64,000 nt of DNA from Anthoceros angustus (lineage: Eukaryota > Plantae > Anthocerotophyta): NCBI GenBank assembly GCA_010909165.1, contig MU008159.1, forward strand, positions 248,001 through 312,000, in the 5' to 3' direction. Below, in pieces: positions 1-64,000 of this stretch (position 1 is its first letter; every line of letters begins with the position of its first letter). The position numbers and the translations under genes are program-made. A model generated the notes under the pieces. It was not told where the DNA came from and did no database searches. It saw only the letters and a program-made list of their open reading frames with translations.

Positions 1-2
1 TG

Positions 3-2045
3 ATAACATACTCCTGGTCGACAACGGCCTGCTCTCCCTCCTCTCTGTCGCATACTAGCTTTGGAGATCCAGGTTGTTTGCAAAGTGGACACGTTCGTGT
101 ATGGATCATAGCTTTTCTCCTTTGCACGGCCCGAGTCAATGACAAATACAACATCATCGATAGTAATTGCAGTTTCAGCAATATTGGTTGCGAGAACAAT
201 CTTGCGTACACCTGGAGGTGGACGTTTGAAAACTTTTTTTTGCTCACTTGAAGGCACCATAGAATGCATCGGAAGAATTAAATACTTGGCCTTCGCAGCA
301 AAAAAGCTGGAGGTTGCCAGCTGTTGCATCACCCTTGAGATGTCATCCCACCCTGGCAGGAACACTAAGATGGCTCCAAAACCGTCGTCAGTGGATGTCC
401 TGCATATATGGCACAATAATCGTTCAATGAGGGCCACATCAATTTCCTCCTGGTCTGTGTTGCTTTGATACTTTGACAACAACACCATTTGCTCTTGCGA
501 GGGTGGACCTTGGGCAGATCCAAACTTTTTTTGTTCAGCATTTCTCTTGTAACTGGACAGTCTTGCAGCAGCCTCAAGTTGCCCATGCTTATTAGCCCAA
601 TCAAGTGCAGTCATTCCATCTTCACAGGTTATAGACATATCAGCCCCTAGCGATAGCAATGTTGATATATCATCAACATGACCTTTGCCCGCAGCAAACA
701 TCAGAGCCGTAGCTCCTGTATGTGAATGCTGGTAGTTGCAAAGGCGTGGGCACTCAATCACCAAATTCATCAATTCCTCAAAATCACCATCTAACCAGGC
801 TATCGCCATAGCACTATCCATATCATCAGCATCACCCTGGTCCACAATGAGCTGATCCTCTGCTTGGTCATCCACATTATCTATAGTTGCGTTTGGAGTT
901 TCCAGCAAGCTGAGCACATCCTCCAGATAATAAGTTCGTACAGGGTACGTGAAACCTGGAACAGTAATGACAGGACAACCCCCAAAATATCGGGAAAACA
1001 AGTCTGAGTCCAGAGTAGCGCTCATTAAAATTAGGCGTAAATCTGGCCTGACTGGAAGCAGGTCCCGCAACACAATCAACAGGAAGTCAGCATTCCGATC
1101 ACGCTCATGAATTTCATCCACAATTACATGTGTGGCATCCACCCCATCTTCTGAGTCATCGTCAGCATCTGCATTCCTTGCTGAATGCCCTCCATACTTC
1201 ACCAGTTTCCGCAGGAGGACACCATTGGTCTGAAACATTAAAGAACTATGTCTCCCTCCTTTAGTCTCTAACCGTATCTGGTACCCAACAGTCGTACCCA
1301 CAGGCTCCCCTCTTTCAGCAGCAATGCGCTCAGCCACAGAAATGGCTGAAATTCGTCGTGGCTGTGTACATATTACCTTGCACGGCTTACCTTCAGACCA
1401 CATATGCTGAAGAATGAACTGAGGCACTTGAGTCGTCTTTCCACAGCCTGTTTCTCCAGCAATCAAGACAACCTGATGGTTATCCACAGCTGAAGTAATC
1501 GCATCCTCATATTGGGCAATTGGCAGCTGCGACCTGTCCTGCACTATCTGCTGCAACGCTGGTAGCCTTTTGATGCGATCTGCCAGAGATGCTACCTGTT
1601 TGGCAATGTCAGTGGCAGCAATTGGGGCCTGAACACGGACAGGCTTTCTGTGAGCAGGTCGAGAATTCTCAGTCCTCCTCACAGGTTTCAGTTCCTGATC
1701 TTCCTCTTCTGTTGGAGGGAACCGTGTAAAAAGCTCTGAAATGGCATCCTGTGTATTAGCTGACATGGAGAGCCGTGTTTCTTTTGTCTTCAGATTGTCC
1801 CCAGCGGACTTCGACACAGTAACACTTCGGTCCGCACCCTTGCCATAACTCTTGGACTTGAACCCCATCTTCTTGCAGAATTCATGCACCACTGCTCTGT
1901 CATGATTGCTCAAGTCACTCTCAAATTTCATCTCCATTGCTGGACTGGCTCTAAAATCCTCAAGCCGGTCCTCAATGTTAATGCGGTCCGACTCAGAAAC
2001 TGGGCGCTGCCCAATCGTCATCTGTCTCCTCCCCCTTGACCCCAT
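3..2045 (-). CDS. DExH-box ATP-dependent RNA helicase, DExH6/NIH/YTHDC2-like (R3H + DEAH core with ankyrin insertion); 3' end runs off the window
   Basis: Open frame from ATG at 2045 (MGSRGRRQ...). R3H-like DRAVVHEFCKKMGFKSKSYGKG; motif I GETGCGKTTQ (~1430-1460); TQPRRISA; DEIHERD (~1095-1120); SAT; ankyrin-like GATALMFAAGKG; FLPGWDDI; ATNIAETAITIDDVV; motif VI QRGGRAGR near position 30. Confidence 0.92.
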   Translation of the reverse strand, partial: MGSRGRRQMTIGQRPVSESDRINIEDRLEDFRASPAMEMKFESDLSNHDRAVVHEFCKKMGFKSKSYGKGADRSVTVSKSAGDNLKTKETRLSMSANTQDAISELFTRFPPTEEEDQELKPVRRTENSRPAHRKPVRVQAPIAATDIAKQVASLADRIKRLPALQQIVQDRSQLPIAQYEDAITSAVDNHQVVLIAGETGCGKTTQVPQFILQHMWSEGKPCKVICTQPRRISAISVAERIAAERGEPVGTTVGYQIRLETKGGRHSSLMFQTNGVLLRKLVKYGGHSARNADADDDSEDGVDATHVIVDEIHERDRNADFLLIVLRDLLPVRPDLRLILMSATLDSDLFSRYFGGCPVITVPGFTYPVRTYYLEDVLSLLETPNATIDNVDDQAEDQLIVDQGDADDMDSAMAIAWLDGDFEELMNLVIECPRLCNYQHSHTGATALMFAAGKGHVDDISTLLSLGADMSITCEDGMTALDWANKHGQLEAAARLSSYKRNAEQKKFGSAQGPPSQEQMVLLSKYQSNTDQEEIDVALIERLLCHICRTSTDDGFGAILVFLPGWDDISRVMQQLATSSFFAAKAKYLILPMHSMVPSSEQKKVFKRPPPGVRKIVLATNIAETAITIDDVVFVIDSGRAKEKSYDPYTNVSTLQTTWISKASMRQRGGRAGRCRPGVCY

Positions 2046-3787
2046 TTGGAACTTGTCCACGATGAGAGTGCACGCTGGGCAGAACTAAACCTCAATAACT
2101 CTGCTTAACCAGACAAAACACAAGAGAGCTGCATAATTAGACAAATCCAAATGCATCAACCTCAGAGCATAGGTCAGAAACTTCAGCAGAAAACAGATGC
2201 AGCGGATCAGTCTGATGCCTGCAGTAGCAATCAGGCAGCCGGTGAGATTTTACCTCTTTCTCCAAAGCTGAGGCATGGACATCTAGCCTCTTCCACGTTC
2301 CGATCAGATATCAAGGTATTCGTGCGGGCCCGTCAAGGTCAACTAAGTGACCACCACACTTTCCAGGAAGGCTTAAGTTGGCCGGATTGGCGCTGGGCAC
2401 CTACATCCACACCGCGCAGAGCATTACTATCCGAAATTAAAAGAAACCAGTAAATCAACAGCAGGGGTTATGTCGCTCACTCCAGGTCCTGAAATTGTGA
2501 CTACTGCTGAGAATGCTGCTGAGCTTCCGGTCTCGATGAACGGTACAGGTCCTGATTTCCATGACTTAAAAACTGATGCAGGCAACCCCTCTGGTCGCCA
2601 GCTCATGATTGGCTCATACTTGCAGCCGTCATCTCCAGGACGACCGCAAATTCAAAAAATCCTTGCTGCAAGCGTCTAACAGGATCGGATGATGAAACGG
2701 GTGCCGAAACCCTAGCCCTAATTCCTGTTTCAGCTTGTTCCAATTTCTCCCGCTACTGCTCAATCGATCCAGCCCTCTAGACTACACCGTCGTAGCCCCA
2801 ACATTGACCGCCACAGCCCCAGCAATTCCCGCCACGGCGCAAACATTTCCCGCCACAGGATCAGCCTCACTTATCGTACTCCACCCTGCCTCAAGATGCA
2901 AAGCCGGTGGACAACGAACTCCGTGGACTGAAATCGAGAAGCACAGACTTAAGTTCTAAAGCGTGCTAATCCCTGCAATCCAAGAGAAGAATATTCGACA
3001 ATCCCTTCGGCTTCAACTAAAGTCTTGTATGTCGATACGTGTTCCACATTCAATGTCAAAACGGCGTTGGCGTGCTGTCTGACTTCTGCCTTGCCTGCTC
3101 CGTGTTCAGCGTTGATGCGCTCTTGCTGACATGCTGGCCCGTGGTCGCTGCCTTCTGCGTGCACCAAGGCGATGACAAAATGGTAGCATGCTGATTACGC
3201 TCGCGCTAGCCTTAACGAACTGTAAAGTCTGAGAGGAGCGCGTCACATGGATATATTTTGCTTTGATACGTGGTTTAGGAAGGGAGCGTATCACCCACAG
3301 CATGGAGCTTCCTTTCATTTTTATAACCCACTGCAGAAACCACCATAACCAGAAGTCCCAAACAAACCCAACCCAAGTTACCCAGCCTCACGAGGCAAGG
3401 TGAGACGTACAGGGATTCCACGTGTCTGGCTTGGATGCCTTCTTGCACCACAGCGAAGGTTGCTGTAGCGTTTCCCGGCTCACTAAATTCTTCCACCTGG
3501 CAGAACAATGGAAGATGAACAGGCCACTGAAAGGTACATAGTTGGCATGGTTAGGTTTGCAGTCTCCTGTTAACCACTCCTCTCTCTAAGGTAACGGGCC
3601 TGCTCGAGCATAAGGACCCTTACCCCTTGGTTGTCCCCAGGTGGATGGGCTATCGTTTTTCCCTTATTGAATAAAATTCCTCGAGCATATAAGGATCCTT
3701 ACCCCTCACCTTTAACCTGTCTTGCACATTCAGAAATACTCCTATGGACTTACATATGGGATGACATAGATGGACGACCCCCTCCAG

Positions 3788-4197
3788 TAGTGTTTACATT
3801 GAATTCGCCCTCAGTCCGTCCTGTCAACTAGTGTTTACATTGAATTCACCATCAGTCTGTCTTGTCAACTAGTGTTTACATTGAATTCGCCCTCCGTCCG
3901 TTGGAAAGCCCGTGCACAGCGGGCGACGGACCGAGGGTATCAAGGTTTTTAACTTGGAGCATATGGGCCCACATATCGGAAACTTATTGTGGCCAGTCCA
4001 GGTGTTCCCATGCTCAGAACATCGACCCACTATGTAATTGTGATAGGTGAAAAGTAGTTTATAATTAGTAAACAGTCTATCGGCAAGAGTCGTAGAAACT
4101 TCCGTCTGCGACTGTTGCCGACAATCCACCCTAGTATTAGGGTGGTCTGGTATTGGGGCAACAGACGGAGGGGGCTTCAAACTCAATGTAAACACTA
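3788..4197. mobile_element. Putative non-autonomous TIR element (MITE-like) with a triplicated left terminus
   Basis: TAGTGTTTACATTG at 3788, 3829 and 3870 (41-bp period). Its reverse complement CAATGTAAACACTA is at 4184-4197, with further inverted similarity (CCCTCCGTCCGTTG / CAACAGACGGAGGG). No clear TSD. Confidence 0.55.
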
Positions 4198-5967
4198 CTT
4201 TAGTATGCTGGGAGGAACCAGGGTTGGCCAGTTAGGCTATGAGAACGCAACGACTCGTTGCTACGGTGTCATTGCAGGAAACGAGAGGGGTGTATGCAAA
4301 CGTAATAGGCTCTGAGTCAACCCTCGCACCCGCCAAGCTCTACCCTACACATACACACATGTGAGTGGAACTCCAAGCACAACTGACCATCAACAGTCCA
4401 CCCTTCGGGGGATCACAAGACACACAACATAGATGTACAAGAGACTACGCAACTGGAGTGCTAGTAGAGCCAAGACATAGGAGCTTAGAAGCTCCACAGT
4501 GAGCAAAAGGGCATAGCCACGTCCATTGCCAAATGTGTGTACACTAGGTTATAATGACCACTACTTGTAGCGGAAGTTCTTCGCCAAAATTGGCACTACT
4601 TTGAATCTATGGCGCTACTTTGAATCTATGGCGCCTATTAGGATCCTAGGCACCACAGGCTCTTAAGAGACGTTGCTGCAAAACCTGTTGCCCTCAAATG
4701 GAAAACTTCATTTACACCACATGAAGTCCTTTTCTTGCTGTTCCGTTCTCATCCCTGCACAATTCCTTCCCGTCATGCAAGAATTGGTACAAGCAGAGCT
4801 GACCATGGTTTGCAATCAACTCCATTGTCGATTTTAACTCAGTGCAAAGAATAATAATATTTTATTTGACGTATATAGAACAAAGAATATTATTTTGCCT
4901 CAACGCTGGCCCATAGTGGACTAAATCCTAACGTTTCTCTTGTGCATTTCAATCTCTAAAGTTTGGTCTAAACTCTAAACCTAGTTTAAACCCCAGACAT
5001 GTTGTTGCCATTGGTCTCAAATTAATCTTGGAAGTGATTATGCTCTAGCTCATATCATTCTTCTAGCACTCGACGTCTCTAACGTCACAAACTTCCCATC
5101 ATTTTTTCTTCTTAATAAAATATAAGGTTTCAAAGTGATAAGGATCAATTAGGGAGGCCACTTGTGTTTTTCCTTTAACAATAGTGCTTGTTTTACCGTT
5201 TTTGCATCAGGTTGTTATTTTTTTAATGAAAATATTATTGTAATAGTATGTTATTGAATAAACTTCACTAAAATCAATATTGTTAACATGATTAACAAGA
5301 AAGAAAGAATTTTATTATAGCCCACTATGACAGTCATGGGACTCAAACAAGATAAAGACAAAGGATGTGATAAAAATAGTTCAAACTAGTTCATAATTAA
5401 AATAAAATAGCTAATTAAAATCTTAAGCGTATGGCAGATTCATCGTCTTCAGCATGGCCTTCCATAAATCTTACACGTTTTGTTAGCATAAGTCGCTTGT
5501 ATATCTATGTACTGATCATTGACATTTCGCGTTTGAACTTAATTGACCAACCTTGCTAAATGACTATGAACTAGTCAGGGTATGTCTGTTTACAAGCATA
5601 TCGTCATGTCATATTTTATGACATCATTGCATCCAAGGGACTAACTGTCTATACATTTGATTGTGAATTCTTACCCTATTTTGGTGTGAATGAGACCACC
5701 CATCTCTGGTTATTACATTAGAACCCACAAAAGTTCTCTCACAATACAAACAAAATATAAAACAGTATCTTTTAAAGAAATACAATAAAATTGACATCGA
5801 AGATAATTTTTATATATGAAACAAATATCGAGACTTCATCATATTTTAACTCTATATATGTGTGAGCTACTTTCATAGATCCATCTTCATTGCTTGCTTG
5901 TTTCATTCTTTTCCATAGTCCATAGTAGATTTCTTTTTAAATTGGGTCGTTATTTTTTGTGTGAAAG

Positions 5968-6577
5968 ATGATGCACAATTTGAGTGGTTATGCCATGGCC
6001 TTTATGGTCATCATGAACATCATTGTTTTGCTTGGGATATCCAAGGCTGGTCTTGGAGAAGTTATTGAAAGTCACCAGGATGATTTCAATTTTTTTCTAG
6101 TGCAAAAGTCGGCAACTAATCTGGCAACATTTTCTATGGATCGTACGTTTTTATTGTCGACTTGTTTTGTATATATTGTCCCATGCAATTTTAAGTACTT
6201 GTATACTCACACCTTCGTTTATTTTCTTTTTCTTTGTAGCAAATAGTTGTTGCTACAATAACACAGAAGACGGACAAGTTAGCATCGGGATTTGGGCGGT
6301 TGGAGATGAGACTATATGGAAAGAGGGAATGAACTGTGGGAAGTCCTTTAATATGTGCCGTGCCTCTAGTAATCACGACGGATCAGGTCCTGTTGATGGA
6401 AATATCTGCATTAACACTACTATTGAAGTCCAAATTATTGATCAAATGCGAGCTGACAACGATTATCATAAAGCCAATTTGATTCTTTCTTTGGAAACAT
6501 GGGTCCATATCTTTGGAGACAACATGTATGATGATACTCCTCGAACGATGTACATTTACGAGGTATCAAAAGCTTAA
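5968..6577 (+). CDS. Secreted EG45-like / plant natriuretic peptide-like (DPBB, expansin-related) protein, divergent
   Basis: Hydrophobic signal peptide. GT-AG intron 6143-6239 joins ATFSMD-P-NSCCYN. Then AVGDETIWKEGMNCGKSFNMC...C...VQIIDQ...LILSLE, resembling the EG45 pattern A(S)D.IW..G..CG..Y.V.C...C....V.IVD......LS.EAF. Confidence 0.65.
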
Positions 6578-7080
6578 ACCGTGGATTTGAGACAAAAAGG
6601 TTTCTTTGAGATTAAATAATTAATGCATTATGTTGTTTAAAAAATATATGATATTTATTTGACCTCAATATGTCTTCCAAATATGCTAGCTTTTGGTAGC
6701 TTCAAAATTTTACTATTCACCATACATTGATTTTGAGAGAAACTTGCCACTTCCGAATTCGAATACTTGTGCTACGGATAGCACGGTAGTACAAGACACC
6801 AAGTTCAAGGTGCTTTAGGATTAAGTAGCCATCATCCTCACCGTCCAATAAGTATATTATGTAGTTTTTTTCCTTACCTAATCTCCCACTTGGACGAAAA
6901 TAAGTTCTGCGAGACTAGTTAAAATGAAGAAAATGTCGTTCCTTAAGATAACATCTACACGTTGTTCCATTGGAACTCCACGATCAAGCACCCTTGGGTG
7001 GGATCATTACTTCGAGTGCTATGGATCCCATGCCATAAAAGGTCCTACGGGGCCGCTTTTGTAAAAAATGTCATACAGGG

Positions 7081-7282
7081 TGTAGAAATAAGTAATTATT
7101 TATTATCATCCCAAACTAATTATCATAATAGGTTAGGGTTATTGAAGCGTTTTTGTGAAACTCCCACCGTCACGACTCTCCAGCACCACCTTCTTGTACC
7201 ACACACGTTTTTGCTCAATTTACTTCTCACACAACGCCATCTCTGTATGATTGCTCGATGCTTGTACTTGCCATACTGTTTA
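7081..7282 (+). repeat. 5' LTR of copia element
   Basis: Starts TGTAGAAATAAG, matches 13061-13256, and is immediately followed by the PBS. Confidence 0.92.
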
Positions 7283-8086
7283 TGGTATTAGAGCAATTCA
7301 ATCAATTTCATGGCAATCTAGCTTCCTATTTCAGCAGGCCTACTCAACATGAAGAGGCGCCACCAATCCTGGCTCATGGAACTTCTTCCAATTGCTGAAC
7401 GTAGCAAGAAAGATAAGAGATCAGAAAAATGTCAGGTTTCTTGCATCTTTCGATGCCTGCTTTAATGGACTAATCTGCAGAGGAAATGATAAAGAACCAT
7501 CAGTTCTGTTGGAGTCACTTACCCCAAACATCTACACGAACCTCTTGTTGCTGTAGAAACACCTGCAACAGTAGAATTTGCCATTATTCTTCAGTAGTTG
7601 TTCATCAAAGCTAAAAGAGACACTTTCAGATCTCATAACCCCCTTATACATGTACAAAACAAACTCCAGGCATTAGCAAAAGAAGCTTACGCATACCAAC
7701 GTAAGACAAAATTCGATAATATCATGCTACACAAGCAAATAGGGAAGTTAGAACACAAGATCAAGCAGCTAGGAAGCCAATTCCGTCAATTTTAAATTTC
7801 AGTGGTTACAGGATCCAAAGCAGACACACCCATTTACTCTGCACGAGATCCCGTAGTGTCTTACATGCCAATTACATCCAAATTGGCTTATACACGTCCT
7901 GCTGAACCTGTAGATCTTGCCTCTTACAAACATCTACCAGAGCCTCTAGAGATGACTCTTATAGGTCTAGCTTCTATGTTAGACTCAGATTCAACTCCCA
8001 AGGATAGCTACATCCTGTAGTCTTCCTGTCTTTAAAAGGATAGCTACCAGTAACCCTAGTTTTTCATTAACATCAATACCCAAACC

Positions 8087-11000
8087 ATGGCTACTGGTTC
8101 TCAACAGACATCTACCATAGTTGGTAGCATTCCTCCTATGGTAGAAATTAAGGACAGGGATAGATTTAATGGTACTGATTTTGATACTTGGGAAATGAGA
8201 ATGGTAGCTATCTTAGAAGAACAGGAATTAATGGATGTAGTGGATGGGACTCTAGCAAGACCCGTTACACCTACTCCTAAACTTGCTGCTGGCAGCCCAG
8301 CTGCCCTAGTGATAATAGCATGGCATAAGAAGGACAAAAGGGCCAGAAACATTCTGCTTTCTGCCCCTAGACAGAAACATGATGTCACATACTCAGGGCC
8401 AAACAACAGCTGCTGCAGTATGGACAGTCTTCAAAGATATGTTTTCTGCCAAAGACCCCATGGCTCACCTTAATGCCACAAGACAATTATACACAATGAC
8501 AATGAAAGAGACGGATACCATAGAGGACCATGTGCATAGGTTTCGGACTCTGAGGGCCAAGCTTGCTTCTGCTGATCCAGCCAGATCCACGGTTACAGAA
8601 CTTCAAGCTGCCAATATACTGCTCTCATCTCTTCCTGCAAGCTACCGTACTATAGTCAGTACTCAGGCTTCGGTATTAAGACAAGTTGCAAAAGCAGCAC
8701 CTGCTGGACATGCTCCAGCCATTACCTTATCGGAGATTATTGGAGCCCTGCTTGAAGAAGAGTCTAGCAAAATAGGAACAGGCCGTGCTTCCTTCTCCCA
8801 TCAACAACAGCATGTCTTGTATACCTCTAGGGGAAGAGGACGAGGCAGAGGCGGTTTTCGGCCAAGACACCACTATAGTAGACCTGGAAATAGCTCCACA
8901 TCTGGACAGCGGAAGGCAAAAGGCCCCTGTAGCTGGTGATGCATACCTGGTCACTATGAACACGAGTGCCGAAAGAAACTTGCAGGAGAGCCTCGTCATC
9001 CTGCAACAGAAACACATATGGTTAGATCAAACCCTAATAACAAGGCACCAGCTATACTTGCAGTCTGTCTGTCACTCACCAAGGTAGAGAAATCTATGTG
9101 GTTCCTTGACTCATGTGCAACTAACCACATCTGTCAATCAAAAGACATGTTCATAACTGATACAAAATCTGCCACTAGCCAATTCGTGCCCTTAGGTGAC
9201 GACCATGGATTATCCATAGAAGGATCAAGGCAAGTCATGCTTACCCTCAATTGTGGACAGCAGGTCATCCTACAAGGAGTCGTACATTTTCCACACATGA
9301 CAAAAAATCTGTTATCAGTTCATAAGCTTACAACTGAGCATCCATTGTAGTTACTTTTTAAACCAGGGTCCTGCACCCTAACACCAGCAAATCAGAACTC
9401 ACTTGTATTAGCAGTAGGAGTCCCATACCATGGTCTCTATAGCCTGCAAATTACAACACCAGAATCATTACATAAGGCCAATGTTGCTGATGCAAAGCCT
9501 GGTGTTAGTCCTACTTTTCTATGGCACTGTCGCCTATGCCACCCAAGTCCAGCTTTTCTACAGAGAGTTGTTCAACATCGAGAACTGTACAAAGATGGAC
9601 TTACCCTTACACTTGAAGATAGCACCTTCTGCGAGAGCTGCCAATATGGAAAGATAACACAGAAACCTTATAATGATCCTGAACCAACCAAGGCTACTAC
9701 CCTGCTGGAAGTTGTCCATTCGGACATTTGTGGACCCATGTCCACACAATCTCTAGTGGGAGCCATCTATTTCTTATCTTTTATGGACAAATGGAGTCAT
9801 TATTGCCAACTCTATTATTTACATAGCCGCCAGCAGACTTATGCCAAGTTTGTTGAATATGTGGCTATGGCTGAAGCTCAAACGGGATGCACCATTAAGC
9901 GTTTACGAATTGACAATGCCAAGGAATATGTCAGCGGAGACTTCAGTGCTTTCAGCAGACAAAAGGGCATAATACACCAGTTAACAATTCCATATCATCC
10001 GCCCCAAAATCCAGTTGCAGAGCGCTATAACAGGACTTTGCAAGAAAGGACAAGAGCCACACTCACTTTGGCAGGACTTACCAGGGGATATTGGGCGGAG
10101 GCAGTGGACTCTATCAACTATGTCACCAACAGGTTGCCTCTAAAGCCTTTTTATGACACCACACCCTTTGAGAGATGGACTGGTGACAAACCTCGTATCC
10201 GTCACCTCAGAATCTTCGGAGCAGCAGCCTATGCCTACATACCAGCAGACAAGCGAAGAAAGATGGACCACAAAGCCACAAAGCATATATTTGTTGGCTA
10301 TTCAGATACGGTGAAAGGATGCAAGCTTTATAATCCCTCTACCAGGGAGCTATCCATAGCACGCTGTGTAAGCTTTAATGAATCCTATATCCTGCAGTCC
10401 CACGAGAAATTTGTATCCAGTTATGACACTCTGCCTGCAGTCACCATACATGGCCATACACCTATATATGAAGACAGTTTACCCGATTCAGATTTAGACA
10501 GTGACCACGTGATTTTTGAGCCAGAGACAGTTGCAGTTTTGCCTGCAGCCCCTGATCCACTTGGTCATGATAATGATCAGCCTGATGAGGCCACTGTCCA
10601 AGCTGATGAGTTGGAGATGGATCCAGCAGAACCTGATTTACCAATTCAACCTGCACATGATGAACCGCTCGAACATGAGTATAATTATGCTGAACAGCCA
10701 GCCATGCATGATTTTGCTGAACAGCCAGCTAGACAGGATTTGGCCAGAGATGAACCAATTCCTCTACGACGATCAGCCAGGATACACAGACCACGTTCAG
10801 AATGGCTAAATCCTCCTATGAACCTTTCAGCCTTCGCATCAGACTCTACAAGGGAAAGTCTTGAACAGATGGCTCGACATATGGCTTATACTATTATGGA
10901 ACCACCTGATACTCCAATGACCTACAAGAAGGCTCTCGCCTCACCACAAAAATCAGATTGGCAAAAGGCAATCGACAGCGAATATAAATCACTCATGGAC

Positions 11001-12490
11001 AACCAAACATGGAAACTGGTTAGATTACCTCCAGGGCGTAAGGCAATTACCTCCAAGTGGGTTTTTAAGTTGAAGCTAAATCCGGATGGTTCTGTTGCCC
11101 GCTACAAGGCACGTTTGGTCGCCAGAGGATACACACAAGTACAAGGGCTTGATTATAACGAGACTTTCAGTCCCATGGTGAAGCCCACCTCTATGAGGAT
11201 ACTCCTCTGCTATGCCATTCAACACAATTTACTAGTCCACCAGATGGACGTTAAAACAGCCTTTTTAAACGGTCCCCTGGACGAGACCATCTTCATTACA
11301 CAGCCAGAAGGATATGTGTTTGATCCAGACCTTGTGTGTGAACTGCTGAAGTCATTATATAGGCTGAAACAATCAGCTCGCATATGGAACAGACAAGCTG
11401 ACAAGAAGCTTCGAGCTTTAGGTTTTGAACCTCTCACAGCAGATTGCAGCATGTATGTCCTGCGTACAGCAAACGGATTATGTATCATTGCGCTGTATGT
11501 AGATGATAATTTCATATTCGCTAGCAGCAGGAAATTCTCACACAAGTTAAAAGGACTTAGCTGAAGAGTGGGATATGACTGATGTTGGTCCTCTACGTTT
11601 TGCTCTTGGAATCCAATTCCATTTTAATCCATTGATGCTTGGTGACCCTACATCAAGAGCACTTCATTAGACAAATTCTGAACAAGTTTCAGCTACAAGA
11701 TATTAATCCTGTTGCCACCCTGTTGCTGTTGGAGAAAAGCTCTCAATAGCAGACTGCCCAACAACAGAGGCGGAAAAATATGAAATGTCTCAAATACCTT
11801 ATAGGAGGTTGTCGAGTCTTCTATACCTTGCAGGATGGACACGTCCTGATATTTCTCTAGCAACAGGCGTTGTATCACGTTATTTATCAAACCCTGGCAG
11901 CGACACTGGATCGCTGTTAAGAGAATCCAATGCTATTTAAAGGGAACTAGGCATCTATGTCTCAGGTATACTAAAGCACAAGACTTCACACTTACCTGCT
12001 ACACGGATGCAGATTGGGCCGGTGATGTGGATGGACGGAAGTCCATAGCTGCCTACTACAATCTCCTTTGTGGATCTGCCATAAGTTGGCAAAGCAAAAG
12101 CTTAGCACTATCAGCCTCTCATCTACGGAAGCAGAATACAGTGCTTTATCCTTGGCAGCCGAGATCAGCTGGATACGTCAATTCCTCACAGACATTAAAG
12201 TACCCCAGACTAGCCCTACGACATTACAATGTGACAACCAGTCGGCAATCGCGCCATCAGCTAATCCTATTCTACATGCCAGATCAAAGCACATAGAAAT
12301 TCAGTTTCACTATATCAGGCAAGCCGTTGAACAGAAGATCATAGCTTTAATTTATGTGCCAACAGCCCAAAACGTGGCAGACCTGCTTACAAAAGGCCTA
12401 AGCAAGCAGCTGCATGAGCAGCACAGACTCTCCTTGGGTCTAACAAACATTACTTATCTCAAGGCTGACGGCAAACATGCAACTGGGTAG
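8087..12490 (+). pseudogene. Copia gag-pol polyprotein, disrupted by frameshifts and stops
   Basis: Split over ORFs 8087-8473, 8379-8939, 9018-9350, 9738-11564 and 12068-12490. Stop codon inside the gag zinc knuckle; several frame changes in RT/RNase H. Confidence 0.9.
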
Positions 12491-13060
12491 TCCGATTGCA
12501 GGTCGCTACAGCTTGCAGGAGTTGGGGCAACTTCGCAGTGGATACCTCTTATGTTTCTAGCAGGCGAGTTCAACCGCTCCAGTATCTGCAGCAAGCCCAC
12601 ATGTCAGACCCTGCAGCAACCTGGATGAAGCTCAAAGCACACAACAAATCAGTTTGCAGCAGTGGCGTACCCTCTCCTATTTCACTTAATTTCGGACAGC
12701 AACACCTAGCATGCAGCTCTGGGCATGAGCCAAAGCTCTGTGCCTGTTATGGGCAGACTCACGCGAGTCATATGGGGCAGCATCTCCTCTCCAAGCTGCA
12801 AGCTACGTCGTTTTTTGCTCCTTTCTCCTTTCTCCTTAGGGACTTCACACGCGCGCAGCAGCTATGTAATGTGGCGTTGCTCACCATCTCATGCCCGGCG
12901 TAAGTTCTCGCGACAGTCCGTTTTTCTTTTGAGCCGCGGGACTATGTATGGTCGAGAATTCACGTTCACAACAACCACAGAAGACGCGCAGCCTTATCAA
13001 CAACCTTGTCTTTTTTTTTCAACCCGTAACCTATGATCCTCAGTTAGGTTTGAGAGGGGG

Positions 13061-13256
13061 TGTAGAAATAAGTAATTATTTATTATCATCCCAAACTAGT
13101 TATCATACTAGGTTAGGGTTAGTGTAGCGTTATTGTGAAACTCCCATACTCTCCAGCACCACCTTCTTGTACCACACACGTTTTTGCTCAATTTACTTCT
13201 CACACAACGCCATCTCTGTATGATTGCTCGATGCTTGTACTTGCCATAACTGTTTA
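13061..13256 (+). repeat. 3' LTR of copia element
   Basis: Copy of 7081-7282 with a handful of substitutions and two small indels; preceded by a purine tract. Confidence 0.92.
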
Positions 13257-24676: not shown

Positions 24677-26432
24677 TCACGGTCGACCCTTAAAACCGCA
24701 ACATCCATTTGCGAATCGATGGCGACGGTACCCATGCCGTACAACAATGCCTCTCTGTTCAAGCCTTGACATGATCTCCGTAGAATTGTAGCAGTCGCTG
24801 TACATGCGTAGATTCTTCGTTACCGCCAGAGGCCTTTCCCTTCTCACAGTGGCTTCAGCACCAACTTTGTGAGGTACGTGGCCTCTTTCCAGCTTCAGAC
24901 GTGCATTAGAGCTCTCTACCTTAAGCCCAATGTCCTCTCTCCTTTCTCCCACCAGATCTCGCAATGCTCGACAGTAGGTTCCATGCCATGCTGTTCAGCC
25001 ATGGGATCAGAGTGCTTGCGACCATCGTGGACCAGTCCCTCATGACTGCATGCTACTAGAAGGCAAGAAAAAAAACAGCAGCAGGCTGAATACCGGCAAC
25101 TAACATCTCCTCAAAACAAACTAGTGCTGTGTGACCATCATCACAAGTACCAAACCAAGATATCAGGGCATTCCACGTCACCACATCCTTTGTGGCCAAG
25201 CTGTCAAAAACCCGGCATGCATCTTCCAGTTCACCACATTTTGCATACATGTCCACCAGGCAGTTGCCCGACACTATGTTATCCAGCAGTCCTCTTTCAA
25301 CAATCTGTGAGTGCAGCTGCCTGCCCTTCTGTCAGGCACCAGTGCTTGCACGGGCCTTCAGAAGGGCATCCAGGCCAAGCGCGTCTTGGCCTGGCCCTTG
25401 CTGTGCATACCCGCCTATCAGGGCTTCCATGTCACCACATCCTTTGTGGCCAAGACGTCAAAGACCCTGCGTGCATCTTCCAGTTCGCGACATTTTGCAT
25501 ACATGTCCACCAGGCAGGTGCCAACAGACAAGTTCGGAGGAAGGTATGCAACAAATCAAAGTGCACTTTTCGGCCAGATTCCAAGTCGGCGGCAAAGGCA
25601 CAAGCTTGAAGGGCCGCTGCAAAGACTGAGCGTCCTCCTTTACTCCTGATCTACGCATCTCAAGGTACAGTTTCAAGGCCTCAATAGGTTTCCCGTGCCT
25701 AGCATGTGCAGAGATTATGGAAAACCACATGAAGGCATCTCGTTTGCCCACCCCGGTGAACACATCCAAAGCCTCCTGCAGCCGACCTCCCAATGCATCC
25801 ATACGCAAGATAAGGTTCCCCAAGTATGCATTCGACTCGTACCCAAGTTTGACAGTGAGGTCATGAACTCGTCGCCCCACAACCAGATCCTTCTTAGCTG
25901 CACAGTTTTAACACGGTGTAAAACAGAGACTGAGAAATCGCAAAATCTGTCTGCGCCAGAGATTCCAGGGCTCCAAAGCTTCCCTGCTCACAAAACGGGG
26001 CGCACGGTTAAAGCCGTCACGGCACCCATCGCCGATCCTGCACGCCTGCCACTTGAAAGGAGAGGCACTATGACCCATCTGCATATCCAAGGAAACAAGC
26101 TGCTCATCAACCCAAGCGGGCTTAAGCATGCTGTTTAACCACAGGACTTCGCCGGACCCCTTACGGAAGTCAGGCGAAAGGGAGCTCTTCTTATCTCGTC
26201 TGTTGTCCCACCACATGGTAAGGTCCCAGACAAATTGTCGCCACAAGTGCTCCTGCTCCTGGCGACGAGCATCGCTGGAAAATCCGTCCCCATCCACACA
26301 TTTTCTAGGAAGTGGCAGTGCTGGGCACCTTGCACTGCTGCACATGGTGGCTAGGTTGTTCGCCGGGAATTGACTACCTGAAGCGAGGTGGGCGGGAGCC
26401 AGACACCGATTTGTTGGGTCCACTCTGGCCAT
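24677..26432 (-). pseudogene. PLS-class PPR protein with N-terminal OSB 'PDF' motif and C-terminal DYW:KP (GRP-type) remnant; frameshifted and internally deleted
   Basis: PPR motifs GRRVH, LVDMYAKCGELEDACRVFD, DVVTWNALI, ACSHEGLV lie in different frames. C-terminus VGERREDIGLKV...GHVPH...VTKNLRMYSDC...HRFANGCCGFKGRP*. N-terminus LW..F....WWDNR..K....PDFR...GEVLWL....PAWV. Confidence 0.85.
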
Positions 26433-27006
26433 CGTTCAGGCACCACTGTCGGGACATGAGTCTAACAAAAACCCATTGGCAGGATGCCCAGGTCTATGGT
26501 CACACCCTCCAGGAGGGCAGGCGGTATTTTTGTCAAGAACCACCGGCAGAAGACACCAATACTAACAATAGGAATGTGGAATAAAATGGTTCCCGAGTAG
26601 ATGGGACACCCCGGTGTAGCGAGGATGCCAGGTCTCCGACACGCTTTTCTTTGTGTGCTCAAGAGGTGCGTGGCAGACAAGGATTTGGTTTGTGGGTGAG
26701 CGCGTGCATGCTCTGGTAGTCCAACGGGGGTACGGCTCGAATGCATTCTTGGCCAATCATATCATAGGGATATAGCAATTACCCAAGAGTCGAAGCAAAA
26801 GTGCTCCTAGAAAACATCACTAACCACCCAGATGCGTGAGGTGCAAAAATGAGGCAGTCGGCATTTACCTGCGAAGAAGCTGGTCATGATCAGAAGCTGG
26901 CTCAAATGGATCAGGGACGAAGATTTAACACACGTCTGGAAAGATGTGATCTTACCGACATGAAATCCTGAAGAGGAACAAGACTTGCAGTTCTTCTGAG
27001 GAGTAG

Positions 27007-27954
27007 TCACACAGCAGGGGCCTGGTGAGGAACCTGACTCAGCTGCCAAACAAGCTGAAGTGTCAAAAGTAGAACCCTGACATTTGTCCACAAGACTGCC
27101 GGGGCCATGGAGGATAACGCACATGACTCAAAATGGGGACCCAGTCCCAACCACGAGGCTTCTCTGCAGTAGCACCATATCTGTCGAAATATCGCCGTTT
27201 CTGAGATTTTGTCAACTTGTCTTTATCCTTTCCTTCCTTCCTGGTCGCACCTGGCTGTGAGTTGTCTGCAGGACCAGCACCATCCGAATCTCCTCCTTCA
27301 TCGTCATCCTGAAAGGTAATCAAAAGTAAGAAACTACTGTATATGATACAGATGCAATATGCTTGGTCTTACAAGTATTCAGCTTGTCCACAGTCCAGCC
27401 GTGTCGCAGCCGGATAGCTTACGATGTGGGAAACTGTTGGTTTGAGGGCATAGAATTCCACCAGCCTTTCCTTCAGCCATTCCACCAAGTTGTAACACAT
27501 GCTTTCCCCAAGCTGCTGAGAAGCCTGCACAAGACAACAAGACGTGGGTAGGTCCTGGACCTCACAACGTGGACCAACAGCAAGCTCGAGTGCAGCAGCT
27601 CAAACGAGACGTGAGCAGCTACCTCTCAAATTGGAAGGCATAAGGCGAATTGCTCGGTAAAGGTAAGAGCAGAGCAAAGACCTGTTGCAGCAACCCATCA
27701 ATGATGCTCTTCTTGACGAAGTCCGGATATGTGCTGTTGTTGATATTGCTGAGATTAAATTCTGGAAGCGCATCCGGGTAGCCAGCCAGCAGACTCACCT
27801 CGAGAAACAAAGGAGGAGGCATACTTGCCGAGGAAGCCATATCCTCCTGCTCGCTGGGATCGATTCTGATGCGAAACCGATTCTCACTTGTTTTACTGAA
27901 ACTGTCGTAGAATATAGCTTCCAAAGCCATCAGCTCCTCTTCGATCACCTCCAT
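27007..27954 (-). CDS. RWDD4: RWD domain-containing protein, RWDD4-like
   Basis: MEVIEEELMALEAIF, YPDALP, LGESMCYNLVEWLKE; C-terminal LTKSQKRR...PRGWDWV..LSH|LS, typical of RWDD4. GT-AG introns; stop at 27007-27009. Confidence 0.85.
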
Positions 27955-28981
27955 GTCCACGTGAGCTGGGAAAAGACAGCCCTTGCAGAGTCCACAAAAA
28001 ATTCGCAACAAGCAGCCTAGGGCTCTGGTACTTTGAATTAAGAATCGTCCGATGGTCACCAATACGTCTCGGAGTCTTTTTAAGCTCTCCATAAAATCCT
28101 TACATGGGAATTAGACTCCATTAAGGGGTAGGAGCCTGCAGACCACCTTGTAAGGTAGGACTCTCGGATGGCCAACGGTGGACTCCGGACCTCCGGACGG
28201 CGTGGATTTGTGCCTGTGGTGTATGGATCTGAAAAACCCAAATTTGTTTGTGTCGTAGAGAAATGGATGTGAGCAGCTCTCGGTGGGTAATCGGCTCGTA
28301 GGGTCCTGCGACAGAAATCTCAGTGATTCTGCTGGGTATCAGGTCTCTTCCTGAGTGTGAATTGTGCTGCACAGTCCACTCATGAGCTCTTCGGCTGGTG
28401 CAATTCCCCACTTTGGCTGGTTCAATTCCCCCTGCGACTGCATTCGTGCGTTCTTCTTCGTATAGCGGCCTTTAGTGCTCACAGATTTCGCCACTTGCAG
28501 AGGAGACTCATGGACTTCTTTGATCATTAAGCCTGGCCTGTGTTAACTGTGCTGAGCTGCTGAGGCTGAAGGCTGCATCTATCAATCTGCTGCAGTTGTG
28601 GGTCCTAGGATTGAGTGAAACTACTTTGGTGCTCTCGGCAGACATGTAGTGGGCGGCGCTTGCAATTTGTACTCGCCGGGAGCTTAGGAAGACCTACCTG
28701 TTGTTGATGGTTGCATTGGAATGTACATGTGAGACATCTGCCTAAACCCTAAACCCCGATCTGCCCTCTTGTTTCATTGCTGCAGAGAATTGTAACAGCA
28801 GAGGACTAACAATCAATGCGGTTGAAGTGCCTGGGTAGCTTGGGTGCTCTTACACAGTAAGCTATTTTGACGGTCAAGTTTTAGACTTGTGCATCCCTTT
28901 AGGCTGCTGGTGGGATGTGGGGGAATCAGTACTAAGCTCAGAACTGTGTATGGTGCTCTTGTTGCAGTGAGAGGCATCTAA

Positions 28982-30435
28982 ATGCAAGGCATGAGGCTGC
29001 GCCATGCAATGGTGTGTGCTAGCAATCAAAACCGGAGTATGGAGGCACATGCCCTGCTAAAGAGAGAAGGGCTTGATGTCAGCTCCTATGGCACTGGAGC
29101 CCACGTGAAGCTACCTGGCCCGTCCATTCGTGAGCCAAATGTCTACACATTTGGCACCCCTTATCGTCAGATGTTTGAAGACCTCAAGAGAAAAGATCCT
29201 GACTTGTATCCATTTTACTTTGTCATACAAAACTGGGTTTGACAGTGATTGTTGCACGAGATAGGTTGCAACTGTAAGGTAGCCAGTTCAAGCACGCTCT
29301 GAGGAGGGAAAGCTTCTCTCTGGTGATGAGATGGGTCCATGTTATTCGAAGCAGATCCGCTCAGAACATTTTTTCCTCCTCGTAGATAAATTATCTTCTG
29401 TGATTGGAACAGAAGTTCTGGTGGTGATATTGTGTCTCATGCGTCTCTTATGTTTTGGTGCATTCGTGCTGCAATAAGGTAGAAACAAGTTGCTTGGTGT
29501 GTAAGATCGCCAACAGTATGAAAAGGAGAACCATTCATGTGTGTCGTATTGATTGGCTTTGAGCAACTGCTCGTACAGCTGCAATTTTCTCGTCCTAGAG
29601 GGACAAGTCAGAGTTTGTTTTCTGCTAAAAAAGTCCGCCAAGCTCTAACGAGTTTCGAAGATAACTGCTGTATTCCAGTCTGATTTGGTGTTGCTTATCT
29701 GTCGGTCTGTCTTGTCTGGTTTGGTCATGTCTCACATGGGACTTAGGAACTCTTGAAGTTATTGGAGTAGTCCTTAACAAGTTGCCCAGATATAAAAGAA
29801 ATGGACTTCTGCAGATGTTGAAACGCAACATGAATGTGAAGGAGGCACCACAGCGATGGCAGGACAATGCCCCCGATGGACCGTTTGACATTGTGTTGAC
29901 GTTTGAGGAGAGGGTATTTGATATCGTCAACGATGGTATGTATTGGCTTGCCCAAAGAGCCCTTTGCTGAGATTTGCATATGAACTTATTATTGCTTTTG
30001 CTTGAATGGGGTCCTTGCAGACCTACAAAACAGGACACAAACCCTGATGAAATGTGCTCTGGTCGTGAATCTGGATGTCAAGGACAACCATGAAGAGGCA
30101 GCATCAGGTGCCAAGTTGGTTCTTGAACTCTGCCAGAAGGTAAATATCCTCACCAGGGACTTGAAATTTTATTTAGCACGTCATGTGCTCACTGAGTATG
30201 TCCTTAGCGTGCTTGTTTGTTTGGATGTTCATGTAATCTTCCCACTTTAACGAATGCTGCATGTAATCTCACTAGTGTTTAGCTCGTCAGATTTGTTGTT
30301 TAGTTGGTGTCTTAGCTTAAGCTTTCAATGCAGCTGGAGGATGCGGAATCATGGGAGCTAGAAATCGAGTCCATCATCTTGCAGTTCGAAAAACAGTATA
30401 GAAGGCGACTATTATACAACATCTGCTTCTACTAA
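28982..30435 (+). CDS. SSU72: RNA polymerase II CTD phosphatase Ssu72
   Basis: Catalytic VCASNQNRSMEAH, SYGTG..VKLPGPS, YKRNGLLQML, FEERVFD, DVKDNHEEA, ends ICFY*. Four exons; the first intron is U12-type. Confidence 0.96.
29206..29789 (+). other. U12-type (minor spliceosome) GT-AG intron in SSU72
   Basis: Donor GTATCCATTT; branch point TCCTTAAC at 29771-29778, 11 nt from the intron end. Removal gives in-frame ...DPDL-YKRNG. Confidence 0.85.
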
Positions 30436-31051
30436 CCTCTTCTTGTAATGCCCCGCCTGTTATCCACCATTGTTGAAGTTCTCAACTGTCACACGTATAT
30501 GGTGAGCTCCTGTCTATGCCATGTCCAGAGCTAGCAGTTCGAATCTGCCCTCTGTATTACGTCACTTGGTACTAGAAGTCACACGGTTCAAATCGTCTGA
30601 CTTATTGTGTAGCCCACAACAGAAGCACAGCCACTCTGCTTCGTATTTCAAGTAGCCGCTGCAGATCAATGGAATTGTGATTTCTCGTTTCCTGCTTGCT
30701 GTAGGAAAAAGGCTGCCCTGGCTGTTGTGCAGACTCGGCGCAGCTTCTCACGCAGTATGCAAGGGTAGCAGGTTATGCTGACGACATTCTAGACGTTGTT
30801 GTGTGTCCATTTCTCCGGATGAACAATCGCAGGACCGAGCACTGTCCCGAGCATTCGGAGACCTATCGTTATTTATGACCATGCACATGCCTACCAAGAT
30901 TTTAAGTACTTATACAAGTGACAACTACAAGGTTAAAGTCCACAAGGACGTTTAAGCTGCGAGTTCGCAGCTTGCCAACGACTGAGCGCTGCGAACGAGG
31001 CCACTGGCATAGGTTGACATATACAAGCTTCTGTGCGTGTATGCAGAAATA

Positions 31052-34000
31052 TTACTCTTCCTCCTCTTCTTCCTCGTCTACCTTCTCCTCTGCACCTTCA
31101 GCATCAGCCTCGGCAGCAGCAGCAGCAGCAGCTTCGGCAGCCTCGGCAGCAGCTGCTGCTGCCGCCTCTGCCTTTCTTGCTGCTGCTGCAGCGTCAAGTT
31201 CATCTCTGGCTTTCTTATCTGCAGCGGCCTTGTCTATAGCCTTTCTTCCGGTCTCTGCTGCACCCAATCTTGTGGCTTTGTTGGTCGCTAGTTTCACCTC
31301 CAACTCACCTAGCATCTTGCTCATTTCAGCTTCAGCTATGGACTGTTGAGCAGCCAGCACAAGAACACCTGTGTCAGTTCAAAACTCACGAGGAGTCCAA
31401 AGTTTGCTGTCCTATCAATGGCATGTTCATAATCAGCGCACAGAAGCCCAGACCTCATAACTGAGTTACTGGAAACTATCCTTTCCTCCACTTTCTATTC
31501 AAATTCGTGACGGAAACTACACATGTGCTGAATACCCACCTTCTGGAGAGCCTGATACTTGTCCTTCATTGCCTCATGCTTGGTTACTTGCTTTGAGATC
31601 TTCTTCATTGCACGAATCCATTGGTGTCCAAGCTGCAATATTAGCCAACCTTCCACGTGAACCATACTACAAAAACTTGACCATGAAATATGGAATCTGA
31701 ATGTTCAGGCTTCACTTGCTGCTCAGGATTCTCTGGATTGTGTCACGAAAAGAACCATGGAAATATGCAACGAGAGTTCTGGATTTAACCCTTACATATA
31801 CGATTGGTGCCTCGACAGCCAGGAGCTCCCTGGTTATGGTCTGCCATCACAAAACCAGGATTTAACTTGCGGACACTCCGAACGAAATGAACACGTAACA
31901 GAATTTAGAATCGGGATTTTAATAGAGGCCCTCACATCTAGACATTGTTTGACAAATTTCCAGCGCCCAGCATCTGGCTTTTGAAATGCGTCAAAGCCCT
32001 CCAGCTCCTATTCAAATAGTAGACTCTCACGTTACATCGGAATGATATCTTGACGAAGCGTGCTCTTGTTGATAGACCAAACGGGAACTCACCTCATGGA
32101 AGTGCTCATCCACAAGAAATCGGGCCTTCAACCAGTCACAAATCACTTCCCTCTTGTGGCCAAGGATGTGAAGCATTGCCTGTAAGGAGAGAGCTGAAGG
32201 TTAAAAGGTTGGAACGGGTGATACAAGTTCAGTCCCAAATACAAGGCTTAGGTGAATGACCGTAACCTGCAGGACCCGATAACCATTGGTTGAAGGGTAA
32301 AGCCACCTCTTAACTCGTGGAAATTCTTTATCCTGCATGACTCCATCAGATGCAGTCATCGGAACCACATGTTGGGAGCACAACGGGCATAGGTGCCACA
32401 CAGATAATTTGAAAAGTAATGGAAAACGTGATTCAACAGCGCACCTTTACTTGCTCGATGGTAGTGGAAATTGCTGATAGAAGCGACTGCAAGTACTCCA
32501 ACTGAGACTGGGACTTCGTAATCTCCTCTGTCAGCTTCTTTGCTTTCTCACCGTGCTTTTCTAGAAGAGCTGTTACCTTCTTCAAATTCTTTGTGAGCTT
32601 TGCAACCTCCTTCTTCTGTGTCTTTACCAAATTCTTCTCCCTCTTCAATCTATCCTTCTCAGCTTGCTTTCTCTCTTTCTCAGCCTGAATCTCTGCTTTC
32701 TTTTTGGCTATAGCTGCTGCTTTGTCTGCCTTCTTTTTAGCTTTCTCTGCTTTGATTCTTTCTTTCTCTGGATCGAGCGCTTTGACTGGTTTCACAGGTT
32801 TCACCTTCTTCTCCTTCTTAGGGCGTTCCTCACCTTCCTCTCCCTCCTCTTCCTCATCCTCCTCCTCCTCCTCCTCCTCCTCTTCCTCTTCCTCTTCCTC
32901 CTCCTCCGCCTCCACCTCCTCTTCTGGTTCCTCCTCTTCCTCCTCCTCCTCCTCTTCTGGTTCCTCCTCCTCCACAACCTCCGCCTCCTCCTCCTCCTCC
33001 TCCTCCTCCTCCTCCTCCTCCTCCTCTTCCTCTTCCTCTTCCTCTTCCTCCTCCTCCTCCTCCTCCTCCTCGCCCTCCTCGCCCTCCTCTTCCTCACCCT
33101 CCCCCTCTTCTCCTTCACCTTCCTCTCCCTCCTCTCCCTCTGCTTCAGAATCAGACCAAAACTCAGATTCTAGTTCTGCTTCCTCATCATCCCCTCCTTC
33201 CTCCCCTTCAGCTTTCTCTCCTTCTTCACCTTCCTCTCCCTCCTCCTTTTCTTTTCCTTCTTCTTCCTCCTCTTCTTCCTCTTCTTCCTCCCCCTCCTCC
33301 TCTTCCTCCTCCGCTTCCTCTTCCTCCTCTTCCTCCTCCTCCTCCTCCTCCTCCTCTTTTTCAGCTTCCTCTGCTTCCTCATCCCCTTCCTCGCCCTCTT
33401 CCCCTTCCTTATCCTCACCTTCTTCTAAGGGTTCTCCCCTTGCCTCTGCCTCTGCTTTCAACCTAGCCTTGTCCTTCTCCTTCTCTTTCTTCAACCTAGC
33501 TTTCTCTCTGGCCTTCTCTTTCGCTAGCTTTGCCTTCTCCTCAGCTTTCTTCGCCTTCTCTTCAGCCTTTTTGGCTTTGGCCTCCTCCTTGTCTCTTTTC
33601 CTCTTCTCCTTTTCCTCTTTCTTCACAGACTTCTGTCTGGCCTTTCGTGTATCTTTCAGATGCTTGGTCAAATCCTTCATTATCGTCACAGTATTCTGAT
33701 CTTTAAGATTCTCTTCATGGTTCTGGTGGATCATCTCACTCATTGCTTTCGCTGCTGCGTTCATGAAGTCTAGTTCTGCAGGCAAAAAGGGCCTGCCATG
33801 ACCTGCTATCTCAGCTTTCAGAGTATCTGCATAAAGCACTCCTACAACCTGAATGCACAAGTTTCAGTCAGAGTAGAGAAGACGAGACAGAAATAAGCGT
33901 TCCACATCCGACAGCTGCTCACTGTCCCACCTGCTGCTGCTTTGGAATTATTACGCCTGTCTTTTTGTCCTTTATCTCCGTCTTTGGTAACCCGGTCATG

Positions 34001-34780
34001 ATTGTGATAGGCGCAGCATAGAGAGCTCCAACCCTCGGGAGTTTCCCAAAGAAGTGGATACCTGAACACGGGACGAAATTGTTTCAATTTGAGGGACCAT
34101 CCAGACCAGGACACAATCCTGCATCCCTGGGACTTGTTATTTGGTTTTAGAGGCTAACAAGAAGGCAAATTACTGGTCTGTGTTGGAGCCACCTACCTTC
34201 TTTGTACATCACATTTGGGATGTGAACATCCTTCTGCCCTTGACCATTTTCAATCATTTCAAATGTAACGGGTGCCTAGCGCAGACAGAGATTCAGAAAA
34301 TTTAGAATCCAACACAACCTAAGTACAAGATTTTGCAGACAAGATTGAACTCAGGACCTGTTGCATATATGGACAAAAGAAGACTGTGTCCTTTCGCAAA
34401 GAAGCTCATTGTTGAATCTTTGGACTCACACTTCTATTTGCTACCCTATTCTCCAATCTACAAGGCTCCCAGTAAAAAGACACATACAGTCGACTTCACT
34501 TGACTTCGCCACTCTCCCTCATCCAGGAGGATATAAGGTTCAGAGATGTACCTCTTTCTTTTTCAGCTTTTTATCGTGAATAAATTCACTCGGTGGTGTC
34601 TCCAATGTATACACCAGAATCTTTTTCTTGTACTTCAAAGGCTTGGGTGGTTTCTCTTTTTTCTTCTTTTTTTTCCCTTCACCCTCCTCACCTTCCTCCC
34701 CTTCTGCACCCTCCTCCCCTTCCTCACCCTCTTTGCCCTCCCCTGCCTCACCTTCATCTTCCTCGCCTTCCTCCTCCTCC

Positions 34781-34815
<35 letters not shown>

Positions 34816-35483
34816 CTCTTCTTCCTCTTCTTCTTCCTCCTCCTCCTCCTCCTCCTCCTCCTGCTCCTCTTCAACCTCGCCCTCCTCCCCTTCCTCCCCC
34901 TCCTCTCCCTGTACCACAACCTTTTCTTTCTTTGCTTCCCACGGCTTGTCAATCAACACTGCAATGTAGGCTGAACTGCAACCTGGTCTCACATTGTCCA
35001 CCAGCCGGTTGAGAATGAGTACTTCCGCACAGAATTTGGTGGCAGCAGCAATTGAACACCAGTGACTCATAGAGATTACCTAGCAAGTCCAGATGCACAA
35101 CTTTCTGACAAGAGTAAGCAACCTAACATGATCACCGGTGGAACTATACTTGTGAATGTCGTGATAGCCTGCAGACACACTCTCCACAGCTTGTAAGGGT
35201 CATCCTTGATAGTCCGAAGATGATTCAACGCTGATGTCTTGAGGCTCTTATCTTCATCTTCTTTGAGCAGCTTCTGCTTTACTGTATCCTGCTTGGCTTT
35301 CTCTTTCTCAAACTTCTCAATTTTTTCCTTGTAAAATTCCTTCAACAAAGCTGCATTTTCCACATGCTTGTGCAGCCACCAGCTTAGGTAGTCTACAGGA
35401 TCTGCAGGTGCCGCAATTGCCACAGCTGCACATCCGCGTGAGAGCACTTTCCCTAATGTGCTCTTCAAGTAATCAAAATCCAT
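31052..35483 (-). CDS. Flagellar radial spoke protein 2-like (N-terminal Dpy-30 motif, GAF-like segment, very long Glu-rich tracts)
   Basis: Dpy-30-like MDFDYLKSTLGKVLSRGCAAVAIAAPADPVDYLSWWL; VTFEMI...HIPNV; GVLYADTL; coiled coils; poly-E tracts at ~32830-33420 and ~34680-34920; Ala/Glu-rich tail ending at 31052. Confidence 0.7.
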
Positions 35484-37009
35484 CCCAAAGACGACAATGC
35501 CTGACCTTAGGGCAACTCGTGTAGGTGCAGCCTTCGCAGATCACATGAAAGGAGCGGGGGATGGAATGAAGACAAGTTCATATGAGAGACAAGGAATAAA
35601 AGAAGCAACGAACTTGCATGTGTTCTAACTACCCCACAAACATCCATGGAACTCAAGTGTCACCCAACCACCTTGCCTAGTCAAGAAGTAGGTCAGCAAA
35701 ATGTCTTTCCCCCAACTCATGATTCAACAGCAAAAACATCTCTTTCAGCAGATGCGGAAAGTAGCCCTCAGAAAATTTCATCCCCTTATGAGCAACGAGC
35801 GTGATATGCAGCACACGGCAGATCGTCGAATCGTGGAAGAATTGAACCCATGCTCAAAAAGAATTTGTCAAACTTTCAGGTAGACGCCGATCTCTGCACT
35901 CTGGACAGTAATGCGGATCCAACATACTACCAAAAAATTGTCTTTGTATTCCAAGAAAACGATGTACAGCCGATTGCAACTGAAACTAACAGAGCGCACA
36001 CCGAAGCTGCTACAGCAAGCAGTCCAATTGTCAGATACTACAAAACCTATCCAGCGTTGATGCAACGCGTGAAACAGGGTCCCACAGTCTTCGACGATGC
36101 CGGCTTGAGTTTGCCCGCATCAACGAGATCTGACGCAAGAAGAGAAACACCGCTTGCAAGAAGGTCATTACTCGCTCCAACTACCACTAGTAGTGCACAT
36201 CACCCTTGCTTCATGCATTCTAGCGAAAACTTCTAATCCGCAATCATCCGTCAGAGTAGATCTTAAAATAATTATTAAAATTATATACCACCTGGGTTTA
36301 CTATTATTTCTAAAATTAAAAGTTCTGGAGTTTCACGAACCAATTTCAAAGTTGTGCACTACATTTCTTTTTGTCGACATGCCCTTGGTGAGGGAAAAGT
36401 GTACTAGAATGCAAAGAAGCTATGCATAAAGGGAATTCTTAAGTAGGAGAAGTTGCCTACTTTCACTTGGTGCACTTAGTGTAGGTTACGTGGCTTTCTT
36501 ATGGAGAGATGAGTTGGTGGTGGTTAATTCTCGTCCATACTTTTGTCTGCACGAAATATATCACCTTTTGAGTAATAGAGTCTAGCGCGTCACTTCCTAC
36601 TAGTAATAATCTCTAATGTCACTTATGACTGTAGGAACAAAAGTTTAGAATGATTGTTAGAATTACGTAGGTATTTACACCATTCTTGATCTATTATCCT
36701 TTAGAATTTTTCACAATATATATAGATTTATAGTTGATATTATTATTATTATAACCAATAATTAAAATACTTTATTTAATAAAATAAATGAATTTATTCA
36801 ATCAAATAATTAATATAAATTATATTTTATATTTTATTGAGGTAGATCGATCGAAGAAAACCCATCCAGCAGGGACAACTAAGGTGGACCCCGGGGCTCA
36901 AGGTGAAAATAAGCGACTTAATTTCTCATCTAAAGTTACCTAATGCTCCTAGAATATCATACTACTCCTAAAATATCATATGTAGGAAGAACAAATGGCC
37001 TACAAACTG

Positions 37010-37255
37010 CGGAGGAAGAGGAAGAAGCGCCACCGCCAAGGAAGAGTTCGGAAGAAGCGCCACCGCCGCCAAGGAAGAGTTCGGAAGGAAGAAGCGTCAC
37101 CTGCCGTCGCCGAAGGAAGAGTTCGGAAGAAGCATCACTTGTTGTCGCCACCTTGTGAAGGATTACTGGAATAGGAAGAAGCTTCACCTTGTGAAGAATT
37201 ATTGGTAGAGGAAGAAGTGTGACTTGCCGTCGCCACCTTGTGAAGGATTGTCGTC
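37010..37255. repeat. Degenerate short tandem repeats (GAAGAAGCGCCACCGCCAAGGAAGAGTTCG-like)
   Basis: Repeated AAGGAAGAGTTCGGAAG and CGCCACCTTGTGAAGGATT units next to a very AT-rich tract (36700-36840). Confidence 0.65.
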
Positions 37256-37851
37256 GACATGGGCCTTTTTGCCCTTTGTCAAGTATGTATTTTGTTAATA
37301 TAAAATACATACTTGACATTGCTGGTGCCATTTGAAAGTCACATCCGGCACGGAAACGGAGCCCATCACAGGCTTTTTCATTATGCCACCAATATAGGCA
37401 CATGTAGTTGGATGGGTTGATCCCATCTCGTTTTCCCTCAAGAAAATAACCCTCTCACAATGGGATTTGATATGTAATGCAATTCCTTGTTTCTCGTGTA
37501 TACGGAGCGTCCTTGCAGAAGCTCTCGGCCACTCCCTGAGCACGTCAATTCAGTTCCCGCTTCCGGAGCGTGATGGAGGCGGTAGGCTGGCCGGCTCCCG
37601 CCGGGGGAAGAACAACAGAGCGTGAAACTTGTGCGACGCGGCCCACTTGGCGGCGCTGCGTTTTTGCCCAGGCTCACTCGTCTTCCTGGGTCGAGTAGGC
37701 GGAGTGCGCAATTCTAGGCCTCACGGCAGGCTTCTCGTCAGAAAAGTGTTTTGTTTGCAGGAACTGCATTTCCAGACGCGGGCACGCGGGTGCCAGCGGG
37801 TGTTGCGTGGCCGGAGGTGACCTTTCCGTGAGCCCAGCAGATTGCCAGAGG

Positions 37852-40800
37852 ATGGGAGTGACGGAGGATGCCGAGAAGAGGTTCGAGCGGGCCATGCAGC
37901 GCCTGCTCTATGACAAGGCTTCGACATCTCCACCCACGCCAGCCGCAAGGTCAGTGCCGGGCTCGTCCCAAGAACCTGGTGGTCGGAGCTGAGTGTCTTG
38001 CATTGGTGCGGCTGGAGCTGTGGGAAGAGGTTGCGGTGCGAGTGAGTGAATGAATCTGTTGCCTTGTTTGGTGTACCTCAGCTCGGCAGGTGCGTCGTCC
38101 CAGGCCAAAGGGAACCCTGGTGCGGATGCGAGGGCAGTGGGGCAGGCTTCCCTGGCAGGGTTTTCGACTCGGCCTCCTCGAGCTGCTGTGAGCACCAGCA
38201 TGGGGGTGATGCCGACGCCGGCGGCATCGAAGCCGGTGTGCAGGCCGTGGGATCGGGGAGACCTGCTTAAGCGGTTGGCCACCTTCAAGTCCATAACGTG
38301 GTTTGGGAAACCACAGGCATGTTGAACAACTTGGTGCTTTTTGGGAGGAGAGAGTGCGTGTGGATGTTAGGTTACAGATGGTCTGAAGCACCGCGCCCCT
38401 TTGGACAGGGGTTGAGCCTGTGCCGTTGGCTGATGTGTAGGTGGCTGGGCCTGTGTCTTGTGCGCGAAGGGGCTGGGTGAACGTGGATGTTGATCTGCTG
38501 GCTTGCGAGAGCTGCGGGGCGAGGCTGAGCTTCACCATTCCTCCAACTTGGTCTCGGGCTCAAGGTATTTTACATGAATGCTGGAGATGTTGGTGGTGCG
38601 TTGGCATATTCGTACATGCCTTTATTTACAGCATTTGTTTATTCCGTGGTGTGCAGCTGAGAGTGCTGCTGAGGCGTTCGCGGAGCAGTTGGATACAGGA
38701 CATAAGTCACTGTGTGCTTGGAAGGGGAATGCTTGTGCTGACACACTTGCCCAATTCCCTCCTACTCCTCTGGCTGCCCTTGTTGAAGGTTACAATGACC
38801 GATGTGAGGCATTGACACAGCTGTCTGCTCTTCCCGTCATTGCCGGCGCAGCACTGGAACAGATTTCGGCTACGCGCTCCAAACAGTTAGACCGGCTCTT
38901 TGCTCAACCCCCACCAATGCTGCCAGGTGGTCACAGTGGGTATGTTCCTGATGTTGCTGGTGGCGACTCTGGGGGAGCAGCAAATGAAAATGCCGTCTTG
39001 AATGCTTACTTTCAGGTATTGGGTGTGGGTGTTCAGTTTACTTGGGAGCCTTGTATCTGCGTGATGCATTTTGCTGATGCCATTAATCTTCCTGTATGCT
39101 GTCTTTGCAGTCACAGAGGGTCATAAGTGTGTGCGGATGGGAACCACGTCTGCTACCCTACACGGTGGACTGTGAGGAGCGATCAGCTCCAGTTGGCCAG
39201 AGTGAGGGCTTGTCACGCACACCACGTGATCCTGGACCAAGTGTGTTGCTCAATAAGAAGTCATCCCCAGCTGAGGAGAAGCTGGAGACAGGATCTGTAA
39301 AGAGGTCAAAGCCTGAGCTGGGTGATCCGGCATCAGCAGTCTTGGATTGTAGCCTCTGTGGTGCCAGTGTGGGTCTCTGGAGCTTTGCAGCAGTTTCCCG
39401 CCCTTCTCCTCTTCTGGGTGCTGTGCATGTTGAGCTGCCAGAAACTCGAGGTAATTTCCTACACGGCCTTGGGTGTGGAGCAAGTGCGATGAGTGGCATT
39501 GAAGGTCACCATGGAGGTGAGAGCAAGCAAGGACAAAGACCGGAAAAGCAGGGGACGGCTGTGGAGAAGGAGAGCGGTACTGCAAAGATGACTGGGGAGC
39601 GATTCACACCATTAACAGGACGTACATTGGATCTGAGTCTCACCATAGCAGGTGGGCCTCCGCCAACACAGTTGAGCTCACCAGCAATGGTTCCACCAGC
39701 TTTTGGACCCATCCCTGGAATACTGCAAAGATTTGGACAGCCAGAAAGCAGTGAGATGGGTGAATGGGCTGCTGCTTCATACGAGTCACGTGGGCCTCGT
39801 GATCCGGAACGAGGAGTTGGCCATGGTGGGAGCACTGTGGATGCTTCTCAGAGTCAACAGATTCAAGCAGACAGTGCTGAAGGAACAGTGGTGGACCATG
39901 AGGGTGATGAGGTTGATTATGGTGAGGTAGGGAAGGGAAAGCGTTCTGTGACGGAATCCTCGAAACGTAAACGCACAGGAGAAAGTTCTGCTGTTGACCA
40001 GGTTTCACGGGGAGCAGCTGTTACAGGCCCTCACTCCACAGAAAAGTTCGGAAACAAGAGACAGAGAAATGACCAAAGCGGGAACTTTGGAGTGGATCGT
40101 TTTCTTCCTGGGCCAAGTGGTCGAGATTTACCTCGTTCATCCTCCGTGAATGCAATAGACACCTGTTATCTGAACAAGCAGGACAACTCCATGGAGAGTG
40201 TGGACAACTTACCTCAGGACAGCGATGGACAGGGAACAGCTGTGAGTGTGGAGAAAAACGAATGTGATGGACAGGTTGAGGGCGGTCGCGGTGTGCTGCA
40301 GGCACAGCAGAGCATATGTCGCAGCACTCAAAACACTGAGCCTGATTCGAGCAAAAGTGATGAAGGAGGGGGCGAAGAAGGCGGTGATACGAATGCTGCG
40401 ATCATCAGCACTGGCACTGGGACTGGTGGGGGAGTGAGCATTGGTATGGGTGGTGGCAGTGTTGGGATGGGTGCAAGCCATGAAGCAGAGATTCAGGGTG
40501 AGATATATGGTGCTGATGTGTCTGTCCAAGGAACAGAGAGTGTTGCTGGTGATGTGGAGTTTGTGACTGAGGTGACAGAGAATCATGCTCTGATGGGTAA
40601 CTTCGTTCCTGAAGTCCGAGGGGACAGCCACGAAGCAATCCATTCTGCCTTCCAAGGGCGAGCTCGGGCTGAAGGCGGCAGCCCTGCAGAAGGTGAATCC
40701 GGGGAGAACAATGAAAAGGACAGCCAAGGAGGACATACAGACATAGAGGGCACACGGGACACTGCTAATGCAGTGATAATGGATGATGACAACCCTGAGA

Positions 40801-41362
40801 AAGAAGTGACTGACGGCTCAATGGGCGCTGCCATTGGTGAAGACAAGCACTCAGGTGAGTCAAAGCTGTTTTCTACCTTTCGCTGCTGTTTTCTGTTCCC
40901 TTGTAACGAAAAATTTCATGTGACAGCAGCAAGACTAGTGGAAGACATGAGAATCTGGGACACGAAGGAACAACAGGAGTTTGATCCCATCCGACAGCAC
41001 CGCCATTTCTGCCCGTGGGTGAACGGGCAGGTAGCCGCAGCAGGCACCAGCAGCAGTGGCGCCCTGTGCGGCTGGCAGCTTACTGTCGACGCCCTGGACA
41101 CCCTGCAAACACAAGACCATCCGCCTGCAGGCATGACGGAGTCCGAGTCCACCGCCTCCATGTACAAGGTGCTCAGCTTGCGTGCTCCTACCCTCCTTCC
41201 TTGCATCCTCCTACCCTCCTTCCTTTCATCCTCTTCACTTCCCTCTCGTAACTCCGTCAACTCACTCTTGTCCTCCTCCAGGCTGACCCTCTGGTCTCGG
41301 TCCGGAAACTGCTGGGCAAGAAACAGTCTCTGAAGCGACAGAGCAGCCGCGTCAAGAGCTGA
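37852..41362 (+). CDS. C3HC zinc finger protein (NIPA/ZC3HC1/Rsm1-like)
   Basis: CRPWDRGDLLKRLATF..WFGKP, CARRGW.....LACESCG, GHKSLCAWKGNAC, CGWEPR, CSLCGASVGLW, EFDPIRQHRHFCPWV, CGWQLT. GT-AG introns; stop at 41360-41362. Confidence 0.9.
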
Positions 41363-42350
41363 CCAGGTCCTCAGGAAGAGACGCGCCATTCAAGTGTGGT
41401 GTGCCTTCTGTGTGGCAGACATTAGGCATATGCCGCGCGATTTTTCAGATACACCTCTCTGTCGGGCCCCAGATAAATGTCCCCATTCCCTTCTCCGGCT
41501 AACTGCCCTAGTCAGTTGTCCCTCACCCTTAGCCGACCTGGCGCTCGAGCGCGCGGCATCTGCCACTGGTTCACCCCGGCCCGGCCTCCCCCTGCAGGGG
41601 ATCGTGGATCGTGCAACCGCCATAACGGCATCGAGATGGTCAGCAGGCAGGCAACAACCGCCCATGTTTAATAAACCCGATTAATGGCCGCGCCGATGAG
41701 TTGACGCGTTAATCGAAACGGATAATCGTACACACAAAGAGCGCGGTGCGGGTACATACTATGTTGTGTGTGCAAGTGGACTGCGGGTCGTGGAAGCCGC
41801 GCTTGGCGGCAACATCGAACGGGACTGTCCACTGGGCTTGGGAGTTGCGCTCTTCTCCGTAGGTCATTTGGTCTGCCCCCCGGTCTCTGATTGCGGCGCC
41901 GCAACGGGCTCCCGCGACCTCCTCATCTTGCACCCGGACGCGGAGAGCTGGAAGTTTCTGGGAATGAAGCTGCTGGAGCTGGCGAGTCCATGACTTGGCC
42001 TGGATTTCCGATTAGCAGGCGTTCACGTATGATGCGGCTCGGCAGCAGCAGCAGCAGCAGCGGCGGCAGCAGCAGCACGGGGCCGGGCCGTCCAACGTTG
42101 TCTGGTTTTCGTGGGCCTGGGACTGTCCCTTCATCTACCTCCGCAGCAACTTCCTCCTCTTTCGGTTGCCGGGAGTCCTCTTCTTGGGCTTGCTTCTCAC
42201 CGGCGTTTCTCGGAATCCCGCTGGCTTGGTGGAAGATATGATTGTGAGATGCTTGCGCAGCAGAAGGGACTCGGACTCGGAGGTTGTAGGATCTGTGGGG
42301 AGGAAGGGAAGGAACAGATTTTGGTCTAGTGGGCGGGGAAGAAGGTGGAG

Positions 42351-44219
42351 ATGAAGGAGGCGGGGGTGATGGGGAGAAATTTGGTGGCGTCGGTGAGCGT
42401 CCGGGTGTCGTGTATGTGGGTGGGAGCAGCTTTGCTGGCCTTCGTGCTCGGGATGGTTAGTACTCCCTTTCTCCGCTCTGCGCCGCCGGATTTCCTCGGA
42501 TTTCCCGGGCTTTCGGAGCCGTCCGGGGTGCTTCAAGCGCAGGAATTGGTGCAGGGGCATCACCCGGCCGGCGAGCAGCAGAACACGGTTTTTGAGGACG
42601 TGAACGTGCTGAGCACGGAAGCAGCGCTGAGCGCGGCGGCGGACAGCGGGGAGGACAGGAAGGATGACAAGGGGGTGGAAGGGAAAAGAGACGGGGAAGG
42701 GGAAGGGGAAGGGGAAGGGGAAGTGCAAGGACCGGCTGCCATGGAGCACTCCTCTCCTGTGCTGCATCGTGATTTCTCGGGTGCGGCGCCTGCGGGATTG
42801 GAGTGGGGGGTCCGAGAGATGAATGCAATGGCGCCGCCTCCTTCGCCGGAGCCGGAGCGGGGAGATGTGGCCAGCGTTGTGGAGGAATTGATGCCGGCTA
42901 TGGCGGATGGCGAGCAGGAGCCGGATCCCGAGCCGGAGCTTGTTGCAGCGGGTAAGTGGGTTCGGGTTGGTCTGGATCAAGCTCGACCGAGCCAAGGCAG
43001 CGTCCTGTTCTCACCAGGGTGATGCAATGCGGTGCAATTTTGCAGATAGATCTTGCGATCTCTTTGTGGGGGAGTGGGTGCCCGATGACCAGGGGCCGCT
43101 TTACCGTCACGACTCCTGCTCCGTCCTGACCGGAGCGCAGAACTGTGAGGCCAATGGCAGACCGGACAACGGCTACTTGTACTGGAAGTGGCAGCCCAGG
43201 GATTGTACTATTCCGCGGCTTGATCCGCGCGCATTTCTCAAGCTCATGCGGGGGAAGACAATCGCGTTTGTGGGCGATTCGGTGGCACGCAACCAGATGG
43301 AGTCTCTTATGTGCATTCTCATGCAGGTGAGATACCGGGTTTGGTTCAGCATTGCCAGAACTTGTTGTGGGCGATGATGTTTTGCAGGTGTGGCTCACGG
43401 TGTGGGTGCGTTTGGCAGGTGGAGCAGCCGGCTAATCACGGTTCCAGGAAGATGCAACGATGGTACTTCAGATCATACCAAGTGACGGTGATCAGGATCT
43501 GGTCCTCCTGGCTGGTGCATGCATCCGGCGAGGCTGTGGATTTTGCACCGGAGGGCTTGACGAAGCTTTTCCTCCAGCAGGTGGATGAGAACTTTGACGA
43601 TTATCTCCCGGGCTTCGATGTTCTGGTTGTGTCTTCCGGGCACTGGTTCACCAAGAAGACGGCATTCGTGATGGACAACGCCGTTGTGGGTGGGCAGCTG
43701 TGGTGGGAGGACGGGCCTGGCCGGAACAGGAGCTACGACAGCACGGCGGCCTTTGCTGTGGCCATGCGGACGGCTTTGAAGCGGCTCGTCTCGCATCCGG
43801 GCTACAAGGGGGTGACTATCCTCAGAACGTACTCTCCAGACCACTACTCGGGAGGGGAGTGGAACACAGGAGGGTCCTGTACAGGCCAGCGGGCTCCATT
43901 GAAGGCAGAGGAGGTGTACAACAGCCCGTATACGGCTATCATGCGGCAGCATCAGCTGGAAGCTTACAGGGAGGCGGTGGAAGCAGCTGCAGGCATCACC
44001 AACGGGTCTAAGATGAGGATCATGGATGTCACACCCGTGTTCGAGTACAGGGCTGATGGGCATCCGGGGCCTTACAGGAACGCGGATCCCAACAAGAAGA
44101 CAGAAAGGGGACCTGATGGGCGAGATCCCCCACAGGACTGCCTGCACTGGTGCATGCCGGGTCCTGTGGATACGTGGAACATCTTTTTGTTCGAAATGCT
44201 GAAGCAAGAGTTTCTGTAG
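42351..44219 (+). CDS. Trichome birefringence-like (TBL/PC-esterase) O-acetyltransferase, YLS7-like
   Basis: N-terminal TM helix; CDLFVGEWV, QNCEANGRPD..YLYWKWQP, FVGDSVARNQMESL (GDS), RTYSPDH, DCLHWCMPG (DxxH); two introns. Confidence 0.93.
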
Positions 44220-44850
44220 AGCTGGCACAGCCTGGCAGCCAATTTGCTGACGGCAAGTGGTCTGATGATGCAGTGAATGTATTATGACTGCGTTGATGAA
44301 GGCACTTCTCTTTGCAGGTCTCATTTATTACGTAAATCAGCCTGTTGGTTGTAAGAAGCTTCTGGAACGACAGACTGGCTTAGCCGCCTGCAGGCCGTCT
44401 TTTTCATGGCAAGCTCTGAACACTTTCTTGTGTGTGCATTCGCACCTCCTCTGCACTGTACGTACCTACATTCTCCTACCTCCGGACTTCTCAGGTTATT
44501 TGAGTGCCTTGTCTCTGCTTGCCCCAGGCTTTCTCGACATGCTGAAACTCGTGAAGCTCCAGAGTCCGATGACTGGGCCCTCGCACACGACACTCTCACG
44601 TGCCATGTACCTAGGGACTTGCTGATCAATCAGTAGTATACGGGCTTCGATGCTCTGTACGAGCGCACACACTCTATGCACTACTACCTATACGGGCACT
44701 TCGAGCGTGGGTATCAAATTGTACACAAAGTGTCCCTGGAAGGTGCCCATGTCGATGCTGCTTTCTACCGGGCTGCTGAGCAAATTGTAAGTGTGCAAGG
44801 CCATGGGAGTACAACCGAGTCAAAGTGGAAGACGTAGTCGAAGAACAGTC

Positions 44851-47441
44851 TTAGAGCAGGGTCTTCACAAACTGTGCAGAGTACCGGATGCTGTGAGGAA
44901 ACCTGCCCCTTGTTACATGGTAATCTAAGGTTGCTTCTCTTTCCACCTCGTCAATGGACTTGCTTGTGGAGTGGAGAGCTTTAGTCCTGTGCTTGAAAAT
45001 CTCTGTGGTCGTTGTCACGTACTCATGCAGCTCCAGTTCCTTGAGTTGCAAAATCATCCCAAAAAGCGACTGCACATCAGCAGCTCGTTTCTGTTCGTCC
45101 AGATCTGCAGGACGGGAAGGTTGTTGCTCGGCCTTCAAGGTGGTGACACAGAGTAGTACGTTGTCTGGCCATTCCTGCAGAGTTCTCACAGTGTATCAGC
45201 TCACAGGCACAAGTCTAGCGACCGTGCCCGTCAGTGAACTACCAGACTTGTGATGTTGATGCGTGGATGGAAGGTCAGATTGTCGTACCTGAAACGCTCC
45301 GTCCAGAGCAGTCTTGAGCAACCAGAAGCTGTCGTCTGAACCCTGAAGAGGATAGAGATCACAAGAAAGTTATTGAAACTTTAGCACTTCCTACCATATT
45401 CAGGATGCAGAAGACCAAAGTCTTCAACCAGGTGCTTCGTACCCGAGCAAAGATGTCATCAACTGTAAGCGCAAATCTTGCATTCCATTGCCGCCCCAAG
45501 TCCTCAAGCACTTGGCCAAGGCTTTTGATCTCTGAGTTTGGCAAAGTCACTATGCGCAGGCCATCTTCCTGGGCAACCTTGCTGAGGGCATAGCTCAACA
45601 GCCATGATTTCCCTGACCCACTTGGTCCACACTGTTATCAATAATAGGTGAGCAGCTTCATTACACACTTCAGGCAGCCCAAATCTTCAGCACTCAGCAC
45701 CACAGTGAACAAAGTTATACGCACAGCCATGTGCACCGGGACTTACCAAGACAACATGTTGCGCAGATGATCCTTTGGCATGCTTCCTCAGATTTTTTAA
45801 GAGACGGTCCCTCTGCTCGGCTTGCACACTAAGTTCACAAGGATGGGGTCGTCCCAAGTGCTTCAGATCTCGCGTGAGCTTCCCTCCCTTCCAAAGCAGT
45901 GCTGTTAGACCAAGTCAAGTGTCAACCCAAGTTCATGAATTGAAATCCCCCCACACTCCAAGGCAGTGAGCTTATATCATCCCAACACTGACCCTGAGTA
46001 GAAACTATCCGGCCCACACCATGCTCTGCATAGTACTCTTCAAGCATTGGCACAGCCTCTGACCACTTCCACAGACCTCCAATCTTCTTCCTCCACCTCT
46101 CTCTGTCTGCAGATTCAGGACAGGCCTCGAGTTTCAATCGGGCCCACACCGCTGCCAACACCCCCACAACCAAGAAATAGAACAGGAGATACCAATGGAG
46201 ACAAAATCCCGTTGCGGTGCCACAGCTGAGCCCTTCAAGTTCTTTGAATCTGCGGTTGCTACGCCATCAGTTTGCCTATCCTTCCTCTCCTCATTTACAT
46301 GCTCCACATCTTCACTCACGGAAAAACCAAAGGGCCTGCTAGTTTCGGTAGCGGCAGGTGGTGCCTTCACTACAACTCGTGAACTAAGGGTTGCTGCAGC
46401 AGCTGTCCTCCATTCTGGTCTGACATCTGACACAATTTCTGAAACCTAAAGCCAAACAGAAACCACCACCTGCTCTTCAGCTCAGATCCTTGATCTCCCA
46501 TTCCTAGCGTTTCACTTCAGCAACAGAGGAGAAGATCAAGCCCTACCCAGCCACTCAAGGTAGATTCCGAAATATTCAGCCTCTGCAATCCGTCCAAGTC
46601 TGAAGAAGCTGCCGCTTGCAATACTGGAGGCACACCTCCTGCCCACAGACTCCTTGAATTTCCAGCACTGGCAGCTGCTTCCGCAAAGGGGTTGTTATCC
46701 CCTGACAGAATGCCGTCCAACAGAAAATCTTCCCAGCTGCACAGCGTCACCAAAATCCGCCATCAGGGCTACCCACAGCAAGAAACAACACTCGTCCATG
46801 ACAAAAACCATGTGCACAAGCAACAGAACCTGGGACTGCGGCTGATAGCCAAGAGCTTAAAAAACTCCCCATACGATTCCAGCACCTTCAACCCATCTGC
46901 TACACAAGACAAAATGTAAGCAACACCGTGAGATAAAAATGTAAGCACAAACAGAAGGTCACAAGTATTCGAGGCAACACCACCATCTCCTCTGCGGAGA
47001 GCCAGGAGCACCCGTAAAAACGCTTGAGCAGGAGGAGCCTTGAATATATCCTGGTAAACAAGAAGCATTGCCGCGTCCTTCAGCAACCCATTCGCAGACC
47101 TCTCTATCCTGCAGACCAGACAGCAAATATCAGCGTCTGCCGTGACAACGCAATGCGAACTTCAGGAAGCTGGATTGGCGAGACAGAAACACGCACTTGA
47201 CTCGAGGGTCTGCTGTGAACCCAATGGAAGCAGACGGGCGAGCCGGATTTCCCTTGAAGCTCCACCACAGCCTGCTCTTAGCTTGAAAGACCTCCCACCC
47301 GGCACACCCCAGCTTGGCAGCGCCTCCATTCCACTGCAACTGCAACGAGCCTGGACAACCCACCAAAAGAGAGAATCCACGCTCCCCCGCCTGAGAGTGC
47401 GTCAGCAGGGGACCCCTGTGCAAGGAAAGCGTGCCCATCAT
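44851..47441 (-). CDS. DUF815-family AAA+-like ATP-binding protein of cyanobacterial type, probable plastid transit peptide
   Basis: LLVYQDIF..PPAQAFL, YGEFFKLLA, WEDFLLDGILSGDNNPF, DLDGLQRL, LEEYYAEHGVG, Walker A GPSGSGKS, LTVDDI, WPDNVLLCVT; multi-exon. Confidence 0.7.
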
Positions 47442-47749
47442 TTCCACTTCCTTGTCACACCAAGCCCATCTCGGCCACGGTTTGCTCCACTGGATTCGAA
47501 GAACCGGACTGGGATTCGCGTGGAATAGATTTGGACTCGGCTGGCAAAATCTCTCGCCACGTGGAGGAGACGAAAATAGCACATATGAATATATTTCAGG
47601 TGAACTCCTTAGCAGACATAGCCAGCCGTCTGCTCAAGAGCTCGCGAGCTGAGGGACGAGCTCCGGTCCGGCTCTATTGCGGATATCGTGTGGTGGGTGT
47701 TTTTACGTTTACCTAGTTGTGGAGGGAGACGTCTTGGCCCGGAGCTGCC

Positions 47750-48671
47750 ATGGACGAGGGCGCGTCGGATGGTGAGGACACGGCTCATGCTCACCACCTC
47801 AAGAAGAGGTCGCGGAGGAACAAGTCTCTGGTCGTTGTGTTCGATCCGGATGCTCGCAAGTATGGCAGAAGATGGGGAGGCAGTGGATCTGTGTCGCAGT
47901 TTCCGTGGTTGAATTCTCGTGTTTTGTTCATGTGTGTGATGTGGAGGGAGCCGGGGTTTAGGGTTTTGTGGATTGTGTGGTCAGGGATTATGTCACTGGA
48001 TTTCAGAAGAGGAAGAATCAGAGGCGGAAGGTTGCTGAGGCTCAGAAGGCGGCCAAGGATCGGCAGAAGCGCTTGGCCGAGAGGAAGGAGGTAACCTCGG
48101 TGCTATACCATGTTTTCTGTTTGTGGGGTTTGCATCCTCTGGAACTCTGAACCTTTTCTTCCATGGATGCTCATCCAGCGACGCATGGCACTAGAAGACG
48201 TCCGTGCACCAGGGCCTGACGGTGGAGAAGCAGCAGAGCTAACCCTGGACGCAGATGCTGGCAGTGATGCTGAGGATTTCCCTTCGGCTCCTTTGGGAGG
48301 TAAGCTCCGCTGTGGCGGCTGCAGTTTCAAGACCCGTAGGACACTGACCTTGATGTAAAGCGGCTGAATGTCTGTTGTGCTTGTGTCCAGGCACCTTGGT
48401 CTACGAAGATGGTGATACGCTCACCACAGTGACCACATGTTCCATGCTGGGGGAGGAAGATGAAGTTGAACTTCCAGGTGCTCTGAGGGTTAGCAGTAGT
48501 GAGGATCGCGTGCCAAAAACCAAGGCCGGCCTTCAGCCAGCAAAGAAGAGTGTGAAGTCAGCCTCTAAGAAAAAGAATTCTCACAGGAAAATTCCTTTGA
48601 AATCTTCCAAACGTAGAAGAACTGATAAATCAAATGGGCGGACTCCCTTGAAGTCCAAGAGGAGGAGGTGA
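47750..48671 (+). CDS. NOL12: Nucleolar protein 12 / RRP17-like
   Basis: LVVVFDPDARK|DYVTGFQKRKNQRRK..., YEDGDTLTTVT, basic C-terminal tail; three GT-AG introns. Confidence 0.85.
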
Positions 48672-49662
48672 CACCATAGGTCTCCATTCCTCCAGTCCAC
48701 CACCCACATCTCCGTCAACCGGATATCGAAACATCTGGTTGCTCAACAACACGCCCATCTTAGTCGACGTCAAGTCCTGAAGGCCAGCCAGCCTCCCTCC
48801 TCACAACCACTGAATCAGCACATACGGACACGAACATCACCGGCATTAGTGAAAGCCGCCTGAGGCTCTAACGCCTCAAGTCAGTCTCTAGTGCATCATT
48901 TACGTTCGCCCAAACACATTGACCCTCCCAAACTCGGTAGGAGTCGTCTGCCTAGGTGGGCCGAAATCTGTGTAACAGGATTCATTTCATCTAGTTCACA
49001 CACTCATAAATTCGTGATTTTATCATGGATTGCATATATGATTTTAATGTGACTAATAAATTTGTTTGTTAATTATTACAGTTAATTTTCACAATTATGT
49101 ATGGGCAATAATAGTATAACATACATGTGGTAAAGCACACACCGTACTTTCATTTTTAATGAATATACAATTTTATTTTTGGTAACTTTTATGATTCAAT
49201 ATATAGTATCTTAAGTTCTAGTGGTGTAGAATTATAATACTATATAGAAATTAATGGTATTAATGTGCGCTACAATGTTAGGATCTGGTCTGATGGTTTC
49301 CTTAACAAGATGTTGGATGGTTTCCTTAATGAGCTAGTTTGTTCAGTATATTAAGACCTTGGAACTAGAAGCATGTTACTAATATTTGAACTTCTATGTA
49401 AACACTTAACCAGCTTATCTATAAAACACTTGAAACTAAGTGCAAACAGATAATGCAAAAATAGACAAGAACCAACATCACGACAAAAGGGTGCTACAAT
49501 TCCGAAGTAAACACTTCAGGAACGTATCCATAGAGCACTCAAAATATCACTTCAAAAAATATCAAATATAAGTTTCATATTAGTGCACTTGAGAAGCTTG
49601 TCCACATATCACTCAAAAAATATCAAATTTATCTAAGTTTCGTGTATGTGATTGTGCTAATT

Positions 49663-50748
49663 ATGGAAACCGTTTTGCTTGAAAACGAAAGTGGAGCAAT
49701 ATCCACATATGTTTATCAAATTGAAACGAGCGACGAAATCCTTTGCGCAATTTGCCTCGATTCTCTCAAACTTGGCGAAGACATTACTAAAATAAATACA
49801 TGTTTCCATATTTTTCATAAAAATTGCTTGCATTTGTGGTTCGCCGCATGCGAGCAAGTAATTACATGTCCGCTTTGTAGAAAAGAAATATACATCAAAG
49901 GACAAAATGGGTTTGATGAAGACGAGGGCACTAATGACGAAGACTTGGTGTTAAATGAAATGCAAGATGAAATGATGAGCCTAGCTGATATGCACACAAG
50001 GTTTGGTGCAAGGGGGGTCCGAGACTATATCGAATTTAGAGGATATGGAGACAGTAATATCCTAAATTTTCTCCAAAGAGAATATGGACAAAGTAGGTTC
50101 AACGAAGACCAAGACAGTGATGATGAAAACCAAGCGTGGGAAGAGCTGGATGAAAATGAAATTAGTGGCGCACAGCACGAATTGTTGTTCCTTGCAGATA
50201 CGCAAAGAGAATATGGTGAAAGGGCAGTCCTAAATTATATCCTAAGAGAATATGGACAAAGGGAAGAAGAGGAAGATGACGAAGAAGAAGACGACGAAGA
50301 TGACGACGAGGACGATGAAGACGACGAAGATAACGAATACGACGAAGAAGACGATGGAGAAGACGTTGAAGAAGACGATGAAGAAGACGACGAAGAAGAT
50401 GACGAAGAAGTCGACGAAGAAAACGATGGAGAAGACAACAAAGATGACAAAGAAGACGATGGAGAAGACGTTGAAGAAGACGATGAAGAAGACGACGAAG
50501 AAGATGACGAAGAAGTCGACGAAGAAAACGATGGAGAAGACAACAAAGATGACAAAGAAGACGATGGAGAAGACGTTGAAGAAGACGATGAAGAAGACGA
50601 CGAAGAAGATGACGAAGAAGTCGACGAAGAAAACGATGGAGAAGACAACAAAGATGACAAAGAAGACAACAAAGATGACAAAGAAGACAAAGAAAAAACA
50701 AAGAAGACAACAAAGACAACGACAGAGAAGAAGTCTGTGAAAAGTTAA
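49663..50748 (+). CDS. RING-H2 finger protein with long acidic repetitive tail (intronless, AT-rich)
   Basis: CAICLDSL...CFHIFHKNCLHLW...CPLCR (C3H2C3); duplicated LAD...G.R.V..YI...REYGQ segment; D/E tail. Confidence 0.75.
   Translation: METVLLENESGAISTYVYQIETSDEILCAICLDSLKLGEDITKINTCFHIFHKNCLHLWFAACEQVITCPLCRKEIYIKGQNGFDEDEGTNDEDLVLNEMQDEMMSLADMHTRFGARGVRDYIEFRGYGDSNILNFLQREYGQSRFNEDQDSDDENQAWEELDENEISGAQHELLFLADTQREYGERAVLNYILREYGQREEEEDDEEEDDEDDDEDDEDDEDNEYDEEDDGEDVEEDDEEDDEEDDEEVDEENDGEDNKDDKEDDGEDVEEDDEEDDEEDDEEVDEENDGEDNKDDKEDDGEDVEEDDEEDDEEDDEEVDEENDGEDNKDDKEDNKDDKEDKEKTKKTTKTTTEKKSVKS
50351..50670 (+). repeat. 105-bp coding tandem repeat x3 (35-aa acidic unit)
   Basis: GGAGAAGACGTTGAAGAAG at 50356, 50461 and 50566; the units appear identical. 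Confidence 0.93.
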
Positions 50749-50853
50749 AAATTTAAGTTAAAGTGTCAAAACATAAAAAAAATTAATATATTGTTTTTTT
50801 ATATAATAATGTTTTCAAAGCTCTTTTTCTTTTTCCCCTGTCGTGGATGCGGT

Positions 50854-51286
50854 TGGCACACTAAAACAGTGTCTCAAAAAAAAAGGAAAGAAGAGTAGAC
50901 GTTATTAATAGGCGAGATGGGAAATCCCATCTACTCCTGAAGTCCGAGGAGGAACAACCCAAAAAGGGCTAATAATAAAAGGGGAAGTTCTAGTCCCTCA
51001 AATACCTTTCCCTTAACTACCTACTGCACCAATGATATCGTTAATCAGGGATGATGAAGGGCCTACCTACCACCGGTGCCGAAGAAGCCGCTAGTCTTGC
51101 GCACATAGTCAGCCCTATAAACATAAGAAGGCTGTCTGAGCTATGGAAACTCATAGGCGAAGAAAGCCACCACAGAGGAAAGGGGGTGGGGGTGGGAGGG
51201 CCTCCAATTCTGTGGCTCTCAAAAAACAACGTGTCTTAAAAAACAATGCGCCCCATTTTTTTTTAAGACATTGTTTTAGTGTGCCA
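50854..51286. mobile_element. MITE-like element with ~30-bp terminal inverted repeats
   Basis: TGGCACACTAAAACAGTGTCTCAAAAAAAA at 50854 versus TTTTTTTTAAGACATTGTTTTAGTGTGCCA ending at 51286; non-coding interior. Confidence 0.6.
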
Positions 51287-51547
51287 CTCCTAAAATGGGA
51301 CAAGTCTTTCACCTCTCTCGCTAGAAGAAAGAAAAAATCCAACATTTTAAACATGATTTTATGGCTCTATGGCTCTTGCTCCCGCGTCATGCCGCGAAGC
51401 TATTTCTTAACCTTGTCGCGCATCAAGCCGGCTCCTGAAACATGTCACGTTATTAATGCGCATTATTTAGTGTGTGCAGACACCCACAGGCCCACTAACT
51501 AGTCTGGTCTATCCACCTCCCGCCTAATCCATATCGCACCTCCTTGC

Positions 51548-51754
51548 GCCCCATCTCCCTAATGTACTTCTGCTCCCGCCCCATCCATATATCTTCTCCA
51601 TGAAAGGGGCAAGGACTGCCAATTCCATCTCCATACTCCTGCTCTCACCCAGTTATCACGCCATCTCCTAATGTATACTCGCCCCATCCATATATCTTCT
51701 CCATGAAAGGGGCAAGGACTGCCAATTCCATCTCCATACTCCTGCTCTCACCCA
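51548..51754. repeat. ~103-bp tandem duplication
   Basis: GCCCCATCCATATATCTTCTCCATGAAAGGGGCAAGGACTGCC...CTCACCCAG at ~51578 and ~51681. Confidence 0.88.
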
Positions 51755-53848
51755 GGCTATTGGGCTGCCATCTCCGTTAAGGAAGAAGGAAGGAAGAACT
51801 GTAAAAGGGAAAAAAGATCAAGACCTTGTACAAAAGATTTAGGTTCATCATGTACCCCCTCACCGGCCTATAGGATGCTTGATCTTGGTATTCTTACACT
51901 ACTTGAGCATAGCACCTACCATCCACACCTCGTCTGCGGCTAGGGGCATGCATGCACAGAGGTAATGGTTACTAGAGTGTATATGGTGGGCCCTACTCTG
52001 GCATACACGAGCGCATTGATATCTTGAAAAGTTCTATGAACTAGGGCGTGTCAAAGCCTATATTAATTTTACAAAAAAATAAATTTGAATTTATATGTTA
52101 AAATATATTTATAATTTTTTAAAATAAAAAGACTATGTTTTTGGGGCTGAACAGAGCTTGAGTTTGGACTTGCCACCAACCGGAGTGTCATTTTGACCTT
52201 TGGTCTAGATCGTCGCCCTGATCCCACCATGTGTAAAAATCTATGGGGACCGAAGATTCATAGGATTGCCAATCTTTGAGGATGGAGAGAGTGGCCGGCC
52301 GAAATGATAGTTTATTGGCATCGACACCAAGGATACGCAGGAAAGAGGTACCTCCGGTGCACAAACCTCTGACAACTTATTGGCCAACCAACCTGTTCAA
52401 TGCATAAAGAACAAGAAGAAGTCTATTATAGCCTACTTAGAGGGAATTTTCCTGCATGAGACTTGGTACTTCACAACTTACACTATGGTGTGCCTAAGCT
52501 ACTTACGCCAAGGCATCCACTTCTTCTAGGCTCGCCATGCTTGTTTTTGGAAGATTTTGCCATCGTTTCTTGAGGTTATTGCCTCAGGCATATAGGGTGA
52601 GAAGAGCTTTCTGATGATGCCTTGCTTTCTAACTCTTGTGGTCGCATTGCTAAAAACCAAGCTAAACTTGTTGCCCGAAAGCCCAGAGCAGGGTGTCATG
52701 CCATGTGACACTAATTTGAGCGCTTTGGGTTTAGTGTTTGATTAATGTTAATTAATCCATTTACTTATCTTTAAGTCAGTAATTAAGAATAATTAGTCTA
52801 AAGAGCATATCTTAATTAAAATTTGATTAGTGTTATTAAATATAAGCACAAGTAATAATTTTTAGGATATTCCTTGCATATCATAGTGTACTCTTAGGAT
52901 ATTTCCAGCATATTGTGATGCCAATAAGATATCTTAGAAATATGTTGATGCCAAGGGCTAATATGCTAATATATATAGACTCTTTCACAAAGGAAAAGCT
53001 CAGATCATATCTTGTCTTCTAGATATGCAATGCAAGAGTGTTGTGAGGAACCTAAAGGTATGACTCCGAAAGCGATGTGTGAGGAATTAGCGTGTTATTC
53101 TCATGGAGAGAATGTGTTGCGAACTACTCTTCTATTCTTTTTGGTTTGCACCTATTTTTGCATATTAGATTTGTTTTGCTTGGTTGTCGGATGAGGAATT
53201 GCTCATACGAATGCAATTTCTTACCTCGTGCGGCAGGGCCGAATGTTTCGATGAAGTACTATTTCCGTTTCTTGTTGGAATGAGCTAATTGTGGAGAACC
53301 TGGGATTCATTTTTTTGGAATTCAAATCCATTAAATTTGAGGCTAAAAAATAAAAAAAAAAACTCTCAAAATTTTCCAAACAAAAATTGGCTACAAGGCC
53401 AGATAAAGTGCTTAGATGGGTGCCACCCATCCCCTTTGTGGCCTTATGGGGCAATCTCTAATAAACATCATACCCTCGTCTCTACAAGGAGTGACATTTA
53501 AGACAAGAGATGAATTCAATGGAACTCCACATATAAGTGTCACCTATCCCGAGGTTCATGGCCCTACGGGACGTCTCTAATACACATCATGCCCTCGTCT
53601 CTGCAGTACAATGCGAGACTGCCATTGGTAGTGGCGTATGGGTAATGCTATTGGTAGTGGCCTATGGGTAACTCCAAGTACCGCCACGTGTTGTTAGTGG
53701 ATTTTGGGGTTACTCTAGGGGCCGATTGTTAGTGGCCAATGGAATTACCCCATATCAAAATCCTAATGTGGGACTTCGAGGTATATTTTAAAATATCTGT
53801 AAAATTCCCAAATTCACTAACAAATAGCAGCGACTTCCGTCATAATAT

Positions 53849-54050
53849 AAGGACGGATTTCCGTCATGGGACTTGGTACTTAACAACTTGTACCATGGTG
53901 TGCCTAAGCTACTTGCACCAAGAGCATCCACTCCCTTTAGGCACCCCATCTAAGTATCGAACTAAGATCAGGATGCTTAATCACGGCGTTCTTATAAATG
54001 TGTGTCCATTTTGGCCTAAGCCATTTGCGTGTACACACATTGGAATGTGT
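53849..54050. repeat. Inverted copy of the dispersed repeat at 15618-16062
   Basis: AAGGACGGATTTCCGTCATGGGACTTGGTACTTAACAACTTGTACCATGGTGTGCCTAAGC...TGTGTCCATTTTGGCCTAAGCCATTTG is the reverse complement of sequence within 15620-16035. Confidence 0.88.
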
Positions 54051-54965
54051 GTCGAAAAGACCTTGGCCACCCAAGCACAACCTGTACGTCCCTAGTCGAC
54101 ATGAGCCCACTTTCTGTGATCATATCCGACTTGGGCCAGCTGTTCCGCTGGTTTTGACGGTGTCAGCTGCCGACAGGCAATAGTAAGGATGAAAATCCAT
54201 TGTTGTGGATGCTTGCTGCAAGTCGTTGGTAATTTGCCTTTTCTGACACCTCGGCCATGAAATGCGCATTGCCCATGAACAGAAAGGGTTAAAGCAAGAG
54301 GTCGACACATCAGTCGGGCGTGGCGGTGGCAGATTGGGTGTCCAGGCGCGTATCTTCGCTTGGAAGCAGCAGTAAACATTTGAGATATGTTTCTTTTCTT
54401 GTCCCCTGCATTGCCTTGTATTGATTTAACATGAGCCGGATGCTGGAAGCCGGAAGGGAGAATATCCAGCCCCCGGCGCGAGGTGAAGACTGAGTGGCCT
54501 AGAGAGACATCCTGGCTGCCCGCATTCCCCCTGGCGACCCTGTGGGTACCAGGGATTTGGCGCGGCTCTCCTCTGATTAGCTCCTGGCCATTTCCTTCTT
54601 TGCACCAGGATCTGCAGCAATTGGGACAGTTGTACTCGGAGCAGCTGCCTGCTGCTGGGTGATGGTGAAAGAGATGGATGAGGTCAGGGTCAGGGGAGCA
54701 AGAGCGGGAGCAGGAGCAGGAGCAGGAGCATTCTTGGGGACCGGCAAGTTTGTCTGCCTGGCGTGTGCTTGAAGTTTTCGGATTAGTATAGTGCGCATTG
54801 CATTTGTTCTTCGATTGGCGGGCATGGTGTGGTGGGCGATGCGAGGGAGGGGATGTGAGGCAGCAGCCTTGTCAGCAAGTTGTGAGAGTGGAGCTGGTGC
54901 TGCAGATCGGAAGGCGTGGTTAGGAGGAGGAGGAAGGAAGATTGGCTTTGTGGGTTTTTGGAACG

Positions 54966-55961
54966 ATGAACAGGGAGCGGCTACCCAGACTCAACCGCCC
55001 GGTTCCTCTGCCGCTGCCTCTCCCTCCCCCGTCCTTGCTGCAGATGCCTGTGTCTATTGACAACGGGGTTGGGTCAAGGAAGGATGTGGTGTGCAGCTTG
55101 GATCGGAATGTGGCCCTGGAGGACCTGGAGAGGCTGATGCTGCTCGGTTCCGGGAGCGGAGGGAAAGTGTACAAAGTGCAGCACAGGGTGACGGGCCAGC
55201 TTTACGCCCTGAAGGTGATTCAGGAGAAGCATGAGTCCATCCGGAAGCAGATCATACAGGAGATGCAGATTCTGAGGACTACGAAGAACAGGCATGTGAT
55301 TCAATGCTATGGAGTGTTTGAGAACGAAGGGGAGGTTTCCTTCGTGCTGGAGTACATGGATTGCGGCACCCTGGCTGATGTGCTGCAGGCTCAAGGCCGG
55401 ATCCAGGAACACCATCTCGCGGAAGTGACCAAGCAGGTGCTGACAGGGTTGTGTTACCTGCACAAGAGCAAGATCGTGCACCGGGACATCAAGCCTTCCA
55501 ACCTACTGCTCAACAGGGGGCAGGAGGTGAAGATTGCGGACTTCGGTGTGAGCATTGTGCTGGCTCACACCATGGCTCAGTGCAACTCGTTTGTGGGCAC
55601 ATGTGCTTACATGAGCCCCGAGCGGATGAACCCTGACGCCAATGGCGGCTACTGCGGTGTCTCTGCAGACATCTGGAGCTTAGGGCTCACGCTCTTCGAG
55701 TGCTTCCTGGGCAGATTCCCGTGCCTCAAGCCCGGGGAGAAGTGCGACTGGGTCACCCTCATGTATGTCATCGGCCTGGGCGAGCCTCCTCCCCCGCCTC
55801 CAGATGCTTCTCCACAGTTCCAGGACTTCATCAGGTCTTGCTTGAAAAGGGATCCTAACCAACGGCCCTCTGCTGCAAGCCTCCTCGGGCACCCATTCCT
55901 GACCCAGTACGATGGCCAGCCTCGGAGCTTGGCTGCTTTGTTGAGGTCTACGGACTTGTGA
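54966..55961 (+). CDS. Mitogen-activated protein kinase kinase (group C/D, MKK4/5/7/9-like), intronless
   Basis: Basic/Pro-rich docking site; GSGSGGKVYK, YALKVI, VHRDIKPSNLL, DFG, activation loop T-MAQCN-S, FVGTCAYMSPER, DIWSLG. Confidence 0.95.
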   Translation: MNRERLPRLNRPVPLPLPLPPPSLLQMPVSIDNGVGSRKDVVCSLDRNVALEDLERLMLLGSGSGGKVYKVQHRVTGQLYALKVIQEKHESIRKQIIQEMQILRTTKNRHVIQCYGVFENEGEVSFVLEYMDCGTLADVLQAQGRIQEHHLAEVTKQVLTGLCYLHKSKIVHRDIKPSNLLLNRGQEVKIADFGVSIVLAHTMAQCNSFVGTCAYMSPERMNPDANGGYCGVSADIWSLGLTLFECFLGRFPCLKPGEKCDWVTLMYVIGLGEPPPPPPDASPQFQDFIRSCLKRDPNQRPSAASLLGHPFLTQYDGQPRSLAALLRSTDL

Positions 55962-56568
55962 CCCCATTGAGGATGGTACTACCACCTCATCCCTGCTTCA
56001 GGCTCTCCAAGAGAATGTGCTTCATGCTTCCAGACAGTCTGTAGTACTGGCATGAGTTGTTCCTTTCCAGATCTTATGTTTGGCTCTGCGTCCTTGCAGA
56101 TCTTACATACTGTATGTGTATATTATCCAGCATACCTGCCCCCACGAGATGGGCCGCAGGAATCTCACCTTGTTGTCTCACGTTCAATGTCCCGAACACA
56201 GATCCGTGCGCTGCAATCCAGGTCGTGGCCAGTTTAGCACTTGCCCTCCTCGTATGCTTGAAAAGAGTGCAGCCATTTGTAAATGTTTAAAATGGGCTGC
56301 CAAAAGATGGAAGACGAGCTGACTGTTCATTCGCACAAAGATAACCTCCTTCAGAGACCCGAGTGTGAATTCCTCGATCATCCCCGCACCAAGTGATGGA
56401 GCTCTTCCGCTCTTCTTCCTCCCCTTAAACAACAAGAGCATCAATGGAGCAATCCCGCTAATTGTGGCGGAGCTTAGGGCAGAAGAACCTGGCTGGATCG
56501 GGCTGTGCTCCTGCTGCCTGATTTGGAAGTGCGGGAAGGTTTGATGCCTGAAATGCAAGTGGGCAGGC

Positions 56569-57945
56569 ATGGTGGAGCCATCCGGGAATGCAAGCAGGAG
56601 GCTACGGCTGCCGCAGCGCTACGTGACTGTCCTACTGACGTTTCTCTGCACCTGCGTGTGCTACATCGAGCGGGTGGGATTCTCCCTGGCCTACACCGCC
56701 TCTGCCACTGCTGCGGGTGTGAATGAAGCTACCAAGGGCCAGATCCTCTCCGTCTTCTACCATGGCTACGCAAGCTCGCAGATCATGGGAGGCTGGGCTG
56801 CGCAGCGGTATGGGGGCAGGCGCATTCTTCTCCTATCGTTCGTGCTGTGGTCCGTGACGTCGGCGCTGACCCCGACAAACGCAGCTTCTGTGGTGGGATT
56901 GGTGGTGGCCCGCCTGCTGGTGGGGATGGCGCAAGGATTTATCTTCCCTTCCATCCACGCCGTGCTGGCGCAGTGGGTGCCTCCTCATGAGCGCTCTCGA
57001 TCTGTGTCGCTCACCACTTCCGGGATGTACCTTGGAGCTGCTCTTGGGATGCTGTTTCTGCCCAATCTGGTGGCAATTGGAGCGAGGACTGAGTTTGTGT
57101 TCGTTGCTGGGATGGGGGCGGTGTGGACTCTGGTGTGGTACAGGCTTTCGACCGATCCTCGAGAGCTTGTGCTCCCGAGAGTCGTGTCCTTGTCGGATTT
57201 GAGCTCAGCCACTGTGGCGGAACGCACCAAACTTGTGCATTCTGGGGTATCTGGGGAGGAGAACGGTGATGGCGTGGTTCGAGAGAAGAAGAAGGTGGAG
57301 AGGCGGAGGGTCATACCCTGGAAGAAAATTCTGCTCAGCCAGGCAGTCTGGGCCATCGTGGTGAACAACTTCACGTTCCATTATGCGCTCTATGTGCTCA
57401 TGAACTGGTTGCCGACTTACTTCAATCAGGGGTTGAAGATCAGTCTGCAGAACATGGGCTTCTCCAAGATGCTGCCCTATTTTGTGATGTTTGTCTTCTC
57501 CAATGTGGGAGGGGTGGTTGCTGACTACCTCATCACCAGGAGGGTTTGCTCAATTACCAACACAAGAAAGCTTCTCAACACAATTGGATTTGCCTTGGCA
57601 TCCGGTGCTCTTGTGCTGATGCCGCAGGTTACGTCTGCTGGAGGTGCCGTGTTTTGTTCGTCTGTTGCTCTGGGATCTTGTGCTTTGGCCAGGGCAGGCT
57701 TTGCCGTGAACCATATGGACATAGCACCAAAGTATGCTGGAATATTGATGGGGATATCTAATACAGCAGGTACCTTGGCTGGCTCCATAGGTGTGGCGGC
57801 CACCGGTCACATTCTTCACGCTTCAGCTCTAGGCTCTTCCGATCCCAGCAGCTGGAAGATGGTATTTGCTACTCCTGCGGTGCTGTGTGTAGCTAGTTCT
57901 ATTGTTTTCTTATTTTTCTCTTCAGGAGACAAGCTGTTCGACTAG
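56569..57945 (+). CDS. PHT4;6: MFS anion/phosphate transporter PHT4;6 (ANTR5)-like, intronless
   Basis: LPQRYVTVLLTFLCTCVCYIERVGFS, WVPPHERSRSVSLTTSGMYLG, FHYALYVLMNWLPTYF, GFAVNHMDIAPKYAG; multiple TM segments. Confidence 0.93.
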   Translation: MVEPSGNASRRLRLPQRYVTVLLTFLCTCVCYIERVGFSLAYTASATAAGVNEATKGQILSVFYHGYASSQIMGGWAAQRYGGRRILLLSFVLWSVTSALTPTNAASVVGLVVARLLVGMAQGFIFPSIHAVLAQWVPPHERSRSVSLTTSGMYLGAALGMLFLPNLVAIGARTEFVFVAGMGAVWTLVWYRLSTDPRELVLPRVVSLSDLSSATVAERTKLVHSGVSGEENGDGVVREKKKVERRRVIPWKKILLSQAVWAIVVNNFTFHYALYVLMNWLPTYFNQGLKISLQNMGFSKMLPYFVMFVFSNVGGVVADYLITRRVCSITNTRKLLNTIGFALASGALVLMPQVTSAGGAVFCSSVALGSCALARAGFAVNHMDIAPKYAGILMGISNTAGTLAGSIGVAATGHILHASALGSSDPSSWKMVFATPAVLCVASSIVFLFFSSGDKLFD

Positions 57946-59325
57946 TCACCTGAATGGGAGGGGACCACGAGATTTTAGACACGTATTCGCCACTTACTGA
58001 GTTGTGCTACATGCTTAGTCTTTGGTTGAATTTTGTGTCTATGGTCAAAATGGAGCAGCGGAAGACATGAGAGCCACCTAGGAAGACCTGGTGCTCTACA
58101 GATGTCATGTCTTTCTGCAATCCATGGCATGGAAGCCTGCGTATTATGGTTCTGCGTTGCCGAAGACAAATTATGTCAAGCGGATACGAACAGCAGGTAC
58201 ATTTCAAACTTGCGGACGAATTCTGTCGGATGTGTTTCATGTTGTATCACACTACTGCTCACATAGGTTGAAACACGTCTTTGTGCATCTCAGAGTCGCT
58301 AAGGTGAGTTCTTGCTACGAGTAGAGGAGGTCAATCGCGGAGTGACTGTGGAGAAGCTGGATGGTATCAAACGGTGAACTGATATGAGACCGGAGATGAT
58401 TTCCTGTAAGAGATCTGGTACTCTGGATTTTTACCGTCTCCTTCCAAGGCGGCTCTAGAATTCTGTGATATCCTCACGAATTTTGACCCTAACACACTTT
58501 TGCACAACTGATGGAAGCTCTTCAGTCTGGCCAATGTTTCGTAAACAATTCACCTCACTAATGTACTCCACCCACGATTAGATACTCTTTGACACGAGGG
58601 TTTGAGGGGTTAGGGTTTCAGCTGCACGGTGAGTATCGTATTTTGGGAACTCGATTCTTTGGTGTGGCAAAAATCTCAGTTTCTCAGGAATTCGCGAGCA
58701 ACACGAGGCAGACCCTGAGGTCGCAAATGAGCGTCGATCACAGTGGTGATCACAAGTGGAGCCGCTTGCAGCTGCAATTCGACAAGCACACAATACTCTC
58801 GCAGCAACTGTGGAACTGCTGATTCCAGACTGAAAAGAGGTGTGCGCACGCTCCAAAGAGATCTGGGCGCACAGTTTAGGGTGTGAGGGTTAGGGTGTTG
58901 AGACAAATTCCTGTCATCCGGGAGAGCAAATTGATCAGGGCATCAGGATTTTAGGACAAATTGATCTCATCCGATTCCTTCCTGTACACCGAAAGGATGC
59001 TCGGATGCCGATTCAGGTATGTCACATATGACGGTAGTGGCACTTCGTGATTTTGTCCTGCAGTGCTTGTGAGGCAAGCTCATTTCGTAACAGGCACAAA
59101 TCTGAATCTGCAGGCTTTGATGGACGGACGGCGCTGACAACATACCAAATAGCCATTTCCAGCCCTGGCCAAGTGTAGCCCGGGAATCTAGACTCCGCAT
59201 CGAATGTATCGCGGTGATTTTTTTAACGAATGGAAAGATCCATTCATACAATGGAAGACAAGTGTGGCAAATATACAACACTGACAGCAACTGTGGAACT
59301 GCTGATTCCTGACACCTTGCATGCT

Positions 59326-59779
59326 CTAGCAAGCTAGAGCCCTCAACTGGCGGCCGTTGGTGCCGCTAGCCCAGACGGCGTCGCCCTTGCTGTTGTACAT
59401 GACCAGGTTGCCGTCTTCCTGGAGGAAGAGGCCGTGACCCCCGTCGTTGAGGTTGGATTTAGAGGTGGCCCACACAGCCCAGTCCTCGCCATTGAGGTGG
59501 GAATAGACGACGGCATTGCCGTCGAACTGCATAGCCAAAAAGCACACCGAGCCGTCACCGTTGGTTCCCGTCGCCCATAGCGGGCGGTCGCCATCTTTGT
59601 AGAGCACCAAGTTGCAGTCCACCTGCATGACGAGCCGGTACTCCCCCGCCTCCAGAGACCGGCCGACCGTCAGCCTGTCCCCGGTGTCATCTCGCTCAGC
59701 GCTGTTGCCCGCTCCATCAAACCCGCACTCTCAAGCACATGCACAGAATCATCAGCACTGCCATCTTGACAGCCCCCAT
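59326..59779 (-). pseudogene. GNA/bulb-type mannose-binding lectin; signal peptide out of frame with lectin domain as assembled
   Basis: Three QxDxNxVxY motifs (QVDCNLVLY, QFDGNAVVY, QEDGNLVMY). Upstream MGAVKMAVLMILCMCLRVRV* is in another frame, and the lectin frame has a TGA at ~59731. Confidence 0.75.
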
Positions 59780-61536
59780 GATCGAGGCCAGTTGCTAGGA
59801 AACAGTCATGCAAGGAAGTGGTGTTTCTGTGGGCTGCCACTCAGTTAGCGGGCGCGCGAACCATCTGAGTGTTCACAAACAATTCGTTCGAATTATTGCT
59901 GCCTAGAGCCTCCCAGTCCCGTCCTGGTGCTGCCTCGAAGTTTCCGGTGCCGGCCCGAAGTGAGCCCAGCATATTCTTGATCTTGACGTGTCTTCTTTGG
60001 TAAGATTCCGTGTGGCCTGCAACGACCGTGTTGTTAGCCGGCCGTTGCCTGTTCATCCTTCACGCTCGAGGGACATCCGTGCCCACAGTTTATGTTAGGC
60101 GATATACGAGTGTTAGGCAACATACGGACACATATGTATACCTTGCCCGACACGATATCAGACGAGCCACCGCCATGGCTGTGGATATAAATGGAGAACT
60201 GCATAGCCAAAAGCACACCGAGCCGTCACCGTTGGTTCCGTCGCCCATAGCGGGCGGTCGCCATCTTTGTAGAGCACCAAGTTGCAGTCCACCTGCATGA
60301 CGAGCCGGTACTCCCCGCCTCCAGAGACCGGCCGACCGTCAGCCTGTCCCCGGTGTCATCTCGCTCAGCGCTGTTGCCCGCTCCATCAAACCCGCACTCT
60401 CAAGCACATGCACAGAATCATCAGCACTGCCATCTTGACAGCCCCATGATCGAGGCCAGTTGCTAGGAAACAGTCATGCAAGGAAGTGGTGTTTCTGTGG
60501 GCTGCCACTCAGTTAGCGGGCGCGCGAACCATCTGAGTGTTCACAAACAATTCGTTCGAATTATTGCTGCCTAGAGCCTCCCAGTCCCGTCCTGGTGCTG
60601 CCTCGAAGTTTCCGGTGCCGGCCCGAAGTGAGCCCAGCATATTCTTGATCTTGACGTGTCTTCTTTGGTAAGATTCCGTGTGGCCTGCAACGACCGTGTT
60701 GTTAGCCGGCCGTTGCCTGTTCATCCTTCACGCTCGAGGGACATCCGTGCCCACAGTTTATGTTAGGCGATATACGAGTGTTAGGCAACATACGGACACA
60801 TATGTATACCTTGCCCGACACGATATCAGACGAGCCACCGCCATGGCTGTGGATATAAATGGAGAACTGCATAGCCAAAAGCACACCGAGCCGTCACCGT
60901 TGGTTCCGTCGCCCATAGCGGGCGGTCGCCATCTTTGTAGAGCACCAAGTTGCAGTCCACCTGCATGACGAGCCGGTACTCCCCGCCTCCAGAGACCGGC
61001 CGACCGTCAGCCTGTCCCCGGTGTCATCTCGCTCAGCGCTGTTGCCCGCTCCATCAAACCCGCACTCTCAAGCACATGCACAGAATCATCAGCACTGCCA
61101 TCTTGACAGCCCCATGATCGAGGCCAGTTGCTAGGAAACAGTCATGCAAGGAAGTGGTGTTTCTGTGGGCTGCCACTCAGTTAGCGGGCGCGCGAACCAT
61201 CTGAGTGTTCACAAACAATTCGTTCGAATTATTGCTGCCTAGAGCCTCCCAGTCCCGTCCTGGTGCTGCCTCGAAGTTTCCGGTGCCGGCCCGAAGTGAG
61301 CCCAGCATATTCTTGATCTTGACGTGTCTTCTTTGGTAAGATTCCGTGTGGCCTGCAACGACCGTGTTGTTAGCCGGCCGTTGCCTGTTCATCCTTCACG
61401 CTCGAGGGACATCCGTGCCCACAGTTTATGTTAGGCGATATACGAGTGTTAGGCAACATACGGACACATATGTATACCTTGCCCGACACGATATCAGATG
61501 AGCCACCGCCATGGCTGTGGATATAAATGGAGAACT
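59524..61536. repeat. Tandem triplication of a ~668-bp unit (lectin 5' half plus upstream region)
   Basis: Units start at 59524, 60196 and 60864. Identical ORFs recur at 668-bp spacing. GAACT microhomology at the junctions. Confidence 0.95.
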
Positions 61537-61899
61537 CATGTATGCAGTGTAAGGCAAAGTTTTTGGTACTCTTCACCGCCTCGAGCTTAAGGCGGTATCG
61601 AGCCTCGCCCAACGCTCGTGACGTGGTGCGGACGAAGGAGTTGGCCAAGGGCGGTCTCGACACGCCGGCACAGGGAATTTGAAGCGACCATGGGGAGCTG
61701 GCGTGGATGCTCGGCGGCACTGGCCGCTGCCTCAAATGAAAGGATTGCCCGATTGGAGCGGGCATCGGTGAGCGGATTGCTCATCTTGAGCAAGCGTTCG
61801 GCCTTGCAAATCCATCGGGACCCTATGTCACGGCTTCAAGGTATGGAAAAGGTAAAGGGATCGAGGCGGAGAACCCGATGGGAAAGAGGAGCTAGGGGC

Positions 61900-62780
61900 G
61901 TTGGATCTGGATTGATCAAGTGAAAGGTAACGTAATAGCCTACGGTTGGTGCCCCACCGCAGAGATCCGCAGCCGGATTTTTGCGGGAACGCGTCTACTT
62001 GGTGGCTACGATGCGAGTCAGTCTGGCGCAGGGACCGCGATTTGGGCAGTTAGATGAGTTTTGATAGCCCTCCGAACCGCGTTTGTTCCACGGAGGGTCC
62101 GGAGGTCGCCCGAGATAAAGTGTGGGCGGGTGCAGAGGAAGAGTGTTGTTGAATACAATCGTGAGTTTTTGGAGCTGGTGATGGCCATACCGATATGAGT
62201 GAAGCGAAACAGGCAGCTACACTCGAGGATTGAAGTTTCACGGTTAAAGAAGTGAAACTACGGACGCCGGACATTGCGGATGCAATGACACTAGCAAAGA
62301 CGAGATGCCCTTTACTACGGTCGTCTGGGATAAGGGATGGGGCCTTTACGGATTACATTCGTTGCACAATAACTCCGTTGCCGATTAATTGTGATGTAAT
62401 CTTGGGGATGGAGGTGGTGTATAGGAGGCACCCCATTCATTTTAGAGACGGATCACGAGCCATCGAATATCTTCAAACTCAAACACATTTGAGTAGGAAG
62501 CGAGCTCATTCACAGGTGAGCACTTCGACAATACAACTTTTCGATTCAACATATTTCGGTGAGCGAGAATCGTGTGGCGGATGTCTGTTGCTGCTTCTTA
62601 CTCGCTATTAATGTACAAGCGGGTGATGAGTTCCTTGCGACTTCTGCGAGACCACATTGCCAAGGATGCTCTGCAAGTTACTGGGATCTTGGGCGCATGG
62701 ACTCAATCGATAGTCTTCTTCATTTCGAGGTAGGCTTTATGTTCCTCCACTACCACATGTTCGCCTTATAACACGATATC
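61900..62780 (+). mobile_element. Degenerate Ty3/gypsy gag-protease remnant
   Basis: ITPLPINCDVILGM...HP.IHF resembles the gypsy aspartic-protease C-terminal DVILGM.WL...P.I.W motif; many stops. Confidence 0.55.
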
Positions 62781-62792
62781 TTGTGAAGGGGG

Positions 62793-62914
62793 TTAATATT
62801 CACGAAGGGGTTTCACGGAAATATCACGAAGGGGTTTGACATGGGTCCATAACTCGTGGTTATAGAGGTATGAATGAATATAGGCGAGAAAAGAAGGGTG
62901 AACTTTCGTGTGAA
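62793..62914. repeat. LTR-like direct repeat (second copy at 63888-64000)
   Basis: TTAATATTCACGAAGGGGTTTCACGGAAATATC...GGTTATAGAGGTATGAATGAATATAGGCGA...GAAGGGTGAACT occurs twice. Confidence 0.75.
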
Positions 62915-63329
62915 GCATTGACATGAGGTTCATTTCTTGCCGGTGAAGGGGTTAAGGTGCAAGAGGTAACCCTATTTTGGGTGCATATAAGACCCATGTG
63001 AAGGACCATTCACGCCACCGCTGGTCTTCCTAGCCAAAACACCCTTAACATTCATAAAAGGACGGTGATCGGTGGATGAGCTGCGAACCCGTGATGGCGA
63101 CCAAGGATGTTTGAGGAGTAGGGCGGCCGGCGCCGGCCCCTGGCGTTGACCTATTGGGAAAGGCGGGTAGTAGCAGGCCTTTGCTCATTGTGTGTACACA
63201 AAGACTATATGTGGGGTGAGTGGGTGGCTTCCGCACACCATAAATTGAGCCCAAGAATATAATCACATTGTTAAAACCCAAAGACTACAATCGGCATACG
63301 GAAAACGTGGATAGTTCCGCGTCATCGCA

Positions 63330-63880
63330 CACAAACATGCCGTGAGCTACACATGTGTTGCTGTAATATGCCGAATGCCAAGCCATTAACTACTACCATA
63401 CTTCCTCCATGTCCTCCCGCTTATGGAAATGGCTTGCACATCGAAAATTCTATAGCATGTGAAGTCTACGAGGTATCTGAGAAAGCAGCACAACCAATAT
63501 TCTATCATGGGCCTACACTCTTTTGAGACATATGTGTCTGTGAGGAGCACTGAGCACGCATAGCCTCCCAAGATCCCATGCAAGATGACACAACATTGAG
63601 GGCTTTCTACTCTTCTCCGGGCCACTCCATCATCTTGTTGGGTCCGGCATCATGACCATCATCTTCACTATCCTCGGTGGGACTTTCACTCATTGGTTGA
63701 ATGAAGCCTCAACGCAATGAACTTCTCTTTGATTGCCTTCTTATCTACAGTACAAGTGTCTCGCGTAGTCAATGTGAACCCATAATAGAGGATGACAGTT
63801 TCGTGAACAAAAACCTTTTGGATATTTTTTGATGGATGGATTTCGCCCCTTTTCCCTGCATTGCTCGCAGTCCGTGGCAT
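63330..63880 (-). mobile_element. Highly decayed gypsy RT/RNase H-like fragment
   Basis: Weak residual similarity (ILYYGFTL...VDKKAIKE; CCVIL.G.LGG; RYLVDF) between the two LTR-like repeats. Confidence 0.35.
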
Positions 63881-64000
63881 CCTCCGATTAATATTCACGA
63901 AGGGGTTTCACGGAAATATCCTCAAGGGGTTTGACATCCGCAACTCGTGGTTATAGAGGTATGAATGAATATAGGCGAAAAGAAGGGTGAACTGTGTGAA

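Follow-up and report, generated by a model that had tools for sequence, protein, structure and literature searches.

Hornwort editing factors of the GRP type, in which a PPR array is joined to a DYW:KP domain, have reportedly been treated by Gerke et al. (2020) and Gutmann et al. (2020), and the organellar single-stranded DNA (ssDNA)-binding proteins OSB1 to OSB4 are said to have been described by Zaegel et al. (2006). In the OSB proteins, the PDF motif trails an OB fold. According to the accessible parts of Ichinose et al. (2022; PMC9478123), GRP is one of two DYW:KP variants in hornworts. The gene studied here, located in a 64-kb stretch of DNA from the hornwort Anthoceros angustus (the window), belongs to a family that has the PLS array, the E motifs, and the GRP-ending DYW:KP domain in common with these factors; its intact relatives also share KKPA and HAEKLA, and the remnant at the locus groups with them. 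The family differs from the described factors in an additional N-terminal PDF motif, which goes unmentioned in the searched text and supplements of PMC9478123, and the copy at the locus is frameshifted and has neither the KP box nor the HAE site.

The comparison with OSB1 to OSB4 is similarly mixed. Both have a PDF motif of about 50 residues with the same near-invariant residues, but the PPR-borne motif has no OB fold, is N-terminal and usually single, and precedes PPR repeats and a deaminase-type domain. The third comparison is with PPR proteins carrying extra domains (RRM-PPR, SMR, NYN, LAGLIDADG, CBS, and SAP) and with MORF, ORRM, and OZ-PPR fusions (PMC9459714, PMC13386178), with which the fusion has an added nucleic-acid-binding module in common. 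However, neither PDF nor OSB is among the extra domains catalogued for PPR proteins in the accessible parts of these two sources. Neither Pfam nor PHROGs contains a model that matches the motif, and domain surveys would therefore miss it.

Table 1. Features of the broken PDF-PPR gene and of the neighboring relic (positions in the window)
Feature	Position	Strand	Evidence
N-terminal leader, possible organelle transit peptide	26274..26432	-	Open frame; weak alignment to the P0128 leader
PDF motif (OSB type)	26079..26273	-	64.5 to 68 bits against an OSB-derived profile
Linker from PDF motif to first PPR-like unit, with a frame break in or directly after it	25990..26078	-	Frameshift-aware alignment to P0128; similar contigs abundant
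Degenerate PLS-type PPR array	24964..25989	-	Pfam PPR, E 2e-8; alignment to P0128
Remnant DYW:KP domain, GRP type	24677..24955	-	Pfam DYW_deaminase, E 2e-10; tree with four GRP proteins, SH-aLRT 97
Second, much shorter frameshifted relic of the same family's first PPR unit	26605..26766	+	tblastn, E 5e-7 to 1e-4, with 6/6 family proteins

Our analysis confirmed that the motif at the locus is real and more than chance. The peptide runs on the minus strand from LWRQF, which starts at 26246, to PAWV, which ends at 26109, within a stop-to-stop frame at 26435..25908 in which the first in-frame ATG of the leader is at 26432 and the second is at 26345. It retains the conserved W, D, R, K, PDF, LW, and PxW residues, with one conserved P altered and one residue missing after PDFR. 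Against a profile of 161 PDF motifs from OB-fold proteins it scored 68 bits, somewhat inflated because these motifs were retrieved with the locus motif itself (their OB-fold context is independent), and the best of 2000 shuffles reached 11.3 bits; the OSB-type motif of the original prediction was borne out. Nothing else in a six-frame translation of the window matched this profile (E 3.7e-19 for the motif; 0.86 for the next best).

With 71 residues (26070-26282) as the query, phmmer found 325 matches at an E-value of 0.001 or less among 1.84 billion representatives. Among the 150 matches listed, 77 had an OB fold in the OSB layout, as assigned by a profile built from six Pfam SSB regions, 13 had PPR repeats, as assigned by a PPR query, none had both, and 60 had neither. 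When 40 of the 150, chosen for their N-terminal motifs or as examples of OSBs, were scanned with Pfam, 12 had PPR matches and 8 had SSB matches, some below the curated cut-off. Sequence searches with the motif returned only chance rows from the PDB (E of at least 0.35) and no usable family from the Atlas families, and a word-indexed homologue search, which is weak evidence, yielded 4 candidates and no match. An AlphaFold model of the motif from a 35-row alignment (pLDDT 90.6) has a helix, two short strands, and a helix, with no clear structural match in the PDB or in viral fold libraries (best scores: Foldseek, E 6.7; VIA-align, Z 4.4 with an rmsd of 3.6 over 55 aligned residues). As a separate observation, five proteins (P0001, P0003, P0004, P0029, and P0047) carry 7 to 12 tandem PDF-like stretches, more than the 1 to 4 described for OSBs, and in four of them no OB fold or PPR was detected.

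PPR-like sequence begins 40 codons (25989) to 60 codons (25929) past PAWV, in a different frame, and a second frameshift near 25905 restores the frame of the motif; the predicted spacing of about 50 codons and one frameshift before the first PPR is right for the first degenerate repeat. In a frameshift-aware alignment, the whole gene is collinear with the intact protein P0128 from the leader to GRP, with 53% identity over 548 positions. The frame is broken about seven times (near 25969, 25905, 25627, 25544, 25425, 25072, and 24950), an in-frame stop lies near 25332, and one PPR repeat has a 17-residue deletion. About 110 residues comprising E1, E2, and the KP box are gone, as are about 25 residues across HAEKLA (the HAE, or HxE, zinc site); CxxC now reads YSDC, and the gene ends with GRP and a stop at 24680-24677. 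No SSB (OB-fold) match was found in the window's frames with Pfam.

The expected DYW:KP domain at the C terminus was recovered by phylogeny and is of GRP type. In a quick tree of 60 DYW domains, from which P0211 was left out, the locus grouped with all four GRP proteins (SH-aLRT 97) and was nearest to the two with a PDF motif; its branch length was 0.86, compared with about 0.2 for intact GRP proteins. A word-indexed homologue search with the DYW remnant, again weak evidence, gave 259 candidates and none at an E-value of 1e-5 or less. We conclude that a GRP-type PPR-DYW:KP editing factor has decayed into a pseudogene at this locus. As assembled, this copy cannot be an active editor, because large deletions have removed the catalytic site, whichever of the one-base breaks hold.

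How reliable are these breaks? Compared with a 2354-base contig of short-read run X1, the flank at 26240-27100 has seven extra bases and no substitutions. These are likely local insertion errors in the assembly, which bears on other frameshift claims in this genome, and some one-base errors within the gene are therefore possible. Six of the seven frame breaks in the gene, however, are base losses, opposite in sign to the extra bases of the flank. At 97% likeness, no single-copy contig spanned the interior of the gene. At 85% likeness, contigs of four runs piled up over the motif, the linker, the repeats, and the DYW end, and the pile-up dropped away just upstream of the motif. In run X1, the summed depth, which is not a copy number, was about 19,000 to 22,000 over the motif, 7,300 over the linker, and 7,400 to 13,800 over the DYW end, with 8.6 to 9.7 in the flanks. 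We read the pile-up only as a sign of many close relatives that would carry both motif and linker. Between 9 and 17 contigs per run carry the codon that is absent from the locus motif. In runs X4 and X6, which are RNA only by guess, the matching pieces were relatives of 85 to 95% likeness or were shorter than 60 bases.

The concern that no intact gene combines the two parts is answered by three intact proteins (P0128, P0155, and P0164), each of which joins PDF motif, PPR array, and DYW:KP domain in one frame, so that the predicted PDF-PPR-DYW:KP architecture exists. P0128 has 753 amino acids in a single frame, with the motif at residues 79 to 142, a PLS array, KKPA, HAEKLA, CTDC, and a GRP end. 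P0155 (950 amino acids; PDF motif, 70 bits) also ends in GRP, and P0164 (828 amino acids; PDF motif, 60 bits) ends in DRH. E motifs are present in all three, and the KP box and the HAE...CxxC site are intact in P0128 and P0155. The nearest intact relative of the locus, P0128, has RDF in place of PDF. Leaders of about 40 to 80 residues precede the motif in the intact relatives. A single-sequence fold of P0155 had residues 1 to 142 and 779 to 950 below a pLDDT of 50 and, owing to this low confidence at both ends, is silent on the placement of the PDF motif relative to the array. The idea that an OSB fragment and a PPR pseudogene lie side by side by chance, or through an assembly artefact, could draw on the two parts not sharing one open frame at the locus and on the locally imperfect assembly that the extra bases in the flank may indicate, but we reject it, given the intact one-frame fusions in the same GRP clade, the lack of an OB fold in the locus gene, and its collinearity with P0128 from leader to GRP.

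The PDF-PLS-E-DYW layout of the intact proteins is part of a wider distribution, in which the motif occurs on KP-type, PG-type, and DYW-less proteins of seed-free plants. Named fusions come from Sphagnum compactum (with a DYW end), Adiantum, Ceratopteris, Pteridium, Selaginella, and Diphasiastrum. The 13 PPR-bearing proteins among the matches listed, none of which has an OB fold, comprise one GRP protein, one DYW protein with a PG box (P0148, Sphagnum compactum), four long DYW-less proteins that end after E-type motifs (P0002; P0057, Adiantum; P0065, Selaginella; P0108, Ceratopteris), one with an odd tail (P0062, Adiantum), and six that seem incomplete, including Diphasiastrum and Pteridium proteins. 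One of P0002 and P0062 has three copies of the motif and the other has two. Across 19 PPR-borne motifs, the fourteen near-invariant OSB residues (W13, P20, W23, D25, R27, K30, P36, D37, F38, K41, L47, W48, P54, and W56) are retained at 89 to 100%; K39 is changed to R in about half and G44 is lost, and no other conserved residue is changed.

We also built a quick tree of the motif from 20 PPR-borne rows and 63 of the 161 OSB-borne rows over 64 columns, the rows being picked by likeness to the locus. Sixteen of the 20 PPR-borne motifs, the locus included, form one group with one OSB-labelled row (support 92, unstarred), and the tree needs 4 label changes, compared with 18 in shuffles. This topology is compatible with a single early capture. 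The supplement of the A. angustus genome paper (PMC7027989), in its accessible parts, lists a 312-base gene model (AANG006455) whose best hit is OSB3 and which has no Pfam domain, 540 bases upstream of the PLS-PPR model AANG006454 on the same strand. Going by this annotation alone, the two models are possibly a single split PDF-PPR gene.

The original prediction had further supposed a specific tie between the motif and KP-type DYW domains and thereby U-to-C editing. This part did not hold, and we rejected a KP-specific association. The motif is found on the DYW:PG protein of Sphagnum and on DYW-less proteins of ferns and of Selaginella; U-to-C editing is not known from Selaginella. A search with the C-terminal 169 residues of P0128, which is blind to the motif, returned 58 further proteins, 25 of KP type and 33 of PG type or other. 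A full PDF motif was present in 2 of the 25 (P0155 and P0164) and in none of the 33, which are a small, non-random, and mostly seed-plant sample. Many of the 25 KP proteins have no sequence ahead of the array, or begin within it, and are possibly truncated; a leader of roughly at least 60 residues is present in 12 of 26 KP proteins (two placed with weak scores), and 3 of these 12, the query included, have the motif. P0156 and P0161 may have kept half of it, as judged by eye (5.0 and 3.4 bits, not significant). According to the accessible parts of PMC9478123, KP domains do not occur outside hornworts, lycophytes, and ferns; hence, P0148 from Sphagnum breaks the KP link. Moreover, the designer consensus GRP proteins KP2 and KP3, assembled from PPR repeats and C-terminal parts, reach 22 to 26% U-to-C editing in E. 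coli (PMC9478123) and are the only GRP-type proteins for which this activity is shown; since they were built without the motif, it is not needed for the U-to-C reaction.

What, then, would such a motif do on an editing factor? We propose, with a probability of roughly 0.5, that it is an optional, sequence-unspecific single-strand-binding tether. The factor would be imported into the plastid or mitochondrion, where the PPR array would read the target RNA and the DYW domain would convert the base, as in known factors. The motif, which retains the residues of the ssDNA-binding OSB motif, would keep the factor close to single strands exposed in the nucleoid at the sites of emerging transcripts, and so raise the factor's local concentration; it would be dispensable for catalysis and repeatedly lost. 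The motif probably derives from an OSB gene, from which it was captured early in the history of land plants, and then multiplied with the expansions of the PPR genes. A tether is favored because, as far as the accessible parts of these sources go, the PDF motif of OSB1 alone suffices for ssDNA binding (PMC6963530) and OSB1 and OSB2 favor ssDNA over double-stranded DNA or RNA (PMC4166229; ssDNA binding by OSBs is also reviewed in PMC6451138). Against it, the conserved residues of the PPR-borne motif may merely hold the fold, most KP proteins have no PDF motif, and P0128 has RDF.

PPR arrays read RNA from N to C terminus as 5' to 3'. The N-terminal motif is therefore turned toward the 5' side of the RNA and not toward the polymerase, and docking at a transcription bubble, as the original prediction suggested, fits poorly. 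The same polarity speaks for a different possibility, namely that the motif has been retooled for RNA, grips or unfolds single-stranded RNA 5' of the PPR-bound site, and raises affinity, as a built-in helper where separate cofactors are few. Its conserved aromatic and basic residues suit either polymer, and its absence from the 33 PG-type, mostly seed-plant proteins points the same way, although that sample is small and non-random. However, OSB1 and OSB2 prefer ssDNA over RNA in the accessible parts of PMC4166229, and no residue change marks the PPR-borne copies other than K39 to R in about half and the loss of G44. We regard this role in RNA binding as possible but doubtful.

A more skeptical view takes the motif as a nearly neutral passenger in the leader of a duplicating PPR lineage, which decays when it is not needed. 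It is lost or absent in most KP proteins, P0156 and P0161 may show it halfway gone, the locus copy and the neighboring relic are both dead, and GRP genes are under-represented in transcriptomes according to the accessible parts of PMC9478123. Yet the same residues have been retained across mosses, lycophytes, ferns, and KP-type proteins, despite diverging leaders and linkers, and the two and three copies in P0002 and P0062 also count against a mere passenger, which we consider unlikely. Nor do we give much credit to a protein-contact module, which would pair DYW-less with DYW-bearing factors, or with OSB or other nucleoid proteins. The four DYW-less carriers would need a partner, OSB2 is a tetramer (PMC6963530, accessible parts), and the motif is predicted to fold as a compact unit, but ssDNA binding is the only measured PDF activity met in the accessible parts of the cited reviews; this pairing role seems quite unlikely.

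The tethering that we prefer could be extended to a much bolder scenario, which we hold to be very improbable. The first editing factors of land plants would have been tethered to nucleoids by a captured ssDNA module, and PDF-bearing factors, including a very large hornwort GRP expansion with poor representation in transcriptomes, would act at R-loops or replication bubbles and edit both RNA and organelle ssDNA, which would in turn influence how editing sites are gained and lost. That a PPR array can follow its RNA code on ssDNA is documented for designer arrays in the accessible parts of PMC12733224.

The widespread PDF-PPR architecture is apparently undescribed. Our search found no published description of the fusion; the papers by Gerke et al. 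(2020), Gutmann et al. (2020), and Zaegel et al. (2006) lay outside it and may mention one. In the accessible parts of a survey of editing factors in 364 genomes (PMC13386178), there were no word matches for PDF or OSB, and those of a review of moss PPR proteins (PMC9459714), a review of synthetic PPR proteins (PMC12733224), and the A. angustus genome paper (PMC7027989) contain no description of a PDF-PPR protein. The searchable parts of the supplements of PMC9478123 and PMC7027989 contain neither "PDF motif" nor WWDNR. Work on the editing factors of seed-free plants, like the design of U-to-C editors, proceeds from a PPR array plus a DYW domain. A conserved N-terminal module from DNA-maintenance proteins would connect organelle RNA editing to the nucleoid, and the motif might alter the efficiency, the target range, or the incomplete U-to-C reaction of editors expressed in bacteria. 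The dead copy at the locus and the lack of exclusivity to reverse editing weaken the earlier claim.

The window is gene-dense plant nuclear DNA with a GC content of about 48%, and the genes identified around the locus with Pfam include a Copia polyprotein, a kinase, an MFS protein, an RWD protein, and others. The relic listed last in Table 1 stands head-to-head with the PDF-PPR gene, at a distance of about 170 bases from the first ATG of that gene, and no PDF motif was detected with it. A Copia-type retrotransposon polyprotein segment with GAG-pre-integrase, integrase, and RVT_2 matches (Pfam) lies at 9351-11564 on the plus strand. A Myb/SANT-like open reading frame (ORF) at 19619-21490 on the minus strand (Pfam) adjoins a 282-residue ORF without a Pfam match; by resemblance, the two may form a PIF/Harbinger-type element. 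At 27060-30500, an RWD-domain gene on the minus strand (Pfam) and a plus-strand gene, which by eye we take to resemble an Ssu72 phosphatase, diverge from a short common promoter, and this promoter has a telomere-like CCTAAACCCTAAACCC box near 28742. About 90 bases beyond the GRP stop of the pseudogene, a tandem repeat at 24428-24585 consists of 5.1 copies of a 31-base unit with 83% matches.
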